Part shown: positions 1 through 64,000 of the stretch, piece by piece
Numbering within the stretch: position 1 is the first letter of the stretch
How the letters are laid out: every line of letters starts with the position of its first letter
Source of the DNA: Dehalococcoidia bacterium
Lineage (GTDB): Bacteria; Chloroflexota; Dehalococcoidia; Plut-88900
Reading direction: 5' to 3'
Length of the DNA: 64,000 nt
Assembly (NCBI GenBank): GCA_965197585.1
Contig: OZ240215.1
Location: forward strand, 1,312,001-1,376,000
Notes under the pieces: generated by a model
Told to the model about the DNA's origin: nothing
Database searches by the model: none
The model's input: only the letters and a program-made list of their open reading frames with translations
Program-made: the position numbers and the translations under genes

Positions 1-2355
1 ATGCAGAGTCCGAGGTATCGGCGTTGCGCTCAGTGTCAGCACGTCCACCTCCTCCCTCATCTTCTTCAGCTTTTCCTTGTGCGCCACCCCGAACCGCTGC
101 TCCTCGTCAATGACCACCAGCCCCAGGTCTTTGAACTCGACGTCCTTCTGCAACAGCCTGTGCGTCCCGATGCACACGTCCACCGATCCCTCTTCCAACC
201 TCGCCAACACCGACTTCTGCTCCCGCGCCGACCGGAACCGGCTCAGCACCTCAATCTCTACCGGAAAGGCCTTGAGTCTCTGCCGAAAAGTTTGAAGGTG
301 CTGCTGGGCCAGCACGGTGGTCGGCACAAGCACCGCGACCTGCCTCCCGTCCAACACTGCCTTGAACGCTGCCCTCACCGCCACCTCCGTTTTGCCATAG
401 CCCACGTCCCCACAGACCAGCCTGTCCATGGGCCTCGCTTGCTCCATGTCCCGCTTCACGTCTCGGATCGTATCCATCTGGTCCGGGGTTTCGACGTACG
501 GGAACGAGGCCTCCATTTCCTGCAGCCACGAGTTGTCCTGCGAATAGGCGAAGCCATTCTTCATCTCCCGCTTGGCGTACAGGGACAACAGTTCTCGGGC
601 TATCTTCTCCGCCGATTCCTTGACCTTCCTCTTCGCCCGACCCCACTCCTGCGTCCCGAGCCGGCTCATCGCCGGAGGCCCTTCCCCCGACCCTATGTAA
701 GGCGTCACCCGGTCCACGCTGTCGTTCGGCACGTAGAGCCGGGCGCTGTCTGCATATTCGATTGTCAGGTATTCCCGCTCCCCCTCGTCCCGCCTCATCG
801 TCGTGACCCCCACGAACCTCCCTATCCCATGGTCGATGTGAACCACGTAGTCCCCAACCGCGATGTCCGAAGCAAAAGCCTCCTTCCGCAAAGGCCTCCG
901 CCTCGACGCTCGTCTCTGCTTCACATACCCGAATATCTCCTTGTCCGTGAAGAGGATCAGGGATTTCTTCTTGCCGTCCGCCTTCAGCGTCCATCCCTCT
1001 GCCAGGGCCCCCTGCACCAGCTTCGGAGTACCGGGAACGGGAGGCTCGGAGACTGCGGTTGTTACTGGGACGAATATGTCCACCTCTGCGAGAAGTTCTG
1101 ACAGCCTTTCGGCCTGGTGGCTTACTATCGATACCCGCTGCCCTTCTTCCAGCATTCCCCTTAGATCCCGGAGGAAATATCTCAGATGCCCCCCGAAGTT
1201 AGGCGTTGGCGCGAACCCCATCATCTCCGCCCCCGACTCCCCAGCCCTCTCCCAACCTTCCAGCCGCGCCACGCTGCCGGCCCCTTCCAGTGATTTTTGT
1301 ATCTCGCTCCATTCAGGATAAGCGGGGGATAGGTTAGGAGGCAGTTCCCCCTTCTCGATCCGCGAGGCCCAGAGCTCCTGCGCCTGCTCCAGCAGTTCAG
1401 CATAGCCATTCTCCAGCGAGACCCCACCGTCCAACAAAACAACCGCATTTTTCGGGAGATATTCCAGGAAGCTGCCCTTCAGGAACAGCTGCGCGTACGC
1501 TTCTCTACCCTCCACCCCCACCCCCGATGCGTAGGCTTCCAGCTCCCTGTTAAACCTGGCCGCCACCTCTGCCGGACACCCCGACAGATCTATAGATGCC
1601 GCCACCTCCTCAAGCGTCGGCCCCGACTCACCATCGTACAACGACTCCCTCGCAGGCCCGATCCCCACGGAGTTCAGGTTCTCCACCGAGGCCTGCGTTC
1701 CCGGATCAAATCCGCGCACGCTCTCCACTTCATCTCCAAAGAAGTCCAAGCGAATCGGCCGGTCCTCCGTCGGGGGATACACGTCGATGATGCCGCCGCG
1801 ACGCGTGTAAGTACCCGGCACCTCAACCGCGGCATCGTGCTCGTAACCCGCGGCCATCAGCCGCTCAATCAGCTCCCGCGGGGCTATGCGTCCACCCGCC
1901 CTCACCTTAAATCCCAATTCCACGTAGCGTTGTGGTGACAGGGTTTTCAATGCCAGTGCAGGGACACTGGTCACTATCACGGGCGCGGTGCGGCGAGTGA
2001 CCTTGACCAGCAAGTCAAGCACCCGGATACGGTCCAGTGCGATGGATGGGTCCCACCCCCGAGACTCGTAAGGCAAAGTGTCTGGTTCCGGAAACAGATG
2101 GACGTTTTCAGGGGTAGACGACCAGAGGGAGACCTGTTCGTAGAGAGCGGTTGCACTGGCGTCCCGGGGCGTTACCACCACTATGGGCCGCCCCAGCTTA
2201 CTTCTTAGCGCTGCAACCAGGCACGGTTTGGCCGAATCCAGCGCCACCCCCGACCACACCACCCCCGGCCCTTTCGCCCTGGACGCGACTGATCTACCGA
2301 GGCCCGCAAAAGAGGGGTCCCGGGTCACCTGGTCGATCAGGCCCGTTAGGTCCAT
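1..2355 (-). CDS. mfd: Transcription-repair coupling factor Mfd (5' part; runs off the left edge)
   Basis: Manual minus-strand translation from ATG 2355 (MDLTGLIDQV) ends in VDVLTLSATPIPRTLH at 1-48; CGDVGYGKT Walker A and VVHIDHGIG RID motif are present. Absent from the ORF track because there is no stop in the window. Confidence 0.95.
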   Translation of the reverse strand, partial: MDLTGLIDQVTRDPSFAGLGRSVASRAKGPGVVWSGVALDSAKPCLVAALRSKLGRPIVVVTPRDASATALYEQVSLWSSTPENVHLFPEPDTLPYESRGWDPSIALDRIRVLDLLVKVTRRTAPVIVTSVPALALKTLSPQRYVELGFKVRAGGRIAPRELIERLMAAGYEHDAAVEVPGTYTRRGGIIDVYPPTEDRPIRLDFFGDEVESVRGFDPGTQASVENLNSVGIGPARESLYDGESGPTLEEVAASIDLSGCPAEVAARFNRELEAYASGVGVEGREAYAQLFLKGSFLEYLPKNAVVLLDGGVSLENGYAELLEQAQELWASRIEKGELPPNLSPAYPEWSEIQKSLEGAGSVARLEGWERAGESGAEMMGFAPTPNFGGHLRYFLRDLRGMLEEGQRVSIVSHQAERLSELLAEVDIFVPVTTAVSEPPVPGTPKLVQGALAEGWTLKADGKKKSLILFTDKEIFGYVKQRRASRRRPLRKEAFASDIAVGDYVVHIDHGIGRFVGVTTMRRDEGEREYLTIEYADSARLYVPNDSVDRVTPYIGSGEGPPAMSRLGTQEWGRAKRKVKESAEKIARELLSLYAKREMKNGFAYSQDNSWLQEMEASFPYVETPDQMDTIRDVKRDMEQARPMDRLVCGDVGYGKTEVAVRAAFKAVLDGRQVAVLVPTTVLAQQHLQTFRQRLKAFPVEIEVLSRFRSAREQKSVLARLEEGSVDVCIGTHRLLQKDVEFKDLGLVVIDEEQRFGVAHKEKLKKMREEVDVLTLSATPIPRTLH

Positions 2356-2505
2356 ACGATGGGAGTCCAAAAGCCGCGCAAAGGATTCTAACAAATGTGC
2401 GCAAGAAAGTAAGGAACGTAATGGTCGTGATTTCTTTGGGGCAGGCGTACGCCCGGCTATAATGTGTCTGTACGCCGCTTCACAGCACCCTATAGGAGGC
2501 CATCG

Positions 2506-3762
2506 ATGAGCACCGAGGCCACAATTATCAGCATCTCGCTTATTGCGTTCTTTATGGTGCTGTCAGCCTTCTTCTCCAGCTCCGAGACAGCTTTCATGTC
2601 TCTCCAGCGGGTGAGGATACTCCACCTTGCCAACATAGGCCGGGCCGGAGCCAAGAAGATGCTGGACAGAATGGACCAGCCCGAGCGGACCCTATCCACC
2701 GTCCTCCTGGGTAACAATCTAGTCAACATCGCCGCCGCGGCGGTCGGTACAGCCCTCGCGGTGGCGTGGCTTGGGGAAAACCTGGGGATCGCAGTGGCTA
2801 CTTTGGGCATAGCGTTCCTCCTTCTCGTCTTCAGCGAAGTCATTCCCAAGACCTTTGCAACCCGCCACGCCGAGTGGCTTGCCTTCCGTTACCTCAGACC
2901 CTTCGCCTTGGTGGAAGTCTTACTCCTGCCCGTCTCCGTCTTCCTGGAGCTCATCGGACGCGGCATTATCAGCCTGAGTGGGGGGCGGATTGGCGCTAGA
3001 AACCTGGTCAGCGCCGAGGTCCTCCGATCCGTCATATCCGTAGGTCGGGAGCACGGCGCCGTCGACCGCGAAGAGGCCAAGATGCTCCAGAACGTTCTTG
3101 TTTTCAGGGACCGCCTCGTCAAAGAGGTGATGACCCCGCGCACCGAAATGGTGTGGCTCGACGAGGACACCACCCTTACCACTTTCCTGGACGAATACGA
3201 CACCGCCCCCCTCTCCCGATTCCCGGTCTACAAAGAGGCCTACGACAACGTAGTCGGTATCCTGCACACCCGGGACGTCATCAGAGCCCTGCACGGCGGC
3301 CAGGTCCAGTCCGACAGCATGCTCATCGAGCTAGTCCGCCCGATCCAGTTCGTACCAGAGACCAAGCGCCTCGGCGACCTCTTCTTCGAAATGCGCTCCT
3401 CCGGCCAACAGATGTACCTCGTCGTAGACGAATACGGGGGGGTGTCGGGGCTCGTAACCAACCAGCAGCTTGTCGCCGCCATCATGGGTCGAGTCGCGGA
3501 CGACGAGGCCGGTCGGGACGAAGTCGAAGAGCTCGAGTCCGGTGCCTTCCAGGTTGACGGTGGAATGCCTATCCAGGAAGCCAACGAGACCCTCGGCTTG
3601 AATATCCCCGACGGTGACTACGAGACCATTGCCGGCTTCGCCCTCGATATCCTCGCCCACATCCCCACCGAGGGGGAAGCCTTCCGCTTCCAGGGACGCC
3701 GCATCACTGTCTCCGAAATGAAGGGTGTTAAAATCGAAAGGTTACTGGTCTCCAAACGCTAG
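2506..3762 (+). CDS. Hemolysin/CNNM family (DUF21-CBS-CorC) membrane protein
   Basis: SAFFSSSETAF, TVLLGNNLVN, EVIPK, VKEVMTPR, SRFPV, VVDEYGGVSGLVT, YETIAGF; AGGAGG RBS before ATG 2506. Confidence 0.92.
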   Translation: MSTEATIISISLIAFFMVLSAFFSSSETAFMSLQRVRILHLANIGRAGAKKMLDRMDQPERTLSTVLLGNNLVNIAAAAVGTALAVAWLGENLGIAVATLGIAFLLLVFSEVIPKTFATRHAEWLAFRYLRPFALVEVLLLPVSVFLELIGRGIISLSGGRIGARNLVSAEVLRSVISVGREHGAVDREEAKMLQNVLVFRDRLVKEVMTPRTEMVWLDEDTTLTTFLDEYDTAPLSRFPVYKEAYDNVVGILHTRDVIRALHGGQVQSDSMLIELVRPIQFVPETKRLGDLFFEMRSSGQQMYLVVDEYGGVSGLVTNQQLVAAIMGRVADDEAGRDEVEELESGAFQVDGGMPIQEANETLGLNIPDGDYETIAGFALDILAHIPTEGEAFRFQGRRITVSEMKGVKIERLLVSKR

Positions 3763-3798
3763 CCCCACCTCTCCCGAATCTCATCGCCAATCACCGAT

Positions 3799-4413
3799 AT
3801 GCGAATAATCCTCGTTAGACACGGCGAAACCGACGCCAATAAGCTGGGCCGCTTCCAAGGCGCCAGCGACGCCCGGCTCAATGACACCGGTCTCTCCCAG
3901 GCCGCGGCCCTCGGACGCCGGCTTGCCTCCGAGAAGCTCGCTGCCGTCTACTGCAGCCCCCAGACCCGTGCCATCCAGACCGCAACCCCCATCGCCGAGG
4001 CCCTCGGCCTCCCCATCGAGACCTTGGACGGACTTCGTGAGCTGGATATCGGTGAACTCGACGGCCTCCAGGCCAACGACCTCCGGGAACGTTATTCCCA
4101 CATCCTCGATCAGTGGCGCACTGACGTCGGAGCCCTCACAATGCCCGGCGGGGAGTCCATTGTCGGTCTGCAGCTGCGCACGTGGGAAGCCATCCAGAAG
4201 ATTCGCGAACGCCATGAGGAAGACATCACCGTTGCCGCCATCAGCCACAATTTCGCCATACAGAGCATCCTGATCAAGGCCTTGGGTATGGATCTGCGAA
4301 ACTTCCAGCGCATTAGGCAGGACCTGGCCGCAATCAGCGAGGTCGACTTCAGGAACGGCGAGCCCTCCCTCAAGTCCCTCAATGATCGGTGCCACCTTTC
4401 GGGGCTGGCTTAA
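3799..4413 (+). CDS. Histidine phosphatase family protein (CobC/GpmB-like)
   Basis: LVRHGET motif, SPQTRAIQTA, LRELDIGELDG, GGES, ISH. Confidence 0.92.
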   Translation: MRIILVRHGETDANKLGRFQGASDARLNDTGLSQAAALGRRLASEKLAAVYCSPQTRAIQTATPIAEALGLPIETLDGLRELDIGELDGLQANDLRERYSHILDQWRTDVGALTMPGGESIVGLQLRTWEAIQKIRERHEEDITVAAISHNFAIQSILIKALGMDLRNFQRIRQDLAAISEVDFRNGEPSLKSLNDRCHLSGLA

Positions 4414-4437
4414 CCGAACCCCGAGGAGGCTCCTGTC

Positions 4438-5871
4438 ATCACTGGAAGTAAGAAATCCATCAGTGCGCTAGAATCGCGCGTCCGCGCGTTCATCCTCGAC
4501 CACGGCCTCGCCCACGACCCACGACCTCTTGTCCTTGGCGTCTCCGGAGGCCCCGACTCCCTATCTCTCCTCCACGCCCTACACCACCTCTCTCCCGAGC
4601 TAGGTCTCTCCCTCCACGTCGCCCACTTCAACCACGGCCTGCGTGCCGATGCCTCTGACGCCGATACCGATTTCGTTGCGTCCCAATCCGAGACCCTCGG
4701 CTTCCCCTTTTCCACCGCCAAGGAATATGTAAAGTCCCGTGCCAAGGGGCACAGCCGCTCTCTCGAAGAGCAGGCCCGTGATGCGCGCTATGATTTCCTT
4801 GCCCGCGTCGCCGCCGAGCAAAATACCTCCGGTGTCGCTGTCGCCCATACCGCCGACGACCAGGCCGAGACGGTCCTGATGCACCTGATAAGAGGGACCG
4901 GCCTCCGTGGCCTTAGGGGTATGTTCCCCGTCGTGGAAACGCAATCATTCTCCGGGCTGGACCTAAAGCTATTCCGCCCCTTGTTGTCGGTCTCCCGTCA
5001 ACAGACCGAGGACTATTGCAGAGCCTTGCGCCTTGAACCTCGTATCGACCACACTAACCTCCTCCCGGAAACGTTGCGAAACCGGATCAGGCTCGAACTA
5101 CTGCCCATGCTCAGGGAGTACAACCCCAGGTTCTCCGATGCGCTCCTCCGCCTCGCCGATTCCGCCAACCTGGACCTCTCCTTCATCGAGTCCCGCGTCG
5201 CCGCGATATGGCCGGAGGCGGTGGAAGAGATAGCCGGAGGACTATCCATATCCCGCAGAAAGCTCTCGGATATACACCCCGCCCTGCGCCGCCGAGTCCT
5301 GTCGCAAGCCTTGGAGTCGGTGTCCGGTAGCCCATTGGACATCGAAGGTGTCCACGTAAAATCGCTGGAGTCCCTGCTGACCGGAGACACTGGCTCCGAG
5401 CTTGACCTGCCCAAAGGCATCCGAGCCTCCTTAGGCTACGACCACGTCACTCTGACCAAGACGCCCACCGCACCCCCAACCCCACTTCCCGAAGAAGAAC
5501 AACCAATTGCCGTACCCGGCGAAACTTTACTGCCTGGCTGGAAGATCACAGCCACCGTCGAAGAAGCAACCTCTAGCGAATGGAATGCAGACCCATATTC
5601 CTCGCTCTTTGACATGGACAAAGTGTCGGGGCCTATCACGGTGCGTAGCCGCAAAAACGGCGACCGCTTCTCCCCCTTCGGCATGTCCGGCTCCAAAAAG
5701 CTCCAGGACTTCCTCACTGACGCCAAAGTCCCCAGAAGTCACCGCGACTCCATACCCATTGTCCTCTCCGGCGACAATATCATCTGGATAGTCGGCCACC
5801 GCCCCTCTAACCACACCAGGATCACCTCCACCACCCGACACGCCCTCCGGCTTACCTTTGAGCCCGCGTAG
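4438..5871 (+). CDS. tilS: tRNA(Ile)-lysidine synthetase (probable non-canonical ATC start)
   Basis: In-frame upstream extension of ORF 4879-5871 contains VLGVSGGPDS, HFNHGLR, ARDARYDFL and AHTADDQAETVL; RNRIRLELLP and the C-terminal KKLQDFL follow. GAGGAGG at 4423-4429 lies 8 nt before ATC 4438. Confidence 0.9.
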   Translation: MTGSKKSISALESRVRAFILDHGLAHDPRPLVLGVSGGPDSLSLLHALHHLSPELGLSLHVAHFNHGLRADASDADTDFVASQSETLGFPFSTAKEYVKSRAKGHSRSLEEQARDARYDFLARVAAEQNTSGVAVAHTADDQAETVLMHLIRGTGLRGLRGMFPVVETQSFSGLDLKLFRPLLSVSRQQTEDYCRALRLEPRIDHTNLLPETLRNRIRLELLPMLREYNPRFSDALLRLADSANLDLSFIESRVAAIWPEAVEEIAGGLSISRRKLSDIHPALRRRVLSQALESVSGSPLDIEGVHVKSLESLLTGDTGSELDLPKGIRASLGYDHVTLTKTPTAPPTPLPEEEQPIAVPGETLLPGWKITATVEEATSSEWNADPYSSLFDMDKVSGPITVRSRKNGDRFSPFGMSGSKKLQDFLTDAKVPRSHRDSIPIVLSGDNIIWIVGHRPSNHTRITSTTRHALRLTFEPA

Positions 5872-5891
5872 GACGTGTGGATTAGATACTG

Positions 5892-5957
5892 CTTATTTGC
5901 GTTATCAGATTATATCGCTAATAAACATCTATGTAGTTTTCATTCCCGAAAATAAAG
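5892..5957. repeat. 65-bp composite site, copy 1 (CTTATTTGC-N17-CTAATAA-N12-TTTTC-N6-GAAAATAA)
   Basis: Same blocks and spacing as the copies at 6072, 7322 and 7471. Confidence 0.85.
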
Positions 5958-6071
5958 GGGCGTACTGGCCCTCTAGGGTTTAACCCAACGAGGCCACCAG
6001 AACATCCTTCGCCTCTTCCTCATGGGTAAGGGTGTCATTTGCAAAACGCACGCATCTGCATACACAGTTGT

Positions 6072-6136
6072 CTTATTTTCACTTAAATGGCATAATGCTA
6101 ATAACGCGTCTCTAAATTAGCGGCGTTGAAAGTAAG
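6072..6136. repeat. 65-bp composite site, copy 2 (immediately upstream of fic)
   Basis: cttattttc-N17-ctaataa-N12-ttagc-N6-gaaagtaag. Confidence 0.8.
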
Positions 6137-6143
6137 GAATCCT

Positions 6144-7304
6144 GTGACTCTAGTGTCTATAGGTAATCGTCAACCCAGTGGTCGCATGGTGAGGTGCATC
6201 GGCGGTTATAAGGCTTATGTGCCGGATCCTCTTCCACCTCCCATAGTCTGGAATCAGAGACTCACGGTCGCGCTCTCATCCGCCGACCGCGCCATCGGCA
6301 AGCTTGCGGGTGAAGGACGACGCTTGCCCAATCCTCATCTCTTGCTGCGGCCCTTTGTCCGTAAGGAGGCTGTCCTGTCCAGCCGCATCGAGGGGACCCA
6401 AGCGACCCTCGGCGAGCTCTTGATTAAGGAGGCTGGGGCCGTCGTGTATCGGACTCACTCCGACCTCAATGAGGTCGGGAACTACGTCGCTGCTCTCGAG
6501 TACGGTCTGAATCGCCTCGAAACTTTGCCTTTGTCCCTGCGTTTGGTTTGCGAAATGCACGAACGGCTCATGCGAGGGGTTCGGGGTGATACTGCCATGC
6601 CCGGCGAGTTCCGACGTAGCCAAAACTGGATCGGTCCGCCCGGTTCTAATCTGAGCAACGCCACTTATCTTCCGCCGCCCGTTCCCGAGCTAATGCCTTG
6701 TCTGGACTCTTGGGAGCGGTTCCTGCACGACGAGGCCCTCCCGCCTCTGCTCCATGTCGCCCTCGCTCATTCTCAATTCGAGGCCATTCACCCTTTTATT
6801 GATGGTAACGGCCGGATAGGGCGGCTGCTTATCACGCTTTTGCTTGTATCGCGAGAAATTCTTCCCTCTCCCCTTTTGTACCTGAGCGCCTATTTCGAGG
6901 CGACCCGACAAGAGTATTATGCGCGCCTCCAGGCGGTAACGGAGAAGGGGGAATGGGAGGAGTGGCTGTTCTATTTCCTTAGGGGCGTCGTCATCCAGTC
7001 AGAGGATGCTTTGGATCGGGTAAGGCGAATAGATGAGTTGTTCGCCGGATGGAAGAAGCTGTTTGCCGACGGAAGATCAAGGCTCCCCGAATCTGCACTC
7101 GAACTCTTCATCGAAAACCCCTTTTGGACTATACAGAAGGTAGCTGAAAGGCTGAACGTTGCATTCACAACCGCCCAGCGCGCCATCGACAGGCTGGAGT
7201 CGGCGAGCATCGTAGCTCAGGTCAGGGAAGCGAGACGAAACAGGGTCTACTGCGCAGAGTCGATACTCGACGTTCTGGAGGAGCCGACACCTCTCCCCAC
7301 CTAA
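6144..7304 (+). CDS. Fic family protein (Fic_N + Fic + C-terminal HTH), class II
   Basis: Canonical HPFIDGNGRIGR motif; N-terminal inhibitory SSRIEG motif; C-terminal HTH-like TIQKVAERLNVAFTTAQRAIDRL. Start placed at GTG 6144 after AAGGA. Confidence 0.92.
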   Translation: MTLVSIGNRQPSGRMVRCIGGYKAYVPDPLPPPIVWNQRLTVALSSADRAIGKLAGEGRRLPNPHLLLRPFVRKEAVLSSRIEGTQATLGELLIKEAGAVVYRTHSDLNEVGNYVAALEYGLNRLETLPLSLRLVCEMHERLMRGVRGDTAMPGEFRRSQNWIGPPGSNLSNATYLPPPVPELMPCLDSWERFLHDEALPPLLHVALAHSQFEAIHPFIDGNGRIGRLLITLLLVSREILPSPLLYLSAYFEATRQEYYARLQAVTEKGEWEEWLFYFLRGVVIQSEDALDRVRRIDELFAGWKKLFADGRSRLPESALELFIENPFWTIQKVAERLNVAFTTAQRAIDRLESASIVAQVREARRNRVYCAESILDVLEEPTPLPT

Positions 7305-7321
7305 AGCCGCCCCCGACCTCA

Positions 7322-7387
7322 CTTATTTGCACAATATGGCCTGGATGATAATAAGTGTGCACGTAGTTTTCGTTTCGAAAATATAAG
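7322..7387. repeat. 65-bp composite site, copy 3 (just downstream of fic)
   Basis: cttatttgc-N17-ataataa-N12-ttttc...gaaaatataag. Confidence 0.85.
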
Positions 7388-7470
7388 GTGTTCTAACATC
7401 AGGCCTTCAGCCAGTAGACCCACCCCCCGACACACCTCCCACCCACCTGGCAACGGCACCCAATACACCC

Positions 7471-7535
7471 CTTATTTGCATAAACTGGCCTAAACGCTAA
7501 TAACTATGTGGGCAATTTTCAAACCCGGAAATAAG
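7471..7535. repeat. 65-bp composite site, copy 4
   Basis: cttatttgc-N17-ctaataa-N12-ttttc-N6-ggaaataag. Confidence 0.85.
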
Positions 7536-7593
7536 TGCCAGCCTATCGATTTAGAGCTAATCTCTTAAGCCCCAACCTCATTTTTCAGCAAAC

Positions 7594-8429
7594 CTAGGCC
7601 GCCGGAAAGTCGAATACGTCCTTGTACTTCTTGTAACAGGGATAACACGCGGGCTTGAGCCTAGTCGCCGAATGCTCTTTCCCACAAACGTGGCAAAAGG
7701 TTTGTTCGTAGTCGTCATACTTATCCTTGTTCCAATGCCTCCAGTGCCGCTTGCAGAAGGGTTTGGTCGGATCGGCGTCTATTTCATCGCCACAACGGAT
7801 GCAAACGCCGCGCTCGGTTATTGCACCAGCTCGCTGTGCCTCCTTTGTCTTCTCTTTAGCCATATTAGAGGAAGGTTTATGGTCTTGGGCGGCATAAGTT
7901 GATTTTGCAAATGTAGGAGAATTATCACTCCAATCAATGATCTCTTGCGCGTGCTTAAAAATGTCGTTATAGAGCTCCTCGTCTCGTACGTCCCCTCCCA
8001 AAATGCCTCCCAAGAAACCTTCACTCTTGGACACGAGCACACCCATTTCCACGTTACGCGTAGACCAGTCGTATAGGTTTATAGATGTCACCAAGGCTTC
8101 TTTTTCGTTGAGATAGCACTTGGCGTGTAGACCTTCCAAAACGTGCGCTTTAACTCAAGACACCGTGGTAAGCCACTCTTCCGTCTTTGCCTTAGCCTTT
8201 CCCGACGGTTGTAGTACTTCTTTCTTTTTGTCTCATCCTCTTTGTCCTTCCTGTACACCAGATGGACATCCACTCCCTTCAATGCTGACTCATCCTCAAG
8301 GCGCCTCTTGATATTGCCTTCAATCTGGAGATATGGGCTTATTATGTAGAGATATTTCTTAGACTCACCGATGATCCTTTCAATTCCTGCCAGAATATCA
8401 TTCGTAGTAAGGAACTTGATATCGCTCAT
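7594..8429 (-). pseudogene. Phospholipase D-like (nuclease-type) domain protein with C-terminal Cys/His Zn-finger region, disrupted
   Basis: N-half (KFLTT..IERII..IISPYLQI) and C-half (LHAKCYLNEKEALVTSINLY..S..NVEMGVL; CIRC, CHVC, CYPC) are in different frames; the C-half frame also has a TGA near 8155. Lower GC than the flanks. Confidence 0.75.
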
Positions 8430-8473
8430 ACACACCTCTGTTACCTTTATCCTCAGACAGCCACCCCACCCCC

Positions 8474-9514
8474 CTACATCACCCTTTTCAACCTCGGATT
8501 AGCCGTCAAACCCGGGATCCGACCCCGCTTCGCAATCGCCTTCCCATCCACCTCATGGATGTCCGCCGTGAAGTTGATCGGACCGGCGTTGCTGATATAT
8601 CCCCCCACCCCGAAGCTGTCCACCGGGGCATCGTTCTCCCTGAAGTAGCGAATGCGCTCCGGGTCCAGCCCCCCGCTCACGATCAGCCGAACCGAGTTGA
8701 ATCCTTCCAGGTCCAGCCGAGCCCGTATCTCTTTGACCAGCTCCGCCGTCACCCTGCCCCGTTCCCACGGCGTGTCCACCCTCACACCAGCCAATCTCTC
8801 CCGCATCGCACGGGCCACGCGTAGACTTTCTTCCGCTTCATCCTTGAAGGTGTCGACTAGCACTATCCTCGGCACTTCCGGGTCTTGGCTCCGGTCGAAC
8901 GCTTCGGCCGCTTCCAATGTGTCTCCCATCACCAGGATAAGTGCATGGGGCATGGTCCCCGTGGGCGCGACTCCCGCCAGCGCTGCCCCGTCTATCGAGG
9001 CACACCCCTGGCACCCGGCCAGCACCGCCGAGTACTCCATCCTCCCCGAGACCAGCGGGTGTACATGCCTCGCCCCGAAGCTCACCACCGGGATACCTCC
9101 AGCCGCCTCGACACACTCCCGGGCTGCAGTAGCCCACCCTGTGCAGTGCGACAAAATCCCTAGCAGCGGCGTTTCGTACAGGCCGAAGGGTCTGTAGGGC
9201 GCCCGCACCCTCATCACCACCTCTTTCCGCTCTATCTCAGACCCTTCTTCGATGGCCTCCACTTCCCTGTCTTCGGGAGGCACTGCTTCCTCAATCAGCT
9301 GCAGGGCCTCGTCTATGCCACTCAGAAGCCCAGGTTTACTGGGGAAAAACTCCACGGTGCATATCGGGTTCAGTCCCTCGGCCTCGAGCACTTGCTGAGC
9401 GCGCCGGAAGTAGATGTCCGTCGTGTCTCCGGACAAAACCCAGTCCGGAAGGGGAAATTTCGGGCGAGTCGCTGGGCCTAAGGAAGGTGGTAGATCGTCT
9501 TGGGTAATAGCCAT
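8474..9514 (-). CDS. pncB: Nicotinate phosphoribosyltransferase
   Basis: TTDIYF, SFGARHVHP, GTMPHAL, VLVDTF, GVRVDTP, VSGGL, DSFGVG. Confidence 0.92.
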   Translation of the reverse strand: MAITQDDLPPSLGPATRPKFPLPDWVLSGDTTDIYFRRAQQVLEAEGLNPICTVEFFPSKPGLLSGIDEALQLIEEAVPPEDREVEAIEEGSEIERKEVVMRVRAPYRPFGLYETPLLGILSHCTGWATAARECVEAAGGIPVVSFGARHVHPLVSGRMEYSAVLAGCQGCASIDGAALAGVAPTGTMPHALILVMGDTLEAAEAFDRSQDPEVPRIVLVDTFKDEAEESLRVARAMRERLAGVRVDTPWERGRVTAELVKEIRARLDLEGFNSVRLIVSGGLDPERIRYFRENDAPVDSFGVGGYISNAGPINFTADIHEVDGKAIAKRGRIPGLTANPRLKRVM

Positions 9515-9536
9515 GAAATTTCAGGTTTCAGAGACT

Positions 9537-10070
9537 TCAGCTGACGGTCTGAGGCTGCACTACCCTGGCCCCGAGCACTTGCTCTATGTGGTCAAGAGCA
9601 AACCGATGCACTTCTTCAGAATAGCTGGCCACGGCATCCGCGGGCACCTCGACTTGGTAGTCTCGATTTCGGGCATCGGCCACCGTGTGCATCACGCAAA
9701 CGTTGGTGCAGACTCCACACACGATGATCTTCTCGGGGTCCAGCTCTCGCAGTCTTTGATCGAGGTCGGTGTTAAAGAAGCCGCTGTACCGCTGCTTGGG
9801 TATAACGTCCCCATCAAATTCAACCAGTTCGGGGATTATCTCCGTCTCCGAGGTTCCCCGGACGCAGTGTTCGGGAAACATCTCGAATTCCAGGTCGTCA
9901 GGCTCGTGATTGTCGCAGAGGAAGATTATCTTGCTTCCCAGCCGAGACTCGCGCTCTATCAGGTCCCGCACTACAGGGACGATACGCCTCGCCGACTCCC
10001 CCGTGTAAAGGTTGCCGCCCTCTTCGCAGAAACCCCGCACCATGTCTACTACTAGTACCGCGTTCGGCAT
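9537..10070 (-). CDS. pncA: Nicotinamidase / isochorismatase-family cysteine hydrolase
   Basis: VVDM..GF, FPEHCVRGT, KQRYSGF, GVCTNVCV; directly upstream of pncB. Confidence 0.85.
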   Translation of the reverse strand: MPNAVLVVDMVRGFCEEGGNLYTGESARRIVPVVRDLIERESRLGSKIIFLCDNHEPDDLEFEMFPEHCVRGTSETEIIPELVEFDGDVIPKQRYSGFFNTDLDQRLRELDPEKIIVCGVCTNVCVMHTVADARNRDYQVEVPADAVASYSEEVHRFALDHIEQVLGARVVQPQTVS

Positions 10071-10137
10071 AACACACCTCCTTGCTAGACTGCAGTCTAT
10101 CCTCCTGTCAGGATGTTACCGCCGCCGAGGGATGGAT

Positions 10138-10923
10138 TCAAGGACGGGACTTGCTGACCCGGTTGCGAGGCTTGGGGATCCCACCCAAACGGAGCCTGAG
10201 CAGTCCCTGGAAATCCGCCCAGGCCGTGGAGAACACTCTGACTCGCGTGTCGGGATCGTCCACCCAATGCACGGGGACTTCCTTGACCCGGTACCCGTTC
10301 TTTTCGGCAAGAATCAGAAGTTCTGAGTCGAAGAACCACGCCTTGTCCCTGATCAAGGGAACAAGCTCGTTGGATGCGTTTTGGCTTATCGCTTTGAAAC
10401 CGCACTGGGCATCCGAAAAGCGGGTCCGGAACATGCACTTGATCAGCCAGTTGTAAGAGCGGGAAATGAACTCCCGCTTCAGGCTCCTCTTCTCCACCCT
10501 TGACCCTTTGGCCAACCGGGTCCCGATGGCCACGTCAAACCCATCCTCTATGGACCCTATAAGCGCCGGCAGCGCATCCAACCGCGTTGAAAGGTCGACG
10601 TCCATGTAACACATCACGTCCGCCTTGCTATCCGTCCACGCCTTGAACAGTGCCCGCCCCCGACCCTTCTGCTTGAGGTGCAGCAGCGACACCCGGCTAT
10701 CTTCGCTGGACAGCTTCTCGGCCACATTCCGGGTGGAGTCGATAGACCCATTGTCTGCCACTACAATCCGCCATTCGCTGTTCGCCAATTCCTTCCTAGC
10801 AAACTGGGAAAGAGTAGCGATGCACTGGGGCAGCGCTGCCTCCTCGTTATAGACCGGAATGATTATGTCAATGCTTCTCAAAGGGCCTTCTCCCGATTCA
10901 GAAAGGGTGATTTCTCCTTGCAC
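10138..10923 (-). CDS. GT2 glycosyltransferase (dolichyl-phosphate glucosyltransferase-like)
   Basis: IIPVYNEE, DNGSIDST, GRGRAL, YMDVDLST, DAQCGFKA, WFFDSELL. Confidence 0.9.
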   Translation of the reverse strand: MQGEITLSESGEGPLRSIDIIIPVYNEEAALPQCIATLSQFARKELANSEWRIVVADNGSIDSTRNVAEKLSSEDSRVSLLHLKQKGRGRALFKAWTDSKADVMCYMDVDLSTRLDALPALIGSIEDGFDVAIGTRLAKGSRVEKRSLKREFISRSYNWLIKCMFRTRFSDAQCGFKAISQNASNELVPLIRDKAWFFDSELLILAEKNGYRVKEVPVHWVDDPDTRVRVFSTAWADFQGLLRLRLGGIPKPRNRVSKSRP

Positions 10924-10925
10924 GC

Positions 10926-12449
10926 CTAGTGCTTGAAGTGCCGTACTCCCGTGAACACCATGGCCATGCCTAGTTCGTCCGCCGCATCAATGACCTCCTG
11001 GTCCTTCACCGAGCCCCCCGGCTGCACCGCCGCCACCACCCCACCCCCCGCAGCCAGTTGTACGTTGTCCGCAAAGGGGAAGAACGCGTCGGAGGCCAAC
11101 ACCGAACCTCTCGCTCTATCTTCTGCTGCTCTAAGGGCCAGCTGCACACTGTTCACCCGGTTCGGCTGCCCCGCCCCCATCCCGACCAACGCCTTACCTT
11201 TGACAAGCACAATTGCGTTGGACCTTACGTGTTTTGCAGTCTTCCAGGCGAAAGCCAGGTCTTCCATCTCTTCAGGCGTCGGGCTGCGCTTGGTAACACA
11301 TCGCCAGGTTGACGGATCATCCCCACCCAAGTCCCGGGTCTGCACCAAATACCCTCCCTGAACTGTCTTCACATCCAAACCTGAACCGTCACTTCTCCCA
11401 GTACCCATCTCCAGTATTCGGAGGTTCTTTCTCCTTTTGAGAAGAGCCAAGGCTTCCTCTTCGAACGAAGGAGCAATGACGATCTCGTAGAAGACTTTCG
11501 AGATCTCTTCTGCTGTCGCCAGGTTGACCTTTCGGTTGCACGCAACTATCCCCCCGAACGCCGACACCGGGTCACCTGCCAAGGCCTTCTCGTACGCCTC
11601 GGTAAGGTCTTTATGGCCGGCGAGGCCGCACGGATTCATGTGCTTGATGATCGCTACCGCAGGTCCCTCGAAATCCGACGCCGCACTCCACGCCGCATCC
11701 GCATCAGCGATGTTGTTGAAGGAAAGCTCTTTTCCCCAAAGTTGGTTCGCCCCCGCAATCCCCTCACCCCTAGACATCGACCCCGCATAAAACGCACCCT
11801 GCTGGTGTGGGTTCTCGCCGTAGCGCAGCCCTTGTGCCCTGGTCATGCCTATGGTCAGTTCATCGGGGAATGGGTCGATCCCGTCCGACAGATAGTCGGC
11901 GATGGCCGTGTCATATAGTGCAACGTGCCTGAACGCCTTCCGCGCCAGGTCCTTTCTGAGCTCGTGATCTATGGCCCCATCAGCCAGCCTTTGAGCTACC
12001 GTGTCGTAGTCATTAGGATCGACCACCACCAGCACATGTGGGAAGTTCTTCGCCGAGGCACGCACTAGCGTCGGCCCCCCAATGTCGATGTTCTCTAAAG
12101 CCTCCGTCAGGTCCACACCATCCCGATTAACAGTTTCCACAAACGGGTACAGGTTTACGACCACCATGTCTATCAGCCCGATTCCGTGCGACTCTAGTTG
12201 GCTCATGTGGTCCGGCACGTCTCGCCGAGCCAGTATCCCGCCGTGGACCGCCGGGTGCAGCGTCTTGACCCGACCGTCCAGGATTTCGGGGAAGCCCGTC
12301 AACTCGGAAATGCTTTTCACCGGGGCCCCGGCCTCGACGATGGCCTTCTTGGTGCCCCCCGTTGAGTAGATGTCGACACCCTGCGCAGCCAACGCCAGGG
12401 CGAAAGGCCCTAGTCCCGTCTTGTCCGATACGCTGATTACCGCTCTCAT
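10926..12449 (-). CDS. purH: Bifunctional AICAR transformylase/IMP cyclohydrolase
   Basis: RAVISVSDKTG, GRVKTLHP, IDIGGPT, LRYGENPHQ, KHMNPCG, ASDAFFPF, RHFKH. Confidence 0.97.
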   Translation of the reverse strand: MRAVISVSDKTGLGPFALALAAQGVDIYSTGGTKKAIVEAGAPVKSISELTGFPEILDGRVKTLHPAVHGGILARRDVPDHMSQLESHGIGLIDMVVVNLYPFVETVNRDGVDLTEALENIDIGGPTLVRASAKNFPHVLVVVDPNDYDTVAQRLADGAIDHELRKDLARKAFRHVALYDTAIADYLSDGIDPFPDELTIGMTRAQGLRYGENPHQQGAFYAGSMSRGEGIAGANQLWGKELSFNNIADADAAWSAASDFEGPAVAIIKHMNPCGLAGHKDLTEAYEKALAGDPVSAFGGIVACNRKVNLATAEEISKVFYEIVIAPSFEEEALALLKRRKNLRILEMGTGRSDGSGLDVKTVQGGYLVQTRDLGGDDPSTWRCVTKRSPTPEEMEDLAFAWKTAKHVRSNAIVLVKGKALVGMGAGQPNRVNSVQLALRAAEDRARGSVLASDAFFPFADNVQLAAGGGVVAAVQPGGSVKDQEVIDAADELGMAMVFTGVRHFKH

Positions 12450-12451
12450 AT

Positions 12452-13471
12452 TCACGATATGCTTACCCGTTCCGACCCGTCTCCCCTCACCACCTCCCCA
12501 ATCTCCACCGAACCCGTAATCTCCTGCAGCAGAATGGAAGCGTCCTCTTTCGAAGCCATTACCGTCAACCCGATTCCCATGTTGAAAACGTCGTACATCT
12601 CGTCATCGGAGACTTGACTAGCATTCTGTATCAGCCTGAAGATCGGGGGCACCGACCATGTAGATGCGTCAATCTGTGCCGCAAGTCCCTTGGGCAAGGC
12701 CCTAGGCACGTTCTCCCGAAACCCGCCACCCGTTACGTGCGCCATCCCTTTGATTCTGTCCAGCAGCCCCCCCACTACCCCGAGATAGCACCGGTGAGGC
12801 TCCAGAAGCTCCTCACCCAGCGTACGCTCCAGCTCTGGATAGAATCGCTCCAACTCCGATGGGTCGTCGTCCAACCCGAAGGCCTTCCTAACTAGCGAAA
12901 ATCCGTTGGTGTGCAGCCCCGAGGAAGGAATCCCGATAATAGCGTCCCCTTCATTGATCGCCGAGCCGTCTATTATCTCGTCCTTCTCCACCATACCTAC
13001 TATGAACCCGGCCAGGTCGAACTCCTTGCCGACGTAGACCCCCGGCATCTCCGCCGTCTCCCCACCGATCAAAACGACGCCAGCCTCCCGGCAAGCCCGG
13101 GCCAGTCCTTCGACCAGGGAATCGGCCGCATCGGCATCCAATTTGCCCATCGCAATGTAGTCCAGGAAGAAGAGAGGTTTCGCTCCGCCGACCAGGATGT
13201 CGTTAATACAGTGGTTGACCAGGTCCTGGCCCACCGTGTCGTATCGCCCGAGCATCGCTGCGATTCGAACCTTCGTCCCGACCCCGTCGGCGCTGGATAC
13301 CAGCACCGGGTCCCGGTATTTCTCCAGGTGGTAAAGCCCGCCGAAGAATCCGATGTCTCCCAACACGCGTGAGTTGAAGGTAGTCCTGGCGTGTTTGGAA
13401 ATCCGCTCCGTGGCCCGGGACGCAGTCGTTAGGTCGACCCCTGCAGCCTGGTATTTGCTGTCGATAGTCAT
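12452..13471 (-). CDS. purM: Phosphoribosylformylglycinamidine cyclo-ligase
   Basis: YQAAGVD, DGVGTK, PLFFLDYIA, GGETAEMPG, SSGLHTNGFSL, HVTGGG, VFNMGIG. Confidence 0.97.
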   Translation of the reverse strand: MTIDSKYQAAGVDLTTASRATERISKHARTTFNSRVLGDIGFFGGLYHLEKYRDPVLVSSADGVGTKVRIAAMLGRYDTVGQDLVNHCINDILVGGAKPLFFLDYIAMGKLDADAADSLVEGLARACREAGVVLIGGETAEMPGVYVGKEFDLAGFIVGMVEKDEIIDGSAINEGDAIIGIPSSGLHTNGFSLVRKAFGLDDDPSELERFYPELERTLGEELLEPHRCYLGVVGGLLDRIKGMAHVTGGGFRENVPRALPKGLAAQIDASTWSVPPIFRLIQNASQVSDDEMYDVFNMGIGLTVMASKEDASILLQEITGSVEIGEVVRGDGSERVSIS

Positions 13472-13572
13472 GGATAGGTCTCTGGCTTAGGCCGCGGGTA
13501 TGTCTCTGTAGTGGCGTACTGGAACAAGGACGCACCCTGGCGGATGCGTATCCGCAAGGTTCCGACGCTGGC

Positions 13573-14973
13573 TTATGGGCGGGTCTCCATCGCGAGCTTG
13601 TCCATCTCCAGCTGCACCGGTATGGGGTACTTTCCCGTGAAACAGGCTGTGCATACTTCGTTGTTGGGAAGACTCACCGCCTCCACCAGGCCCTTGATGC
13701 TCAGGAAGCCCAGGGTGTCCGCTCCAATCAGCTGTCGGATTTCTTCAACAGAATTGTGCGCCGCCAGAAGCTCCCCGCGCGTCGCAAGATCGACTCCGAA
13801 GAAGCACGGGTGTTGGATAGGCGGGGCACATATCCTCATGTGCACTTCTTTAGCGCCATTCTTCTTCAGTAAGTTCACCACGTGGGGTGTAGTGGTTCCC
13901 CGGACTATGCTGTCGTCCACCACTATTATCCTCTGCCCTTCCAGCACCTCCGGCATCGCATTGAATTTGAGCCGTACCCCCAGCTCCCGTATCCGCTGGT
14001 CCGGTTGGATGAACGTCCTGCCGACATACCGATTCTTAAGGAGCGCCTCTCCAAACGGGATCCCCGACTCCTTGGCGTATCCCATTCCCGCCGCCACCGC
14101 CGAATCAGGCACCCCGACCACCATATCCGCATCCACCGGGTACTCCTTGGCCAGCTGTGCACCCATCCTCTGCCTTGCAGAATGCAGCAGCTTCCCTCCC
14201 ACTATGCTGTCGGGACGAGCGAAATAGATGTGCTCGAAGATGCAGAGAGAGTGCGAGTCCCGTTCCACAAGCTGGTGAGACGTTACACCCGTCTCATCAA
14301 TGATAACTGCCTCCCCCGGCTCGATCTCCCGGATCACATCCGACCCAATGTGGTCCAGCGCCGCACTCTCCGAGGCGATAACCCAGCCCCCATTCAGCTT
14401 GCCCAGCGACAGGGGCCGCACGCCCATCGGGTCCCGTATGCCTATCAGCTTGTCCTTGGTCATCAAGACCAAGCTGTAGGCGCCCTGGAAACGGTTCATG
14501 CAGTAGCGGATGCGCTCGGGCCAAGTTGCTCCGGGGGCCTGGCCCATCCAATGAGCCATCACCTCGGTGTCGGAGCTTCCCTTGAACTCCACACCCCGCT
14601 CTTCCAACTCTATCCTGAGCTCCTGGGCGTTGATAACGTTCCCGTTGTGCCCCATCGCTACTTCGCCCCAGGGACCGTTCACCAGCATGGGTTGGGCGTT
14701 GTCTATGCGGCTCGACCCCGAGGTCGAATACCGAGTGTGCCCGATGGCCAGGTGCCCGGTGAGTTTGCTCAGGGATTCTTCGTCGAAAGCCTGGGCCACG
14801 AGACCCATGCGTGTGTGCACGGATATCCTGCCCCCATCAGACGCTGCAATGCCCGCGCTCTCCTGGCCTCTGTGCTGTAGCGCGAACAACCCGAAAAAGC
14901 TTAGTCGGGATACATCCTCTCCGGGAGCATAAATCCCGAAGAGCCCACACGCCTCTCTCGGCTTGTCATCCAT
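13573..14973 (-). CDS. purF: Amidophosphoribosyltransferase
   Basis: REACGLFG, LQHRGQESAGI, GHTRYST, CIFEHIYFARPDS, VVDDSIVRGTT, CTACFTGKYP; start moved to MDDKPREAC. Confidence 0.96.
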   Translation of the reverse strand: MDDKPREACGLFGIYAPGEDVSRLSFFGLFALQHRGQESAGIAASDGGRISVHTRMGLVAQAFDEESLSKLTGHLAIGHTRYSTSGSSRIDNAQPMLVNGPWGEVAMGHNGNVINAQELRIELEERGVEFKGSSDTEVMAHWMGQAPGATWPERIRYCMNRFQGAYSLVLMTKDKLIGIRDPMGVRPLSLGKLNGGWVIASESAALDHIGSDVIREIEPGEAVIIDETGVTSHQLVERDSHSLCIFEHIYFARPDSIVGGKLLHSARQRMGAQLAKEYPVDADMVVGVPDSAVAAGMGYAKESGIPFGEALLKNRYVGRTFIQPDQRIRELGVRLKFNAMPEVLEGQRIIVVDDSIVRGTTTPHVVNLLKKNGAKEVHMRICAPPIQHPCFFGVDLATRGELLAAHNSVEEIRQLIGADTLGFLSIKGLVEAVSLPNNEVCTACFTGKYPIPVQLEMDKLAMETRP

Positions 14974-15118
14974 CTGAACGCATCGCCGGCCTGCGGTCAT
15001 GAAGGTGATAGATAGGGCATCTCCCGCGAACGTAACCGTACCGGTCGGGACCCGTCCTCGGATTATAGCCCCCACCCCCCACCCGGTCAACGACACCAAC
15101 CCATTTATCCTCTCTCCT

Positions 15119-15146
15119 GTAGGGGCGATTCGCGAATCGCCCTCCC
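15119..15146. repeat. REP-like palindrome GTAGGGGCGATTCGCGAATCGCCC
   Basis: GTAG-headed imperfect palindrome; a related inverted copy lies at about 35676-35701. Confidence 0.65.
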
Positions 15147-15406
15147 CACCCCATGCACCCCCACCCCCGCTCGACACTTCGACTCTACTCAGGGTCGACC
15201 CAAATCACACATCGGCTAACCGGCAACTCCCCCCACCCCCCAAGTGTGACATCAGCCCCTTGCGCCACCCTTCCCCCGTAGCCTTGGCCCATGGCCCCCA
15301 CATCACTTCCCCCAGCAATCCTTCGCATCCTCCTATATAAGACCTTTGCGTAACTGTCATCCCGAGGCCCCGCGAGGGATCTGGGGTGGGGCCTCCCACC
15401 TGCAAA

Positions 15407-15451
15407 TGTGACATCACCCCCTCGACTCAATGAAAACACATGTGCTATCTT
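15407..15451 (+). promoter_or_regulatory. Putative promoter TGTGA-N6-CCCC-TCGACT-N18-TATCTT with degenerate LexA-like box
   Basis: Same register as the promoters at 29642-29686 (-) and 37029-37073 (+). Confidence 0.55.
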
Positions 15452-15746
15452 GACCTGAATGACGCAACACCCGGAAAAGATCACCCGACAAACAATGAAG
15501 CACCAGACCTCACATTTGACTTGCCTCAGGCACAAAGACCCGCCGGCCCAAAACAAATTTCTTAGCAAACAATCAAAAATCGTGCCTGAGCCCGTACAAC
15601 AATCAAATTCGTTCCCCGGCCACAGCCCAACCCTCCCCTTGCACCACTCCTACCCTTCCCCACCCATCCCCCCAGGTGCTATCATTTTCCCGTAGCCCCG
15701 ACCCCTCTGTGACAAGCCTTTTACCCGTCCCCGACTGCTTATTTTG

Positions 15747-16808
15747 ATGGACTACGCTCAAGTCCGCGCCTATCTCGAAGAACGCGAGGAATCCCTCTCG
15801 CCTTTTGCCGTCAAGTCCCGGCTCTCCCGCGGCCGCAAGGTCGAAGAAGAACCCAGCCCCCTGCGCACCGACTTCCAGCGCGACCGCGACCGCATCATTC
15901 ACACCAAGTCCTTCCGTCGGCTTAAGCACAAGACCCAGGTCTTCATCTCCCCCCTCGGCGACCACTATGTCACCCGCCTCACCCACACGCTGGAGGTCTC
16001 CCAGATAGGCCGCACCATAGCCCGAGCGCTTAACCTCAACGAAGACCTCGTGGAGGCCATGTGTCTTGGCCACGACCTCGGCCACGCACCCTTCGGCCAC
16101 ATCGGCGAAGATGTGCTCGCATCCCTCTACCCCGGCGGCTTCCGGCACAGCCATCAGAGCCTCCGCGTCGTGGATAGGCTGGAAGGCAACGGCAAGGGCC
16201 TCAACCTCACCTGGGAGGTGCGTCAGGGCATCGTTTCACACTCCAAGTCGAGCCTCGGAATCATGGGCGAAGGCTGGAAGAACCCTCCGACCCTTGAGGC
16301 CCAAGTCTGCAAGATCTCCGACGCCCTCGCCTACCTCAACCACGACACCGACGACGCCATCCGCTCCGGCCTGATCACCGAGCCAGACCTCCCCCCCGGC
16401 GCCGTAGCCGTCCTCGGCTCCAAGTCTTCTCAGCGCGTCAACACCCTCGTATCTGACGTTGTCGAACACTCCTGGGCAGCCTCCGGCCGGGTCCCCCTCC
16501 CCGATGGCGAGACACCCTCAATTAAGATCGGCGACCGGGTCAAAGAGGCGTCTAACCTGCTCCGGGACTTCCTTTTCGAAAGGGTCTACATGGTCAGTGG
16601 CGCCAGCCCCGAGGCAACCGAGGCCCGCGCCGCCGTCAAAGCCTTGTATAATCATTATGTCGAGAATCATGAGGACATTCCCCTTGAATATCGCCTCCCG
16701 GAAGACTCCACTGAGAGGTGGGCCTTGGACTACATCGCCGGCATGACCGACCGCTACGGACTCAGGAAAGCCCGAGAACTCGGCCTCGTCCCCCAGCCCG
16801 TCGGATAG
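15747..16808 (+). CDS. dgt: Deoxyguanosinetriphosphate triphosphohydrolase (HD domain)
   Basis: RTDFQRDRDRIIH..FRRLKHKTQVF, TRLTHTLEV, GHDLGHAPFGH, DYIAGMTD. Confidence 0.93.
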   Translation: MDYAQVRAYLEEREESLSPFAVKSRLSRGRKVEEEPSPLRTDFQRDRDRIIHTKSFRRLKHKTQVFISPLGDHYVTRLTHTLEVSQIGRTIARALNLNEDLVEAMCLGHDLGHAPFGHIGEDVLASLYPGGFRHSHQSLRVVDRLEGNGKGLNLTWEVRQGIVSHSKSSLGIMGEGWKNPPTLEAQVCKISDALAYLNHDTDDAIRSGLITEPDLPPGAVAVLGSKSSQRVNTLVSDVVEHSWAASGRVPLPDGETPSIKIGDRVKEASNLLRDFLFERVYMVSGASPEATEARAAVKALYNHYVENHEDIPLEYRLPEDSTERWALDYIAGMTDRYGLRKARELGLVPQPVG

Positions 16809-16828
16809 GAATTGAGGGAATCCGCAAC

Positions 16829-18643
16829 TTGAGCAGCGCATCCATAGAGGAAGTCAGAAGCAGGCTGGATATCGTCGACGTGGTATCCCAGTCCGTGCCC
16901 CTGAAGAAGGCCGGGCGCAACTTCAAGGCCCCGTGCCCCTTCCACAACGAAAAGACACCCTCCTTCGTCGTAAACCCGGAGCGTCAAACTTGGCACTGCT
17001 TTGGCGCCTGCGGCACCGGCGGAGACGCCTTCTCCTTTGTCATGAAGCGGGAAGGGTTGGAATTCGGTGAGGCCCTTCGCACCCTCGCCGAAAAGGTTGG
17101 CGTCACCCTGGAGACTCGCGACAAGAAGGCCGAAAGCAAGACCTCCCGGCTTCTGGAAGCCAATAAGGCCGCTTCCGCCTTCTTCCATCACCAGCTTCTA
17201 ACCGACCCCGCTGCCGCCGAGGCCCGCAAATACGTTCAACAGCGCGGCCTCTCCAGCGAAATAGTCACCGCCTTCCAGCTTGGCTACTGCCCTCCCGCCT
17301 CCGGTGCCCTCTTTAAGAACCTCTCCCAACACGGCTTCAGCCGAGATGAGTGCGCCGATGCAGGCCTCGGAACCCGTAACGAGGCCGGTGAGGTCCGCGA
17401 TATATTCCGCGGCCGTCTGATGTTCCCAATCCGTGACCCCCGTGGCCGGGTTATCGGGTTCGGCGGCAGGGCCATGTCCGACTCGGGGCCCAAGTACATC
17501 AACTCGCCCCAGACCCCCATATTCGACAAGAGCGGCACCCTCTACGGCGCAGACAGGGCCCGGGAGTCCGCCCGGCAGCTGAAGAGAGCCGTTGTAGTCG
17601 AGGGCTACATGGACGTCATCACCGCCCACCAGTTCGGCTTCGAAAACGTCGTCGCCTCCATGGGCACCTCTCTCACCGAGAAGCAGGTCGAGGTGCTGAA
17701 ACGCCTCTGCAGCCGTATATCCCTCGCCCTTGACGCCGACACCGCAGGCCAGGAGGCTACCCTTCGCAGCCTGAAGTCTTCCTGGCAGTCCTTCTACCGC
17801 AGTGTTCACCCCCTCCAGGGCAGCAGGCGGCAGCGTTTCCTAGAAGGCCCGCCCGACCAGACCGTCGATATCGTCATGATGCCTGCGGGCGAAGACCCGG
17901 ACAGCATCATCCGCAAAGACCGAGACGGCTGGGTTTCCCTTCTCGACTCACCCAAACCCCTGATCGACTATCTCATGGAGATGGAAGTAGGCAAGGCTAA
18001 CCTCGATGCACCCGGGGCACGCTCCTCCATCATCGAGGAGTTCCGATCCCTTCTCGTCACCACCGACTTCCTCGACCAGGAGGGCTACGTCCACAAGCTG
18101 GCTGGGCTAATGGATGTCAGTGAGGCAACCGTCAAGGCCGCCATCAACGCCCCTGCTAACAACAGCGTGCGCCAGCCCCGTGCCCCGACCCCCCGGTCCC
18201 GCACCCGTCCACAGCCCACCCCTACCCCCCGTCGTGGCGACATGCTGGAAGAATATGTTCTGTCCATTCTGCTCCGGAACCCCTCTCTCATTTCGAAGAT
18301 GGAAGACGCCGACCCCGAATGGTTCCTAGACCTTGCTAACCGGGAGATTTTCAAGCGGTTGGCTTCGGGACATCGATTCGAAGACCTGGCCGACTCGGAC
18401 CCCGATGAGTTCGCCGAGCCCCTGGCCCGGATTATGAATACTCACGTTCCCGCAGATTCGGATGAGTTGCTGACCAGGGGACTGAAGGAGGGGAGCACCC
18501 GGCTGGAGGTTCGCCATCTTAAGAGGTTGAAGCTCGAAGAGAAAAGTCTGCTTGAAGACCAGGACTCGTTGCAGGACATGGCTGATGCGATCGACCAGCG
18601 CAAGCTTAGTACGAACAAAGAGCTAAAGAGGGTGTATAGCTAG
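16829..18643 (+). CDS. dnaG: DNA primase
   Basis: CPFHNEKTPSF..CFGAC Zn finger, FRGRLMFPI, KYINSPQT, VEGYMDV, LDADTAG; TTG start; upstream of rpoD. Confidence 0.96.
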   Translation: MSSASIEEVRSRLDIVDVVSQSVPLKKAGRNFKAPCPFHNEKTPSFVVNPERQTWHCFGACGTGGDAFSFVMKREGLEFGEALRTLAEKVGVTLETRDKKAESKTSRLLEANKAASAFFHHQLLTDPAAAEARKYVQQRGLSSEIVTAFQLGYCPPASGALFKNLSQHGFSRDECADAGLGTRNEAGEVRDIFRGRLMFPIRDPRGRVIGFGGRAMSDSGPKYINSPQTPIFDKSGTLYGADRARESARQLKRAVVVEGYMDVITAHQFGFENVVASMGTSLTEKQVEVLKRLCSRISLALDADTAGQEATLRSLKSSWQSFYRSVHPLQGSRRQRFLEGPPDQTVDIVMMPAGEDPDSIIRKDRDGWVSLLDSPKPLIDYLMEMEVGKANLDAPGARSSIIEEFRSLLVTTDFLDQEGYVHKLAGLMDVSEATVKAAINAPANNSVRQPRAPTPRSRTRPQPTPTPRRGDMLEEYVLSILLRNPSLISKMEDADPEWFLDLANREIFKRLASGHRFEDLADSDPDEFAEPLARIMNTHVPADSDELLTRGLKEGSTRLEVRHLKRLKLEEKSLLEDQDSLQDMADAIDQRKLSTNKELKRVYS

Positions 18644-18691
18644 GGACAGCGCGCTAAGCGTGTATAATATATCCATGCACACGGATACAGC

Positions 18692-20221
18692 ATGAACCGA
18701 AATCTAAACCCCCACACCATAGCGGAAGAAGAGGACCGTGACTCCGATCAGGAGTCCCAGGTCAAGCCCGCTATCGAGCCCAGCCCTAATGGCGGCGAGA
18801 CCGACTACCGAAAGGTCATAGGCGCCGCCATCGCCAACAGAAGTGTCCTGGACCTCATCTCCCCCGACAGGCCACACCACTCCGAAGGCCCTACCAAGGT
18901 CGAGAAGGTCTTGGCTGCCGCCGAAGACACTATCGAACAGGAGATGGTGGATGATCCCGTTCGCATGTACCTGCGGGAGATCGGACGTGTCCGCCTCCTT
19001 AGCGCCCGGGACGAGCGCATCCTGGCCCGCAGGATGGAGGGTGGCAAGCTCATATCCACCATCGAAGATAGACTCACGGAGAGGCAGGGTGCCGAGCCCT
19101 CGCCCGCTGAGCTCGTGGCCTACATGCTGGAGCACCTCGGTTCCTGTGGCCCGACCATCGAGAAAATGGCCTACGACCTCGGCCTGACACCTCCCCTCAC
19201 CCTCGCTCAGCTCACTTCTCACCCCATCCTCCGAAACTCGATCAAGGCCGAGATAGACCCCGCCGTATCCACCCCCATTGGCGAAGCCGAGGGCAGGCCC
19301 CCCGAGGATGTCGTCCATGACCTACTCAACGCTTCCGTGGAAGCCCGCATACTCCCCGAGTCTGCCATCGACGCTGTGGGTATAGACACCCCCCTCGTCG
19401 AAATTGACAACTGCCTGCAATCACCGGAGACCGCTAACGCTCTGGCAGCATTGAATGGCCACCTGCGCCGGGACTTGGAAGTCCTGAAGGCAGAAGGCGG
19501 CAGGGCCCAGCGCCACCTCACCGAGGCCAACCTTCGCCTCGTCGTCAGCGTCGCCAAGAAGTACATAGGCCGCGGCATGTCCCTCCTGGACCTCATTCAG
19601 GAAGGGAACATCGGCCTAATCAGGGCAGTCGAGAAGTTCGACTATAGGAAGGGCTACAAGTTCAGCACCTATGCCACCTGGTGGATCCGGCAGGCCATAA
19701 CCAGGGCCATTGCCGACCAGGCCCGCACAATCCGCATCCCGGTCCACATGGTCGAGACCATTAACAAGCTCCTCAGGATGAGCCGACGCCTCGTGCAGGA
19801 ATATGGCCGGGAGCCGACGAGCGAAGAGATCAGCCAGAGTATGGAGATCACCCCCGAGAAAGTCCGGGACATCATCAAGATTTCCCAGGAACCCGTCTCC
19901 CTCGAGACCCCCGTCGGCGAAGAAGATGACAGCCACCTCGGCGACTTCATCGAGGACCGGTCCACTGTCGCCCCCGCAGACGCCGCTTCTCATCAGCTCC
20001 TCAAGGAGCAGGTTAACGAGGTCCTCGAGACCCTCAACGGCAGGGAGAAGAAAGTGCTCCAGCTTCGTTTCGGGCTGGAGGATGGTCGCAGCAGGACACT
20101 GGAAGAGGTGGGCCGGGAGTTCGGGGTTACCCGAGAGCGTATCCGCCAGATCGAGGCCAAAGCCCTCCGAAAGCTCCGCCACCCGACTCGCAGCAAGAAG
20201 CTGAGGGATTTCCTCGAATAG
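18692..20221 (+). CDS. rpoD: RNA polymerase primary sigma factor
   Basis: [68 protein letters not shown]. Confidence 0.98.
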
Positions 20222-20341
20222 AGTGCCCAACGCCTCGCGACTCCCCTTGCCGAATACCCGCGCCGCCCTCAACAGCACAGCACCCTCCTCCCTTTTTCAT
20301 CGCGCCCTGGGCTGTCCTAGACTGAGCCGGGTGACCCAACC

Positions 20342-21247
20342 TTGAAGGCCCTCAGAAATGCCCCCAACCCCATACTATTCGTCCCTACTTTGGTGGTCCG
20401 CACCATCAAGGAACTTGGCGACGACGATGCCACTCACATGGCCGCCGGTGTCGCCTACTATGCCCTATTCTCTCTCTTTCCCCTCCTCCTCGGCCTGATA
20501 GCCATCATTGGCCTTGCCGCCGACTCCAAAACCGTACGCTCCGAGATTCTGGAGTGGGCGGCAGATAACCTTCCCGGCACCGGTGACTTCATCTCCGACA
20601 ACGTGATAGCCTCCGCTGAGGCATCCGGCTCCCTGGGAGCAATATCCATAATTGGCCTGATATGGTCGGGCAGTGCCATTTTTGGAGCTATTACAAAGGT
20701 GGTGAACCGGGCCTGGGACATCCAGCAAGATAGGCCCTTCATAAAGGGCAAGATAATGCAGCTCTCCATGGCCATGAGCGTGGGTGTTCTCTTCGCCCTC
20801 GCCTTGACCAGCGCCTCCCTAGCCCAGACCGCCGAGCGCTACGCCCACACCGACATGCCCATCCTCGGTCAGGCCGATGAGGTCTTGGGGATGCTGCTCC
20901 TCCGCACCCTCTCTTTCGTATTCAACCTCGCAATCTTCCTGAGCCTATACAAAGTCCTGCCCAACACCCAGACCCATTGGCGCTACATCTGGCCCGGCGC
21001 CCTTGTCGCAGCCCTCCTGTTCGAAGGTTCGAAATTCCTCTTCGTCCTCTACCTGGACAACTTTGCCACCTTCAGTGCAGTCTATGGTTCCATCGGCTCG
21101 GTGATAGCTCTTCTCCTCTGGGCCTATGTCAGTGCCTTCATCCTGATCCTCGGGGCAGAGATGAGCTCCGAGTTCGGGCGTATGATAAGGGGCATCGACA
21201 GAGGCAAGCCGATAGTCAAACGCTCCGGCCAGGGGCCCTTCTTCTAA
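20342..21247 (+). CDS. YihY/virulence factor BrkB family membrane protein
   Basis: AAGVAYYALFSLFP, LYKVLP, PGALVAALLFE, YGSIGSVIALLLWAY..ILILGAE. Confidence 0.92.
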   Translation: MKALRNAPNPILFVPTLVVRTIKELGDDDATHMAAGVAYYALFSLFPLLLGLIAIIGLAADSKTVRSEILEWAADNLPGTGDFISDNVIASAEASGSLGAISIIGLIWSGSAIFGAITKVVNRAWDIQQDRPFIKGKIMQLSMAMSVGVLFALALTSASLAQTAERYAHTDMPILGQADEVLGMLLLRTLSFVFNLAIFLSLYKVLPNTQTHWRYIWPGALVAALLFEGSKFLFVLYLDNFATFSAVYGSIGSVIALLLWAYVSAFILILGAEMSSEFGRMIRGIDRGKPIVKRSGQGPFF

Positions 21248-21253
21248 TACACA

Positions 21254-21967
21254 ATGAACTCCATAGCCGAACTGAATGACAAAATAGTCTCCTGCACCCG
21301 ATGCCCGAGACTCGTGCTGTGGCGTGAAGAAGTTGCCCGCACTAAGCGCAGGATGTACATGGACTGGGACTACTGGGGCAGGCCCGTCACCGGCTTTGGC
21401 GACCCCGCCGCCCGAGTCCTCATCATAGGCCTGGCCCCGGCGGCTCATGGAGCCAACCGTACCGGCCGAGTCTTCACAGGCGACGACAGCGGCAACTGGC
21501 TCTACACCGCCCTGCACAATCAGGGCTGGGCCAACAAGCCCATATCCACCCATCGCGGCGACGGCCTAGCTCTCACCGACGCCTACGTCTCGGCAGTAGC
21601 TCGCTGCGCCCCGCCCAAGAACCGCCCCACCCCCGAAGAGCTGTCGAACTGTTCCCCTTTCCTTGAGGCAGAGCTTGGCCTGCTCGAAAATCTGGAAGTA
21701 GTCATCGCCCTCGGCAGCATCGCCTTCGACCGGTTCCTCCGCCTGTGGAAAAGCATGGGCAACCCCGTCCCGAGCCCCAAGCCCCGCTTCGGCCACAACG
21801 TCGTCTACGACCTCCCACCAGGGTTGAAGCTGGTCACCTCCTACCACCCCAGCCGGCAAAACACCCAGACCGGCACCCTCACGCGCGAAATGCTAGACGC
21901 CGCCTTCACCACCGCCAAGTCCCTCCTCTCCCCTCCGATCCCCCCTCCCTTGATGGGAGAGGGCTAG
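21254..21967 (+). CDS. Uracil-DNA glycosylase (family 5, Fe-S)
   Basis: CTRCPRL, GLAPAAHGANRTGRVFTGD, RCAPPKNRP, SYHPSRQNT. Confidence 0.92.
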   Translation: MNSIAELNDKIVSCTRCPRLVLWREEVARTKRRMYMDWDYWGRPVTGFGDPAARVLIIGLAPAAHGANRTGRVFTGDDSGNWLYTALHNQGWANKPISTHRGDGLALTDAYVSAVARCAPPKNRPTPEELSNCSPFLEAELGLLENLEVVIALGSIAFDRFLRLWKSMGNPVPSPKPRFGHNVVYDLPPGLKLVTSYHPSRQNTQTGTLTREMLDAAFTTAKSLLSPPIPPPLMGEG

Positions 21968-22154
21968 GGTGACTCCCCCTAAGACTCACGCAGAATTCCC
22001 AACACAACTTTGGGGGAGAGGGGCCGCTCGTGCTGAGCACCGTCGAAGTATGAGCGGGGGGGTCTAACAGGCCAGCTACGCTAGGGCCTCCCATCCCCAA
22101 CCTCCAACCCTGTATAATTCTCATGGACTTCCATACACCCCCGAGGCTTAACAC

Positions 22155-23456
22155 ATGACTCACGGACACCTTTCCACCTTCCCATCTACCACTGCAATCA
22201 CCAGCCAGGACCACCTGTCCATCGGCGGCTGCGATCTCGTAGACCTAGCTCGCGAATTCGGCACCCCCCTCTACATATTCGACGAGGTAACCCTCCGAAA
22301 CATGTGCGCCCAGTTCCGCGATGAGTTCGCCAACCGCTACCCCAACACCCAGGTACTCTACGCCAGCAAGGCCTACGTCAACCCCGCCCTCGCACGGATA
22401 TTTAACGAGGAAGGTCTCGGCCTGGATGTCGTTTCGGGAGGTGAACTCGCCGTCGCACAGGCCGCCGACTTCCCTGCCGACCTGGTCTACTTTCACGGCA
22501 ACAACAAGGGTATCGACGAGTTGGAGGCCGCCCTGGACTGGGGCATCGGTCGCGTAGTAGTAGACAACCCCCGGGAGATGGACCTTATCGACGAAATGGC
22601 TCGTGCCAGGGGGAAGGTCCAGGATATCTTGATTAGAGTCTCGCCGGGCGTCGACCCCCACACCCACAGCCACACAACCACCGGCATCCTCGACAGCAAG
22701 TTCGGCATCCCCATCGAGACCGGCTTAGCTGAGGAGGCCGTGAAAAAGGCCATGTCGGCGGACAACCTCCGGCTCGTGGGCCTCCATTTCCACCTCGGCT
22801 CCCCCATCTATGAGATCGAGCCTTACCGCACAGCCATAGACGTCACCATGTCCTTCGCTGCGGAAATGCAGGACCGCCACGGCCTTGAGATGCTCGAGTT
22901 CAGTCCCGGTGGCGGATTTGCCATCCAATACACCGCCGACGAACCTCCCCCCGACGTATCCGAATACGCCGACGCCATCACCTCCGCAATCCTTGAGCGC
23001 ACCCAGTCCCCGCCCCGCCTCCTCATCGAGCCCGGCAGGGCCATCGCCGGCCGCGCCGGTGTTGCCCTGTACAGCGTCGGCACGACGAAGGACGTGCCCG
23101 GCATCCGCAAATACGTCTCTGTAGATGGTGGAATGGGAGACAACATCAGGCCCGCGATTTACGGCTCTCGCTACGAGGCTATGGTCGCCAACCGAGCCTC
23201 CGCGCCTTCGGAAGAGACCGTCACCATCGCAGGCAAGTTCTGCGAGTCCGGCGACATCCTCGTCGAAAACGTGGAGTTGCCTGTCGTGGACAGCCGGGAC
23301 CTGATAGCCATTCCGGCTTCAGGGGCATACTGCCTGGCGATGGCCTCCAACTACAACGCCGCCCCCCGACCCCCCATCGTCCTGGTCAAGGACGGCAAGC
23401 CCCGTCTCATCCGGCGCCGGGAGACCTACCAGGACCTCATGCTTTGCGATCTGTGA
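22155..23456 (+). CDS. lysA: Diaminopimelate decarboxylase
   Basis: FGTPLYIFDE, YASKA, SKFG, HFHLGS, IEPGRAI, GKFCESGD, GAYC..MASNYN. Confidence 0.96.
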   Translation: MTHGHLSTFPSTTAITSQDHLSIGGCDLVDLAREFGTPLYIFDEVTLRNMCAQFRDEFANRYPNTQVLYASKAYVNPALARIFNEEGLGLDVVSGGELAVAQAADFPADLVYFHGNNKGIDELEAALDWGIGRVVVDNPREMDLIDEMARARGKVQDILIRVSPGVDPHTHSHTTTGILDSKFGIPIETGLAEEAVKKAMSADNLRLVGLHFHLGSPIYEIEPYRTAIDVTMSFAAEMQDRHGLEMLEFSPGGGFAIQYTADEPPPDVSEYADAITSAILERTQSPPRLLIEPGRAIAGRAGVALYSVGTTKDVPGIRKYVSVDGGMGDNIRPAIYGSRYEAMVANRASAPSEETVTIAGKFCESGDILVENVELPVVDSRDLIAIPASGAYCLAMASNYNAAPRPPIVLVKDGKPRLIRRRETYQDLMLCDL

Positions 23457-24499
23457 TCGACGCTAAAGCCTCCGGGACGGCTTCCCACATCCACGGCCAC
23501 AACGGCATTCTAACCCTCCTTTACACAGCCGCGCAGGCCGACAGGCTTGCCCATGCTTACGTCTTGGTCGGGCCTCCCCACGTCGGCAAGATGACGGTGG
23601 CTGTTCACCTCGCTCAGCTGGTCAACTGCGAAGAACCGACACCCGGCCCCTGTGGCGCTTGCCGTCAATGCACGCGTGTCGCCGCCGGCCACCACTCCGA
23701 CGTTCAGGTAACGAGCCTTCCCACCACTGAGGAAGGAGCCCTGGGAACACAGATCAGGATCGAGCAGGTGCGCGAGCTTCGCAGGCAGGCCAGCCTCCGC
23801 CCCTACGAGGGCCGAACTCGGGTCTTCATCATCCAGGACGCAGAGCTCCTCACCAATGAAGCTGCCAACAGCCTGCTGAAGTACCTCGAAGAGCCGCCTC
23901 CAAATGTCCTGCTCCTCCTTCTCGCTGCAGATGAGGACGCCCTGCTCCCGACCGTCCTATCTCGCTGCCAGCGCATGGAGCTTAGGCCCATGCCTTTTGT
24001 CTCCCTCCAGGACGTGCTGACCGCCAACTACGGCATCGGCGAAGAGCAGGCTGCACTGATATCCCGACTCTCCGGCGGTTGCCCCGGTTGGGCCATCTCC
24101 GCTGTGGAGGACGAATCGGTCCTCGAAGCCCGGCTTACCGCCCTCGACGAGCAGATCGATCTCGCTGAGGCCGACCTCGGGGCTCGTTTCCGTTTCGCCA
24201 ACTCCCTTGGAAGCGCCTTCTATCGTGACCGGCCCCGGGTCAGAGACGTTCTCGCCCTCTGCCAGTTATGGTGGATGGACCTCGCCCTCTGCGCCGCCGG
24301 CGCCCCCGACCATATCGTCAACATCCACAGGATCGAACAGGTGGAGGCCCAATCTCAACTTGTTGGCGTCTCCGCCGCGCACGGATTCATAAAGGATGTG
24401 GCCCGTGCTCGGAACATGCTGGAACGCAACGTAATACCCCGCCTGGCCCTGGAATGGCTTATGCTCAAGATGCCCGCCGGGGCCCAGAAGGCGGCTTAG
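23453..24499 (+). CDS. holB: DNA polymerase III subunit delta'
   Basis: HAYVLVGPPHVGK, PCGACRQC, AANSLLKYLEEPP, LLPTVLSRC; GTG start overlaps the lysA stop. Confidence 0.92.
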   Translation: MIDAKASGTASHIHGHNGILTLLYTAAQADRLAHAYVLVGPPHVGKMTVAVHLAQLVNCEEPTPGPCGACRQCTRVAAGHHSDVQVTSLPTTEEGALGTQIRIEQVRELRRQASLRPYEGRTRVFIIQDAELLTNEAANSLLKYLEEPPPNVLLLLLAADEDALLPTVLSRCQRMELRPMPFVSLQDVLTANYGIGEEQAALISRLSGGCPGWAISAVEDESVLEARLTALDEQIDLAEADLGARFRFANSLGSAFYRDRPRVRDVLALCQLWWMDLALCAAGAPDHIVNIHRIEQVEAQSQLVGVSAAHGFIKDVARARNMLERNVIPRLALEWLMLKMPAGAQKAA

Positions 24500-24507
24500 G
24501 TAACTAA

Positions 24508-24750
24508 ATGGCTTCTATAGCAGGCGTAAGGCTCAAGAGATCGGCACCCGTGCTCTATTTCAACACGGGAAACCTGGAGATCAACGTCAACGACATCGTA
24601 GTCGTCGAGACTGAGGATGGAGAGCGTCTCGCCCGCATCACCTTCACCCCGGACCAGCTCCTCCTCATTCAGTTGAAAGAGCCCTCCGGGTCTGTTCTCA
24701 GGCTGGCAACCGAGGAAGATTTGAACGAGGGTTCATCGGCCCTGGTCTAA
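24508..24750 (+). CDS. Short RicT/YaaT (PSP1-family) N-terminal-like protein
   Basis: GVRLKR...YF...L.VNDIVVVETEDG and VLRLATEED resemble the YaaT N-terminus; located after holB; no Cys-rich C-terminus. Confidence 0.7.
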   Translation: MASIAGVRLKRSAPVLYFNTGNLEINVNDIVVVETEDGERLARITFTPDQLLLIQLKEPSGSVLRLATEEDLNEGSSALV

Positions 24751-24757
24751 GGCCTGC

Positions 24758-25276
24758 CTACCTCGGAACGAACTTCCGCCACTCGCCTCGAACGTTCAGG
24801 TATGAGCCCAGGTCCCGATATCTTCGCGAAGGCGGCACCTTCGGCTCGTGCAGCAGCTTCATGCCCGCCTGGGCAGGCGTACGGCCCGCCTTCCTCAGGT
24901 TGCATGCCACGCAGGCGCTCACGATATTGCCCCAGGTGTGGACTCCTCCCGACCACCGGGGCACGACGTGGTCCAACGTCAGATCGGGCGCCTGCTTCCC
25001 ACAATACTGACAGAAGTGTTTGTCCCTAACGAATACTTCGCGTCTCGAAAGTCGAGGCGGCAGCATGGGACGCTTGATCATATGCCCCAGCCTGATCACC
25101 GAGGGCAAAGCAAACAGCGCCGATTCGCTGCGCATGTTTCCCCGGCCGTTCTCCAAGGTTTCCGCCTTACCCTTAAGGAGCAGAATTATGGCGCGGCGCA
25201 GGTTGCAGACGTTGAGCGGCTCGTAGTTCTGGTTGAGGACCAGGACGGCTTTCTGGGCTGGTACCGTGCGAGCCAT
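24758..25276 (-). CDS. HNH endonuclease family protein
   Basis: VLVLNQNYEPL, PSVIRL, RDKHFCQYCG, LTLDHVVPR..GG..TWGNIVSACVACNLRK. Confidence 0.92.
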   Translation of the reverse strand: MARTVPAQKAVLVLNQNYEPLNVCNLRRAIILLLKGKAETLENGRGNMRSESALFALPSVIRLGHMIKRPMLPPRLSRREVFVRDKHFCQYCGKQAPDLTLDHVVPRWSGGVHTWGNIVSACVACNLRKAGRTPAQAGMKLLHEPKVPPSRRYRDLGSYLNVRGEWRKFVPR

Positions 25277-25434
25277 TCGATAAGGTCGCCTTCCAACTGG
25301 GCCACTACGCTATCATTGCATGCCCTTCCACAGGGCCGCTCCGGGGAGTCCCGTCCCCTCTCCTTCACTGGGAAGGTGTTAGGGCCGTAGGCTTGCCGAG
25401 GAGAGTGAGGCTGATCCAGGTTCCGAAAGAGGAG

Positions 25435-26127
25435 TCATGCAAAGATCTTACTACACGGGAATCGCGCTGATTTTATCACACCCCCACCCCCCTGCAACCG
25501 CCCCCGACACCAGACCAGTACCGCCAAATACACTCCCCCCATAGCTAAAGCCCCCAACGTATCGCTCGGCCAATGCGCGCCCAGGTACACCCTGGACATC
25601 GCCATGGCGACTACCAGCATCACCAACCCGACCTGCCCCGCCCTTCTCAGCCACGCGTACCGACCCTTCAACCCCGACAAAAGTATCGCCAGCGCCCCGA
25701 AGCAAACGACTGCGAACAGAACGTGTCCGCTGGGAAATCCATACGTCGTGAGCTCCTCCCGCACATCCAGTAGCCCTGGGTCGGGCCGAGGGCTCGCCAC
25801 TATCTGCTTGATCACCCAGTTCACCCCCAAGCTCACCAAGACCAATACAACGAGCAGCGCCGCATCTGACCTTCGCTTTATCACAACCAGGGCCAACCCT
25901 GCGCACACCGTTATGATCGACGCCGGAAGCCACCACCCCAGCGCCGACACCCCTCTCATCACTCCATCGAACAGCGGTATCGATATCGATTGCACCCACT
26001 CCGCAACCGCCAAGTCACCCGGCAACCATTCCAATCGCGCCGCGCTCACCGATAACCCCACCGACGTCGCGATAAGGAAAACTACAAGCGCACTGCGCCA
26101 AGACCGGATCATCTCGGGTGCGGACAT
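25435..26127 (-). CDS. PAP2 family phosphatase (membrane)
   Basis: K...SPRP, FPSGH, SRVYLGAHWPSD. Confidence 0.9.
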   Translation of the reverse strand: MSAPEMIRSWRSALVVFLIATSVGLSVSAARLEWLPGDLAVAEWVQSISIPLFDGVMRGVSALGWWLPASIITVCAGLALVVIKRRSDAALLVVLVLVSLGVNWVIKQIVASPRPDPGLLDVREELTTYGFPSGHVLFAVVCFGALAILLSGLKGRYAWLRRAGQVGLVMLVVAMAMSRVYLGAHWPSDTLGALAMGGVYLAVLVWCRGRLQGGGGVIKSARFPCSKIFA

Positions 26128-26295
26128 GGGCCGAATGATACACTTCCATGACCGCGCGGGCCGAGAAATACGCCTACCGACTGTGGTTAACTCCACATTA
26201 TGTAACGCACCGCACGCCTGAGATTGCCTAAATCGGCAGTCCGTTGTTTACTTATATAGGAGCTCCGCGTCCGTCAACACATAAGGAAACAAACA

Positions 26296-27636
26296 TTGCT
26301 TGAGTCCCTAACCGAAAAGTTAACATCCATACTCAAACGCCTCGAAGGCAGGGCCCGACTCACCGAGGAAATCATCAACGAGGCCCTCCGCGAAGTCCGC
26401 CTCGCTCTCCTCGAAGCCGACGTCAATTTCAAGGTCGTCAAGACCTTCGTCTCGACTGTCAAGGAACGCTGCCTAACAGCGGAAGTCCTCGAGGCCGTCA
26501 CCCCTTCCCAGCAGATCCTCGCAATAGTCCACGAGGAGCTAACCAACATCCTCGGCGCCGAGGGCCACGGCCTTGAGTCCGCTGACACCACCCCCGGCAT
26601 CATTCTCCTCGCAGGCCTACAGGGCTCAGGTAAAACCACCACTGCCGCCAAGCTGGCCCTCCAGCTTCGGCGCGACGGCAAGTCTGCCCTCCTCGTCGCC
26701 GCCGACCTCCAGCGCCCAGCTGCGATCGACCAGCTCGTGTCCCTTGGCAAGCAGCTGAGTGTACCCGTCTATAGCGAACCCCCGGACTCCGACCCCATCG
26801 ACGTATCCAAGCACGGCCTTCAAGAGGCCCGGGACCAGGGTGTCGACTGGGTCATCGTAGACACCGCAGGACGCCTCAATATCGACGATGACCTTATGGA
26901 GCAGCTTGCCCTTATCAAAAAGGCCGTCTCGCCCACCGAGTCCCTTCTAGTCGTCGACTCCATGACCGGCCAGGAGGCCGTTAGTGTCGCCGAGGAGTTC
27001 AACAAGCGCATCGGGCTGACTGGCCTGATTCTCACCAAGATGGACGGCGACGCCCGGGGTGGTGCAGCCCTGTCCGTGACCTCCGTTACAGGTGTGCCAA
27101 TCAAGTTCATCGGCGTCGGCGAAAAAGCCGACGCCCTCGAACCCTACCATCCGGACAGGCTCGCCTCCCGGATTCTCGGCATGGGAGACGTCCAGACCCT
27201 CGTCGAAAAGGCCAAGCTCAGCATGGACGAGGCCCGCGCCAGGGAGATGGAGCGCAAGATGCGCAATGCCACCTTCACCCTGGAGGACTTCCTGGAGCAG
27301 ATGCACCAGCTGCGGGAGATGGGCGGCCTGGGCCAGGTCCTTGACATGATCCCCGGCATTGGCAAGCTCAAAAACCGCATCGGCCCCGGAGACCTGGACG
27401 ACGACAAGCTCAACAAGACTGAGGCCATCATCCTCTCCATGACCCCGCAAGAGCGCCAAAACCCCAGCCTCATTGGGGGAAGCAGGAAGCGGCGCATATG
27501 CAAGGGAAGCGGGACCCTGCCCCAGGACGTGAACCAGCTCCTGAACCAGTTCCGCCAGATGCAGAAGATGATGAAGGCTATGGCCGGCACAAAGTCCCGC
27601 CTCCGCGGCCAACAAATGGCCCAGCTGTTCAGGTAG
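26296..27636 (+). CDS. ffh: Signal recognition particle protein
   Basis: ALLEADVNF, GLQGSGKTTT, DTAGR, TKMDGDARGGAALS, RILGMGD, Met-rich M domain. Confidence 0.98.
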   Translation: MLESLTEKLTSILKRLEGRARLTEEIINEALREVRLALLEADVNFKVVKTFVSTVKERCLTAEVLEAVTPSQQILAIVHEELTNILGAEGHGLESADTTPGIILLAGLQGSGKTTTAAKLALQLRRDGKSALLVAADLQRPAAIDQLVSLGKQLSVPVYSEPPDSDPIDVSKHGLQEARDQGVDWVIVDTAGRLNIDDDLMEQLALIKKAVSPTESLLVVDSMTGQEAVSVAEEFNKRIGLTGLILTKMDGDARGGAALSVTSVTGVPIKFIGVGEKADALEPYHPDRLASRILGMGDVQTLVEKAKLSMDEARAREMERKMRNATFTLEDFLEQMHQLREMGGLGQVLDMIPGIGKLKNRIGPGDLDDDKLNKTEAIILSMTPQERQNPSLIGGSRKRRICKGSGTLPQDVNQLLNQFRQMQKMMKAMAGTKSRLRGQQMAQLFR

Positions 27637-27824
27637 TCAGTCCGGGCTTCGGCTCGCATTTCGTGAGCGTGCTCCATTTGGGGGCAGCGAAGTGAGCGCT
27701 CAAGTCCTGCATTCCAGCTCAGGGCCCGGAATGACGGTAATGCAAAGGCCTCGCCTCGGCGGACCCTCCAGAGGCGGGTGTCCACTTTAAGCGCGGCGCT
27801 TCGGCATGACACGGGGGAGGGACC

Positions 27825-28139
27825 TTAGAGATTCAGCTCTTCCACCCGTGTCGGGCGCTCTAACCTGTAGTCGAGGCGCTTGCTCGAGCTGCGGCCCTTG
27901 ACATACGGGACAATGCGCGCATCGAATGCGATTGTGCTCCGAGCGGGTATGGGAGAGCTCCACTTGCCTTCCTGAAACCAGACGTGGTCCGTAAGCTGTA
28001 CGCCTGTCTCCGAATCTTGTATGTCGGCCAGCATGATGTGGCCGAGATATCTATTCCGCTTTTTCAATACGGCGATGAACCGGGCTCGCTTGCCTACGAG
28101 CTTTTCAAGCGCCTTTCTGTATCCCTTAGCTCTTCTCAA
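27825..28139 (-). CDS. Hypothetical basic protein (possible OB-like fold)
   Basis: GGAGG RBS before the TTG start; globular-looking sequence (TDHVWF, AFDARIVPYVKG, DYRLERP). Confidence 0.6.
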   Translation of the reverse strand: MRRAKGYRKALEKLVGKRARFIAVLKKRNRYLGHIMLADIQDSETGVQLTDHVWFQEGKWSSPIPARSTIAFDARIVPYVKGRSSSKRLDYRLERPTRVEELNL

Positions 28140-28314
28140 CTATTCCTCCAAAATGCACCGTTATGAAACCCCTCGGTCTCCACCTGCTTATGCTTCGGGG
28201 GAGCCGGGATGAGTGGCCGCTCCCGTAGAGGGCTTCACACCAGAGGGACACTTTCGGCCTGATCAGGGCCGGGGGCTATCCTAGCCATTACGTTCTTGAG
28301 TGCGTCCAATGGGG

Positions 28315-29628
28315 TCAGGGTGGGCGGGGGCGGCCTCTGGCGGTGCGGCGGGTGGTTGGGGAGCCGGGTGCGAGGTCATCGTGCGGGATAGATGCACGGC
28401 TCGGTGCGTCTTGCTGAGGAGGATTTTCCGGTTGCGGCGTCTTTGATGGCAGGCGCGATTCTTCACAGGGATGGATTTCCGCCTCGGCGCATCTTCGACC
28501 TGCCTCTGCAGGAATGACGGTTAAGTCATCGCGGTGAGGCCCTTCGTTAGGTGGGATGTCGGGGAGGGGATTGGTCTCCGACTTCTCGGGAATGACGGTT
28601 GAGGTGGACGGGGCTTCGCCGTACGGTGGCGGGTCTTCTTCATCATTGGGGTATTCGTTGTCGGGGTAGGAAGGAAAGGGGTCCGGGTCATCGGGGTCAT
28701 CAGTGAAGATATCCAAGTCGTCGGGCGGGTCTTCGAGGTAGTGAGACTCGGCTTCTTCACAGGCATTGAGGTTGGCGAAGTATTCGGCGTCTCCGGGTGG
28801 CCGGGGATCCTGGGGGCCGATGAGGCCGAAACCTTGGCGATGCTGGAGTGGGACGAGGTGCCTCCAGGGCCACCATTTGTCGCCGGGCTGGGCCATGCGG
28901 ACAGGGAGAAGGTCGAAGAAAGTCATCTCTCCCTCATCGACGGTCTTGTGGAAGACCTTCTTGATGAGGGCGTCGATCTGCTCCTGGTCGGTGAGTTCAC
29001 GGGGCATTCGGGAGCTGGCGGGGAGGGACCTGGCGAGGATGCGGAGGTAGCGGGAGATCTGGACGTGGTCGATGGGGCGCTTGCTCAAGAGGCGGTTGGT
29101 CAGGGAACGTAGGAGGGCGATTTCGCCTTCCATGCCGGGGCTGTCGGGAGACAGGCGGGGCAGGGAAGGGCTGACAGTGGCGAGGGAGCGGCGGCGATGG
29201 GGCCGTCGGCCTCTGACGTGTCCACTGCGCCCGACGGGGCGGGTATTCTTCCGCGGCGCATTGCCGCAGGCATCCGCTTCTGCGCCAAGGGCAACAGTGC
29301 GGGATTTCTTCCGCGGCGCATTGCCGCAGGCATCCGCTTCTGCGCCAAGGGCAACAGTGCGGGATTTCTTCCGCGGCGCATTGCCGCAGGCATCCGCTTC
29401 TGCGCCAGGGGCAACAGTGCGGGATTTCTTCCGCGGCGCATTGCCGCAGGCATCCGCTTCTGTGCCAGGGGCAGCAGTGCGGGATTTCTTCCGCGGTGGA
29501 TTGCCGCGGGCATCCGCGAGGGGGTCGGGCTGGGGGTGCAGACCAACCGCCTCTTGAGCAGGCGCCCCGACGGTGAGTCGGGGGGAGGGGTTTGACAAGG
29601 GTTTGTTTTGTGTTTTGGATGGTGGCAT
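28315..29628 (-). CDS. Hypothetical protein with basic 20-aa tandem repeats, helical core and acidic/Pro-rich tail
   Basis: 437-aa ORF with a promoter and LexA-like box directly upstream; GNAPRKKSRTVAxGAEADAC repeats; EGEIALLR..RLL core. Confidence 0.65.
   Translation of the reverse strand: MPPSKTQNKPLSNPSPRLTVGAPAQEAVGLHPQPDPLADARGNPPRKKSRTAAPGTEADACGNAPRKKSRTVAPGAEADACGNAPRKKSRTVALGAEADACGNAPRKKSRTVALGAEADACGNAPRKNTRPVGRSGHVRGRRPHRRRSLATVSPSLPRLSPDSPGMEGEIALLRSLTNRLLSKRPIDHVQISRYLRILARSLPASSRMPRELTDQEQIDALIKKVFHKTVDEGEMTFFDLLPVRMAQPGDKWWPWRHLVPLQHRQGFGLIGPQDPRPPGDAEYFANLNACEEAESHYLEDPPDDLDIFTDDPDDPDPFPSYPDNEYPNDEEDPPPYGEAPSTSTVIPEKSETNPLPDIPPNEGPHRDDLTVIPAEAGRRCAEAEIHPCEESRLPSKTPQPENPPQQDAPSRASIPHDDLAPGSPTTRRTARGRPRPP
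29239..29517. repeat. 60-bp tandem repeat, about 4.6 near-identical copies
   Basis: Unit ttcttccgcggcgcattgccgcaggcatccgcttctgcgccaagggcaacagtgcgggat at 29246, 29306, 29366, 29426 and a partial copy at 29486. Confidence 0.97.
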
Positions 29629-29641
29629 GAGCTTGGGTGGG

Positions 29642-29686
29642 ATAATAGAACGTGTGTACTGTTTGAGTCAAGGGGTTCGTGTCACA
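29642..29686 (-). promoter_or_regulatory. Sigma70-type promoter (TTGACT-N18-TATTAT) with LexA-like box AGAACGTGTGTACT (29647-29660)
   Basis: One mismatch to AGAAC-N4-GTTCT; the box fills the spacer and abuts the -10. Confidence 0.7.
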
Positions 29687-30062
29687 TTTGGAGAGGGTGA
29701 ACCTTCCAGCGTTACGCTGCAGGAGCATATCGACGCTGTACTTTCACGGGTGGAACCCTCACCCCCTTGATCCCCCTCTCACGCCACAGGCGCATCTTCG
29801 ACCCTTAGGGTCTGTAAGGGAGAGGGGGAGATAAGAACAGAGGCCCGCATTGGCGCTCTGCGCCAATGCGGGCCTCTAGTTCAGTACTGGAGGAAAGGGG
29901 GAAGGGAACAGCTTCACGCTCGACGCTTACCTTTGACGGGGATCAGGATGAACGACCCTGGGGATGGATTCACGCCTGAGGCGCACGCCCAGGCGCATCT
30001 TCGACATCTTCGACCCGACCGGAGTCGGGAGTGACGGAGGGGGGATGGTGGGGAAGAGCGGT

Positions 30063-30989
30063 TTATCCGGTGAGATCAATCCCCGCCCCCAACCCCGCAT
30101 ACATATACGTCATCGCCGGCACTTTGTAGTCGCCCCACCTGTCCGTGAAGGCCTCCACGTCTTCCGGCGACACTGCACGGCCGTCCATGAATACGTTGGA
30201 AATCGTCTTCAGCAGGTAGAGGTCGGACGTCGGCAGCACGTCGTTCCGGCCGAGAGAGTGGCAGAGAATTCGCTGCGCCGTCCACACCCCAATTCCCCTG
30301 TAAGCGACCATCGTCTCCGTCACCGACTCATTGCTCATATCCCATAGCAAGTCCAGGTCCAGCTCGCCGAGGGCCACGGCTTTTGCCAGGTTGTGGATAT
30401 ACTCCGACTTCCTCGCCGAAAGTTTACATGCCTTCAGTTCCTCGACACCCGCTTCCACGAACCTTTCGGGCGTCGGCGAGAGCCAGTACTCCTCACCGTT
30501 CACGCTGACCCGCTCCCCGTACTTTTCGATCAATCTCCGCTGCATGGTCAGGGCAACCTTCGTCGAAAGCTGCTGCCCGAGTATCGTCCCGACCAGCGCC
30601 TCGAACAGGTCCGTATCGAGTCCCGGCTTCAGCCCCCGGAACCTGTCGATTGTCTTACTCAGCCCTGTATTCTTCGCCGCCATCCCATAGAAGCCGCTGA
30701 GGTCGTACGCCGTGTTCAGCCGCCATTCCACCTCCGATACCAGCGCACCCATCGACTCTATTTCAAGCTCCTCTCCCTCCGCCTGCACCTCGAGCCTGGG
30801 CTCCTCCACACTACCCACTGACGTTACGGAGATCAACACGGGCCTTCCCCCGGCCCTGGTCATCCGGCGCCACACGTCGTCCTCAATGCGCTCCGTCCCC
30901 AGGCCCACGGCGTACCAGCTCGCGTGTCTAGCAGTCAGCCCGAAGTCGAAGGGCGGAACGGGATCGATGTGGGCGGTTAGCAATGCCAA
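30063..30989 (-). CDS. alkA: DNA-3-methyladenine glycosylase II (AlkA family, HhH-GPD)
   Basis: FEALVGTILGQQLS, LSARKSEYI, RGIGVWTA, DVLPTSDL; start uncertain. Confidence 0.85.
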   Translation of the reverse strand: MALLTAHIDPVPPFDFGLTARHASWYAVGLGTERIEDDVWRRMTRAGGRPVLISVTSVGSVEEPRLEVQAEGEELEIESMGALVSEVEWRLNTAYDLSGFYGMAAKNTGLSKTIDRFRGLKPGLDTDLFEALVGTILGQQLSTKVALTMQRRLIEKYGERVSVNGEEYWLSPTPERFVEAGVEELKACKLSARKSEYIHNLAKAVALGELDLDLLWDMSNESVTETMVAYRGIGVWTAQRILCHSLGRNDVLPTSDLYLLKTISNVFMDGRAVSPEDVEAFTDRWGDYKVPAMTYMYAGLGAGIDLTG

Positions 30990-31051
30990 AACGCGGGCCA
31001 GTATAGCACTGCCCGTGTAGTTGCGGGCCTGGAGGGGGCGTGGCAACACTA

Positions 31052-31080
31052 TTGACACGCCGCGTATCAACTAATATAAT
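31052..31080 (+). promoter_or_regulatory. Consensus sigma70 promoter TTGACA-N17-TATAAT for hspR-grpE-dnaK
   Basis: TTGACA 31052-31057, TATAAT 31075-31080. Confidence 0.9.
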
Positions 31081-31129
31081 CCGTATAGCATTAAATGCCG
31101 TATCACATAGCCAAGAAGGGGCGGTGCAA

Positions 31130-31477
31130 ATGAGACGAGAGGGCGTGTACGTCATGCGGGTCGCCTCCCGACTTTCCGGGATGCACCCCCAGACCCTGCG
31201 TAAATACGAACGGTTCGGGCTGCTGGCCCCCACGAGAATTGGGGCCCTGCGCATGTACTCCGATGCGGACATCGCCCTGCTAAAGATGATAAAGTATTTG
31301 ATCGGCAATCTGGGACTCAATTTGGCAGGAGTGGAGTTGGCAATGGCGATGAGATCGGGCTTGAAAGCGCTGCAGCGGCAGGCCGAAGATATGCCTGCCG
31401 ATTCGCCTTCGAGACACAACATGGGCCGCACCATCGAACAGATGCTCCGCCTCATCGAAGCCCCGGATGCGCGGTGA
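31130..31477 (+). CDS. hspR: MerR-family heat-shock repressor (HspR-like)
   Basis: GVYVMRVASRLSGMHPQTLRKYERFGLL.P.R...RMYS, LGLNLAGV; heads the grpE-dnaK operon. Confidence 0.85.
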   Translation: MRREGVYVMRVASRLSGMHPQTLRKYERFGLLAPTRIGALRMYSDADIALLKMIKYLIGNLGLNLAGVELAMAMRSGLKALQRQAEDMPADSPSRHNMGRTIEQMLRLIEAPDAR

Positions 31478-31481
31478 CAAG

Positions 31482-32036
31482 ATGTCATTAGACGACGATT
31501 TTAGCCAGTTCATAAAAGGCCCCGCCGGCTCCGAGTCAGGCCTCAGCGCCCGGCTCGAAGAGCTCGAGCAGGAAGTCAACCGCTTGCGGGAAGCGCTTAA
31601 TCGCAACCGCGCTGAGCACCTGAACTATAAGCGCCGTATGGAGGAAGCCGAGACCCACCGCACTGCACAGGCCGCCGCCCTGCTCACATCCAGTTTGCTG
31701 CCGGTCCTTGATGATCTGGATCGAGCCGCGGGCGCCGGTCCGGCCACGGGCCGGGTCAGTGTTGGAAGTGCACAGGAAAGGGTCTGGAAAGAAGGAATGG
31801 AGCTGATCCGGGACAAGCTGATGTCCATTCTGGAGAAAGAGGGTCTTCGCAAGGTCGAGGCGCTGGGTAAACCCTTCAACCCGGTACTCCACGAAGCCGT
31901 CGCCCCTCACCCCACCCACACCATACCGGAAGACACCATTGTCGCCGTTCAGCAGCACGGATATACACTCAACGGCACGCTCCTCAGACCCGCCAAAGTT
32001 ACGGTCGCCCGCAGACCGGAGCACCCTCGATATTAG
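31482..32036 (+). CDS. grpE: Nucleotide exchange factor GrpE
   Basis: RAEHLNYKRR, LLPVLDDLDRA, PFNPVLHEAV, GYTLNGTLLRPAKVTV. Confidence 0.95.
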   Translation: MSLDDDFSQFIKGPAGSESGLSARLEELEQEVNRLREALNRNRAEHLNYKRRMEEAETHRTAQAAALLTSSLLPVLDDLDRAAGAGPATGRVSVGSAQERVWKEGMELIRDKLMSILEKEGLRKVEALGKPFNPVLHEAVAPHPTHTIPEDTIVAVQQHGYTLNGTLLRPAKVTVARRPEHPRY

Positions 32037-32075
32037 AATTTATAAGCCGTAGGAGGCTACGGAGGTAGAACAAAA

Positions 32076-33998
<1,923 letters not shown>

Positions 33999-34022
33999 CC
34001 CCTTCCTCATCCACAAAAGTCA

Positions 34023-34067
34023 AACGATGACCCGACATGCTGAGCATGCCGGGTCATCGTTTCTTTC
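34023..34067. terminator. Intrinsic terminator between dnaK and the convergent rSAM gene
   Basis: acgatgacccgacatgc-tga-gcatgccgggtcatcgt followed by ttcttt. Confidence 0.8.
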
Positions 34068-34094
34068 GGTGTAGGGGGGTGTCCCCTGCTCTTT

Positions 34095-35438
34095 CTAGCC
34101 TACCCCGGCCAACACTGCCGCCCCAGGACTTTCCGATCCCGGATGCCCCGGCGCCCCGTAAAGCGGGCAACCCGTGCAGCTGCGCGTCGACCCGCACGGC
34201 GCAACGTGTGGCTGTACTGCCCCGGCTGGAACAATGGAGCGGGCCTCAGGCGTTGGTTCCTGGAACAGGTCCAGCCGCAGCTGCTTCGCTTTCGGGGGGC
34301 GATGGCCGGGAAACACAAGAAAGGGCCAGGCCCGCTTCTTGATAACCCCCATCAGCCGCAGGTCTGTCCACGAATCTATGGAATGCTGCCTGCGTTGCCT
34401 CAGGATCCGGTCCACAGCCGTCGGCCCCACACCCGGGGCCCGTAGCAGCTGTGCTTTCGTCGAGTGGTTTATGTCTATGGGAAAAGCGTCCAGGTTCTCC
34501 AACGCAATGACTGTCTTAGGGTCCTGGTCCATTGACAGATGCCCCGACTCATCGAAGGCCAGCTCGATCTCTTCGTTGGAAAACTTGTAGATCCGCTTCA
34601 GCCAGTCCATCTGGTAAAGCCGGTGCGACCGCGTCATGGACGTAGCCGGGTGCTCTTCAAGGGGCGTGTAGGGCACCGGCTGAAAGTTGGAGTAGTAGGC
34701 TCTCTTGAGGTTCCATTCCCCATAAAGCTGGTCTACTCGGTGAAAAATTTCCCGGTCCGACTCATTGGCCGCGCCCACCACGAACTGGGTGGCCTGACCC
34801 ACCGCCCCACCCGTCTTCTCCCGGTTCAGGTCGTTGATCCATTCCATCGGCGCCAGGATGTCCCGCTCCAGGTCCTTCATCTTGCTGAGTGTGCGCATCC
34901 TCTCGGCAGTCGGCGTCTCAATATTGACCGAAAGCCGGGTCCCGAGCTTGTGCGCCGCCTCGACGTACTGCCGCTCTGTGCCCGGCATGACTTTCATGTG
35001 GATGTATCCCTTGAAACCGTACCGTTCACGGATAATCTGCACCACGTCGATCAGCTTCGCCGTGGTCTTGGACCCGGTGCCCGCAACCCCTGAGCTGAGG
35101 AACAAACCGTCCACCGTATGGCGCTGGTGCAACTCCATAAAGGTACGCGCCAGCTCCTCCCGCTTGAAGGCGAACCTCTTCCTCGGGACCCAGTGGCTGT
35201 TGGGACAGAAGTGACAGTCCATCTTGCAAAAGTCGGTGAACATTACCCGCATCAGACTTATGGTCTTGCCATTGGGCATCGACGCCTTGTAGACGCCGGG
35301 CAGCGGGTTCTTCTTCGGGTTCGAATATGGCCTGCGCTCCTTCGGCTGCCTCTGGGGTTGGGATAGAATGTCGTCGCTGGCCATCCCTCCCAGCAGCTGG
35401 AGCTTCTCGTATGTGTCGGGCGTACGTCTGATGAGCAT
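34095..35438 (-). CDS. Putative DNA modification/repair radical SAM protein with HhH motif
   Basis: CKMDCHFC, GLFLSSG, GYIHMK, RLSVNIE, RLYQMDWL, LLRAPGVGP. Confidence 0.88.
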   Translation of the reverse strand: MLIRRTPDTYEKLQLLGGMASDDILSQPQRQPKERRPYSNPKKNPLPGVYKASMPNGKTISLMRVMFTDFCKMDCHFCPNSHWVPRKRFAFKREELARTFMELHQRHTVDGLFLSSGVAGTGSKTTAKLIDVVQIIRERYGFKGYIHMKVMPGTERQYVEAAHKLGTRLSVNIETPTAERMRTLSKMKDLERDILAPMEWINDLNREKTGGAVGQATQFVVGAANESDREIFHRVDQLYGEWNLKRAYYSNFQPVPYTPLEEHPATSMTRSHRLYQMDWLKRIYKFSNEEIELAFDESGHLSMDQDPKTVIALENLDAFPIDINHSTKAQLLRAPGVGPTAVDRILRQRRQHSIDSWTDLRLMGVIKKRAWPFLVFPGHRPPKAKQLRLDLFQEPTPEARSIVPAGAVQPHVAPCGSTRSCTGCPLYGAPGHPGSESPGAAVLAGVG

Positions 35439-35457
35439 GGTGTATTCCTCCTCTAAT

Positions 35458-35471
35458 AGAACTTGTGTTCT
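35458..35471. promoter_or_regulatory. LexA (SOS) box AGAACTTGTGTTCT
   Basis: Perfect AGAAC-N4-GTTCT about 20 nt upstream of the rSAM start, next to the GAGGAGG RBS. Confidence 0.85.
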
Positions 35472-35841
35472 TATAGAATACATCAGGTTGTCAAGGGGTC
35501 ACACATAGGCATGGAAGTGGATGGTTGGTTGGTGGCGAGGCAGGTGTTGGTAGGGCCTACGCTTTAGAATCCTCCCGCCTGAGGCGGACCTAAGGGCGCG
35601 GGGCCTCGGAATGACGGGGGAAAGGGGGGTGGGGTGCGTGGCTGGTAGAAGGGGGTGAGTGGTGTCCTGGGCGTGAGGGCGATCGGCCAATCGCCCCTAC
35701 GGGAGGGGACGCCACCCCATTCCGTCCTTGAGACCCTTCGATGCTCCAGAGGCGCACTTGCAGCTCCGTTCAGGGCGAACGGAATTCCTCACCCATGGAT
35801 TCCCGTGTCTGGGCACGGGAATGACGGGGGGTACGCTGTTC

Positions 35842-36948
35842 TTAGGTTATCCCGTACAGCCGAGCACAGTTGTCCCACATCGTCTTCCTCCTCATCGAGC
35901 CGGACAAAGGAAGCTCCATGAACAGGTCCACGGCATGGGGGAACTTTGAGTCGGGGTGTGGGTAATCGGTGGAGAGGACCAGGTTGTCGTCCAGTCCGTA
36001 GCTCTCCACCATAGCCGCGGGTGATTCCTCGGGCTCCACGGACACATAGCACTGCCGCTTGAAGTAGTCCCCTGGAGTCATCGTGAGGCCTGGCGCCTCC
36101 ATCTTCCCTGAGAACTCGAAGTGATCATCCAGCCGCCACATCAGCCACGGGACCCAGGAGCAGTTGGCCTCCAGGAACGCCACACGCAGCGACGGAAACC
36201 GCTCCAACACCCCTCCCCCAATCATGCTTACCGCAGCCATCATCATCTCCATAGAATGACAACACGTGTGAAACAGCCAGTAGTCTCCCTCGAACTGGGA
36301 CCCGGCCTCCGCCATCGGCACGTGAGACCCCTCATGAAACCCGACCGCCGCGTCCAGCGCTTCTATCTGTTCCCAAAGCGAATCGTAATATGGATCGTGC
36401 CAGTTCCTCCCCAGGTACAGGTTGGGTCTCAGGAACACCCCCCTGAACCCGAGCTGTTTTACGCACCGGCTCGCCTCCCTAACCGCTTCTCCGACATCCG
36501 TCGGGCAAACCATGCCGACGCCCTTCATACGGTCAGGGAAGAGGTTGCAGAAGTCCGACATCCAGTCGTTGTAAGCCCGCGCAATCGCCGCTCCGAAATC
36601 CGGCTCCAGCTTGTCCGTCGCCACGGCGAACAATCCCCTGGACGGGTACATTAACGCCATGTCCATCCCCTCCTCGTCCATGGCCCGGACCTGCGACCTC
36701 GAGTCCCAACCACTCTCTATCGAGTCTCGGTACACCTCCAGGGGGCCGGCCTTCTCTTCGAACAGGTCGTCGTGGACGTCTCTCGGGATCTGCTCCCCGT
36801 CGATCTCTACACACAAGTCCTGCTGGTAACGAGCCAGGCCCACGGGCGCGCGCGCCCTGTACTCCGGGTCTATGTAGCGCTGCCACAGATCCACCGGCTC
36901 GATGACGTGCATGTCCGAATCCATGAAATTCAAACCATTCTTGCTCAT
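35842..36948 (-). CDS. Amidohydrolase family protein (Amidohydro_2)
   Basis: DSDMHVIEP, RAYNDW, GGVLERFPSLRVAFLEANCSW, STDYPHPD. Confidence 0.92.
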   Translation of the reverse strand: MSKNGLNFMDSDMHVIEPVDLWQRYIDPEYRARAPVGLARYQQDLCVEIDGEQIPRDVHDDLFEEKAGPLEVYRDSIESGWDSRSQVRAMDEEGMDMALMYPSRGLFAVATDKLEPDFGAAIARAYNDWMSDFCNLFPDRMKGVGMVCPTDVGEAVREASRCVKQLGFRGVFLRPNLYLGRNWHDPYYDSLWEQIEALDAAVGFHEGSHVPMAEAGSQFEGDYWLFHTCCHSMEMMMAAVSMIGGGVLERFPSLRVAFLEANCSWVPWLMWRLDDHFEFSGKMEAPGLTMTPGDYFKRQCYVSVEPEESPAAMVESYGLDDNLVLSTDYPHPDSKFPHAVDLFMELPLSGSMRRKTMWDNCARLYGIT

Positions 36949-37028
36949 CTTCTCCCCTCCCATGCCAATGCCTTATGTCGATTCCCATGCCTAATTATAA
37001 ACGCTCATTCCCCTCTCTCACCCGACCA

Positions 37029-37073
37029 TGTGACATCGGCCCCTTACTCCGCTTGTCCGCGCACCCCTATAAT
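37029..37073 (+). promoter_or_regulatory. Putative promoter TGTGA-N6-CCCC-TTACTC-N18-TATAAT
   Basis: Same register as the 15407 and 29686 elements; perfect -10. Confidence 0.55.
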
Positions 37074-37358
37074 GCCCTAAACCCATGCATCTCCTCATTT
37101 CCATTTTTCAGAGCCCCATACCTCGGAGAACACGCGGGAATTCTCCCGCGGAACAATCAAGCAGGCACGGGCTTTCGATTGAGTCAATCAAACCCCCTCA
37201 CAAGACCCCCCCCCCAAGACGCCAATACCGGGACCCCTGAAAAGAGCCCCATCCCCTCCCTCTAAGGGCAACCCGAGTGGGTGACTAACGAACTCGAAAG
37301 GGATAAACTACCTTCCGGACTATCCCCTATCTGCATATTGGCAAGGAGAACCTTATCC

Positions 37359-37559
37359 ATGGAAGGCGCTACCATCCAGCCCACCGAGGACGGCCCCTAC
37401 GAGGTCACCGGCGAATTCACCGTAGTCGACCACAACGGGAAGGAATACAAGAAGCGCAAGAAAGTGTTCCTTTGCCGTTGCGGCGGGTCCGCCATGAAGC
37501 CCTACTGCGACGGCACTCACGTATCCAACGGTTTCAAGGACGCATCGGAAGCCAAGTAA
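37359..37559 (+). CDS. CDGSH iron-sulfur domain protein
   Basis: DGPYEV.G, LCRCGGS..KPYCDGTH; AAGGAG RBS. Confidence 0.92.
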   Translation: MEGATIQPTEDGPYEVTGEFTVVDHNGKEYKKRKKVFLCRCGGSAMKPYCDGTHVSNGFKDASEAK

Positions 37560-37579
37560 CCGAGCCCCGGAGTTCAGTC

Positions 37580-38728
37580 ATGCGGTTCGACAGCACCGTC
37601 TACTACCACTTCGGCGAGGTGTACCCCTGGGACAAGCTCACCGATGAATTCCGGGAAATCGCCGGTATCCTGGACCAGGCCGGGTTCACCACCGTGTGGC
37701 TCGCAGAGCACCACTTCTCCTGGGACGGCTGGAACCGAGCCATGACCAACCCAATCCTCGTCGGCGCCGACCTCGCCGCCCACACCCAGCGTATTCGGGT
37801 CGGCCAGTGTGGCGTCATACTCCCCGACTGGCATCCCATCCGCGTCGCCGAAGACATCGCCATGCTCGACAACATGACCAAGGGTCGCGTCGACTTCGGC
37901 ATCGCCCGCGGCTACGACAGCCGTTCCGCTCTCCAGTTCAATGTCCACGCCGACAGGTTGAACGCCGGTCAGAACTACGCCCTCTTCGCCGAGACCCTGG
38001 ACATCATCAAGCGTGCTTGGACCGAAGAAGTCTTCCGCCACGAAGGCAAGTTCTACACCTTCCCCGTACCCGGCTGGAAAGAGCCGAATCCCGTAACCCA
38101 TGACCCCCGCTTCCACAACGAGGACGGCGAGATGGTCGCCTTCAGCGTTTACCCCAAACCCTTCCAGAAACCCCACCCTCCCATCTACCAGATGGCCGAT
38201 TCCGTCACGTCCCACAAATTCGCGGCGGCCCGGGACGTTGGCGTTATCAGCATGCGCAGCACCATGGAGAAGATCAAAGAGCACTGGGCCGGATACGCTG
38301 AGAGCGCCAACGACGTGCTGCTCGGCCCGAACCCCGCGCCCCGGAAGCTGGCCGTAATGCGGCCCACGTACGTGGCCGAGACCCGAGAGCAGGCCATACA
38401 GGACATTCGGGAGGGGCTCAACTACCGTGAGAGGCTCACTTCCACCGACATACCCCGCTCTCGAAAGGCGATGCTCTCCGAGGGAGAGTTCACGGAAGAC
38501 GACCTGCTCGCGGACTGCTTTGAATTTGAGGACTCCCGCAACTTGATATTCGTCGGTACCCCGGACTCCGTGTCGGAGCAGATCGAGATGTATCAGGAGG
38601 AGCTCGGACTTGACCACCTGGTTCTCTTCCACAACATCCCCGGCCTCACCCACGAAAAGGTGATGAAGAGCCTATCCCTCTTCTCCGAAAAGGTGCTGCC
38701 CCGCTTCCAGAACGGCCCCGTGTCCTGA
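37580..38728 (+). CDS. LLM-class flavin-dependent monooxygenase
   Basis: GFTTVWLAEHHF, WHPIRVAEDIAMLD..TKGRVDFGIARG, PKPFQKPHPPI, GTPDSV. Confidence 0.93.
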   Translation: MRFDSTVYYHFGEVYPWDKLTDEFREIAGILDQAGFTTVWLAEHHFSWDGWNRAMTNPILVGADLAAHTQRIRVGQCGVILPDWHPIRVAEDIAMLDNMTKGRVDFGIARGYDSRSALQFNVHADRLNAGQNYALFAETLDIIKRAWTEEVFRHEGKFYTFPVPGWKEPNPVTHDPRFHNEDGEMVAFSVYPKPFQKPHPPIYQMADSVTSHKFAAARDVGVISMRSTMEKIKEHWAGYAESANDVLLGPNPAPRKLAVMRPTYVAETREQAIQDIREGLNYRERLTSTDIPRSRKAMLSEGEFTEDDLLADCFEFEDSRNLIFVGTPDSVSEQIEMYQEELGLDHLVLFHNIPGLTHEKVMKSLSLFSEKVLPRFQNGPVS

Positions 38729-38766
38729 GCCCCTATCCCATTTTCCCTCGGAAGCCCGGCCAATGC

Positions 38767-39543
38767 CTACCAAACACTCCAGCCGCCGTCCACCACTATC
38801 GTCTGCCCCGTGATGAAACTTGAGTCCCTCGCCGCCAGGAAAAGCAGCGCAGTTTTCAGTTCGTCGGGCCTCCCCTGCCTCCGCATCGGCGTCCGGTACT
38901 TTATCTCCTCCGCATCCGGGTTCCCCCCGACAAACGATTGCTCGCTGGGGAAGTACCCTGGCGCCAGGGCGTTCACAGTCACCCCGCGGTCGGCCCACTG
39001 GATAGCGCAGGCCCGTGTCAGCCCCACCACGCTATGCTTCGAGATCGAGTATGCCCACGACGGACCCTGTGGCACTCCCCCCACCACCCCCAGCACCGAG
39101 GACAAATTGATAACCCGACCGTATCCTCGGGCCAGCATTCCCTTGCCTACCCGGTGCGCCAGCATCGCAGATCCGATCACGTTAGTCTCCATGACCTCAT
39201 CGAAGGCATCGAAATCTGCGTCAGTTGCGCTCTTCGCCTCAAACAGGGAGACCCCGGCGTTGTTGACCAGGATGTCGATCTTTCCGTACTCGGCCAGCAC
39301 CTGGTCCACGAAAGTGTCTATCTGGCTCGGGTCCGTCACGTCGGCCTTTACAGCCAGGCAGCGCCGGCCAAGGGCCCGTACCATCTGCGCAGTCTCCTCC
39401 ATTTTCTCGACCCTGCGGGCACAGACGGCCAAGTCTGCGCCAGCTTCAGCCAAAGCCTCGCAGAACGTCACCCCCAGCCCCGACGATGCACCCGTAACTA
39501 TCGCTGTCTGTCCGCTGAGATCAAACAGGTCATTATTAGCCAT
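38767..39543 (-). CDS. SDR family oxidoreductase
   Basis: VTGASSGLG, LVNNAG, YSISK, VNALAPGYF, ITGQTIVVDGG. Confidence 0.95.
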   Translation of the reverse strand: MANNDLFDLSGQTAIVTGASSGLGVTFCEALAEAGADLAVCARRVEKMEETAQMVRALGRRCLAVKADVTDPSQIDTFVDQVLAEYGKIDILVNNAGVSLFEAKSATDADFDAFDEVMETNVIGSAMLAHRVGKGMLARGYGRVINLSSVLGVVGGVPQGPSWAYSISKHSVVGLTRACAIQWADRGVTVNALAPGYFPSEQSFVGGNPDAEEIKYRTPMRRQGRPDELKTALLFLAARDSSFITGQTIVVDGGWSVW

Positions 39544-39921
39544 TTTCCCTCGCTTAGCGGGTTCGGAATACCAACCCTGCATTCCCGCTTTACCCTTCGG
39601 ACGCCAAGCATAATTTGACAGCATGGAAACCGCAAACTTACAATTACCTGATATTCGGCCAAAAAGGCCGATCCAAGACGACTGTGGGAGATGGTGGAAA
39701 GTTTGGTTAATTCCACAGAGTTGGAATGCTTCTGTCCACTGACCCGAATGCTCGAAACTCTTCGGTTTCGGCCACAAAACGTTGCTGGCCGAGTCCTTTC
39801 CCCGTGGTCTTCGAAATCTAGGAGGTGGACTATGCCCGACACCTAGTCACCAACTTCCGTTCATTTGAAGACTCAGGGCAGGCTGCTTGGCCTGCAACCA
39901 ATCACAACGAAAGGCAGTGCA

Positions 39922-41304
39922 ATGAAGATACTCAGTAACAATTTGGGCAAGGGTTTGACCCTGCGCAAGGGCTTTATGGCCCTCTTCGCAGTCCTGGCCC
40001 TTGCCCTACTTATCGCTGCAGCTTGCGGAGAGGCCGCAACGGCAACGCCGGAAGCAATGCCGGATGAACCCACGGCTATGGCGGATGAGCCCACGGCCAT
40101 GGCAGATGAACCTACCGCCATGGCAGATGAGCCCACAGCCATGGCAGATGAACCTACCGCTATGCCTGTGCCCACTGCCATGACGGAAGCTGGCATGAGG
40201 CTGAGGTCCGAGTGGACCGTCGACAACCCCGCCACCCGTGAAGAGATCGAAGCTGAGCTCCAAAAGTACCGCGGCCAGAGCCTCGTGTTCGCCTCCTGGG
40301 GCGGCGCCTACCAGGCAGCCCAGCGTCAGGCATATGCCGTACCCTTTGCCGAGCAGTTCGGCATTGACATCATCGACGACTCCCAGCCCACCCTCGGTAA
40401 CGTCCGAGCCAGGTCCCAGTCCGGCAACGTCACCTGGCACCTGTTCGACACCGGCACCGGCTCCATCTACCAGTTGTCCAACACAGGCGACCTGGAAGAG
40501 CTGGACTTTAGCATTATCGACAACCGGGACTTCCTGGAAGTCGTAAAGTCCCCCTACATCGGTGGCGGCGGCATCACCTGGTCAGAGGTCTGGGCCTACA
40601 ACACCGACATATTCCCCGAAGATAATCAGCCTCACACAATGGTCGACATTTACGACACCGAGAAGTTCCCCGGCCGTCGCGCGTGGGCCTACTACCCGGA
40701 CCACGAGTTGGTCTTCTTCCTCTTGTCCAAGAACCCGGAACTCCTTGACACTGCCGAAGGCCGCGCCAGCCTCTCCGCCCTCACGGACGAGCAGGTTGAT
40801 CGAGCCTTCGAACTGGCCGAAGAGTACAAAGACCAGGTCGATTGGTTCTGGCAGACGGGCTCCGACTGCCCACAGAACCTGGTTAGCGGCGAAATGGACC
40901 TCTGCACCGCCTGGAACGGCCGCATCTTCGATGCTGCCAAGGAAGGCGAATCCATAAGAGTGTGCTGGGAGTGCGGCCACGTCCTAAACACCGGCGTCTT
41001 CGGCATAATCAGCGGACTTAAGGAGCAGGATCCGGAGGCCTTCGAACTGGCCCATCTCTACATGGCTTGGACCTCCTTCCCCGAAATCAACGCCCGGATG
41101 TCCCAGTTCATCACTTACGGACCTGTTAACACCAAGTCCCTGCCTTTCCTCAGCGAACCCGAGTACGATGCAGTGAGGGACGAGCTTCCTTCCTCCATCA
41201 CCAACGTTCCCTACGCCATCTTCAAAGACGAAGTCCACGTAGGTGAGCGCGCCGACATCTGGCGCGAGCGCTGGATTGAGTTCCAGCAGACTTTTGAGAA
41301 CTAG
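39922..41304 (+). CDS. ABC solute-binding lipoprotein, PotD/polyamine-like, paralog 1
   Basis: Lipobox IAAAC; DEPTAMA linker repeats; SWGGAYQ.AQ, KFPGRR, AWNGRI. Confidence 0.88.
   Translation: MKILSNNLGKGLTLRKGFMALFAVLALALLIAAACGEAATATPEAMPDEPTAMADEPTAMADEPTAMADEPTAMADEPTAMPVPTAMTEAGMRLRSEWTVDNPATREEIEAELQKYRGQSLVFASWGGAYQAAQRQAYAVPFAEQFGIDIIDDSQPTLGNVRARSQSGNVTWHLFDTGTGSIYQLSNTGDLEELDFSIIDNRDFLEVVKSPYIGGGGITWSEVWAYNTDIFPEDNQPHTMVDIYDTEKFPGRRAWAYYPDHELVFFLLSKNPELLDTAEGRASLSALTDEQVDRAFELAEEYKDQVDWFWQTGSDCPQNLVSGEMDLCTAWNGRIFDAAKEGESIRVCWECGHVLNTGVFGIISGLKEQDPEAFELAHLYMAWTSFPEINARMSQFITYGPVNTKSLPFLSEPEYDAVRDELPSSITNVPYAIFKDEVHVGERADIWRERWIEFQQTFEN
40063..40165. repeat. 21-bp coding tandem repeat (DEPTAMA x5); similar array at about 41545-41650
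   Basis: gatgaRcccacNgccatggcR units. Confidence 0.9.
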
Positions 41305-41326
41305 CATTTCCTGATACTGAATGAAT

Positions 41327-41366
41327 AGGCGCCCTCCAAAAGGCCCACCCCCTTTGGAGGGCGCCA
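41327..41366 (+). terminator. GC-rich hairpin after SBP1
   Basis: ggcgccctccaaa...tttggagggcgcc. Confidence 0.7.
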
Positions 41367-41403
41367 AACCTGTCCCCCGTAGTTCCAGAGAAAGGGAGCA
41401 AAA

Positions 41404-42783
41404 ATGAAGAACATCTGCAAATATCCGGGCAAGGGCCTGACCCTGCGCAAGGGCATTTTGGCCCTCTTCGCAGTCCTGGCCCTTGCCTTACTTATCGCAG
41501 CCGCCTGTGGCGAAGCCGCAACCGTAACGCCGGAAGCAATGCCGGATGAGCCCACCGCCATGGCGGACGAGCCTACCGCTGTGGCAGATGAACCCACTGC
41601 CATAGCAGATGAACCCACTGCCATGGCAGATGAACCTACCGCTATGCCTGTGCCCACTGCCATGACGGAAGCTGGCGCCAGGCTGAGGTCCGAGTGGACC
41701 GTCGATAACCCGGCCACCCGTGAAGAGATTGAAGCCGAGCTAGCGAAGTACCGCGGCAGGAGCATCGTGTTCAGCTCCTGGGGCGGCGCCTACCAGTCCG
41801 CACAGCGCCAGGCATACGGCGTACCCTTTGCCGAACAGTTCGGTATTGAGATCATCGATGACAGTCAGCCCACCGTCGGCAGGGTCCGGGCCATGCAGGA
41901 GTCAGGCAACGTTGCATGGCACGTCTTCGACACCGGCGGCGGCTCCATCCATGCCCTGGCCAATGGCGGCTCCCTCGAAGAGCTGGACTTCAGCATCATT
42001 GACACCCGGGACTTCCTGGAAGTCCTTAAAGCTCCCTACATCGGTGGTGGCGGCATCACCTGGTCCGAGACCTGGGCCTACAACACAGACATCTACCCAG
42101 AGGGCTCCCAACCCCAGAACATGGCTGACATCTACGACACCGAGAAATTCCCGGGACGCCGTTCCTGGAGCCAGTTCCCGGACGCTGAGATAGTTTTCGC
42201 CCTGCTGTCTGAAAATCCTGACCTCATAAACAGCGCCGAGGGCAGAGCCAGTCTCTCAGCGCCCAACGAAGAGCAAGTAGACCGCGCCTTCGAGCTTTTT
42301 GAAGAGTACCGGGACCAGCCAAACATCTTCTGGACCACAGGGTCCGACTGCCCGCAGTTCCTTCTCAGCGGCGAAGCCGACCTGTGCACCAACTGGAACG
42401 GACGCATCTACGACGCCGCCAAAGAAGGTGCACCTCTAAAGATCTGCTGGGAATGCGGACACGTCCTGAACACAGACGGTTGGGGCATCATCAAGGGCCT
42501 CAAGGAGCAGGACCCCGAGACCTTCGAGCTAACACAGCTGTATATGGCCTGGACCTCCTTCCCGGAGATCAACTCCCGGATGGCCCAGTTCATCACCTAC
42601 GGCCCCGTCAACACCAAGGCGTTGGCAGCCCTGTCTGACCCCATCTACGATGAAGTCAGAGACGAGCTTCCTTCCTCGCCCACCAACATCCCATACGCCG
42701 TTATCAACAATGAAGTGCACCGGGCCGCAAACCTGGACGCTTGGCGTGAGAGATACGAGGCTTGGAAAGGCACACTGAATTAG
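41404..42783 (+). CDS. ABC solute-binding lipoprotein, paralog 2
   Basis: Same motifs as paralog 1; N-terminus nearly identical. Confidence 0.88.
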   Translation: MKNICKYPGKGLTLRKGILALFAVLALALLIAAACGEAATVTPEAMPDEPTAMADEPTAVADEPTAIADEPTAMADEPTAMPVPTAMTEAGARLRSEWTVDNPATREEIEAELAKYRGRSIVFSSWGGAYQSAQRQAYGVPFAEQFGIEIIDDSQPTVGRVRAMQESGNVAWHVFDTGGGSIHALANGGSLEELDFSIIDTRDFLEVLKAPYIGGGGITWSETWAYNTDIYPEGSQPQNMADIYDTEKFPGRRSWSQFPDAEIVFALLSENPDLINSAEGRASLSAPNEEQVDRAFELFEEYRDQPNIFWTTGSDCPQFLLSGEADLCTNWNGRIYDAAKEGAPLKICWECGHVLNTDGWGIIKGLKEQDPETFELTQLYMAWTSFPEINSRMAQFITYGPVNTKALAALSDPIYDEVRDELPSSPTNIPYAVINNEVHRAANLDAWRERYEAWKGTLN

Positions 42784-42799
42784 TCTAGTTTGACATTGC

Positions 42800-42852
42800 A
42801 GGCGCCCCCCGGCAGGACTCCAAGCCTACGGGGGGCGCCTCTGTTTTTGTTT
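42800..42852 (+). terminator. Intrinsic terminator after SBP2
   Basis: aggcgcccccc...ggggggcgcct followed by a T-rich tract. Confidence 0.75.
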
Positions 42853-42941
42853 CAATGCTCTTGAAGAAAGGAGGAGTTTGCCACTGGTATTTTTGCAACC
42901 AATAGTATATGTTTTGTTGAATTAGAGTGAGGAGAGGAACT

Positions 42942-44333
42942 ATGACGATTGATGAAAAGCGTCTCCGCAGAGGCTCGATCTCTGGGAGGCGCTTATTCGT
43001 ACTTTTTACAGTGTTCACCCTTGCCCTGCTTATCGCAGCCGCCTGTGGCGAAGCCGCAACGGCAACGCCTGAAGCAATGCCGGATGAACCCACCCCCACG
43101 GCGATGATGGAAGAGGAGCCGGATGACGCAATGCCGGAACCCACGGCCGTGATGGAGGATGAGGAGCCGGATGATGCAATGCCGGAACCCACCGCAACTG
43201 CGGAAGCGATGGAAGAAACTGGCATCAGACCGAGGTCCGAGTGGACAGTCGATAACCCGGCCACCCGCGAGGAAATCGAAGCTGAGCTCCAAAAATATCG
43301 TGGTAGGAGCCTCGTGTTCAGTTCCTGGGGCGGCGCCTACCAGTCGGCCCAGCGCCAGGCCTACCTCATTCCCTTCAATGACCAGTTCGGCATTGAGGTC
43401 ATCGAAGATAGCACTCCGCTCCTCGGCAGGGTCCGGGCCATGCAGGCGTCGGGCAACATCGCCTGGCACGTATTTGACCAAGGTACGGGTACAATACACA
43501 ATCTCGGGAGGAACGGCTCCCTGGAAGACCTGGACTTCAGCGTAATTGACAACCGGGACTTCCTGGAAGTACTGAAGGCTCCCTACACCGCTGGTGGTGG
43601 CATCACCTGGTCCGAGACCTGGGCCTACAACTCCGATGTATACCCCGAGGGCAACCGGCCGACAATTATGTCCGACTTCTACGACACCGAGAAGTTTCCC
43701 GGCCGACGTGCCTGGGCCTACTACCCTCACCTCGAGATGAAGTTCGTGATTCTTGCCCAGAACCCGGAATTGCTCAACACATTCGAGGGAAGGGCCAGTC
43801 TGTCTGCTCTTAATCCCGAACAGGTGGACCGTGCATTCGAGCTCTTTGACGAATACGCGGACCAGATCGACCTGATATGGCAGACCGGCTCCGATTGCCC
43901 TCAGCTCCTGATAAGCGGCGATCTGGACATGTGCACCAATTGGAATGGCCGCATCTTCGATGCCGTCAGGGAAGGTGCACCCATCAATATCTGCTGGGAG
44001 TGCGGTCACCTCCTCAACACCGACGGGTGGGGCATCATCAAGGGCCTGAAAGATCAGGACCCCGAGGCCTTCGAGTTGGCCCAGCTGTTCATGGCCTGGA
44101 CTTCCTTACCGGAAATTAACGCTCGCATCTCTCAGTTCATCACCTACGGGCCGATAAACATCAAGTCTTTGTCTGCCCTTGACGCCCCTGAGTACGACGA
44201 AGTCAGGGATGAGCTTCCGTCATCTTCGGCCAACATCCCCTTCGCCATCCTAAATGACGAAGAGCATGCCGCTATCCATGATGACGAATGGCGGGAAAGG
44301 TACGCGGGGTTCATACAGACCTTGGGTCAGTAG
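42942..44333 (+). CDS. ABC solute-binding lipoprotein, paralog 3
   Basis: Same motifs; EPDDAMPEPTA linker. Confidence 0.88.
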   Translation: MTIDEKRLRRGSISGRRLFVLFTVFTLALLIAAACGEAATATPEAMPDEPTPTAMMEEEPDDAMPEPTAVMEDEEPDDAMPEPTATAEAMEETGIRPRSEWTVDNPATREEIEAELQKYRGRSLVFSSWGGAYQSAQRQAYLIPFNDQFGIEVIEDSTPLLGRVRAMQASGNIAWHVFDQGTGTIHNLGRNGSLEDLDFSVIDNRDFLEVLKAPYTAGGGITWSETWAYNSDVYPEGNRPTIMSDFYDTEKFPGRRAWAYYPHLEMKFVILAQNPELLNTFEGRASLSALNPEQVDRAFELFDEYADQIDLIWQTGSDCPQLLISGDLDMCTNWNGRIFDAVREGAPINICWECGHLLNTDGWGIIKGLKDQDPEAFELAQLFMAWTSLPEINARISQFITYGPINIKSLSALDAPEYDEVRDELPSSSANIPFAILNDEEHAAIHDDEWRERYAGFIQTLGQ

Positions 44334-44375
44334 TCCGGCGTAACATACGCTCACTATGTCCTAAAACGGCTAACT

Positions 44376-44410
44376 AGAGGGCGCACCGGCAGTGCCGGTG
44401 CGCCCTCTCA
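44376..44410. terminator. Bidirectional hairpin between SBP3 and the epoxide hydrolase
   Basis: agagggcgcaccggc-agt-gccggtgcgccctct. Confidence 0.8.
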
Positions 44411-44433
44411 GTTTGTAGGGTGCACTCCCCGTA

Positions 44434-45582
44434 TCAGCGAAATCCCCGGAAGAACTCCCGCATGTCCTCAGCTAGCCCATGAGGCGCCTCCATCGCCGCA
44501 AAGTGACCACCCTTGGGGAACTCCGTCCACCTCTGCACGTTATACGTTCGCTCCGCCCACTCCTTAACCGGTCGGTCCAGCTCCTCCGGGAACACCGCCA
44601 CGGCCGTCGGAACCCCTATCCCCTCTCCCTGGCTAAGGCGCCACCTGTCCTTCCGGGTCTCATAATATATCCGCGTGGACGCGTTAATCGTCTCCGTGAC
44701 CCAGTACAGAGTAATGTTTGTCAGTATCTGGTCCTTGGTGTAGACACTTTCAATGTCGCCGCTGCAATCGCTCCAGGAGCGCCATTTCTCTACTATCCAA
44801 GCCGCCAAACCCGCTGGAGAGTCGTTCAGTCCATAGGCCAGGGTCTGAGGTTTTGTCCCCTGTATGTGTCCATACGCACCCTCGTCCCGTTCCCATTGTT
44901 CGATCTCTTGGAGATATTGCTTTTCTGCATCAGACAGAGGCCGGGACCCGGGCCCCAGATAAGGGCTTCCACCCAGAATCATGTTGATATGGATGGCTTT
45001 CACTTTATCCGAGTGGCTGAACCCCAGTCTCGATGATATAGAAGCTCCCCAGTCTCCCCCCTGAGCCACGTAGCTTTCGTAGCCGATCTGGCTCATCAAC
45101 TTTGCAAACACGTCGGCCATGCCGTTGACACCCATCCCAGGAACCGAGGGCTTCTCCGAAAATCCGTACCCCGGCATTGAGGGCGCAACCACGTCGAACG
45201 AGTCCCTTTCGTCGCCGCCGTGGGCCGCGGGGTCGGTTAACAGGGGTATGAAGTCCAGAAACTCGACTATCGACCCCGGCCAACCGTGGATCAACAGCAA
45301 GGGCAATGGGTCGGGCCCTTTACCCCGTTCGTGGATGTAGTGCACGTCCAAACCATCCACTTCGTCAACGTATTGCGAGTAGCCGTTGATCACTTCCTCT
45401 TGCTTTCGCCAGTCGAACTCCTCGATCCAGTAGTCCACTAGCTCCTTCACGTATGCCAGGTTGGACCCGTAGTCCCACCCCGACCCCGGGATCTCGTCCG
45501 GCCAGCGCGTCCTCTTCAGCCGCTCCCGCAGATCTGTTAGAACATCTTCCTTTATGTCGACTCTAAACGGCCTGATAGCCAT
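44434..45582 (-). CDS. Epoxide hydrolase (microsomal/EHN type)
   Basis: RPFRVD..DLRERL..TRWP, HGWPGS, PSMPGYGFS, QGGDWG, GGHFAAME. Confidence 0.94.
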   Translation of the reverse strand: MAIRPFRVDIKEDVLTDLRERLKRTRWPDEIPGSGWDYGSNLAYVKELVDYWIEEFDWRKQEEVINGYSQYVDEVDGLDVHYIHERGKGPDPLPLLLIHGWPGSIVEFLDFIPLLTDPAAHGGDERDSFDVVAPSMPGYGFSEKPSVPGMGVNGMADVFAKLMSQIGYESYVAQGGDWGASISSRLGFSHSDKVKAIHINMILGGSPYLGPGSRPLSDAEKQYLQEIEQWERDEGAYGHIQGTKPQTLAYGLNDSPAGLAAWIVEKWRSWSDCSGDIESVYTKDQILTNITLYWVTETINASTRIYYETRKDRWRLSQGEGIGVPTAVAVFPEELDRPVKEWAERTYNVQRWTEFPKGGHFAAMEAPHGLAEDMREFFRGFR

Positions 45583-45617
45583 GATCGTCCTCCGGAATTT
45601 GCATTGCCCGCATTTCT

Positions 45618-45815
45618 TCATTCATCACAGTTGGATTCGAGGGCCACTATCGTATCCACAAGCCTGCCCGCCCATTCCCTCAGCTCCTCTTCGATATCCG
45701 CTCCACAGTGGGCGCAGTCCAGGTCCCCGAATCGGAGGTTTATGCCGCAATCTCGGCACTCGGGTCTCTCGGACAATATTCTGAAAACTGTCTGAATCTG
45801 GGTCTCGGTAGCCAT
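45618..45815 (-). CDS. Small zinc-ribbon protein (CxxC...CxxC)
   Basis: CRDC and CAHC motifs; GAGGG RBS; co-directional with the epoxide hydrolase. Confidence 0.6.
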   Translation of the reverse strand: MATETQIQTVFRILSERPECRDCGINLRFGDLDCAHCGADIEEELREWAGRLVDTIVALESNCDE

Positions 45816-46000
45816 TTTCCCTCACTGCTGTCGTTGGTCAAGTCTGATGTCGGATGATTATCTTATACCACGCTCTCCATCGTAGGGCCCTTGCTCCCAA
45901 TGCCAGTACAACGGGCATCCCATTTGATGATATGATATCAAGTAACCAATTCTCATTCCGCTTCACCTGCTTCTCCCCCAAGGATTTCCACAAGCCAACT

Positions 46001-47743
46001 ATGCTCATCCCGCTTCAAAGGCTCTTGTCCCGTGACCGGTTCATAAACGGCAATACGGACAAAAGACTACTTCTCTTCAAGATCCGTCAGCAGGGCATTT
46101 ACCCCGCCCTGGCCCTTCCCGCTCTGCTTCTAATGGTCCTCTTCTTCATCATCCCACTGGTCAGAATGGTGGACGTCAGCTTCGGTGGGAATGACGGCTT
46201 CTCCCTCGCCTACTACGACAAGGCCCTGACTAACCCCATCTACCAGAGGATGTTCCGCACCACCTTCGAACTGGCTGCTTTTACCACCGTCGGTTGCATC
46301 GCTCTCGGATACCCCATCGCCTACTTTCTTGCCACCCGCACGGGCCGTTGGCACGGCGCAGTTCTCCTAATAGCCATAATTCCATTCATTACTAACTCCA
46401 TTGCGAGCGTCTACTCCTGGCGCGTGATATTCGGTAGACGCGGTCCCGTAAACGAGTTCTTGCAGCTCATCGGAGTAATAGATGACCCACTTGAAATACT
46501 CTGGAGCCGTTTCGCAGTAGAAGTCGGCATGATCCAGATTCTCCTTCCCTTCATGATTCTCCCACTCTACGCCGTCATGCGAAGTATCCCCAAGAGCCTT
46601 ACAGCCGTCGCCGAAAGTATGGGCGCCCATCCGATAAAGAGCTTCCGGCATATATTCCTTCCCCTGAGCCTTCCAGGAATCTGGGCCGGGTCCATTCTTG
46701 TGTTTATACTCAGCGCAGGCAGCGCCATCGCCCCGAGCATCCTGGGCGGCATCCGGGACCAGGGCATAGCTTCCTATCTGGCCGGAACCAGCGGATTCAG
46801 CGCTGCTCTTGCCGTGATCCTCCTTACCGCTATCCTCATCCTGTACATGATTTTCGCCCGGCTGGTCGGGTTCGGCTCCCTATATGGTGCCGGTGAGGCC
46901 CTCCTCCGCTCCTCTCCCATCGAGATCTCCTACCGCGCACCGCGGCGCATTTCTTTGAATGTCATGGTCGGGGCAGTTTGCATTTTTCTGGTCCTGCCCA
47001 GCCTCATAGTCATTCCCCTCGCCTTCAATGAGTCTTCTTTCGTCATTTTCCCTCCAAAGTCCTATAGTTTGGTCTGGATCAAAACCTTCTTCACTACCAG
47101 CGTAATCAGCCCCGTCAACTGGGTGGAGTCTACCTTCACCAGCCTCCAACTTGCCTTTATCACAGTCTTGGTCTCCGTGCCCGCCGGAGGCCTGGTCGCC
47201 TACGGAATTGCGCGAGGCTCCTTCCCGGGCCGCGGCTTTCTTGGTTCCTTTATAATCCTGCCCCTCATAATCCCCTCGACCCTCACTGCCATCGCTCTTT
47301 TCTACTTCTACTCCTTCCACATGCGGATACTTGTCGGCACCGTCATTGGCATAGCCATGCCCCACGCCGTTCTGGCAATACCCTATGTCGTCATCATCCT
47401 CACCGCCACCCTCCGAGGCGTCGACGAGGTCCACGAGCAGGCTGCCATGAGCCTCGGCGCTAATCGATTCACCGCTTTCCGGAGGGTTATCCTGCCCCAG
47501 ATAGTGCCCGGCATTACCGTTGCCACCTTTTTCGCGTTCATGGTCTCCTTCTACGAGGTGCCAATAGCCGTGTTCCTCAAGGACCCGTTCCTCAGGACCC
47601 TTCCCATGAATTTGTGGAACGGCGTAACCGTGGAATTTGCCCCTATGATGGCCGCGGTCTCTTTCATCCTCTTGATTTTCGCTGCTTTCATGCTTATAGG
47701 CTTGGTCTTTTTTAGAAGTCGCCTCTTTAAGCAGCGGACCTAA
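46001..47743 (+). CDS. Fused double ABC permease (PotB+PotC-like)
   Basis: Two BPD_transp_1 modules with EAA-like loops (VAESMGAHP, EQAAMSLGANR). Confidence 0.88.
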   Translation: MLIPLQRLLSRDRFINGNTDKRLLLFKIRQQGIYPALALPALLLMVLFFIIPLVRMVDVSFGGNDGFSLAYYDKALTNPIYQRMFRTTFELAAFTTVGCIALGYPIAYFLATRTGRWHGAVLLIAIIPFITNSIASVYSWRVIFGRRGPVNEFLQLIGVIDDPLEILWSRFAVEVGMIQILLPFMILPLYAVMRSIPKSLTAVAESMGAHPIKSFRHIFLPLSLPGIWAGSILVFILSAGSAIAPSILGGIRDQGIASYLAGTSGFSAALAVILLTAILILYMIFARLVGFGSLYGAGEALLRSSPIEISYRAPRRISLNVMVGAVCIFLVLPSLIVIPLAFNESSFVIFPPKSYSLVWIKTFFTTSVISPVNWVESTFTSLQLAFITVLVSVPAGGLVAYGIARGSFPGRGFLGSFIILPLIIPSTLTAIALFYFYSFHMRILVGTVIGIAMPHAVLAIPYVVIILTATLRGVDEVHEQAAMSLGANRFTAFRRVILPQIVPGITVATFFAFMVSFYEVPIAVFLKDPFLRTLPMNLWNGVTVEFAPMMAAVSFILLIFAAFMLIGLVFFRSRLFKQRT

Positions 47744-47777
47744 AGCCGGCGATGAGATAGCAGTCCGGGAGGACACC

Positions 47778-48194
47778 ATGGACTACAACGATGCCCTCGC
47801 CTTTCTATCAGCCAACTTCGACGCCGTCGTCAACACCTTCAGAAAGTCCGGCGCCATCCAGTCCAGTGTGGTAAAGGCCGGGGCCTATCAGAACGGTGTC
47901 GTCTTCGTTGCCATCGGCAACTCGGCAAAGCTGAAAAATCTTGCCCGAGACCCCCGATGCACCGTCACCATCGTTAGTCCCCACTGGAACAGCTGGTGCG
48001 CCGTAGAAGGGAAGGTGGTGATTCGGGACTGGGACAACACAGACCACGAATCCCTTCGCATCGAACTACGTGAGACGTTCGTAGCCTGCGGGGGCGACCA
48101 CGATGACTGGGATGAGTACGACCGTGTGATGCGTGAAGACCGCCGAGCCATCGTAGTGGTCAAACCCGACCACATCTACGGACAGGGAGTTTAG
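47778..48194 (+). CDS. PPOX-class (likely F420-dependent) oxidoreductase
   Basis: T.RKSGAIQSS.V, AKLKNLARDPRCT, HDDWDEYDRVMREDRR. Confidence 0.85.
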   Translation: MDYNDALAFLSANFDAVVNTFRKSGAIQSSVVKAGAYQNGVVFVAIGNSAKLKNLARDPRCTVTIVSPHWNSWCAVEGKVVIRDWDNTDHESLRIELRETFVACGGDHDDWDEYDRVMREDRRAIVVVKPDHIYGQGV

Positions 48195-48214
48195 GGAGGC
48201 AGGGCCAGTTTCGC

Positions 48215-49114
48215 CTAACCGAGTAGGTTGAGGGCCTTCGGCACTACCGATATTTCCGCAGGGGTCTCAGCCACCCGCTCTCCGTCTGCCCAGATGGGCA
48301 TCGGCGCCTCGGTCTCTACCTTTAGCCTCTTTACTCGGTGCATGGAAACCGCCGGGTTCTTTAGATGGCCGCCGCTGAAGACCCGGGGTAACATCATCAC
48401 CACCTCCCGCCTCGAAACCGATTTCACCAGGCAGACATCCAACATCCCGTCTTCCGGCTCGGCTCCCGGCGCTATCTTCATGTTCCCGCCGTACTGAGGT
48501 GTATTGGCAGTCGCCGTCAGGAATATTCTGCCCGAGTATTCGAAGTCTTCTCCGATTAGATGTACCTTTGCATCCTTGTATCGAAGCAGCTGGGCAAAGA
48601 TCGCATAAACGTAAGACGGCGTTCCCGAAAGTATGCGAGGCACGTGCCCGTCCGCAACGTACTGGCTCACCGCACTGTCGAATCCTAGAGTAGCTACCGT
48701 CGCGAAGTACCTGTGCCCGACTGAGCCCAAGTCTATCTGTCTCGAATCGCCGGCTAAAATCAGATCAGCTACGCCCTCGGGGGTATTGGGGAGATCCATC
48801 GCCGCGGCAAAATCGTTGCACCTGCCGGCAGGTATGATCCCAACGATAACTTCCGAGGCCAAAGAGTGATCCATCACTCCGTTGATCACTTCGTGCAGAG
48901 TCCCGTCTCCTCCGCAGGCCAGCACCCCAACACTTCCCTCCTCTACCGCCTTTCGCGCGAGTCTTTCTGCATCCCCAGAACGAGACGTGTACAGGACCTG
49001 GTTAGACACCTCAGCCGACGTCAGCAGCATCCCAGTCTGTGCTGCAAGGGCCCGACTCCTCCCTTTGCCCGACACAGGGTTAGCCACAATGGTCCATTTG
49101 GCCCCATTCCCCAT
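48215..49114 (-). CDS. Diacylglycerol/lipid kinase (YegS/DgkB family)
   Basis: NPVSGKG, GGDGTLHEVING, PAGRCNDFA, YGGNMKIAP, DGMLDV, DGE. Confidence 0.93.
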   Translation of the reverse strand: MGNGAKWTIVANPVSGKGRSRALAAQTGMLLTSAEVSNQVLYTSRSGDAERLARKAVEEGSVGVLACGGDGTLHEVINGVMDHSLASEVIVGIIPAGRCNDFAAAMDLPNTPEGVADLILAGDSRQIDLGSVGHRYFATVATLGFDSAVSQYVADGHVPRILSGTPSYVYAIFAQLLRYKDAKVHLIGEDFEYSGRIFLTATANTPQYGGNMKIAPGAEPEDGMLDVCLVKSVSRREVVMMLPRVFSGGHLKNPAVSMHRVKRLKVETEAPMPIWADGERVAETPAEISVVPKALNLLG

Positions 49115-49117
49115 GCT

Positions 49118-50704
49118 TTACGTCACGTCGCAAAGGAAGATTGGCGGATAATGGTACAGTGATACCTCGGGAGACGGTCCTACCGTGTCCTTTGCCATCT
49201 CCAATGCCGTCGCTACGTCCGGCGCGGTCTCGTAGCCCAGCCGCTCGGCCACCGACTTGTCTTTCGCCCCCGCCACGATAACCCGGCCCAGGTACTCCTG
49301 CCCATAGCACGCCCAGTACCACATGTATAAGGGATGGACACCGTGATACGCGTACGATTCCCGGTACAGCTTCCGATACCGCTCGTCCGAGGCATAAGAA
49401 GCTTCAAACCTCTTCTCAATCTCAGCCGCGTCCCGGGTCTCGGGCAGAATGTTGTTGTAAAAATCGATATACGAGGGGTGGTGCAATGAGTTGAATCGCT
49501 CCTCCAGCGGGTGCGAAAACACCAGTACCCCGCCCCGCCTCACCAATGGCTTCCCCCGGTACATGTTAAAGCTGTAGCCGAGCGCGAGCGTGTGGATTAG
49601 CAGCGGATTCAGCAGCGAGTTCACGTTGTACGGGCAGAGATAAGGAAGGCCCATTACCACCACGTCGGCCTGGCCCTCCACCGGTACTGCCTGCTGCTTG
49701 AATAGACTCGTCAATATCTTCTCATGTACCAAGTCCGTGTCCCCCGCCGCGACATCCAGCAGTCCATATGGCGAGCGCAGGTTCTGGAATATCTGCCATC
49801 TTAAATAGAACGGCAAGATGTCCAGTGCCCTACGGTTGACCCCGAATGTCACCTTGTCTATGGCATTCCAGTCTGACTCCTGCTTTTGCAGGTGTGCCAA
49901 TATCGACGGAAACGTGTTCGAGGTAAGGGAAGTCTCTATCTTGAAGACGTTCAGATTCTTGGATACCACCTCTCCCATCCCATTTACCGAGTTATGCAAC
50001 GCGGACCGTGTCGGGTCCATGTATGACTCGCACCGCATCAGTGTATGCACATTGTGGTTGTGCCTGATGGTCTTGTAACTCACCAGTCCCGTGCTGATCG
50101 ACTTATGCCCACCATCCATCGAAGAGAGGTTGATGTTCACGTAAATCAACAGATCAGACTCCGCCACCCTATTCGATGTTTCCACCTCCTCACCCTTCTC
50201 AGTCATCCCGAGCACCACCAGGTCCTCCTCGTCCTCCGCATCAAAGTTGTACAACCTGTCAGGGTGGAATTCGTTGAATACCCTCTTGCCCACAGCCCGC
50301 TTTAGCTCGGAAGGAGTCATACGCCGATGTAGCCCCAGCGCGGCTACAAGGTGTACATCCTCGACACCATTCTCTCTCAACGTTCGAAGCACCGCTTCGA
50401 TGATCCTCTGGCGCAAGTCGGGCCTCTTCATCTGCGGCAGAGGCAGAGATATATCATCAAAAGCGATGGTTACCTTCATACCGGGCCGAAGCTGGTGGGA
50501 CAACGGGTCCTGACCCAAGGGGTTCTCTAATGCCTCAGCTATCGCCCCGTCCGCGTCTTCAATAGAGGGAAGGGCAGGCGGAGGATAGATTATGCGGCTC
50601 CCCACCGGCAGCTCCTCGAACCGGAATGCCTCCCCATGATGCATCAGGAATCGCTGTCCGGGCTTCTCAACCCGTTTAATCAACTTGCTCTTATCTATTT
50701 CCAA
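49118..50704 (-). CDS. Lactate racemase (LarA/DUF2088) domain protein, elb-cluster type
   Basis: ALENPLG..PL, KVTIAFDDISLP, ALGLHRRMT, DGGHKS, RRGGVL; TTG start after AAGGGA. Confidence 0.8.
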   Translation of the reverse strand: MEIDKSKLIKRVEKPGQRFLMHHGEAFRFEELPVGSRIIYPPPALPSIEDADGAIAEALENPLGQDPLSHQLRPGMKVTIAFDDISLPLPQMKRPDLRQRIIEAVLRTLRENGVEDVHLVAALGLHRRMTPSELKRAVGKRVFNEFHPDRLYNFDAEDEEDLVVLGMTEKGEEVETSNRVAESDLLIYVNINLSSMDGGHKSISTGLVSYKTIRHNHNVHTLMRCESYMDPTRSALHNSVNGMGEVVSKNLNVFKIETSLTSNTFPSILAHLQKQESDWNAIDKVTFGVNRRALDILPFYLRWQIFQNLRSPYGLLDVAAGDTDLVHEKILTSLFKQQAVPVEGQADVVVMGLPYLCPYNVNSLLNPLLIHTLALGYSFNMYRGKPLVRRGGVLVFSHPLEERFNSLHHPSYIDFYNNILPETRDAAEIEKRFEASYASDERYRKLYRESYAYHGVHPLYMWYWACYGQEYLGRVIVAGAKDKSVAERLGYETAPDVATALEMAKDTVGPSPEVSLYHYPPIFLCDVT

Positions 50705-50756
50705 TACAGTTCCCTTATATCTCAGTGGCCTTCGCCGTAAGTGTAGCAAGCCCCGG

Positions 50757-51998
50757 TTAGTCGGGAAAGGTGAACACCATCTTTCCGCCCCCCAGCCTCC
50801 CCGCCCGACCCGCTTTCACAATTGCTTCCCGGTACCGCTTAATGGGAAACCTGTGACTCACTAGCCTCGACACCCCGGAACGGAAGTTTCCGTCCTTCAT
50901 GAGGTGTTTGGCCAGTTCGAACGTCTTCATCTCTTTGTCCACGGTCCGCTCTATCCCGTAAGCGTAAGAGCCTGTAAATCGCACCTCCTGGTGCCACAGG
51001 GGCGTCAGGTCGGCCTTCGCATCAGACGGCATTCCCAGGGCCACGAGCGTCCCGTTCTCCATCGTCCACCTCATTGCATCTTCCAGCGCTGCCGACGTGC
51101 CAACACACTCGAACACTACGGGAAACCCGCCCGAAACAGCCGGCTTCCCCCGAATGACCGACAGCACCTTCGCCCCGACCTCATCCGACAGCTGCGCATA
51201 TCCCCCCACACCAGCATCACATACCACGTTAGCTCCCAAGTCCATGGCCTTACGCTTCTGTGATTCGTATTTGGCCACAGCCACTATCCGGCATTCCGGT
51301 TGTAATGCTCTCAGAGCTGCAATGGTCAGCAATCCAACTACACCACACCCGACCACGAGCACGGGCCCCAACCCTTCTATCCCGGCCCTAAGCACTCCGT
51401 GAATAGCACACGATAGCGGCTCCAACAGCACTGTTGCTTCGTCCGAAAAGTGATCCGGCACTCGGTGCAGCTGCGCTGTGTGCGCCACGAACCGTTCTCC
51501 CCAGCCCCCCGGCAAGCTTCGGCAATACCCGATCTGCAGCCCCGCCGAAAATTCCCCTTCCGTGGTCCGTACGCAGTTAGCATACCGTCCCGCTGCACAT
51601 TGAGGGCACAAGTCGGGCATCCCCCTGACCGTGCAGCCTAAAGCCGGTTCGATTGCCACCCTTTCTCCTACCTGGAACTCTTTAACCCCTTCCCCCACCT
51701 CAATTATCTCCGCCACAACCTCGTGGCCCGGGACAAGCGGAAATGACGTAAAACCAGATAGATACAGGCTCCCCCTGCACATCACCACTACCAGGTCAGA
51801 CCCACAGATCCCACTCATAATCGTGCGCACCTTGACCCAATCTGGGCCCGGCAGCGCTGGCTCCTGCACGTCCTTCATCCGCAAAACAGCAGTCGGGCCC
51901 AAAGACAACCGTGGGAACCGTTTGGAAAGCGCCCTGGTCACCAGCCACCGTGGAATACTCTTGGAAACAACTAATGCCTTCACAGAAATCCGTCTCAT
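50757..51998 (-). CDS. Zinc-binding alcohol dehydrogenase (MDR family)
   Basis: SGICGSD, PGHEVV, CPQC..G....C, EPLSCAIH, VVGCGVVG. Confidence 0.92.
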   Translation of the reverse strand: MRRISVKALVVSKSIPRWLVTRALSKRFPRLSLGPTAVLRMKDVQEPALPGPDWVKVRTIMSGICGSDLVVVMCRGSLYLSGFTSFPLVPGHEVVAEIIEVGEGVKEFQVGERVAIEPALGCTVRGMPDLCPQCAAGRYANCVRTTEGEFSAGLQIGYCRSLPGGWGERFVAHTAQLHRVPDHFSDEATVLLEPLSCAIHGVLRAGIEGLGPVLVVGCGVVGLLTIAALRALQPECRIVAVAKYESQKRKAMDLGANVVCDAGVGGYAQLSDEVGAKVLSVIRGKPAVSGGFPVVFECVGTSAALEDAMRWTMENGTLVALGMPSDAKADLTPLWHQEVRFTGSYAYGIERTVDKEMKTFELAKHLMKDGNFRSGVSRLVSHRFPIKRYREAIVKAGRAGRLGGGKMVFTFPD

Positions 51999-52060
51999 CC
52001 CCTCTCCCTCGATGGGAGAGGACTAGGGCCGTATGCTCGCTGAGGAGTGTGAGGGTATCT

Positions 52061-52750
52061 CTATCCTTTTAGGGTCCACCATCGCACCGGCCAATCCCTG
52101 GCACGGGCCAGCTTCTCCAATCTACGTTCCGGGTTTACCGCTATCGGATGCCCCACCATCTCCAGGAGCGGCAGGTCCGAAATGTCGTCCGCGTAGGCGT
52201 AGGAATCCGATAATGCCACCCCACATTTCTCCGCCCAGTTCTTTGCAGCCTCCGCTTTCCCGGCTCCACTCAGAGGTCCAAACTCCAATTCCCCCGTGAA
52301 TCGTTCCCCGTCCACCTTACCCCGGGACGCCATTACCTCGTCGACCCCCAGCAAGTCCCCCAGAGGCCTGACCATCTCCATTAGCCCGCCAGTAAGGAGC
52401 ACCACCTTGTGACCATCAGTCCTGTGTCGTTCCACCTCATCCCTCGCCTCCCTGAAGAGACGCCCGCCCCAGTAATCTGCGCCTCTCCTCTTAGCCCAGC
52501 CTACCAAGTCCCCCACCGCCGACCCGCGGTAGTTCTTAAAGAATCCCCTGATGAATTTCACCCTGTCAGTCCAGTCCGTCAGGGCGTAAAGGGGAATTCT
52601 GGGAGCAAAAGCCGCTAACCAGAGGCCTCGGCTCAATAAACCCTTACCTTCCAGAGCATAGTCCAGGTAAACGTCCAGCAGGTTTGAAGAGGCGATGGTC
52701 CTGTCCACATCAAAGAACGCTGCAACTCTGGCATTAGGCCTTCCCATCAA
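52061..52750 (-). CDS. HAD-IB family hydrolase
   Basis: AFFDVDRT, LLTG, GKA, YAYADDISDLPLLEMVGHPIAVNP. Confidence 0.92.
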   Translation of the reverse strand: MMGRPNARVAAFFDVDRTIASSNLLDVYLDYALEGKGLLSRGLWLAAFAPRIPLYALTDWTDRVKFIRGFFKNYRGSAVGDLVGWAKRRGADYWGGRLFREARDEVERHRTDGHKVVLLTGGLMEMVRPLGDLLGVDEVMASRGKVDGERFTGELEFGPLSGAGKAEAAKNWAEKCGVALSDSYAYADDISDLPLLEMVGHPIAVNPERRLEKLARARDWPVRWWTLKG

Positions 52751-55040
52751 GCGCCTCGACTGCCGCCTGAACTTCCCCGGTCACCTCGCGGCTCAACTCA
52801 CTCAAACCCTTGGCGTCAGCTCCATCGGACCTGCCCGCGAAGCAGATAGGCTCCCCAAAACGTATGGAGACTGGATGCCGCTTCACTCTTACCGTACCTT
52901 TAGGCATCGCTTTATGTGAGTCCTTGATAAACGCGGGTACGACGGGGGCCTCCGACATGAGGGCAAGGAACCCTATGCCGTTCTTGAAGGGCTGCATCCT
53001 TCCCGGACGACCCCTGCTCCCTTCCGGGTAGAAAACCAGTGCGTGCCCCTTTTCCAGCACCGCCAACGCCAACCCGAGCTCCTCTCGGGACGTCCCCTTC
53101 CTATCGAAAGGGATCGCCGTGAACAGTCCCCTCACCATTCGAGACATGAACCCGTTTTCGAAGAAGTAGTCCTTTGCCGCCACGGGGTGGACTTTCTCAC
53201 CTCTCCGCCCGAGAGCGTGAAATATCACCGGCGTGTCCATGTGGCTATTGTGGTTCGAAGCAATGATATAAGGCCCGGAGTCTGGAATATTCTCAAGTCC
53301 CTCACACCGGAAACCCGTCCACCACCTGATCGCCGATCTCATAAGAAAGAACAGAGCTTGCCCCCAACACCTGATCCACAGTGGGACCTTGAACCACCGC
53401 TCGGCCTCTACTCCGAATCCGGCATCGGAAACGCGGGCGCCGTTCCCCTTGGGCTCAGGGTCCATGCCGAGCAGGTACTTCTTCACACCCGGAATATGCA
53501 CATCCTGAAGGTAGGACTCCCAGTCCAGCTTACCGATATCGAAGTCAAAATTCTCCTTATCACTCTCGTGAAGCGCACCCATCACACTGCGGGTGTTGTC
53601 GGTGAGAAACTTGCAGTCTGCCTCGGCATACGGTCCGTACAACCTGCCGTACTGGTACAGCCTTTCTAGTGACACCATCTTCAATTTCAATCTGTTATGA
53701 AAGCGTCGGGTCCAAGGTGTGAAGGAAAGAGGCGCGGTAGCTGTGATGGCGGCTCGTAGGGGAAGCATGTAGCGCAGGCGGATGTGGCGAAGGAATTTGG
53801 GAGTAGTAGGAAAGGTAGGTTTGGTGAGCTTCCTTGCTTTCCCCCCCTCGTCCCCCGACACCGGGAAAGGGGCCCTCTGGAAATGCGCATCAACCTGGTC
53901 GGCGAACCCATCTAGCGTTATCGGATTCTCCATCCCTGAGGCAATCTGGTACACCTTTGGAGAGTCATTTACCGAGGCCTGCGCGACGATGGCCAATATC
54001 GCGTTAGCCACCATGTCAACGGGGATGATGTCCAGAATTCCGTCTCGTTTGCCCGGGAAATCGATCATGCGGCCCCGTCCGTAAGCCACTATCAGCGGGT
54101 CGAGCATCCGAAAACCGTTCAGCCAGCCCGGTACAGGCGCTTTCCAGGCCCCTTCTATTATGGCCGGCCTGATAATCGCCCCTTTCATCCCTCCAATGCT
54201 CCGCACAAACATCTGCTCGCCCATCGCTTTGGAGAAGGTGTACACGTCCTGCCAGCCGCGCCTGTGAGCCCATTCCATGCCAATCTTGCTCAGCTGCTTG
54301 TCCAGCCGCTCAGACTCGGCACGGCTAACCTGCTCCTTTGCTCCCCTCACCGACCCCGCCTTAGCCAGAATCGCCTCGATCTCCTTTTCCACATCGTAGT
54401 CTGTCTGGGGAATGCCGTTGATGTGCCCGACAGTACGGTTCGGGTCAGGCAGCTCCTCCGTAACAGGCCCTTTGCGAGTAGCATTCACATAGCAGGTAGA
54501 AACTTGGGCAAAAAACGGGTCCTTACATCCCTTTGCGAACTCAACCATTCGGCCAGGGCCCAATGTGTTCAATCTCACTGCCGTATCCAAAGGCGCATCG
54601 AAGGAGACGACCGCGGCGCAATGAATGATTATGTCGACTTCGCTTTGTAAACGTTCGTAAATTGCCGGGTCCAGGCCCAGGCCATCCATCGCCACGTCCC
54701 CTGAGACGGCATGGACCTTGCTATCGAAGAGGCTGTCGAAAGCATCTCCCATCCTGTCTTTCAACGGCTCGAAGATCTGGGATTCGAAGACTTCCTGCTT
54801 GAGTCTCTCGTCTATGGATATAGCTGTGGCCCCGGCCCGTGTCCTGGGTCTGACAAGAACGTAGACAGCCGCGATATCAGAAAGAAGGCTGAGCATTCTC
54901 TCCAGGAGCACCTTGCCCAGTAGGCCGGTGCCCCCTGTGAGGAGCACAGTCTTTCCTCTGTAGAAATCTCGAAGTGGTTGCAAGGAAGCCTGCTGGATAT
55001 CGTCTAGGTAGGGTGCAGGATTAGGTAAGGTCACGTACAT
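52734..55040 (-). CDS. Fatty acyl-CoA reductase (male-sterility SDR + FAR_C) fused to a PlsC-type acyltransferase
   Basis: LTGGTGLLGK, HCAAVVSFD, VSTCYVN, YTFSKAMGE, RPAIIE, DIIPVDMVAN; C-terminal NHNSHMD, FYPEGSR, PVVPA. Confidence 0.92.
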   Translation of the reverse strand: MYVTLPNPAPYLDDIQQASLQPLRDFYRGKTVLLTGGTGLLGKVLLERMLSLLSDIAAVYVLVRPRTRAGATAISIDERLKQEVFESQIFEPLKDRMGDAFDSLFDSKVHAVSGDVAMDGLGLDPAIYERLQSEVDIIIHCAAVVSFDAPLDTAVRLNTLGPGRMVEFAKGCKDPFFAQVSTCYVNATRKGPVTEELPDPNRTVGHINGIPQTDYDVEKEIEAILAKAGSVRGAKEQVSRAESERLDKQLSKIGMEWAHRRGWQDVYTFSKAMGEQMFVRSIGGMKGAIIRPAIIEGAWKAPVPGWLNGFRMLDPLIVAYGRGRMIDFPGKRDGILDIIPVDMVANAILAIVAQASVNDSPKVYQIASGMENPITLDGFADQVDAHFQRAPFPVSGDEGGKARKLTKPTFPTTPKFLRHIRLRYMLPLRAAITATAPLSFTPWTRRFHNRLKLKMVSLERLYQYGRLYGPYAEADCKFLTDNTRSVMGALHESDKENFDFDIGKLDWESYLQDVHIPGVKKYLLGMDPEPKGNGARVSDAGFGVEAERWFKVPLWIRCWGQALFFLMRSAIRWWTGFRCEGLENIPDSGPYIIASNHNSHMDTPVIFHALGRRGEKVHPVAAKDYFFENGFMSRMVRGLFTAIPFDRKGTSREELGLALAVLEKGHALVFYPEGSRGRPGRMQPFKNGIGFLALMSEAPVVPAFIKDSHKAMPKGTVRVKRHPVSIRFGEPICFAGRSDGADAKGLSELSREVTGEVQAAVEALDGKA

Positions 55041-55154
55041 TGACAGGGCTCCGCCAGACCCGACGCATTATAATTTCCACACGCCCACTCGTCCATTGTC
55101 ACCCATTCCCCCGAGGTTCAGAAAAGTAGCCGTTATCCCGAGAATCCCGAGCCC

Positions 55155-55739
55155 TTAACCACGCCTTGCTTGAGCATCAGCGGCCAAGTGTCGGGCCACC
55201 TCCATCAGTCCTGTTACCCGAATAACGTTCTCCCTGTATTGATATCCCCGATTCCTTGGCCAGTCCCTCAGAAACACCCTCGACAGCCCCTTCCGGGACA
55301 GAAGATCGGCAACCCGGCCATCGTCATCTACGAACTCCTCAATCCCGAGTTCCGAGCACATATGCCACTTGAAGTCGGGAGACCGCAACCCCAGGTTGTT
55401 CGAATGCACTTCGCGGAACAGTTCGAGAAATCCATGCGCTTTCAACCATCCCTCTATTAACCCCGCTCCAAGCCCGTTCCGGCTGGTAACCAATACCGGG
55501 GTTCGGAACTCGCTGATCGATTCAATTCCCTCCCGAGCATCCTCCAGTGGCCTGCGCCCATAGTACTTGAACTTCAGCAACCACCTCATTGCCACAAGCC
55601 CGATGCCCGAAGGAGTTTCTCTTTTCTTCGAGTTGAGTGGACGGCTCTCGTACGGCCCCGGCGCTATCGGTATGTTTAGTCCGAAGGGAGGTCGGCAAAT
55701 TACACCGTCCATATCTATTCCTATCAGGGGTTTATCCAT
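55155..55739 (-). CDS. HAD-superfamily phosphatase-like protein
   Basis: IGIDMDGVI, LVTSR, FK, FVDDD. Confidence 0.75.
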   Translation of the reverse strand: MDKPLIGIDMDGVICRPPFGLNIPIAPGPYESRPLNSKKRETPSGIGLVAMRWLLKFKYYGRRPLEDAREGIESISEFRTPVLVTSRNGLGAGLIEGWLKAHGFLELFREVHSNNLGLRSPDFKWHMCSELGIEEFVDDDGRVADLLSRKGLSRVFLRDWPRNRGYQYRENVIRVTGLMEVARHLAADAQARRG

Positions 55740-55850
55740 ACGCCAGCCTTTTCGGATACCATGTGTTCTACGGTCATTTTACCTTGAATGCCACTTTAGA
55801 AAGCTGCCCGTGTGTTAGTATCGGATCGTAGCTGCAAGGGAGGAAGAGAC

Positions 55851-56726
55851 ATGAAACAGCTTGGCCCCGAGCAAGTTTGCCACAGGTTCTCCGCCGAAGA
55901 CCCGCCCGGCCTTCGCGTCGAGTCCGGGGAGGTCTTCTTGGTAAGGACGACTGACCGGTTCCGGAACGTCTCCAAAACCGACCCCGACTTCGCAAAGTCA
56001 GACGTTGTCAGGTCTATGAACGGACCCATTTACGTTAACGGGGTCCGCGCGGGCGACACCCTCAAGGTTGACTTCCTTTCCATGTCCCCCGCCGAGCCCT
56101 GCGCCTACGTCCTTGCCCTTCCGGGTCACGGGGCACTGGGGAGCCGGATTCCCAACTTCCTGATGGAGACCGTAGACGTCACCGGTCTAGACGCGGTGTT
56201 CCCGAATGGCACGTCGGTCCCCTTAAGGCCCATGCTCGGCTTGATCGGCGTGGCCCCCGAGCATGGGGAAGCAGGACTAAGTGCAACCGGGCCTTTCGGA
56301 GGCCTGCTCAGCATCACAGACGTCACGGCAGGCTCAACCCTCTACCTGCCCGTGTTCCACGACGGCGCATTCTTGTCTATGGGAGATTCTCATCTCGCTA
56401 TGGGAGAAGGTGAGGCCACGAGTTCCGCCGTCGAAGGTTCGATGAGTATTACCCTCCGAGCCTCGGCTTCTCAAGAGGTAGAAGTTTCAGGCCCCATGGT
56501 AGTGACTCCCGAGCACGTGATTAGCTTCGGAAGAGGGGTCACCATGGAAGAGGCTGCTCACGCCGCCACCTTGGCCATGGCAGACCTCCTTATGTCGCGG
56601 CTGAACATATCCGCCCCTGACGCCGCAATGCTCATCGGCTGCGCAGCAGACCTGCGGACCGCTCTTGCCCTCCGTTCCCCCTACAGCATGAAGATGCTCA
56701 TGCCCCTCTCCACCCTACCCCTCTAA
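55851..56726 (+). CDS. Acetamidase/formamidase family protein
   Basis: NGPIYVNGVRAGDTLKV, RPMLGLIGVAP, LYLPVFHDGA..SMGDSH..MGEGE. Confidence 0.88.
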   Translation: MKQLGPEQVCHRFSAEDPPGLRVESGEVFLVRTTDRFRNVSKTDPDFAKSDVVRSMNGPIYVNGVRAGDTLKVDFLSMSPAEPCAYVLALPGHGALGSRIPNFLMETVDVTGLDAVFPNGTSVPLRPMLGLIGVAPEHGEAGLSATGPFGGLLSITDVTAGSTLYLPVFHDGAFLSMGDSHLAMGEGEATSSAVEGSMSITLRASASQEVEVSGPMVVTPEHVISFGRGVTMEEAAHAATLAMADLLMSRLNISAPDAAMLIGCAADLRTALALRSPYSMKMLMPLSTLPL

Positions 56727-56751
56727 CCGCTCGCCCTCTCGCAATCAGAAT

Positions 56752-56788
56752 AAAGTTAGGGGCGGCTGGTTCAGCCGCCCCTAACTTT
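56752..56788. terminator. Bidirectional intrinsic terminator
   Basis: aaagttaggggcggctg-gtt-cagccgcccctaacttt. Confidence 0.88.
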
Positions 56789-56804
56789 GCCTATCCTACT
56801 TTTC

Positions 56805-57527
56805 CTAGTCCCTGGACACAAACCCTAGCAGGCTTAGGATGATCATGAATATGTTCAGAAAGTTCACGTACAACCCGATGCTTCCCATCACCGCAACTTG
56901 AGTCGCCGCCTCGTAGTTGCCCTGCTCCGCGGCCTGCAGGGCCAATACCTTCATCTGCTTCGTCTGCCACACCGTCAGCGCCAGAAACAACGGCAGCAAA
57001 ACAATATTTATCAGCAAGAACAGCATGCTGGATTGAAGAAGGAAGACGTTGACGAGGCTGATGACTATCAAACCGACTATGCCGATAATCAGCATCGGGC
57101 CCCATCTCGAAATATCCCTCTTGGTGATCATGCCGATTGCGCTCATGCCCACGAACAACCCAGCGGTCAGCAGGAACGCAACTGCGATGGTCTCGGTCGT
57201 GTATCGGGACACGATCCAGGAGAGGAACAACCCTTCCATGGCCGTAAAGGCAAGGTAGACCGCAGTGGCGGGTCCGGTGCGCCCCTTCATAGCCAGCCCA
57301 TTGGCAGCCATCAACATCCCAAATATCAACCCGAACCCCACCAAGAAACCCAACCACCCGATATTCAGAATGACGTCGCCGAGGCCTATCCTGTCCCCGA
57401 CCCATATGCCTGCGCCGGTGGTAATGATTCCCAAGGCCACAAGCCCGTACATCCGGGCCATGGCCCCTGTATAAATCTCGTTGGCTCGTTCCCTGCCGAA
57501 GCCGATGCTGTATTGGTCCCTGAGCAT
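56805..57527 (-). CDS. Bax inhibitor-1/YccA family membrane protein
   Basis: Seven TM segments; G.ITKRDIS..G, LYVNFLNIF..IL. Confidence 0.88.
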   Translation of the reverse strand: MLRDQYSIGFGRERANEIYTGAMARMYGLVALGIITTGAGIWVGDRIGLGDVILNIGWLGFLVGFGLIFGMLMAANGLAMKGRTGPATAVYLAFTAMEGLFLSWIVSRYTTETIAVAFLLTAGLFVGMSAIGMITKRDISRWGPMLIIGIVGLIVISLVNVFLLQSSMLFLLINIVLLPLFLALTVWQTKQMKVLALQAAEQGNYEAATQVAVMGSIGLYVNFLNIFMIILSLLGFVSRD

Positions 57528-57660
57528 GGGTCTCAAACTCCCTTCATCGGTACATACGGTCACCGCCAAATTATACATCGCGGGGTTTGCCCATTAGTGA
57601 TAGGTCAGAGGACAAGCGCCGATAAGGTGCAATTAAGGATTCGCCCAAGGCATGCAATGC

Positions 57661-58419
57661 CTAAGGGCCAGGCGAGCGAGTTGGGCTGTCCTGCGTAGGA
57701 CGGGGATGACTGCGTATCTCCGCCATCAGGAACGCCAAACTCCCGCGCCACAAGTTCACCTGTTCTTCGCCCCAATCGGGGTCGTAGTCCGGGAACTTGG
57801 CCAGAAGCTTCGTCATCATGTCAGAGGTGTGGGGTGGTTCCACGTGTCCCCCAACGGGCTCCAAGACTCGCACTTCGGGAGCTGGGGCTGGAGGAGCGCT
57901 CGAGGGCACTGCCCTCTTCCTAGGCCCCCGCGTCCCGGACTGCCTATCCCGCGGCGTCTTGAAATGCGGCGAAAGCTGTATCTCAGCGTCTTTGGCTATG
58001 CGAAGAAAGAAAGTCATGCCCTTTCGCCCTACTTCGTCCTGTGATCCGCCTGTCTTGAATTTCTCAGCCAGGTGATCGGGAGTTGCAGACCTGAGCATAA
58101 GTCCGTCCAGCACCGGCACGTACGCCCTTTCCACTACCTTATATAGCAGCCCCTTTGCCTCATCCTCCCCCGAAGACAGCAAGCTCTTGAGCGCATCCGT
58201 TGGGTGTCTTTGTGAATCCACCAACCCGAGAAAGGCCAAAGCCGATTGCAAATTCGACTCGGCCGAAGCGTTGACCTTCAGTTTCTTGAGGTAACTGTTG
58301 TCTATCCGGCTCGGCAAGTGTTGATTGGCAAAGTCCTCCCTCAACGTTTCCAATAGTCGTTGCCATTGGGAGTAAGGGGGATACGGTGGTCGCCTTTTGC
58401 CATTTTCTGACCCTGCCAT
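57661..58419 (-). CDS. DUF5343-like protein (putative winged-helix DNA-binding)
   Basis: PPYPPY, PSRIDNSYL, SALAFLGLVD...PT..LK.L, K..TFFL.IAKDAEI.LSP, C-terminal LLAKFPDYDPDW; family recalled, not searched. Confidence 0.7.
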   Translation of the reverse strand: MAGSENGKRRPPYPPYSQWQRLLETLREDFANQHLPSRIDNSYLKKLKVNASAESNLQSALAFLGLVDSQRHPTDALKSLLSSGEDEAKGLLYKVVERAYVPVLDGLMLRSATPDHLAEKFKTGGSQDEVGRKGMTFFLRIAKDAEIQLSPHFKTPRDRQSGTRGPRKRAVPSSAPPAPAPEVRVLEPVGGHVEPPHTSDMMTKLLAKFPDYDPDWGEEQVNLWRGSLAFLMAEIRSHPRPTQDSPTRSPGP

Positions 58420-58487
58420 GCCGTTTGTCCTTTGTCCGGCTTGTCTGGCACTCGTCCGTTGTGGCTATGATACCAGCCAAAAACGGT

Positions 58488-58678
58488 TAAGGCAATATAT
58501 GCCATCCCCGACAACTAAGGCAAAAGACAGTGGCATATTGGCCTTACAGCATTCTGGTTTTGCCTTAGTTTCACAGATGCTTTTTCCACGGCTAGAATGG
58601 CCTCATATTGCCTGAATTGCACCCGAGGCCGGGACATACACCGACCTTACGAGGCAAAGCCCACAAGGCAATATGCCG
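58488..58678. repeat. Array of about 7 (TA)AGGCAA(TATGCC) motifs in both orientations
   Basis: 58488 (+), 58513-58525 (+), 58531-58546 (-), 58558-58570 (-), 58604-58615 (-), 58651 (+), 58664-58678 (+); aactaaggcaaaa/ttttgccttagtt form a perfect 13-bp inverted pair. Confidence 0.8.
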
Positions 58679-58747
58679 CCCGGCGGCAAGCGCTATCTCT
58701 TCCGGGATAGCGACCCGGACCGCAGTTCGAAAGGAGGGTTGAATAAA

Positions 58748-59875
58748 ATGGTCGTAGAGCAGTTGTTAACTAGTAGACCGATTTCCAGATTATCGGTCGA
58801 GAGGGCCCCGGCCCGGATTAAGGTGGTCGGCGTCGGAGGAGGCGGTTGTAACTGCGTCCGACGCATGCTGGCCCACAACGTCCCTGGCGTCGAGTTCGTC
58901 GTCGTAAACACCGATATCAAGTCACTGGAATCAGTGACCCACGGCGCCACCGTCCTCCAGATTGGTGAGAACATCACCCACGGATGGGGCGCGGGCGGAG
59001 AGTTCGACATCGGCGAGAAAGCTGCGGAAGAGTCTTCCACTCTTATAAAGAAGGCGCTCAAGAACGCCGAGCTCGTCTTCCTCACCGCCGGCATGGGCGG
59101 TGGAACCGGCACCGGCGCCGCACCCTACGTGGCCGAGCTGGCCAAGCAGATGGGCGCCCTTGTTGTCGGAGTTGTCACAACTCCCTTCAGCTTTGAAGGG
59201 ACCCGCAGGCTCAGCCAGGCCATCGCCGGCGTCGCCCGGCTCCGCCGCCACGTGGACAACCTCATCGTCATCCACAATGACCGGCTCCTCCAGTTTGTGG
59301 ACCACGATGCCGGGATGACCGAGGCCTTCCAGACCGCGGACGAGGTGGTCAGCCAGGGCATCGTCAGTGTCTCCGAGCTCATCAATGTCCCCGGTGAGAT
59401 CAACGTAGACTTCGCCGACGTCCAGACCATTATGTCCAGCCCCGGTGGCGCTCTCATGGCCATGGGACTGGGACGAGGCAGCATGGGCGCACTGGAGGCC
59501 GCCAGACAGGCAGTGACCAACCCCCTCCTCAACCTCTCCATCAGAGGCGCCAAGGGAGTCCTCTTCTCCGTCAAGGGCGGCGATGAATTGACCCTCGGCG
59601 GCGTCAACGCCGCCGGTGAGCTGATCAACAGCGCCGTCGACAAGAACGCCAGCATCTTCTTCGGAATGTCCATCGATCCTTCGCTCGGCGACATGGTGAA
59701 GCTCACCCTAATCGCCACCGGCCTGAAGCAGGACAAGGGCTTTAACTCCTTCACCGGGAAGTTCAAGGGACTGTTCCCCGGATTTGAGATGAAGGTGAAG
59801 GCCCCTGGCATCATGGGCCGGGGTAAGAAGAGGAAGAAGCGGTCCTCACAGTACGAATGGGACGACGACTTTTAG
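58748..59875 (+). CDS. ftsZ: FtsZ paralog with atypical C-terminal tail
   Basis: VGVGGGGCN, NTD, AGMGGGTGTG, PFSFEG, INVDFADV, TLIATG; AAGGAGG RBS; ends KKRKKRSSQYEWDDDF. Confidence 0.92.
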   Translation: MVVEQLLTSRPISRLSVERAPARIKVVGVGGGGCNCVRRMLAHNVPGVEFVVVNTDIKSLESVTHGATVLQIGENITHGWGAGGEFDIGEKAAEESSTLIKKALKNAELVFLTAGMGGGTGTGAAPYVAELAKQMGALVVGVVTTPFSFEGTRRLSQAIAGVARLRRHVDNLIVIHNDRLLQFVDHDAGMTEAFQTADEVVSQGIVSVSELINVPGEINVDFADVQTIMSSPGGALMAMGLGRGSMGALEAARQAVTNPLLNLSIRGAKGVLFSVKGGDELTLGGVNAAGELINSAVDKNASIFFGMSIDPSLGDMVKLTLIATGLKQDKGFNSFTGKFKGLFPGFEMKVKAPGIMGRGKKRKKRSSQYEWDDDF

Positions 59876-59888
59876 GTAACCCAGGACT

Positions 59889-59931
59889 CGGGGCACGGGA
59901 GGCGACCCTCAACTCCACCTCTCGTGCCCCC
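59889..59931 (+). terminator. Hairpin after ftsZ (no strong U-tract)
   Basis: ggggcacgggagg...cctctcgtgcccc. Confidence 0.5.
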
Positions 59932-60031
59932 ATCCTTGCCGCATCCTGAAATCGAGCCCGTCATCGGATACCGGATGCAACGATAGAGTAGGCCGAGAAA
60001 CCCGAAACTGAGAATTTGGCAGGTAGAAACC

Positions 60032-60787
60032 GTGGCTTTACAACAGACTCTCCCAACCCCTCAAATCCAGCTGGATCCGGTGGCAAAGATAGCTTTCGAA
60101 CGGCCTGCTTTGGCCCTCTGCTATCCCTCCCTGAAGCATGCCTCCCCGGCAGCCGAGTTGACTGCGAGATCAGAAAAGGACGCTGGCAGAAAAGGGGCCA
60201 ATCACCCCACCGTCACTCTTCTCCTTTCCAGCTTAATTGAGTTGGAGCGTAGGGACATGATTGCCATCGGGGCCTCTACATTTAGAGCCAACCGAGGAGA
60301 GGCAGGCGGCATCTGGGTTACCAAGAAGGTGCCCAATTGCCCCGGCAACGGAATGTCTTCGGACCTCTTCCACTGCATCACCCACGGTTACTCCTCCCTC
60401 AAAGATGTTCTCGCCCGCTACTTCCGAGACTCCTTCCGCCAGGACCCCTGGACCCTTGCCTCTACCCTAGGCATGCAGGAGGCAAAAGCCTACGGGTACC
60501 TGACCTCCCAGCAATGGCCCGCCAGTGGCATCAAGGGTTTCCTGAGCCGCATCGGCCTTTCCAATGACATCCAGACTCTATGGGTCAGGGACGGGCTGAA
60601 AGTTAGGGAAGCTACCCAGGCCTCGCGGCTCCTCAGAATTCATATAGACGAGTTTCGCACACGCTCCCGAGACTTATACGAAGGGATGCGCGTTGGCATA
60701 GCCGAGTCTATTAACAAGATGGATGAGCACCTGACCCCGCGGGTCATCAGCCTGCCAAAGCTCAAAAAGAGGTTTGCCGCAAGTTGA
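60032..60787 (+). CDS. Hypothetical protein
   Basis: 251-aa ORF followed by a terminator-like hairpin at about 60834-60872. Confidence 0.65.
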   Translation: MALQQTLPTPQIQLDPVAKIAFERPALALCYPSLKHASPAAELTARSEKDAGRKGANHPTVTLLLSSLIELERRDMIAIGASTFRANRGEAGGIWVTKKVPNCPGNGMSSDLFHCITHGYSSLKDVLARYFRDSFRQDPWTLASTLGMQEAKAYGYLTSQQWPASGIKGFLSRIGLSNDIQTLWVRDGLKVREATQASRLLRIHIDEFRTRSRDLYEGMRVGIAESINKMDEHLTPRVISLPKLKKRFAAS

Positions 60788-61022
60788 CCATATTTGACAA
60801 CTAACTCTCTTTCTATACCCTCCTCCCCCTTATACAAAGGGCCCGACCTCCGCCAGTCGGGCTCTTTGTCTTTATCCTCGATGCCCTCCCACGACATCAA
60901 ACGTCAACTCCATGGAAGCACCCAGAGGGTTGCTCTGTTGCCATGACAAAGCAGAACGCCGGTGTGATCCACCGGCGCTCTGCTTACTTATTCAGTTATG
61001 GGGAGCGTGGATATCTGGGAGT

Positions 61023-61286
61023 TTAACTCCGCCCGACACCTTCCGACTCGGCGATCTTCCGCCGGACAACTTCATCTCGGGGATAGAAGATCGAGTCCTC
61101 GCCAATCACTCCAGCATCCTTTCGTCTCCGAAAGATGAAGAGCTTGTCCCGGGACGAACGCCCAAGCAAGCCGAGCGCCCCAGCCGTGCTGCCGAGTACG
61201 GCCAGACCGCCCAGGGCGATCCCCAAGCCTATGAATTTTCTTCTCTGGTTGATCTTGGTCTCTGCCTTATCGATTGTGGTGCTCAA
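61023..61286 (-). CDS. Small protein with a twin-arginine-like signal/anchor
   Basis: NQRRKFIGLGIALGGLAVLG; GGGAG RBS; hairpin at about 60949-60986 downstream. Confidence 0.6.
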   Translation of the reverse strand: MSTTIDKAETKINQRRKFIGLGIALGGLAVLGSTAGALGLLGRSSRDKLFIFRRRKDAGVIGEDSIFYPRDEVVRRKIAESEGVGRS

Positions 61287-61480
61287 ATGCTACTCCCGGT
61301 GTGAACCCGCCTCAAAGGGTCGGGGCTTAGTTGCGTTCTCATATTATAAGCCTCTGACCAAGCGGTGCAACGGGTCGCATCGGTCCAAAGCGTCACAAAA
61401 GCACACTAACCCGGGCCCCGACGGTCGAAACCCTTGGAATCCCGCATACCACGCCATTTCAGACCTCGTTCAAAAACCCC

Positions 61481-61509
61481 TTGCAATCTCATTTTCGCCG
61501 TGATAATCT
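61481..61509 (+). promoter_or_regulatory. Putative promoter of the cytochrome c operon (TTGCAA-N17-TAATCT, TGn-extended -10)
   Basis: Read directly from the sequence. Confidence 0.5.
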
Positions 61510-61560
61510 TCGCCCTGATAAACTCTTCACAAAGTTTTTGGGCCGACTCCGGGGGCAATA

Positions 61561-61854
61561 TTGGACCCTAATTTCATCACAAGACAAGACTGGGCAGACA
61601 TCGGTGAGTTCCTCTTGGCCCTCCTTTTCGTACCCGGCCTGATGATAGTCTTCGCCTTCTCTATACTCACAGCTCATGCCCTAATCCCTTCACTCGTCAA
61701 ATCGGGCCACCTCCCTGATGACCTCTCCAAAGTCCGACCTGTCTTTTACATCATCGCGTTTGCAGCTCTTCTGGGAGTAATATCCTATCTCGCCTTCGTG
61801 GGCGTCAATGCGGACCGCTCTTTCGGAGACGTTTACTCCCGCTGGTGGCAGTAA
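61561..61854 (+). CDS. Small two-TM hypothetical protein heading the ACIII/Qrc-like operon
   Basis: Two hydrophobic segments; AHALIPSL; co-directional with the cytochrome gene. Confidence 0.65.
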   Translation: MDPNFITRQDWADIGEFLLALLFVPGLMIVFAFSILTAHALIPSLVKSGHLPDDLSKVRPVFYIIAFAALLGVISYLAFVGVNADRSFGDVYSRWWQ

Positions 61855-61894
61855 CCACCCCCTGAAGGAAAACCGGACTTCCATCAACTAACAG

Positions 61895-62455
61895 ATGCCC
61901 ACCACGATCAAAATACTCGTACCGATTGTAGGTCTTGGTGTTGGAGTCATCCTCGTCTTGACGGCGGTATTTTTGACGAAAGCCGTATTCTCCGAACCGT
62001 TCCAGGTATTTGGCATGGGCGCCGCTCCCGAGCAGCCCATCAACTTTCCCCACGACGTACATGTCGAAAAAGTCGGCATCGAGTGCATGTTCTGTCACCG
62101 CACCGTCGATTCCAGCGGACCCGCCGGCATACCCCCCGTTGAGCAATGTCTCTTCTGCCACAAGGATTTGGGCGATGAGCAATTCATCCTTTCCGGGAGC
62201 GAGGAACTGGAACTCCTCAGGTCTCACTTCGATAACGGAGACCCGATTCAGTGGAAACGAGTCCACCGCCTCCCCGACCACGTTCAGTTCCTCCATGAAG
62301 CCCACATAGGCGCCGGCATTAACTGCTCCACGTGCCACGGTGACGTGGGCGGCATGCAGGTGGTAGAGCAGGTCCGAGACTTGAAGATGGGAGACTGCGT
62401 TGACTGTCACCGGGAGAATAACGCCCCTACCGATTGTCTAACGTGTCACTATTAG
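61895..62455 (+). CDS. Membrane-anchored pentaheme cytochrome c (ActA/QrcA-like)
   Basis: Five CxxCH motifs (CMFCH, CLFCH, CSTCH, CVDCH, CLTCH); EQPINFPHDVH, W.RVHRLPDHVQF.H. Confidence 0.92.
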   Translation: MPTTIKILVPIVGLGVGVILVLTAVFLTKAVFSEPFQVFGMGAAPEQPINFPHDVHVEKVGIECMFCHRTVDSSGPAGIPPVEQCLFCHKDLGDEQFILSGSEELELLRSHFDNGDPIQWKRVHRLPDHVQFLHEAHIGAGINCSTCHGDVGGMQVVEQVRDLKMGDCVDCHRENNAPTDCLTCHY

Positions 62456-62489
62456 ACTTGGGAAGTGCACCTAAAGCGGTAAATTAAAA

Positions 62490-64000
62490 TTGCCAGTTAG
62501 CCGAAGACAATTTCTAAAGATCGCCGGTATCTCGTCATTGGGCGCGGTCATATTTAAGGCCTGTGGTTTCGATGCGGAAGAGAACCTCGTCGAGAGCCCG
62601 GTAAACCTCCCCGAAGACCTGGTCACCGGGACCGATAACTGGTATGCCAGCACGTGCCGGCAGTGCCCCGCAGGCTGCGGCAACATCGTTCGGGTTATGG
62701 AAGGCCGAGCCAAGAAGATCGAGGGTAACCCCAACCATCCCCTAAGCCGAGGCAAGCTCTGCGTAAGAGGCCAGGCTGGAGTCCAGGCCCTTTATCACCC
62801 CGACAGGATAGCCGGGCCTATGCGCCGCTCCGGTCCCCGAGGCTCCGGCCAATATGAACGTATATCTTGGAATGACGCCGAGGCAGAAATAGTCCCACGC
62901 CTCCAAAATGCCCAGGCCGACCGGGTGCTCCTGGCCACCGAGCCCCTCAGGGGTAGACTGGCAATGGTCACCAAACGGTTTGTCGAAGCCCTTGGCATCC
63001 GACATCACTCATTTGAAACCCTGGAGCGCTCCACTAACCTGAAAGCGGCAATGCGGCAGGTCTTCGGTGTGGAGCAGTTGCCGGAATTCGACCTCGAAAA
63101 CACGAGCTTCCTCCTCGGTTTCGGCGCAGACTTACTCGAGACTTGGCTTTCCACAGTCCGGTACAACCGCGGTTACGGCCATTTGCGACAGGGCGACCAC
63201 CGAGAGCGCGGGACATTCGTACATGTCGACAGCCGATTCTCCATGACCGCCGCCAACGCCGACAAGTGGGTACCCGTCAAACCCGGCATGGAGGGCATAT
63301 TAGCCCTCGGCTTAGCCTACGTAATTATCAGAGAAGAGCTCGGCGACAAGGCCGCAGCCGATGCCATGACCGGAGGCCGGGGCTTCGAAGCGCTCGCCCC
63401 CTTCGCCCCCAACCTAACCGCCGAAATGACAGGGGTGTCGGAGAACGAGGCCATTTCTCTAGCCCGACGTTTCGCCGAAGAGCAGCCGAGTCTCGCCATC
63501 GGAGGCGGCTCCGCCGGCGCACACACCAACGGTGTCTACAACCTGGCGGCTATATATTCTCTCAACGTGCTCGTAGGAAACCTGGGAGTGGATGGCGGCC
63601 TTCACTTCAATCCCTCGCCATTGTCTCCGGGCGCTGGCAGCTCTATTCCCGACTCCACGTTCAAGGACTGGCAGGATATCGCCAGCGACATGGGGAATGT
63701 GGAACTCCTTATGGTTAGGAACGTGGACCCCGTTCACGGCCTGCCGGAGGACCTGGGATTCCAGGAAGCCATTGGTAAGGTGCCCTACGTCGTTAGTTTC
63801 TCCAGCTTCATGGACGACACCACGTCCCAAGCCGATCTCATCCTGCCCGACAGCACTTATCTCGAAGCTTGGGGCGACGACGTTCCAGACCCGGGCCCCG
63901 GCTACGAAATGGTCACCTTCCAGCAGCCCGTGGTAGCTCCGTTCCAGGACACCCGGTCTTTCGGGGATGCTTTAATCGGCATCTCCAGCCGTCTTGGAGG
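62490..64000 (+). CDS. Tat-exported molybdopterin-oxidoreductase-like subunit (ActB/QrcB-like), partial
   Basis: Manual translation from TTG 62490: MPVSRRQFLK...KACG..., STCRQCPAGCG, KIEGNPNHPLSRGKLCVRGQ; runs off the right edge. Confidence 0.88.
   Translation, partial: MPVSRRQFLKIAGISSLGAVIFKACGFDAEENLVESPVNLPEDLVTGTDNWYASTCRQCPAGCGNIVRVMEGRAKKIEGNPNHPLSRGKLCVRGQAGVQALYHPDRIAGPMRRSGPRGSGQYERISWNDAEAEIVPRLQNAQADRVLLATEPLRGRLAMVTKRFVEALGIRHHSFETLERSTNLKAAMRQVFGVEQLPEFDLENTSFLLGFGADLLETWLSTVRYNRGYGHLRQGDHRERGTFVHVDSRFSMTAANADKWVPVKPGMEGILALGLAYVIIREELGDKAAADAMTGGRGFEALAPFAPNLTAEMTGVSENEAISLARRFAEEQPSLAIGGGSAGAHTNGVYNLAAIYSLNVLVGNLGVDGGLHFNPSPLSPGAGSSIPDSTFKDWQDIASDMGNVELLMVRNVDPVHGLPEDLGFQEAIGKVPYVVSFSSFMDDTTSQADLILPDSTYLEAWGDDVPDPGPGYEMVTFQQPVVAPFQDTRSFGDALIGISSRLG

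Follow-up and report, generated by a model that had tools for sequence, protein, structure and literature searches.

Gene organization of the locus

The window, i.e., the whole 64,000-nucleotide stretch of the Dehalococcoidia bacterium contig OZ240215.1 analyzed here, contains a run of six co-directional minus-strand genes (48215–55739), which code, in order, for a HAD-fold protein, a fatty acyl reductase-acyltransferase fusion (FAR-AT), a HAD-IB phosphatase, a Zn-dependent dehydrogenase (ADH), a LarA homolog (LarAH), and a YegS-type lipid kinase (Table 1). The ORF coordinates confirm the overlaps and short gaps described in the first-pass annotation, which had read this run as a candidate ether-lipid operon. 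The FAR-AT and HAD-IB genes overlap by 17 nt (52734–52750), the LarAH and kinase genes are 3 nt apart (49115–49117), and the ADH-LarAH gap is 7 nt with the TTG start of LarAH or ~49 nt if its start lies as in the 528-aa relatives. The gap between the 194-aa gene and FAR-AT is 114 nt and that between HAD-IB and ADH 62 nt; the latter holds one copy of a genome-wide repeated, REP-like hairpin, whose 3' arm overlaps the ribosome-binding region of the ADH gene. Both flanking genes are on the plus strand, one convergent (47778–48194) and the other divergent (55812–56726). In the 3.43-Mb genome, tblastn returns a single match (E<1e-5) for each of the FAR domain, HAD-IB, and kinase, and these single copies, together with the recurrence of the same genes beside LarAH in other phyla, indicate that chance does not account for the five-gene neighborhood.

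Table 1. Features of the FAR-AT/LarAH locus (coordinates are those of the window).
Feature	Coordinates	Strand	Details
HAD-fold protein gene	55155–55739	-	194 aa
Promoter-like site TGGACG-17-TATAAT	55067–55095	-	10/12 consensus match; 114-nt gap upstream of FAR-AT
FAR-AT fusion gene	52734–55040	-	768 aa; fatty-acyl reductase/PlsC acyltransferase
Fatty acyl reductase part	53469–54941	-	NAD_binding_4 residues 34–348, Sterile residues 459–524
PlsC/AGPAT-type acyltransferase domain	52926–53312	-	residues 577–705; HX4D motif (HNSHMD), EGSR
HAD-IB phosphatase gene	52061–52750	-	229 aa
REP-like hairpin, one copy	51997–52030	-	HAD-IB/ADH gap
Zn-ADH gene	50757–51998	-	413 aa
LarA homolog (LarAH) gene	49118–50749	-	543 aa
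YegS-type lipid kinase gene	48215–49114	-	299 aa

The 194-aa protein has no match in Pfam and NCBIfam profile searches and carries DxDGV, TSR, and DDD motifs. Its AF2 model (pLDDT 83.5) folds as a HAD hydrolase with 141 PDB matches at E≤0.001; the matches listed are all HAD-fold, mostly natural HAD hydrolases along with three engineered enzymes built on this fold. Its Atlas features score 0.96–0.97 to nucleotidase/FCP1-like clusters, and we classify it as a predicted NT5C/FCP1-like HAD. Homologs occur in only three of the loci compared (L014, L119, and L121; none in L120 or the others), i.e., it is kept only inside the genome's own family. This restricted conservation, and the promoter-like site downstream of the gene (a consensus match only; shuffles predict 3.9 such sites for the region, and it has 2), suggest that it is probably peripheral to the operon core.

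A FAR-acyltransferase fusion without the ligase and carrier domains of ElbD

Pfam and NCBIfam searches with the FAR-AT protein recover NAD_binding_4 (215 bits), Sterile, and Acyltransferase domains, and neither an AMP-binding nor a PP-binding domain. The FAR part displays TGGTGLLGK and YTFSK motifs, and a hydrophobic stretch at ~residues 549–577 adjoins the acyltransferase domain, which is of PlsC type and may be AGPAT-like or GNPAT-like. A C-terminal Sterile domain is typical of alcohol-forming reductases, and its presence in the FAR part means that the sequence does not favor an aldehyde route. The protein aligns with residues 6–533 (39%, 380 bits) and 1261–1447 (33%, 119 bits) of the ElbD-type protein of locus L022, such that a linker of ~55 residues stands where the latter has a ligase/carrier module of ~727 residues. 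Thus, judged from this alignment, FAR-AT corresponds to an ElbD without the adenylation and carrier module, and both the domain search and the alignment bear out the earlier observation that the fusion is devoid of these domains. Across the sampled loci, fused FAR-AT versions of this kind are found in Chloroflexota only, the Chloroflexota proteins of L015 and L016 likewise showing no ligase or carrier domain in Pfam searches. The tree places the 8 FAR-AT rows together in a single clade (97), which sits amid the ElbD-type rows.

The HAD-IB protein, with DVDRT and YADD motifs, matches TIGR01490 (125 bits; cut-off 98.3); given its HAD membership and the description of ElbB as HAD-like, we regard it as the putative ElbB-type component. 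The ADH combines ADH_N and ADH_zinc_N domains and contains CGSD and GHE motifs, a four-Cys structural-zinc segment, and GCGVVG. Its best NCBIfam matches (Tdh, IolM, and idonate) all lie far under their cut-offs, and its sequence points to a Zn-dependent medium-chain dehydrogenase of the polyol/threonine-dehydrogenase type. The kinase, with DAGK_cat and YegS_C domains (TIGR00147, 164 bits; cut-off 118.65), is a predicted soluble lipid kinase of the YegS/Rv2252/BmrU family.

LarAH is a predicted nickel-pincer-nucleotide enzyme with a single catalytic histidine

LarAH contains a Lar_N domain (PF09861, 138 bits) and belongs to the LarAH14/15/16 family (NF052592, 796 bits; cut-off 740). In an alignment with 9q2u, its D99, H141, K216, and H232 fall on Asp73, His115, Lys195, and the Ni-binding His region, respectively, and all four are invariant in 92/92 members of the family. 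This suggests that it retains the Lys tethering the nickel-pincer nucleotide (NPN), the first of the two catalytic His residues, and the Asp and His that bind ribose and Ni, respectively. The AF2 model (pLDDT 83.5) keeps the whole two-domain LarA fold, with 9q3k as the best PDB match in Foldseek searches (TM 0.84, E=8.8e-32) and a TM of 0.73 to 5huq; the family assignment and these structural matches agree in setting the protein apart from true lactate racemases.

The alignment finds no second catalytic residue, the four-residue loop with Asn185 of 9q2u being deleted, and groups 14 and 15 as a whole lack an equivalent of His174 of the L. plantarum LarA. LarAH L102 aligns with Lys76 of 9q2u and the Arg75 position is Leu/Ile in 92/92 relatives; hence, in the alignment, it has neither the carboxylate-binding Arg nor an Arg/Lys at the carboxylate/phosphate position. 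As the Lys298 equivalent is, moreover, Asn in groups 14 and 15, a carboxylate substrate appears unlikely. We accordingly predict LarAH to be an NPN enzyme with only one catalytic His. Desguin et al. suggest that LarA enzymes without a His174 equivalent may transfer hydride to a neighboring position, and NPN is described as able to shuttle hydride between different substrates. The Frankia LarAH14 loaded with NPN is inactive on seven 2-hydroxy acids, which fits a different substrate, yet no activity at all was seen. The genome codes for the NPN-cofactor proteins LarB, LarC, and LarE, all three above the cut-offs, as the first-pass annotation had proposed to check. In 11/18 Chloroflexota genomes with this LarAH, it is the sole Lar_N protein and LarB is still present; LarB is also found in 11/12 Chloroflexota genomes that lack this LarAH, two of them with no Lar_N match, and is thus not specific to LarAH carriers.

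Conservation of the gene neighborhood across phyla

We compared the 61 LarAH loci whose flanks reach 6 kb or more upstream and 2.5 kb or more downstream, counting partners within 8 kb. FAR is present in 58, AT in 57, HAD-IB in 59, and ADH in 57, with all four in 54, establishing that the co-localization is conserved in other genomes. ADH is missing from L061, L062, and L087, FAR from L018, L021, and L028, and AT from these last three and from L019, where it lies further away on an ElbD-type gene. LarAH shows 49–93% identity to the window protein in 80 loci and 46–85% in 14 further Chloroflexota loci, against 28–54% for the other partners outside the genome's own genus; by this measure it is the best-conserved partner of the cluster.

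Each of the five core genes has its counterpart in ElbD-type clusters of Planctomycetota, Acidobacteriota, and Armatimonadota, and the gene order is identical. Five loci code for 1416–1498-aa proteins with FAR, AMP-binding, and acyltransferase domains (Pfam; PP-binding listed in 4/5): in L022, L053, and L027 HAD-IB, Zn-ADH, and LarAH follow directly after this gene; in L062 tblastn recovers a matching HAD-IB and LarAH downstream of it and no ADH; in L019 it is divergent from an ADH-LarAH pair, and HAD-IB was not found. The lipid kinase adjoins LarAH in 12/19 rows of the ElbD-type/FAR-AT clade and 0/74 rows of the actinobacterial-type clade. The Zn-ADH and kinase, earlier seen as additions peculiar to this cluster, are therefore no such thing: both are found alongside the ElbD-type genes of Acidobacteriota, Planctomycetota, and other groups. 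Fusions further join the parts, viz., FAR-HAD in actinobacteria, FAR-ligase-HAD (P0202), and, in a single sequence, FAR-HAD-LarN (P0233). No alkylglycerone-phosphate-synthase-type (AGPS) gene occurs in any annotated cluster, and Pfam and NCBIfam searches find no FAD-oxidase-type gene of this kind in the window operon or its flanks.

A proposed pathway and its alternatives

The elb-type character of the cluster, proposed in the first-pass annotation by comparison with the Myxococcus locus, is upheld by the FAR and AT fusion, HAD-IB, the LarAH14/15/16 membership, and the gene order shared with ElbD-type clusters. The HAD and DUF2088-type proteins that it named for the elb locus are indeed part of the M. 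xanthus operon, which runs from MXAN_1531 (elbA) to MXAN_1527 (elbE), with ElbB a HAD and MXAN_1529 (ElbC) listed in LarAH group 15; what ties the window proteins to the M. xanthus Elb proteins is NCBIfam membership together with two papers and a supplement. In M. xanthus, ElbD is needed for ether lipids, and aldehyde, but not fatty alcohol, was detected. Published tables give 2x COG0451, COG0560, and COG1022 as neighbors of group 15, and COG0204, COG0560, and COG1063 (88% each) and COG3320 (50%) as those of group 14. We consider it probable that the operon has an elb-type ether-lipid function. The best overall explanation of the sequence data, to which we assign a probability of about 0.5, is a compact elb-type ether-lipid operon with a hidden-redox step performed by LarAH.

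With its own ligase and carrier lacking, FAR-AT would take acyl-CoA or acyl-ACP directly; its FAR part would reduce this substrate to a fatty aldehyde or alcohol, and its AT part would acylate a glycerol-phosphate or DHAP backbone. LarAH could then use NPN for a hidden redox at glycerol C2, abstracting a hydride to give a DHAP-type ketone and so activating C1 for the C-O-alkyl bond, with the hydride either passed to a hemiacetal/oxocarbenium formed with the fatty aldehyde or the bond arising by an AGPS-like exchange in which the acyl group is replaced by a fatty alcohol. The polyol dehydrogenase-like Zn-ADH would reduce 1-alkyl-DHAP or alkyl-DHA to the alkylglycerol level, a role equal to that of the SDR of the peroxisomal pathway and perhaps of ElbE of Myxococcus, and HAD-IB and the kinase might remove and restore the sn-3 phosphate, thereby routing material between alkylglycerol and alkyl-G3P. 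The universal HAD-IB is not really explained by this scheme, since simple ether-phospholipid schemes need no phosphatase. That LarAH itself is the ether-enabling step is a tentative component of this reading. It is likewise only tentatively that we generalize it to the ElbC-type LarAH as the ether-bond-enabling nickel-pincer enzyme of an aerobic, AGPS-independent bacterial pathway, which would borrow the backbone C2 hydride and leave 1-alkyl-DHAP to be reduced by the adjacent dehydrogenase.

The ether function might hold with LarAH in an accessory, redox-neutral isomerization of a backbone or headgroup intermediate, the ether bond being formed within FAR-AT or by an unlinked enzyme. The absence of ADH, FAR, or AT from some of the 61 loci shows that the module tolerates variation, and in M. 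xanthus genetic support exists for elbD and elbE only, the elbB effect being put down to polarity. However, LarAH is the best-conserved partner and the only component without an assigned analog in the FAR/GNPAT/AGPS/reductase scheme, and none of the annotated clusters contains an AGPS gene; we hold this arrangement to be rather unlikely. Less likely again is a different reduced-acyl lipid, i.e., fatty-alcohol/wax-type esters or long-chain 1,2-diol lipids, with LarAH acting on a 2-hydroxyacyl intermediate that FAR reduces to the diol. Long-chain 1,2-diol-based lipids are known from Thermomicrobia, 2-hydroxy acids are the substrates of all LarA enzymes characterized to date, wax synthesis likewise pairs a FAR with an acyltransferase, and ElbD homologs without detectable ether lipids exist, as in Pontiella strains, in which none were seen. 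Against these stand the Leu/Ile and Asn replacements that speak against a carboxylate, the PlsC/AGPAT type of the AT, which is not a wax synthase, and the homologous myxobacterial operon, which is genetically tied to ether lipids. Nothing at the locus points to diols, which the first-pass annotation had also entertained as a product.

Racemization and epimerization being the known chemistry of the LarA family, LarAH could instead invert the glycerol-backbone stereocenter between G3P- and G1P-type configurations. By the established mechanism, inversion calls for a base on each face, however, and the second-His loop (with Asn in group 17) is deleted both here and in groups 14 and 15, which renders the backbone epimerization offered in the first-pass annotation very unlikely. 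We give the least credence of all to LarAH as an NPN-independent or non-catalytic subunit, e.g., a scaffold for FAR, HAD, and AT: while the Frankia group 16 copies have lost the tethering Lys and are judged not to be NPN enzymes, and the presence of LarB is not specific to LarAH carriers, the four invariant residues, the intact fold in the model, and the presence of larB, larC, and larE all argue for a cofactor-bearing protein.

The preferred hidden-redox reading bears on an unsolved problem, namely the ether-bond step of aerobic bacteria without AGPS. It brings together two separate literatures, one with ElbC lacking an assigned function and the other with LarAH groups 14 and 15 labeled 'unknown function'; a full-text literature search found no paper with both 'lactate racemase' and 'ether lipid'. 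If LarAH is catalytic here, NPN chemistry would reach from small hydroxy acids to membrane-lipid synthesis. If it is ether-enabling, ether-lipid synthesis in these bacteria would be nickel-dependent, and Dehalococcoidia/SAR202-type Chloroflexota and many Actinomycetota would be unrecognized sources of environmental non-isoprenoid alkylglycerols. Screens with the ElbD adenylation domain probably miss the Chloroflexota and Actinomycetota carriers, a point of relevance to the alkylglycerols of unknown bacterial origin in sponges, sediments, and the deep ocean. As no dedicated ligase or carrier is needed, the five-gene version should be easier to express or reconstitute than ElbD-type clusters.

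Comparison with known systems

The locus is a variant of the known, biochemically unsolved elb-type pathway. The M. xanthus elbABCDE operon (Lorenzen et al., 2014, via PMC9131029 and PMC13012113) likewise combines FAR and an AGPAT-type AT in a single protein and includes a HAD phosphohydrolase (ElbB), a LarAH14/15/16 protein (ElbC), and a separate NAD(P) oxidoreductase. In the window, the fusion lacks the acyl-CoA-synthetase and carrier domains, the Zn-ADH replaces the two SDR-type proteins ElbA and ElbE with no SDR in the operon, a YegS-type lipid kinase is added, and the gene order differs. Closer in organization are the ElbD-type clusters (Acidobacteriota, Planctomycetota, Armatimonadota, and Poribacteria), described from sponge symbionts as 'elb-like BGCs' (PMC9426513; bioRxiv 10.64898/2026.06.23.733905). 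They share the order [ElbD or FAR-AT]-HAD-IB-Zn-ADH-LarAH(-lipid kinase), and it is in them that LarAH, FAR, and AT have their closest relatives outside Chloroflexota. Unlike the window, they retain the ligase/carrier module, and both studies detect them by it (NRPS-like rule, A-domain tree), a procedure that would probably not pick up a form like that in the window.

The group 14 LarAH operon of actinobacteria (Frankia Franean1_4168; Desguin et al., 2020, PMC7583248), tabulated there with PlsC, HAD-IB, Zn-ADH, and thioester reductase beside LarAH, has the same five functions, but FAR is fused to HAD-IB rather than AT, AT lies downstream of LarAH, and the kinase is absent; its LarAH belongs to a separate clade also holding other Chloroflexota families. 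The peroxisomal/AGPS pathway (FAR1, GNPAT, AGPS, acyl/alkyl-DHAP reductase), M. xanthus MXAN_1676-1674, and Tetrahymena FARAT offer the same N-terminal FAR and C-terminal AT fusion plus ketoreductase, and the common logic of a fatty alcohol or aldehyde with an acylated triose phosphate, whereas the window has LarAH and HAD-IB and no AGPS flavoenzyme in or beside the cluster. Finally, the LarA lactate racemase (5HUQ) and the single-histidine LarA homologs (9Q3K, 9Q3J; Gatreddi et al., 2025) share with the window LarAH the two-domain fold (TM 0.69–0.84) and the predicted tethering, Ni-binding, ribose-binding, and first catalytic residues, but the window protein differs from LarA in its missing second catalytic residue, ~100 additional residues, and a lipid-metabolism rather than carbohydrate/acid context.

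Organization of the operon

The candidate ether-lipid operon comprises six minus-strand ORFs within 48215-55739 of the window, and the genes flanking it on both sides lie on the opposite strand. The first-pass annotation had described six co-directional genes, with the fatty-acyl reductase (FAR)-acyltransferase (AT) fusion overlapping the HAD-IB gene and a 3-nt gap between the LarA homolog (LarAH) and the lipid kinase, and this layout is borne out: FAR-AT and HAD-IB share 17 nt, and 3 nt separate LarAH from the kinase gene. Its further claim, that the fusion lacks the ligase and carrier domains, agrees with Pfam and NCBIfam searches, which found neither an AMP-binding nor a carrier domain in FAR-AT.

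Genes of the operon, in the order of transcription
Feature	Coordinates	Strand	Evidence
194-aa HAD-fold protein	55155-55739	-	ORF
FAR-AT, 768 aa	52734-55040	-	NAD_binding_4 (215 bits), 'Sterile' C-terminal domain and PlsC-type acyltransferase (Pfam)
HAD-IB hydrolase, 229 aa	52061-52750	-	TIGR01490, over cut-off
Zn-dependent medium-chain dehydrogenase (Zn-ADH), 413 aa	50757-51998	-	top matches threonine, inosose and idonate dehydrogenases, sub-threshold
LarAH, 543 aa	49118-50749	-	NF052592 'NPN-dependent hydroxyacid isomerase, LarAH14/15/16 family', 796 bits against a cut-off of 740
YegS/Rv2252/BmrU-family lipid kinase, 299 aa	48215-49114	-	Pfam and NCBIfam

The translations display family-typical motifs, viz., TGGTGLLGK and YTFSK in the FAR part, HX4D and EGSR in the AT part, DVDRT and YADD in HAD-IB, and CGSD, GHE and a four-Cys segment in Zn-ADH. 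The 194-aa protein bears DxDGV, TSR and DDD motifs and has no family match even at E=10. Its AF2 model (pLDDT 83.5) retrieves 141 PDB chains at E≤0.001, and those listed all have the HAD fold, so that its earlier designation as a second HAD is right at the level of the fold.

A promoter/terminator scan yielded fewer sites than shuffled sequences, and the single promoter-like site is only a hint. In two metatranscriptome libraries of one study, contigs 90-97% alike cover parts of LarAH, ADH, HAD-IB and FAR-AT, and one crosses the HAD-IB/FAR-AT junction, although RNA-library contigs do not prove transcription; the stretch 47801-49004 (most of the kinase gene) has no such contig, a gap that is not informative on transcription.

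Two further elements were noted in the window. One is a 23-nt hairpin (stem of 8 bp, loop of 5 nt and a trailing G run), present at 51997-52030 and again at about 21940. The 3.43-Mb genome holds 23 exact copies, or 61 when ≤2 mismatches are allowed, and of these 61 only 8 lie directly before a start codon. The summed contig depth at the two hairpin bins is ~2,700-3,700 in two RNA libraries compared with 2-14 on either side, and numerous contigs end loosely at the hairpin borders; the element resembles a REP-like intergenic repeat, one of high abundance in RNA libraries. Separately, the two halves of an ABC permease, PotB-like and PotC-like, are joined in a single 629-aa ORF at 45854-47743, which has two BPD_transp_1 stretches.

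Conservation and architectural variants of the neighborhood

The operon is real and conserved. An alignment of 13 LarAH sequences, searched against contigs from one genome per species, matched at least 600 stretches, of which 592 were confirmed; the best 80 of the 592 were kept with up to 10 kb per side, a sample that leans to close relatives of the query and includes no Myxococcota. When these 80 loci were queried by tblastn with the proteins of the window, FAR lay no more than 8 kb from LarAH at 70 of them, AT at 73, HAD-IB and ADH at 75 each, and the kinase at 8. Flanks of ≥6 kb upstream and ≥2.5 kb downstream are available for 61 loci, where the counts are 58 (FAR), 57 (AT), 59 (HAD-IB) and 57 (ADH), and all four partners occur together in 54, upholding the predicted co-localization. 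The seven exceptions are three loci without FAR and AT (L018, L021, L028), one in which AT lies further off on a divergent ElbD-type gene (L019), and three without ADH (L061, L062, L087). The high-GC loci L058, L083 and L087 are represented by tblastn results only, Pfam annotation having been applied to ten loci. Against the genome that contains the window, tblastn gives one match at E<1e-5 for each of the FAR part, HAD-IB and the kinase.

FAR and AT are arranged in three ways. The first is that of ElbD, the FAR-ligase-carrier-acyltransferase protein of Myxococcus xanthus: proteins of 1416-1498 aa with FAR, AMP-binding and acyltransferase domains are encoded in Acidobacteriota (L022), Planctomycetota (L053, in whose protein PP-binding is not listed at 1e-5 by Pfam), Armatimonadota (L027), Thermoanaerobaculia (L062) and Poribacteria (L019). 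HAD-IB, Zn-ADH and LarAH directly follow this gene in L022, L053 and L027; in L062, tblastn places HAD-IB and LarAH downstream and finds no ADH, and in L019 the gene is divergent from ADH-LarAH and HAD-IB was not found. The second is the split form, with FAR and AT as separate genes around LarAH in the order FAR/HAD/ADH/LarAH/AT, and the third is the fused form, exemplified by Chloroflexota proteins of 846 aa (L015) and 796 aa (L016) without ligase or carrier. The split form accounts for 60 of the 80 loci, mostly in Actinomycetota, the fused form for four (L014-L017, all Chloroflexota) and the ElbD form for four in addition to L019; 12 could not be classed. By BLASTP, the window's FAR-AT aligns with the acidobacterial ElbD-type protein (L022) over residues 6-533 (39%, 380 bits) and 1261-1447 (33%, 119 bits), so that ~727 ligase/carrier residues in the latter face a ~55-residue linker with a hydrophobic stretch in the former. 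A word-indexed protein search lists some 75 clusters built as FAR-AT, those named by organism all being Chloroflexi or Dehalococcoidia. The window's cluster is a new, compact Chloroflexota version of the elb-type pathway, which is known though unsolved; its marks are the FAR-AT fusion and the kinase.

The same protein listing includes, lower down, FAR-HAD fusions from Frankia and Acidimicrobiales. Other fusions seen are a 1246-aa FAR-AMP-binding (ligase)-HAD protein (cluster P0202) and a 1328-aa FAR-HAD-LarN protein (cluster P0233), the latter a single Logan sequence that could be an assembly artefact. The acidobacterial ElbD-type cluster carries an IS481-type transposase gene (rve, HTH; L022:8882-9829) between Zn-ADH and LarAH. 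In the SAR202 locus L015, a flippase-like gene (LPG_synthase_TM, TIGR00374; L015:11846-12883) lies 262 nt downstream of LarAH, a flank occupied in the window by the lipid kinase, which there comes immediately after LarAH; a DAO-family neighbor there, considered as a glycerol-3-phosphate oxidase, was rejected as such, being an L-2-hydroxyglutarate oxidase (541 bits).

Phyletic distribution and history

Of 401 evenly sampled Chloroflexota genomes, 16 match NF052592, 15 over the cut-off, 12 of them in a single family (f41). Within the window's own family it is present in 11 of 11 other genomes, and it was found in none of the 29 other families sampled from the class (one genome each). Flanks were taken from 14 NF052592-bearing Chloroflexota genomes. 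All three own-family loci (L119-L121) have the window's order FAR-AT/HAD/ADH/LarAH/kinase, whereas nine of the 11 loci from families f41, f27, f45 and f62 (L122-L132) have the full actinobacterial split order and no kinase; the remaining two are L123 (f45), with this order minus ADH, and L126 (f62), with HAD, LarAH and AT only.

A FastTree phylogeny of 94 LarAH sequences was rooted on the genome's own 486-aa LarA paralog, with local support values, several long branches flagged and L125, a translated fragment of <440 aa, left out. One clade of 19 sequences (support 82) holds every ElbD-type member, with the eight FAR-AT members forming a single nested group (97*, one change on the tree) beside a Gemmataceae sequence. 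The other, of 74 (support 94), unites Actinomycetota, the other Chloroflexota and one Dormiibacterota genome. The kinase adjoins LarAH in 12 of the 19 members of the former and in 0 of the 74 of the latter. Given these clades, Chloroflexota possess two unrelated versions of the cluster, namely an actinobacterial-type split version (f41, f27, f45) and the fused version, found in the window's own family and SAR202/Dehalococcoidia MAGs. The fused form would most simply have arisen when an ElbD-type gene lost its ligase and carrier, a direction that depends on the root, and the patchy pattern across Chloroflexota suggests separate acquisitions.

The LarA homolog and its cofactor site

The top phmmer matches of LarAH among PDB sequences are the single-histidine LarA-like enzymes 9q2u and 9q3j. 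Counted along the alignment, its D99, H141 and K216 correspond to Asp73, His115 and Lys195 of 9q2u, which respectively bind ribose, act in catalysis and tether the nickel-pincer nucleotide (NPN) (Gatreddi et al. 2025). LarAH L102 aligns with Lys76 of 9q2u, the Arg75 position, and LarAH has no counterpart to the four inserted 9q2u residues that bear Asn185, which stands in for the second catalytic His. LarAH H232 lies 16 residues past the tethering Lys, as does the Ni-binding His in L. plantarum LarA, making H232 its presumed counterpart. Across a 92-member family alignment (L126 omitted by choice, fragments <480 aa dropped), D98, D99, H141, R142, N205, K216 and H232 show no variation, with Leu or Ile at position 102 in all 92. 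Published data agree in that LarAH groups 14 and 15 have no His174 equivalent, and the Frankia LarAH14, when provided with NPN, showed activity on none of the seven hydroxy acids assayed (PMC7583248). The AF2 model of LarAH, built from 13 sequences (pLDDT 83.5, pTM 0.85), best matches 9q3k (TM 0.84 on target, 22% identity), followed by the LarA structures of Isosphaera and Lactiplantibacillus (TM 0.69-0.77).

As for the larBCE genes, which the first-pass annotation had advised checking for in the genome, LarB, LarC and LarE all score over their cut-offs, alongside two other LarA homologs. LarB co-occurrence was rejected as a test of NPN use: LarB is present in 18 of 18 Chloroflexota LarAH carriers, in 11 of which LarAH is the sole Lar_N protein, but it does not discriminate because 11 of 12 non-carriers also have it. 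One of the two other homologs, the 482-aa paralog at L133:7527-8975 (C1:726526-727974), scores 213 and 208 bits, below the cut-off, to the LarAH14/15/16 model and adjoins an Amidohydro_2 gene, with no lipid genes nearby; the other (C1:1500605-1501303) is of ordinary length (434 aa) and is the best Lar_N match (195 bits).

Relationship to the elb operon

In the available text of PMC9131029, ElbA and ElbE are described as NAD-dependent epimerase/dehydratase proteins, ElbB as a HAD-like phosphohydrolase and ElbC as a protein whose function is unknown, and ElbD is needed for both alkyl and vinyl ether lipids; the same text reports detection in M. xanthus of aldehyde and not of fatty alcohol, and ascribes the effect of an elbB insertion to polarity. 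As the operon runs from MXAN_1531 (elbA) to MXAN_1527 (elbE) in the accessible portion of PMC13012113, elbC is MXAN_1529, which the supplements of Desguin et al. 2020 (PMC7583248) place in LarAH group 15. The first-pass annotation's statement that elb encodes a HAD and a DUF2088-type protein was therefore sound. The neighbors tabulated for group 14 (8 members, including Frankia) are COG0204 (PlsC), COG0560 (HAD-IB) and COG1063 (Zn-ADH) at 88% each and COG3320 (thioester reductase) at 50%; for group 15 (12 members), two COG0451, COG0560 at 100% and COG1022 at 75%; and for group 16 (4 members), COG0204 and COG0560 at 100% (PMC7583248). The LarAH neighborhood has been in print since 2020, but as a table only, with groups 14 and 15 labeled 'Unknown function' and the word 'lipid' absent from the main text (PMC7583248). 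The link between the window and M. xanthus elb runs through family membership (NF052592) and these papers, not a computed alignment. A full-text search for 'lactate racemase' together with 'ether lipid' found no paper. The abstract of a paper on Rubrobacterales ether lipids reportedly mentions a putative alkylglycerol-phosphate operon.

Studies of sponge symbionts detected elb-like clusters through an NRPS-like core and an A-domain tree (PMC9426513, bioRxiv 10.64898/2026.06.23.733905); their available portions assign these to Poribacteria and Acidobacteriota, note DAG kinases in the vicinity for some clades, and tie Chloroflexota to homologs of Ger only. The accessible part of a Black Sea study gives ElbD BLAST homologs in 37 of 558 Chloroflexota MAGs, and Pontiella isolates with ElbD homologs that showed no ether lipids.

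A putative pathway and its comparison with the AGPS route

From the anatomy, homology and conserved cofactor site, we infer a scheme in which every step is conditional. Lacking a ligase and carrier, FAR-AT would have to take acyl-CoA or acyl-ACP, like FAR1 and GNPAT. LarAH might perform an NPN-based hidden oxidation of the backbone C2-OH, for which there are two options. Either glycerol-3-phosphate (G3P) and fatty aldehyde would form a hemiacetal that loses water and receives the borrowed hydride at C1', giving 1-alkyl-DHAP, which would account for the Myxococcus aldehyde and the universal need for a separate ketoreductase; or LarAH could catalyze an AGPS-like swap of acyl for fatty alcohol on a transient or permanent keto backbone, an option in keeping with a FAR part that looks alcohol-forming. 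For the transfer of hydride by NPN from one molecule to another, a precedent exists on a different scaffold. Zn-ADH, whose nearest families oxidize secondary alcohols of polyols, would then reduce the ketone, and HAD-IB and the kinase may interconvert alkylglycerol and alkyl-G3P by phosphate cycling; within the scheme, the part given to HAD-IB is the weakest.

We propose the hidden C2 oxidation because LarAH is the sole component without an assigned analogue in the AGPS route, is the best conserved and does not have the racemase's requirements. In a comparison that is non-orthologous, the FAR, acyltransferase, AGPS and SDR reductase of that route (MXAN_1676-1674 and eukaryotes) stand against the FAR, acyltransferase, LarAH, dehydrogenase and phosphatase of the window's cluster.

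Follow-up and report, generated by a model that had tools for sequence, protein, structure and literature searches.

The window analysed in this study is a stretch of 64,000 nt from a Dehalococcoidia bacterium (GCA_965197585.1, contig OZ240215.1, positions 1,312,001-1,376,000, forward strand), the genome of which is a single 3.43-Mb contig. Within the window, a gene encoding a DUF5343 protein of 252 aa (57661..58419, minus strand; Pfam PF17278) and an ftsZ gene encoding a protein of 375 aa (ftsZ2; 58748..59875, plus strand) diverge from a shared spacer, and ORF3 (60032..60787, plus strand, 251 aa) lies downstream of ftsZ2. The ATG listed for ftsZ2 at 58673 is almost certainly wrong and that at 58748 almost certainly the true start, because the latter is preceded by the Shine-Dalgarno sequence AAAGGAGGG, the N-terminus MVVEQLL is conserved in all relatives, and a 10-nt indel that relatives carry between 58673 and 58748 would break the longer frame. 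The corrected start gives a spacer of 328 bp, close to the ~330 bp of the first-pass annotation of this DNA.

The proteins encoded at the locus

FtsZ2 passes the ftsZ equivalog model TIGR00065 (358.5 bits, cut-off 295.2), matches the Tubulin (PF00091, 4e-45) and FtsZ_C (PF12327, 6.3e-25) domains, and nests in the tree among the Dehalococcoidia FtsZs, in an FtsZ2-type clade split off at an SH-aLRT of 97. By equivalog model and tree, its core is closer to true FtsZ than to TubZ, as had been supposed. The GTPase core is complete: GGGTGTG and NVDFAD, which we take to be the nucleotide-binding and T7 catalytic motifs of FtsZ, are both present and invariant in the alignment (A4). The canonical C-terminal peptide (D-I/L-P-x-F-L, the DIPxFLR type), on which FtsA, SepF or ZipA docks, is absent from the tail of FtsZ2, which ends in KKRKKRSSQYEWDDDF, whereas the g9 FtsZ ends in DLDLPPFLRRK; the FtsZ2 tail runs from a conserved hydrophobic/basic segment (FNSFTGKFKGLFPGFEMKVKAPGI) through a polybasic run to an acidic-aromatic end. 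Pfam, TIGR00065 and the tail sequence bear out the first-pass annotation, which had described a DUF5343-like gene for a putative DNA-binding protein, divergent from an FtsZ with an intact GTPase core and no such tail, and the ORFs of the locus and their Pfam matches place neither ftsA nor dcw genes next to ftsZ2, again as described.

The earlier term paralogue was apt, as ftsZ2 is not the sole ftsZ of this genome. A second gene (ftsZ1, 49% identical) lies in an mraZ-rsmH-ftsZ-nrdR context, in which the MraZ-like ORF was named by its position before the rsmH-like ORF and by sequence features rather than by family scan. Two or three FtsZ paralogues occur in many Dehalococcoidia members, and FtsA and SepF gave no matches in this genome. 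Diverged FtsZ1 and FtsZ2 paralogues with different tails, and probably with different membrane attachment, are described for archaea and plastids (PMC12583498), which likewise hold two diverged FtsZs in one cell. Unlike those systems, the present one stems from a separate bacterial duplication inside Dehalococcoidia, comes without detected SepF or FtsA, and provides one paralogue with its own dedicated candidate regulator.

The DUF5343 protein scores above the gathering threshold of PF17278 (27 bits), with 29.7 bits for the ORF itself and 31.1 bits when the genome was searched, and is retrieved at 1.7e-87 by a profile of 35 homologues. The name DUF5343 is absent from the literature searched, which gave no published function for it. 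The AF2 model of the protein alone (pLDDT >90 over residues 11-150 and 200-235) comprises an N-terminal winged-helix and helical region (residues ~11-150) and, after a basic, disordered linker (160-197), a helical hairpin at the C-terminus, which bears the conserved motif LLAKFPDYDPDW (KFPDFDPNW; alignment A1). The N-domain aligns with winged-helix DNA binders at Z 4.5-7.0. The best whole-domain matches, to residues 3-159, are the tandem winged-helix modules of FokI, N.BspD6I, BpuJ1, BrxA and SspB (Z 5.2-7.0, 136-148 residues aligned, 7-14% identity), headed by the recognition domain of FokI (Z 7.0 over 147 residues) and including N.BspD6I (5.7), BrxA (5.5) and SspB (5.5); further matches are FtsK-gamma (5.4) and MarR and IclR regulators (~5), and TubR chains align at Z 5.5 and 4.9, values shared by many other winged-helix proteins. 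The likeness to the FokI-type modules is at fold level only, and unlike them, the DUF5343 gene here has no nuclease, methylase or defence partner genes. The PADLOC match to PDC-M34A is weak (5.6e-5), and Foldseek with the model returned nothing at E <= 0.001. A winged helix may serve protein contacts as well.

ORF3, correctly described at first pass as an orphan, has no Pfam or NCBIfam match and is restricted to this family, with only 6 representatives among 1.84 billion proteins. There is a faint GOLPH3/Vps74-like lead: the model (mean pLDDT 62.7) matches 3kn1 (Z 6.0 over 158 residues) and 2zih (Z 5.2 over 169), the next match scoring 2.8, and in the Atlas ORF3 matches a GPP34 cluster at 0.89. 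The Pfam search for GPP34 (PF05719) gave no match for 15 members of the ORF3 family at E <= 10, and in the genome PF05719 retrieves only a different gene, with which ORF3 aligns in hhalign at a probability of 0.1.

The repeat array and the predicted promoters

Seven sites of the TAAGGCAA(T)AT(GCC) type occupy positions 58487..58677 of the spacer in both orientations. The cores of S1 (58490-58495), S2 (58518-58523), S6 (58652-58657) and S7 (58666-58671) lie on the plus strand and those of S3 (58539-58544), S4 (58560-58565) and S5 (58608-58613) on the minus strand. Six are exact AGGCAA/TTGCCT words (at 58490, 58518, 58560, 58608, 58652 and 58666), and S3 is the variant TTGGCC (58539), which is an exact TTGCCT in 4/4 nearest relatives. 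S2 and S4 form a perfect 13-bp inverted pair (58513-58525 and 58558-58570), and S5 and S7 a 10-bp inverted pair; about seven motifs in both orientations, with a perfect 13-bp inverted pair, had indeed been reported. The array is unique in the genome. The spacer is the sole 300-bp segment genome-wide with at least four AGGCAA words and holds six, where a Poisson expectation gives 0.74 segments with at least four and 0.0008 with at least six, and six words in the 300-nt upstream stretch are reached by 0/200 dinucleotide shuffles. Within the window, AAGGCAA occurs 15 times, a count reached by 0/100 shuffles, with four of the copies within 180 bp at the spacer. The vicinity of ftsZ1 has no array and only one AGGCAA word, which fits a dedicated local regulator of ftsZ2. 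Across eight species of the genus, S2, S4, S5 and S7 are invariant within a spacer that diverges around them.

Promoters were assigned as consensus matches only. The predicted DUF5343 promoter (TTGCCT-17-TATCAT with a TG; 58467..58495, minus strand) has repeat site S1 as its -35 hexamer. The best plus-strand match in the spacer is the predicted ftsZ2 promoter (TTCACA-17-TAGAAT, 10/12 matches; 58570..58598), with a predicted +1 at ~58605 and a -10, CTAGAAT, that is invariant in the eight species; S4 abuts and overlaps its -35 and S5 covers the +1. A weak RNA signal, the start of one RNA-library contig at ~58622-58627, falls near this +1. The ftsZ2 5' leader contains a predicted hairpin just before the ribosome-binding site (58690..58712, plus strand; RNAfold/alifold), which is kept in relatives with different sequence. 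A terminator-like stem-loop after ORF3 (60834..60869, plus strand) is likely the end of the ftsZ2-ORF3 unit, and RNA-library contigs from runs of two studies weakly join the two genes.

The first-pass proposal that DUF5343 is a DNA-binding protein acting on the array stands in so far as the winged-helix model, the position of the repeats and their conservation all fit it; from these we infer binding. It is unlikely that the repeats are instead sites of another factor or elements of an RNA, with DUF5343 acting, for instance, as an FtsZ partner or modulator, but parts of the evidence suit this. Because S5 and S7 are complementary to each other and both fall inside the predicted leader, some of the array might function as a stem in RNA; the pair is 100% pairable in eight species, among which a single U-A to U-G change occurs, and alifold draws the stem. 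S2 and S4 could form a hairpin if transcribed: three of their pairs have changes on both sides, and one RNA-library contig (58376-58576), which the predicted promoters leave unexplained, covers S1-S4. The neighbourhood alone would suit a protein-protein relation equally, and the fold matches of DUF5343 are middling (Z <= 7.0). However, most of the pairs are invariant, so that little can be read from the pairing counts; in the second subclade the sequences flanking S2 and S4 are no longer fully complementary (89% of cells paired), whereas the GGCAA core is kept; and the predicted ftsZ2 transcription start is downstream of S1-S4.

Linkage and repeat words across Dehalococcoidia

The pairing and the motif are both conserved across relatives, and none of the refuting outcomes named in the first-pass annotation was observed. 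In the family, the divergent DUF5343/ftsZ2 pair is present in 11/11 relatives, the trio with ORF3 is kept in all 11 (ORF3 in 10/10 relatives' loci checked), and the flanking synteny is conserved in 10; the locus is stable chromosomal core. Across the class, we sampled 151 genomes, 68 of them with DUF5343, and found the gene <=3 kb from and divergent to ftsZ in 24 of the 68 (f1, 7; f48, 3; f6, 7; f47, 5; f63, 1; f36, 1), so that head-to-head linkage reaches five families beyond the window's own. The partner operon consists of a single ftsZ, of three ftsZ genes in tandem, or of small-ORF-ftsA-ftsZ or rsmH-ftsA-ftsZ. The ftsZ-linked DUF5343 proteins fall, in 18/18 cases, in one of two deep subfamilies split at an SH-aLRT of 99, the other being linked to dprA. 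The same ftsZ-linked subfamily is paired with ftsA-ftsZ operons in which the FtsZ tail is canonical (DLPPFLRR), which means that the pairing does not depend on the unusual FtsZ2 tail.

Repeated words also occur at the homologue loci, and they differ between them. Words of the related form GG(A)CAA lie at the -35 of promoters at the head-to-head loci of further families. Other f1 genera carry GGACAA/GGACAT words, and the f48 spacers carry different repeated words, such as ATTTCA in 12 copies at one locus (L050). The dprA-linked subfamily has CAGTCC arrays of 5-7 copies, a count that 0/200 shuffles reach in three loci, and GGACTATTGACAGTC lies across a -35 there. In f47, f63 and f36 a conserved block, CTGGACAAnnTTGGACAnnnTTTGACG, lies on the -35 of the predicted fts operon promoter, and no exact 6-mer in these spacers exceeds shuffles. 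Among 28 homologue loci, the exact-word test, which is crude and not significant in many of them, gave 8 at 0/200 shuffles, 4 more at 1-5/200 and the rest unremarkable. Across DUF5343 clades, repeat arrays at the gene's own promoter recur, with the word changing with the protein clade. A shift of words with the clade in three lineages, on -35 boxes, is what would be expected of sites for the gene's own product, and argues against their belonging to another factor or to RNA.

DUF5343 homologues also adjoin gyrB, dprA-topA, parA-like and parB-HTH-like genes, and some small genomes carry 3-4 copies (G111, G144). Together with the ftsZ neighbours, this would suit a broader chromosome or cell-cycle DNA binder, nucleoid-associated or multi-target, for which the spacer would be the strongest nucleation site, as would the finding that 14 of the 17 near-consensus 11-mers of the genome lie outside the spacer. 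We consider a binder of this kind quite improbable: clustering outside the spacer is at chance level (15 segments with at least three words observed, 15.6 expected), and DUF5343 is single copy in this genome.

A candidate regulator of the ftsZ operon

We propose as the probable explanation that DUF5343 binds DNA to regulate both its own gene and the ftsZ operon, a role like that of MraZ. A sequence-specific winged-helix DUF5343 would occupy the seven GGCAA-type sites in the spacer shared with ftsZ2, and through them would control its own promoter and that of the ftsZ2-ORF3 unit. The simplest mode would be cooperative, relievable repression setting the dose or timing of FtsZ2, because sites lie on the predicted DUF5343 -35, on the ftsZ2 -35 and across the ftsZ2 +1. 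Transcriptional control, which the first-pass annotation had kept as the conservative reading, fits the winged-helix N-domain and the repeats over both predicted promoters. The regulator model gives no role to the C-terminal motif of DUF5343 or to the charged tail of FtsZ2.

MraZ controls division genes by binding several short repeats in the promoter of its own gene. It is a sequence-specific DNA-binding regulator heading the ftsZ-containing dcw cluster, as described in PMC12957436, bioRxiv 10.1101/2022.02.09.479790 and PMC8475190. Like MraZ, DUF5343 would be a head-of-cluster regulator of a division operon, and this genome also has an mraZ-rsmH-ftsZ1 cluster. Unlike MraZ, DUF5343 has an unrelated fold and family, is encoded divergently rather than first in the operon, has repeats in both orientations, and in this genome accompanies the second ftsZ instead of the mraZ cluster. 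Membership of the MraZ family itself was rejected, as Pfam gives only DUF5343 for the protein and no MraZ/SpoVT-AbrB-type domain.

The folds of SlmA and Noc are of the TetR and ParB types and differ from the DUF5343 winged helix. These are DNA-binding proteins that act on FtsZ in their DNA-bound form (for SlmA, PMC4117426), from sites over much of the chromosome, whereas here there is one array, at predicted promoters. A nucleoid-occlusion factor of this kind was rejected on the finding of exactly one cluster rather than many chromosome-spread sites.

The first-pass annotation had also raised a type-III-partition-like module. In type III systems, as described in PMC6009700, the centromere consists of direct repeats upstream of tubR, tubR and tubZ form one operon, and the partition complex has two roles, repression of the operon and recruitment of the filament through the TubZ tail. 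The locus resembles TubR-tubC-TubZ in having a winged-helix protein, a discontinuous promoter-covering array (~190 bp) and a tubulin/FtsZ-superfamily GTPase with a flexible, here charged, tail (PMC6009700, PMC7762940). However, the GTPase passes the ftsZ equivalog and nests with the Dehalococcoidia FtsZs, not in the TubZ family; the locus is chromosomal, with synteny kept in 10 relatives, and is not a plasmid or prophage; the genes are divergent with repeats inverted as well as direct, in place of a tubR-tubZ operon with direct repeats; and the DUF5343 pairing extends to canonical ftsA-ftsZ operons. In addition, DUF5343 has ~250 aa with two extra modules, and no TubY was seen here. A type III partition system is therefore not supported.

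A related proposal, that array-bound DUF5343 also captures or nucleates FtsZ2 filaments at one chromosomal locus, by way of the FtsZ2 tail or of the C-terminal hairpin of DUF5343 and with ORF3 as a possible membrane-side partner, is in our view very unlikely. Such a cytomotive module would correspond to TubR-tubC-TubZ on a chromosome, or would couple chromosome and division site, and regulation and tethering would be compatible, because the type III centromere complex does both (PMC6009700). The analogous architecture and the presence of TubR among the fold matches are consistent with it, as are an array at a single genomic locus, as for a centromere, and a genome with no FtsA or SepF matches. 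The true-FtsZ nature of FtsZ2, the core chromosomal location, the divergent genes and the two repeat orientations all weigh against it. The conserved KFPDFDPNW module could serve capture, but it is also present in homologues not adjoining ftsZ, and the occurrence of one subfamily with canonical-tail ftsA-ftsZ operons and of the other with dprA indicates that the pairing tracks promoters, not a special tail. The array moreover lies ~310 kb from the GC-skew maximum, at neither the skew minimum nor dnaA. If tethering were true, it would be the first case on a chromosome in which a tubulin-family polymer is anchored to a particular DNA array. A defined chromosomal site would thus be coupled with a tubulin-like polymer in bacteria without FtsA, SepF or a cell wall, either as the chromosomal equivalent of type III partition or as a new way of linking the chromosome to the division site.

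As the locus of a candidate division regulator, the DUF5343-ftsZ2 region bears on cell division in Dehalococcoidia, which is poorly understood. Its candidate operator sites are defined, and together with the candidate regulator and an FtsZ2-ORF3 pair specific to the lineage they are accessible to in vitro work without cultivation. DUF5343 thereby gains a testable role, that of a conserved, divergently encoded regulator of ftsZ operons in at least six Dehalococcoidia families.

Gene content and the two FtsZ proteins

The DUF5343 gene (57661-58419, minus strand) encodes a protein of 252 amino acids, which scores only slightly over the Pfam threshold for the family (29.7 bits vs 27) and is present as a single copy in the genome, as found by genome search. 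The divergently transcribed ftsZ2 (58748-59875, plus strand) almost certainly starts at ATG 58748, and not at ATG 58673 as in the ORF listing, because a strong AAAGGAGGG lies upstream of the former, the N-terminus MVVEQLL is common to every relative, and a 10-nt indel between the two positions in relatives and RNA-library contigs would disrupt the longer frame. This start gives a spacer of 328 bp. The 10 nt (TGCCACCGGG) present in the nearest relatives and in an RNA-library contig are missing from the window directly after the last repeat site, S7 (58673). The ftsZ2 leader also holds a hairpin (58690-58712) directly before the ribosome-binding site, and relatives have a hairpin at this place too, of different sequence. 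An Rfam scan of 57000-61500 (E <= 1) returned only a chance-level P10 sRNA outside the spacer (17.9 bits vs a gathering score of 37).

FtsZ2 is a complete FtsZ with both the Tubulin and FtsZ_C Pfam domains and a TIGR00065 equivalog score of 358.5 bits (cut-off 295.2). Its C-terminus, KKRKKRSSQYEWDDDF, lacks the usual docking peptide. Instead, the tail (59700-59875) carries a segment, FNSFTGKFKGLFPGFEMKVKAPGI and variants, conserved across four genera; behind it come a polybasic run and then an end that is acidic and aromatic. The tandem FtsZ copies of another Dehalococcoidia family, f48, end in W-L-S-E-M-G-type segments plus arginines. Such segments may serve to bind membranes or partners. Over 11 residues, the hydrophobic moment of the FtsZ2 tail reaches a modest 0.50 at best, and an intrinsic membrane-targeting helix in these tails is offered as an idea and not as a finding.

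As the first-pass annotation had supposed, ftsZ2 is a paralogue. A second gene, ftsZ1, 49% identical to ftsZ2, lies within an mraZ-rsmH-ftsZ-nrdR cluster, the neighbours being named from ORF order and sequence and not from a family scan. This cluster is minimal (G000:C1:902217-906140; locus L002), and the C-terminus of ftsZ1 reads ...SRFGGLFKRGSGARTSRSFR. Neither FtsA (PF14450) nor SepF (PF04472) was matched in this 92%-complete, single-contig genome, both controls being positive in known genomes.

Downstream of ftsZ2, after a gap of 156 nt, lies ORF3 (60032-60787, plus strand), followed by a terminator-like stem-loop (60834-60869). Searches among 1.84 billion proteins gave only six representatives of ORF3, which is therefore restricted to the family of the window's genome, f1. 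Sequence methods, PHROGs included, gave no match for it. The AF2 model of ORF3 is poor (mean pLDDT 62.7), and the two top fold matches of this poor model are GOLPH3 (Z 6.0) and Vps74 (Z 5.2), the next row standing at 2.8; independently, a protein atlas listed a GPP34 cluster for ORF3 at 0.89. Membership of GPP34 by sequence was rejected, as hhalign against the true GPP34 protein of the genome gave a probability of 0.1. A role for ORF3 as a GOLPH3-like, peripheral-membrane partner of FtsZ2 is thus no more than a lead. The bona fide GPP34/GOLPH3-family protein of the genome is at G000:C1:2975097-2975690 (L080:1489-2139; 151 bits). For Actinobacteriota, a 2025 study connects this family with sponge symbiosis (PMC11706023), and RNA-library runs holding window sequence are labelled sponge metagenome. 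To the right of ORF3 (61895-63998) are a multihaem cytochrome c (c7/c3-type) and a large ORF named molybdopterin-type oxidoreductase-like from a reading of its sequence only; this order is conserved in relatives.

Linkage of DUF5343 to ftsZ operons across Dehalococcoidia

A single-protein search with DUF5343 for related loci returned eight, all from Dehalococcoidia MAGs. Each of the 11 other f1 genomes, which span four genera, has DUF5343 and ftsZ2 side by side and divergent. ORF3 follows ftsZ2 in 10 of the 10 loci whose fetched flank was long enough, even where the genes to the left are not the same. Across the family FtsZ2 is 78-100% identical, DUF5343 only 35-94% and ORF3 36-96%. In the wider class, a profile search found DUF5343 in 68 of the 151 sampled genomes, and in at least 24 of these 68 it lies divergent from an ftsZ less than 3 kb away, a lower bound obtained by matching DUF5343 places by eye with listed FtsZ places and fetched loci. 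The linkage noted in the first-pass annotation thus extends beyond f1. In seven genomes of f1 the partner is ftsZ2, then ORF3; in three genomes of f48 it is a tandem run of three ftsZ genes, with no other FtsZ among the matches listed for those genomes; in seven genomes of f6 it is rsmH, an FtsA-like gene and ftsZ; and in f47, f63 and f36 (five, one and one genomes) it is a conserved ORF of 70 aa, a bona fide ftsA (130.5 bits) and ftsZ. Another 13 DUF5343 loci, fetched with 5 kb of flanking sequence, had no FtsZ nearby.

A tree was built from 41 DUF5343 proteins after near-duplicates had been left out (L005, L006, L007, L009, L044, L045, L089, L093, L094). It divides deeply (SH-aLRT 99) into two subfamilies: one contains all 18 ftsZ-linked rows, and the other holds the copies in operon with dprA. 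Four DUF5343 copies in G111 and three in G144, small genomes of ~1 Mb, are unusual for the class. A quick maximum-likelihood FtsZ tree of 44 rows has a branch (SH-aLRT 97) parting 20 FtsZ2-type rows (FtsZ2 of f1, a third copy in G011, two in G054, the nine f48 tandem copies and one long-branched row) from 24 others, among which ftsZ1 of the window's genome sits on a long branch of 0.8. The DUF5343 partners in f1 and f48 are FtsZ2-type genes; in f6, f47, f63 and f36 they are of the other type, with a canonical DLPPFLRR-like tail and an adjoining FtsA, and therefore the pairing tracks the head of the ftsZ operon and not the unusual tail.

The tandem triplets (L047:5203-9114, L050:5283-9555, L051:1399-5142) lie directly after DUF5343 in three genera of one family, and the copies sort into three orthologous groups, which makes the triplication older than the genera. 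The ORF between DUF5343 and ftsA-ftsZ in f47, f63 and f36 is 69-70 aa long and highly conserved (MGTAIEYQKLMTEIV...GGELLHGFLAEL...; L084:4075-4287, with counterparts in L081, L082, L083, L085 and L093); it has no Pfam match, and no counterpart of it was found in the window's genome (best tblastn E-value 0.39).

Repeat array and predicted divergent promoters

Of the seven words in the spacer (S1-S7), six match AGGCAA/TTGCCT exactly, and the remaining one is a variant that is exact in the four nearest relatives. The longer consensus is approximately TAAGGCAA(T)ATGCC. The perfect 13-bp inverted pair noticed in the first-pass annotation is S2 with S4, and S5 with S7 forms a second inverted pair. 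The spacer is the sole 300-bp window with four or more words in the 3.43-Mb genome, and it holds six; the Poisson expectation for the whole genome is 0.74 windows with at least four and 0.0008 with at least six, and windows with at least three number 15 against 15.6 expected. None of 200 dinucleotide shuffles of the upstream 300 nt reached six words. The divergent pair with its repeat array is as first described, and the cluster is far from chance. Homologues of DUF5343 have gyrB, dprA-topA, parA-like and parB-like neighbours, which would suit a broader chromosomal or cell-cycle DNA-binding protein, but the array is single in the genome, and we regard such a role as quite improbable. The array lies at neither GC-skew extreme, on a skew curve that is not a clean V, and not at dnaA; its place on the replichore carries no information.

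By consensus matches, which are not mapped starts, the best plus-strand promoter candidate for ftsZ2 is TTCACA-17-TAGAAT (58570-58598; 10 of 12 consensus matches), its -35 abutted by S4 and its predicted +1 crossed by S5. The predicted DUF5343 promoter on the minus strand, TTGCCT-17-TATCAT (58495-58467), has S1 itself as its -35. When eight species of the genus are aligned, S2, S4, S5, S7 and CTAGAAT do not vary, although the spacer around them diverges; word positions are kept within the genus, and GGACAA/GGACAT variants occur in other genera of f1, so that the motif too is conserved in relatives. RNA-library contigs over ftsZ2 came from four runs of two studies; the labels are either sponge metagenome or coded. 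Sequence of both ftsZ2 and ORF3 is present in libraries of the two studies, a contig in two runs bridges the genes, and one contig starts at ~58622-58627, near the predicted ftsZ2 start. Such contigs carry no start, strand, level or single-transcript information, DNA carry-over is possible and uncovered parts mean nothing; they lend weak support to expression of the locus.

The repeats could also act in RNA, or be bound by another factor, which we consider unlikely. S5 and S7 could form a 10-bp leader stem whose two strands can pair in each of the eight species; nine of its ten base pairs are invariant, and the only change is from U-A to U-G. For S2/S4 89% of cells are paired, three pairs having changed on both sides. 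Most pairs never vary, however, and the pairing test therefore decides nothing.

At homologous loci the repeat word varies by DUF5343 protein clade. In f47, f63 and f36 a non-coding block conserved across the three families, CTGGACAAnnTTGGACAnnnTTTGACG, sits at the operon promoter's -35, and no exact 6-mer rises above shuffles in these spacers. In the f48 spacers the repeated words are different: ATTTCA occurs 12 times in L050, and L047 has words of the ATGAGATGA type. CAGTCC/GGACTG arrays are found in the dprA-linked subfamily, with 5-7 copies in three loci (0/200 shuffles as high), including GGACTATTGACAGTC across a -35; upstream arrays occur at the dprA-linked loci L023, L024, L026, L033, L091 and L095, with topA too where the flank reaches. 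A top-word test on 28 loci gave 0/200 shuffles in eight, 1-5/200 in four more and unremarkable values in the remainder. By this crude test, then, arrays recur at the promoters of the DUF5343 genes themselves but are not universal.

DUF5343 as a proposed regulator of ftsZ operons

The AF2 model of DUF5343, built from 35 sequences, is confident, with pLDDT >90 for residues 11-150 and ~200-235; residues 160-197 form a disordered basic linker. Its helix-helix-helix-beta-hairpin (16-31, 41-46, 51-63, 67-73) is predicted to be a winged helix. Foldseek against the PDB gave nothing at E <= 0.001 (best probability 0.57, BrxA). With an exhaustive structure aligner the highest-ranked entries were all DNA-binding proteins with a winged helix: the FokI recognition domain (Z 7.0, 147 aligned), N.BspD6I, BrxA, SspB and BpuJ1 for the whole N-domain, and TubR (Z 5.5, 4.9), FtsK-gamma, MarR, IclR and DtxR-type regulators for the first 70 residues. 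By the aligner's own yardstick these Z values are middling, and they indicate a class of fold rather than a family. PADLOC gave a weak match (PDC-M34A, 5.6e-5) that goes in the same direction. No PDB sequence fell under E 0.18 with the alignment profile, PHROGs and a protein atlas with PF17278 excluded gave no usable match, and the name DUF5343 is absent from the literature searched.

We lean towards the reading that DUF5343 binds the array and represses or tunes both itself and ftsZ2-ORF3. The protein would sit on several GGCAA-type sites at once, probably cooperatively, across the divergent promoters, and once bound would repress or tune its own gene and the ftsZ2-ORF3 unit. MraZ binds repeats. 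It is described as a regulator at the head of dcw clusters (PMC12957436; bioRxiv 10.1101/2022.02.09.479790; PMC8475190), and DUF5343 is proposed to work alike, although it is not a member of the MraZ family. The first-pass annotation had offered transcriptional control or a TubZRC-like partition module, and it is the former half that is supported and the latter that is not. A chromosomal tether of FtsZ to DNA through the DUF5343-array complex would be analogous in locus architecture to type III systems, where the centromere complex is described as repressing the operon and also binding the TubZ tail (PMC6009700). Yet those features of type III membership that could be tested were not found, and the conserved pairing with ordinary ftsA-ftsZ operons speaks for a promoter-level relation, making a tether very improbable. 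A complex prediction of FtsZ2 with DUF5343 (score 0.00, mark 0.32) counts neither way on binding.

We therefore propose the uncharacterised DUF5343 family as a conserved, divergently encoded, operator-binding regulator of Dehalococcoidia ftsZ operons, which at this locus would be attached to a lineage-specific FtsZ2-ORF3 pair.
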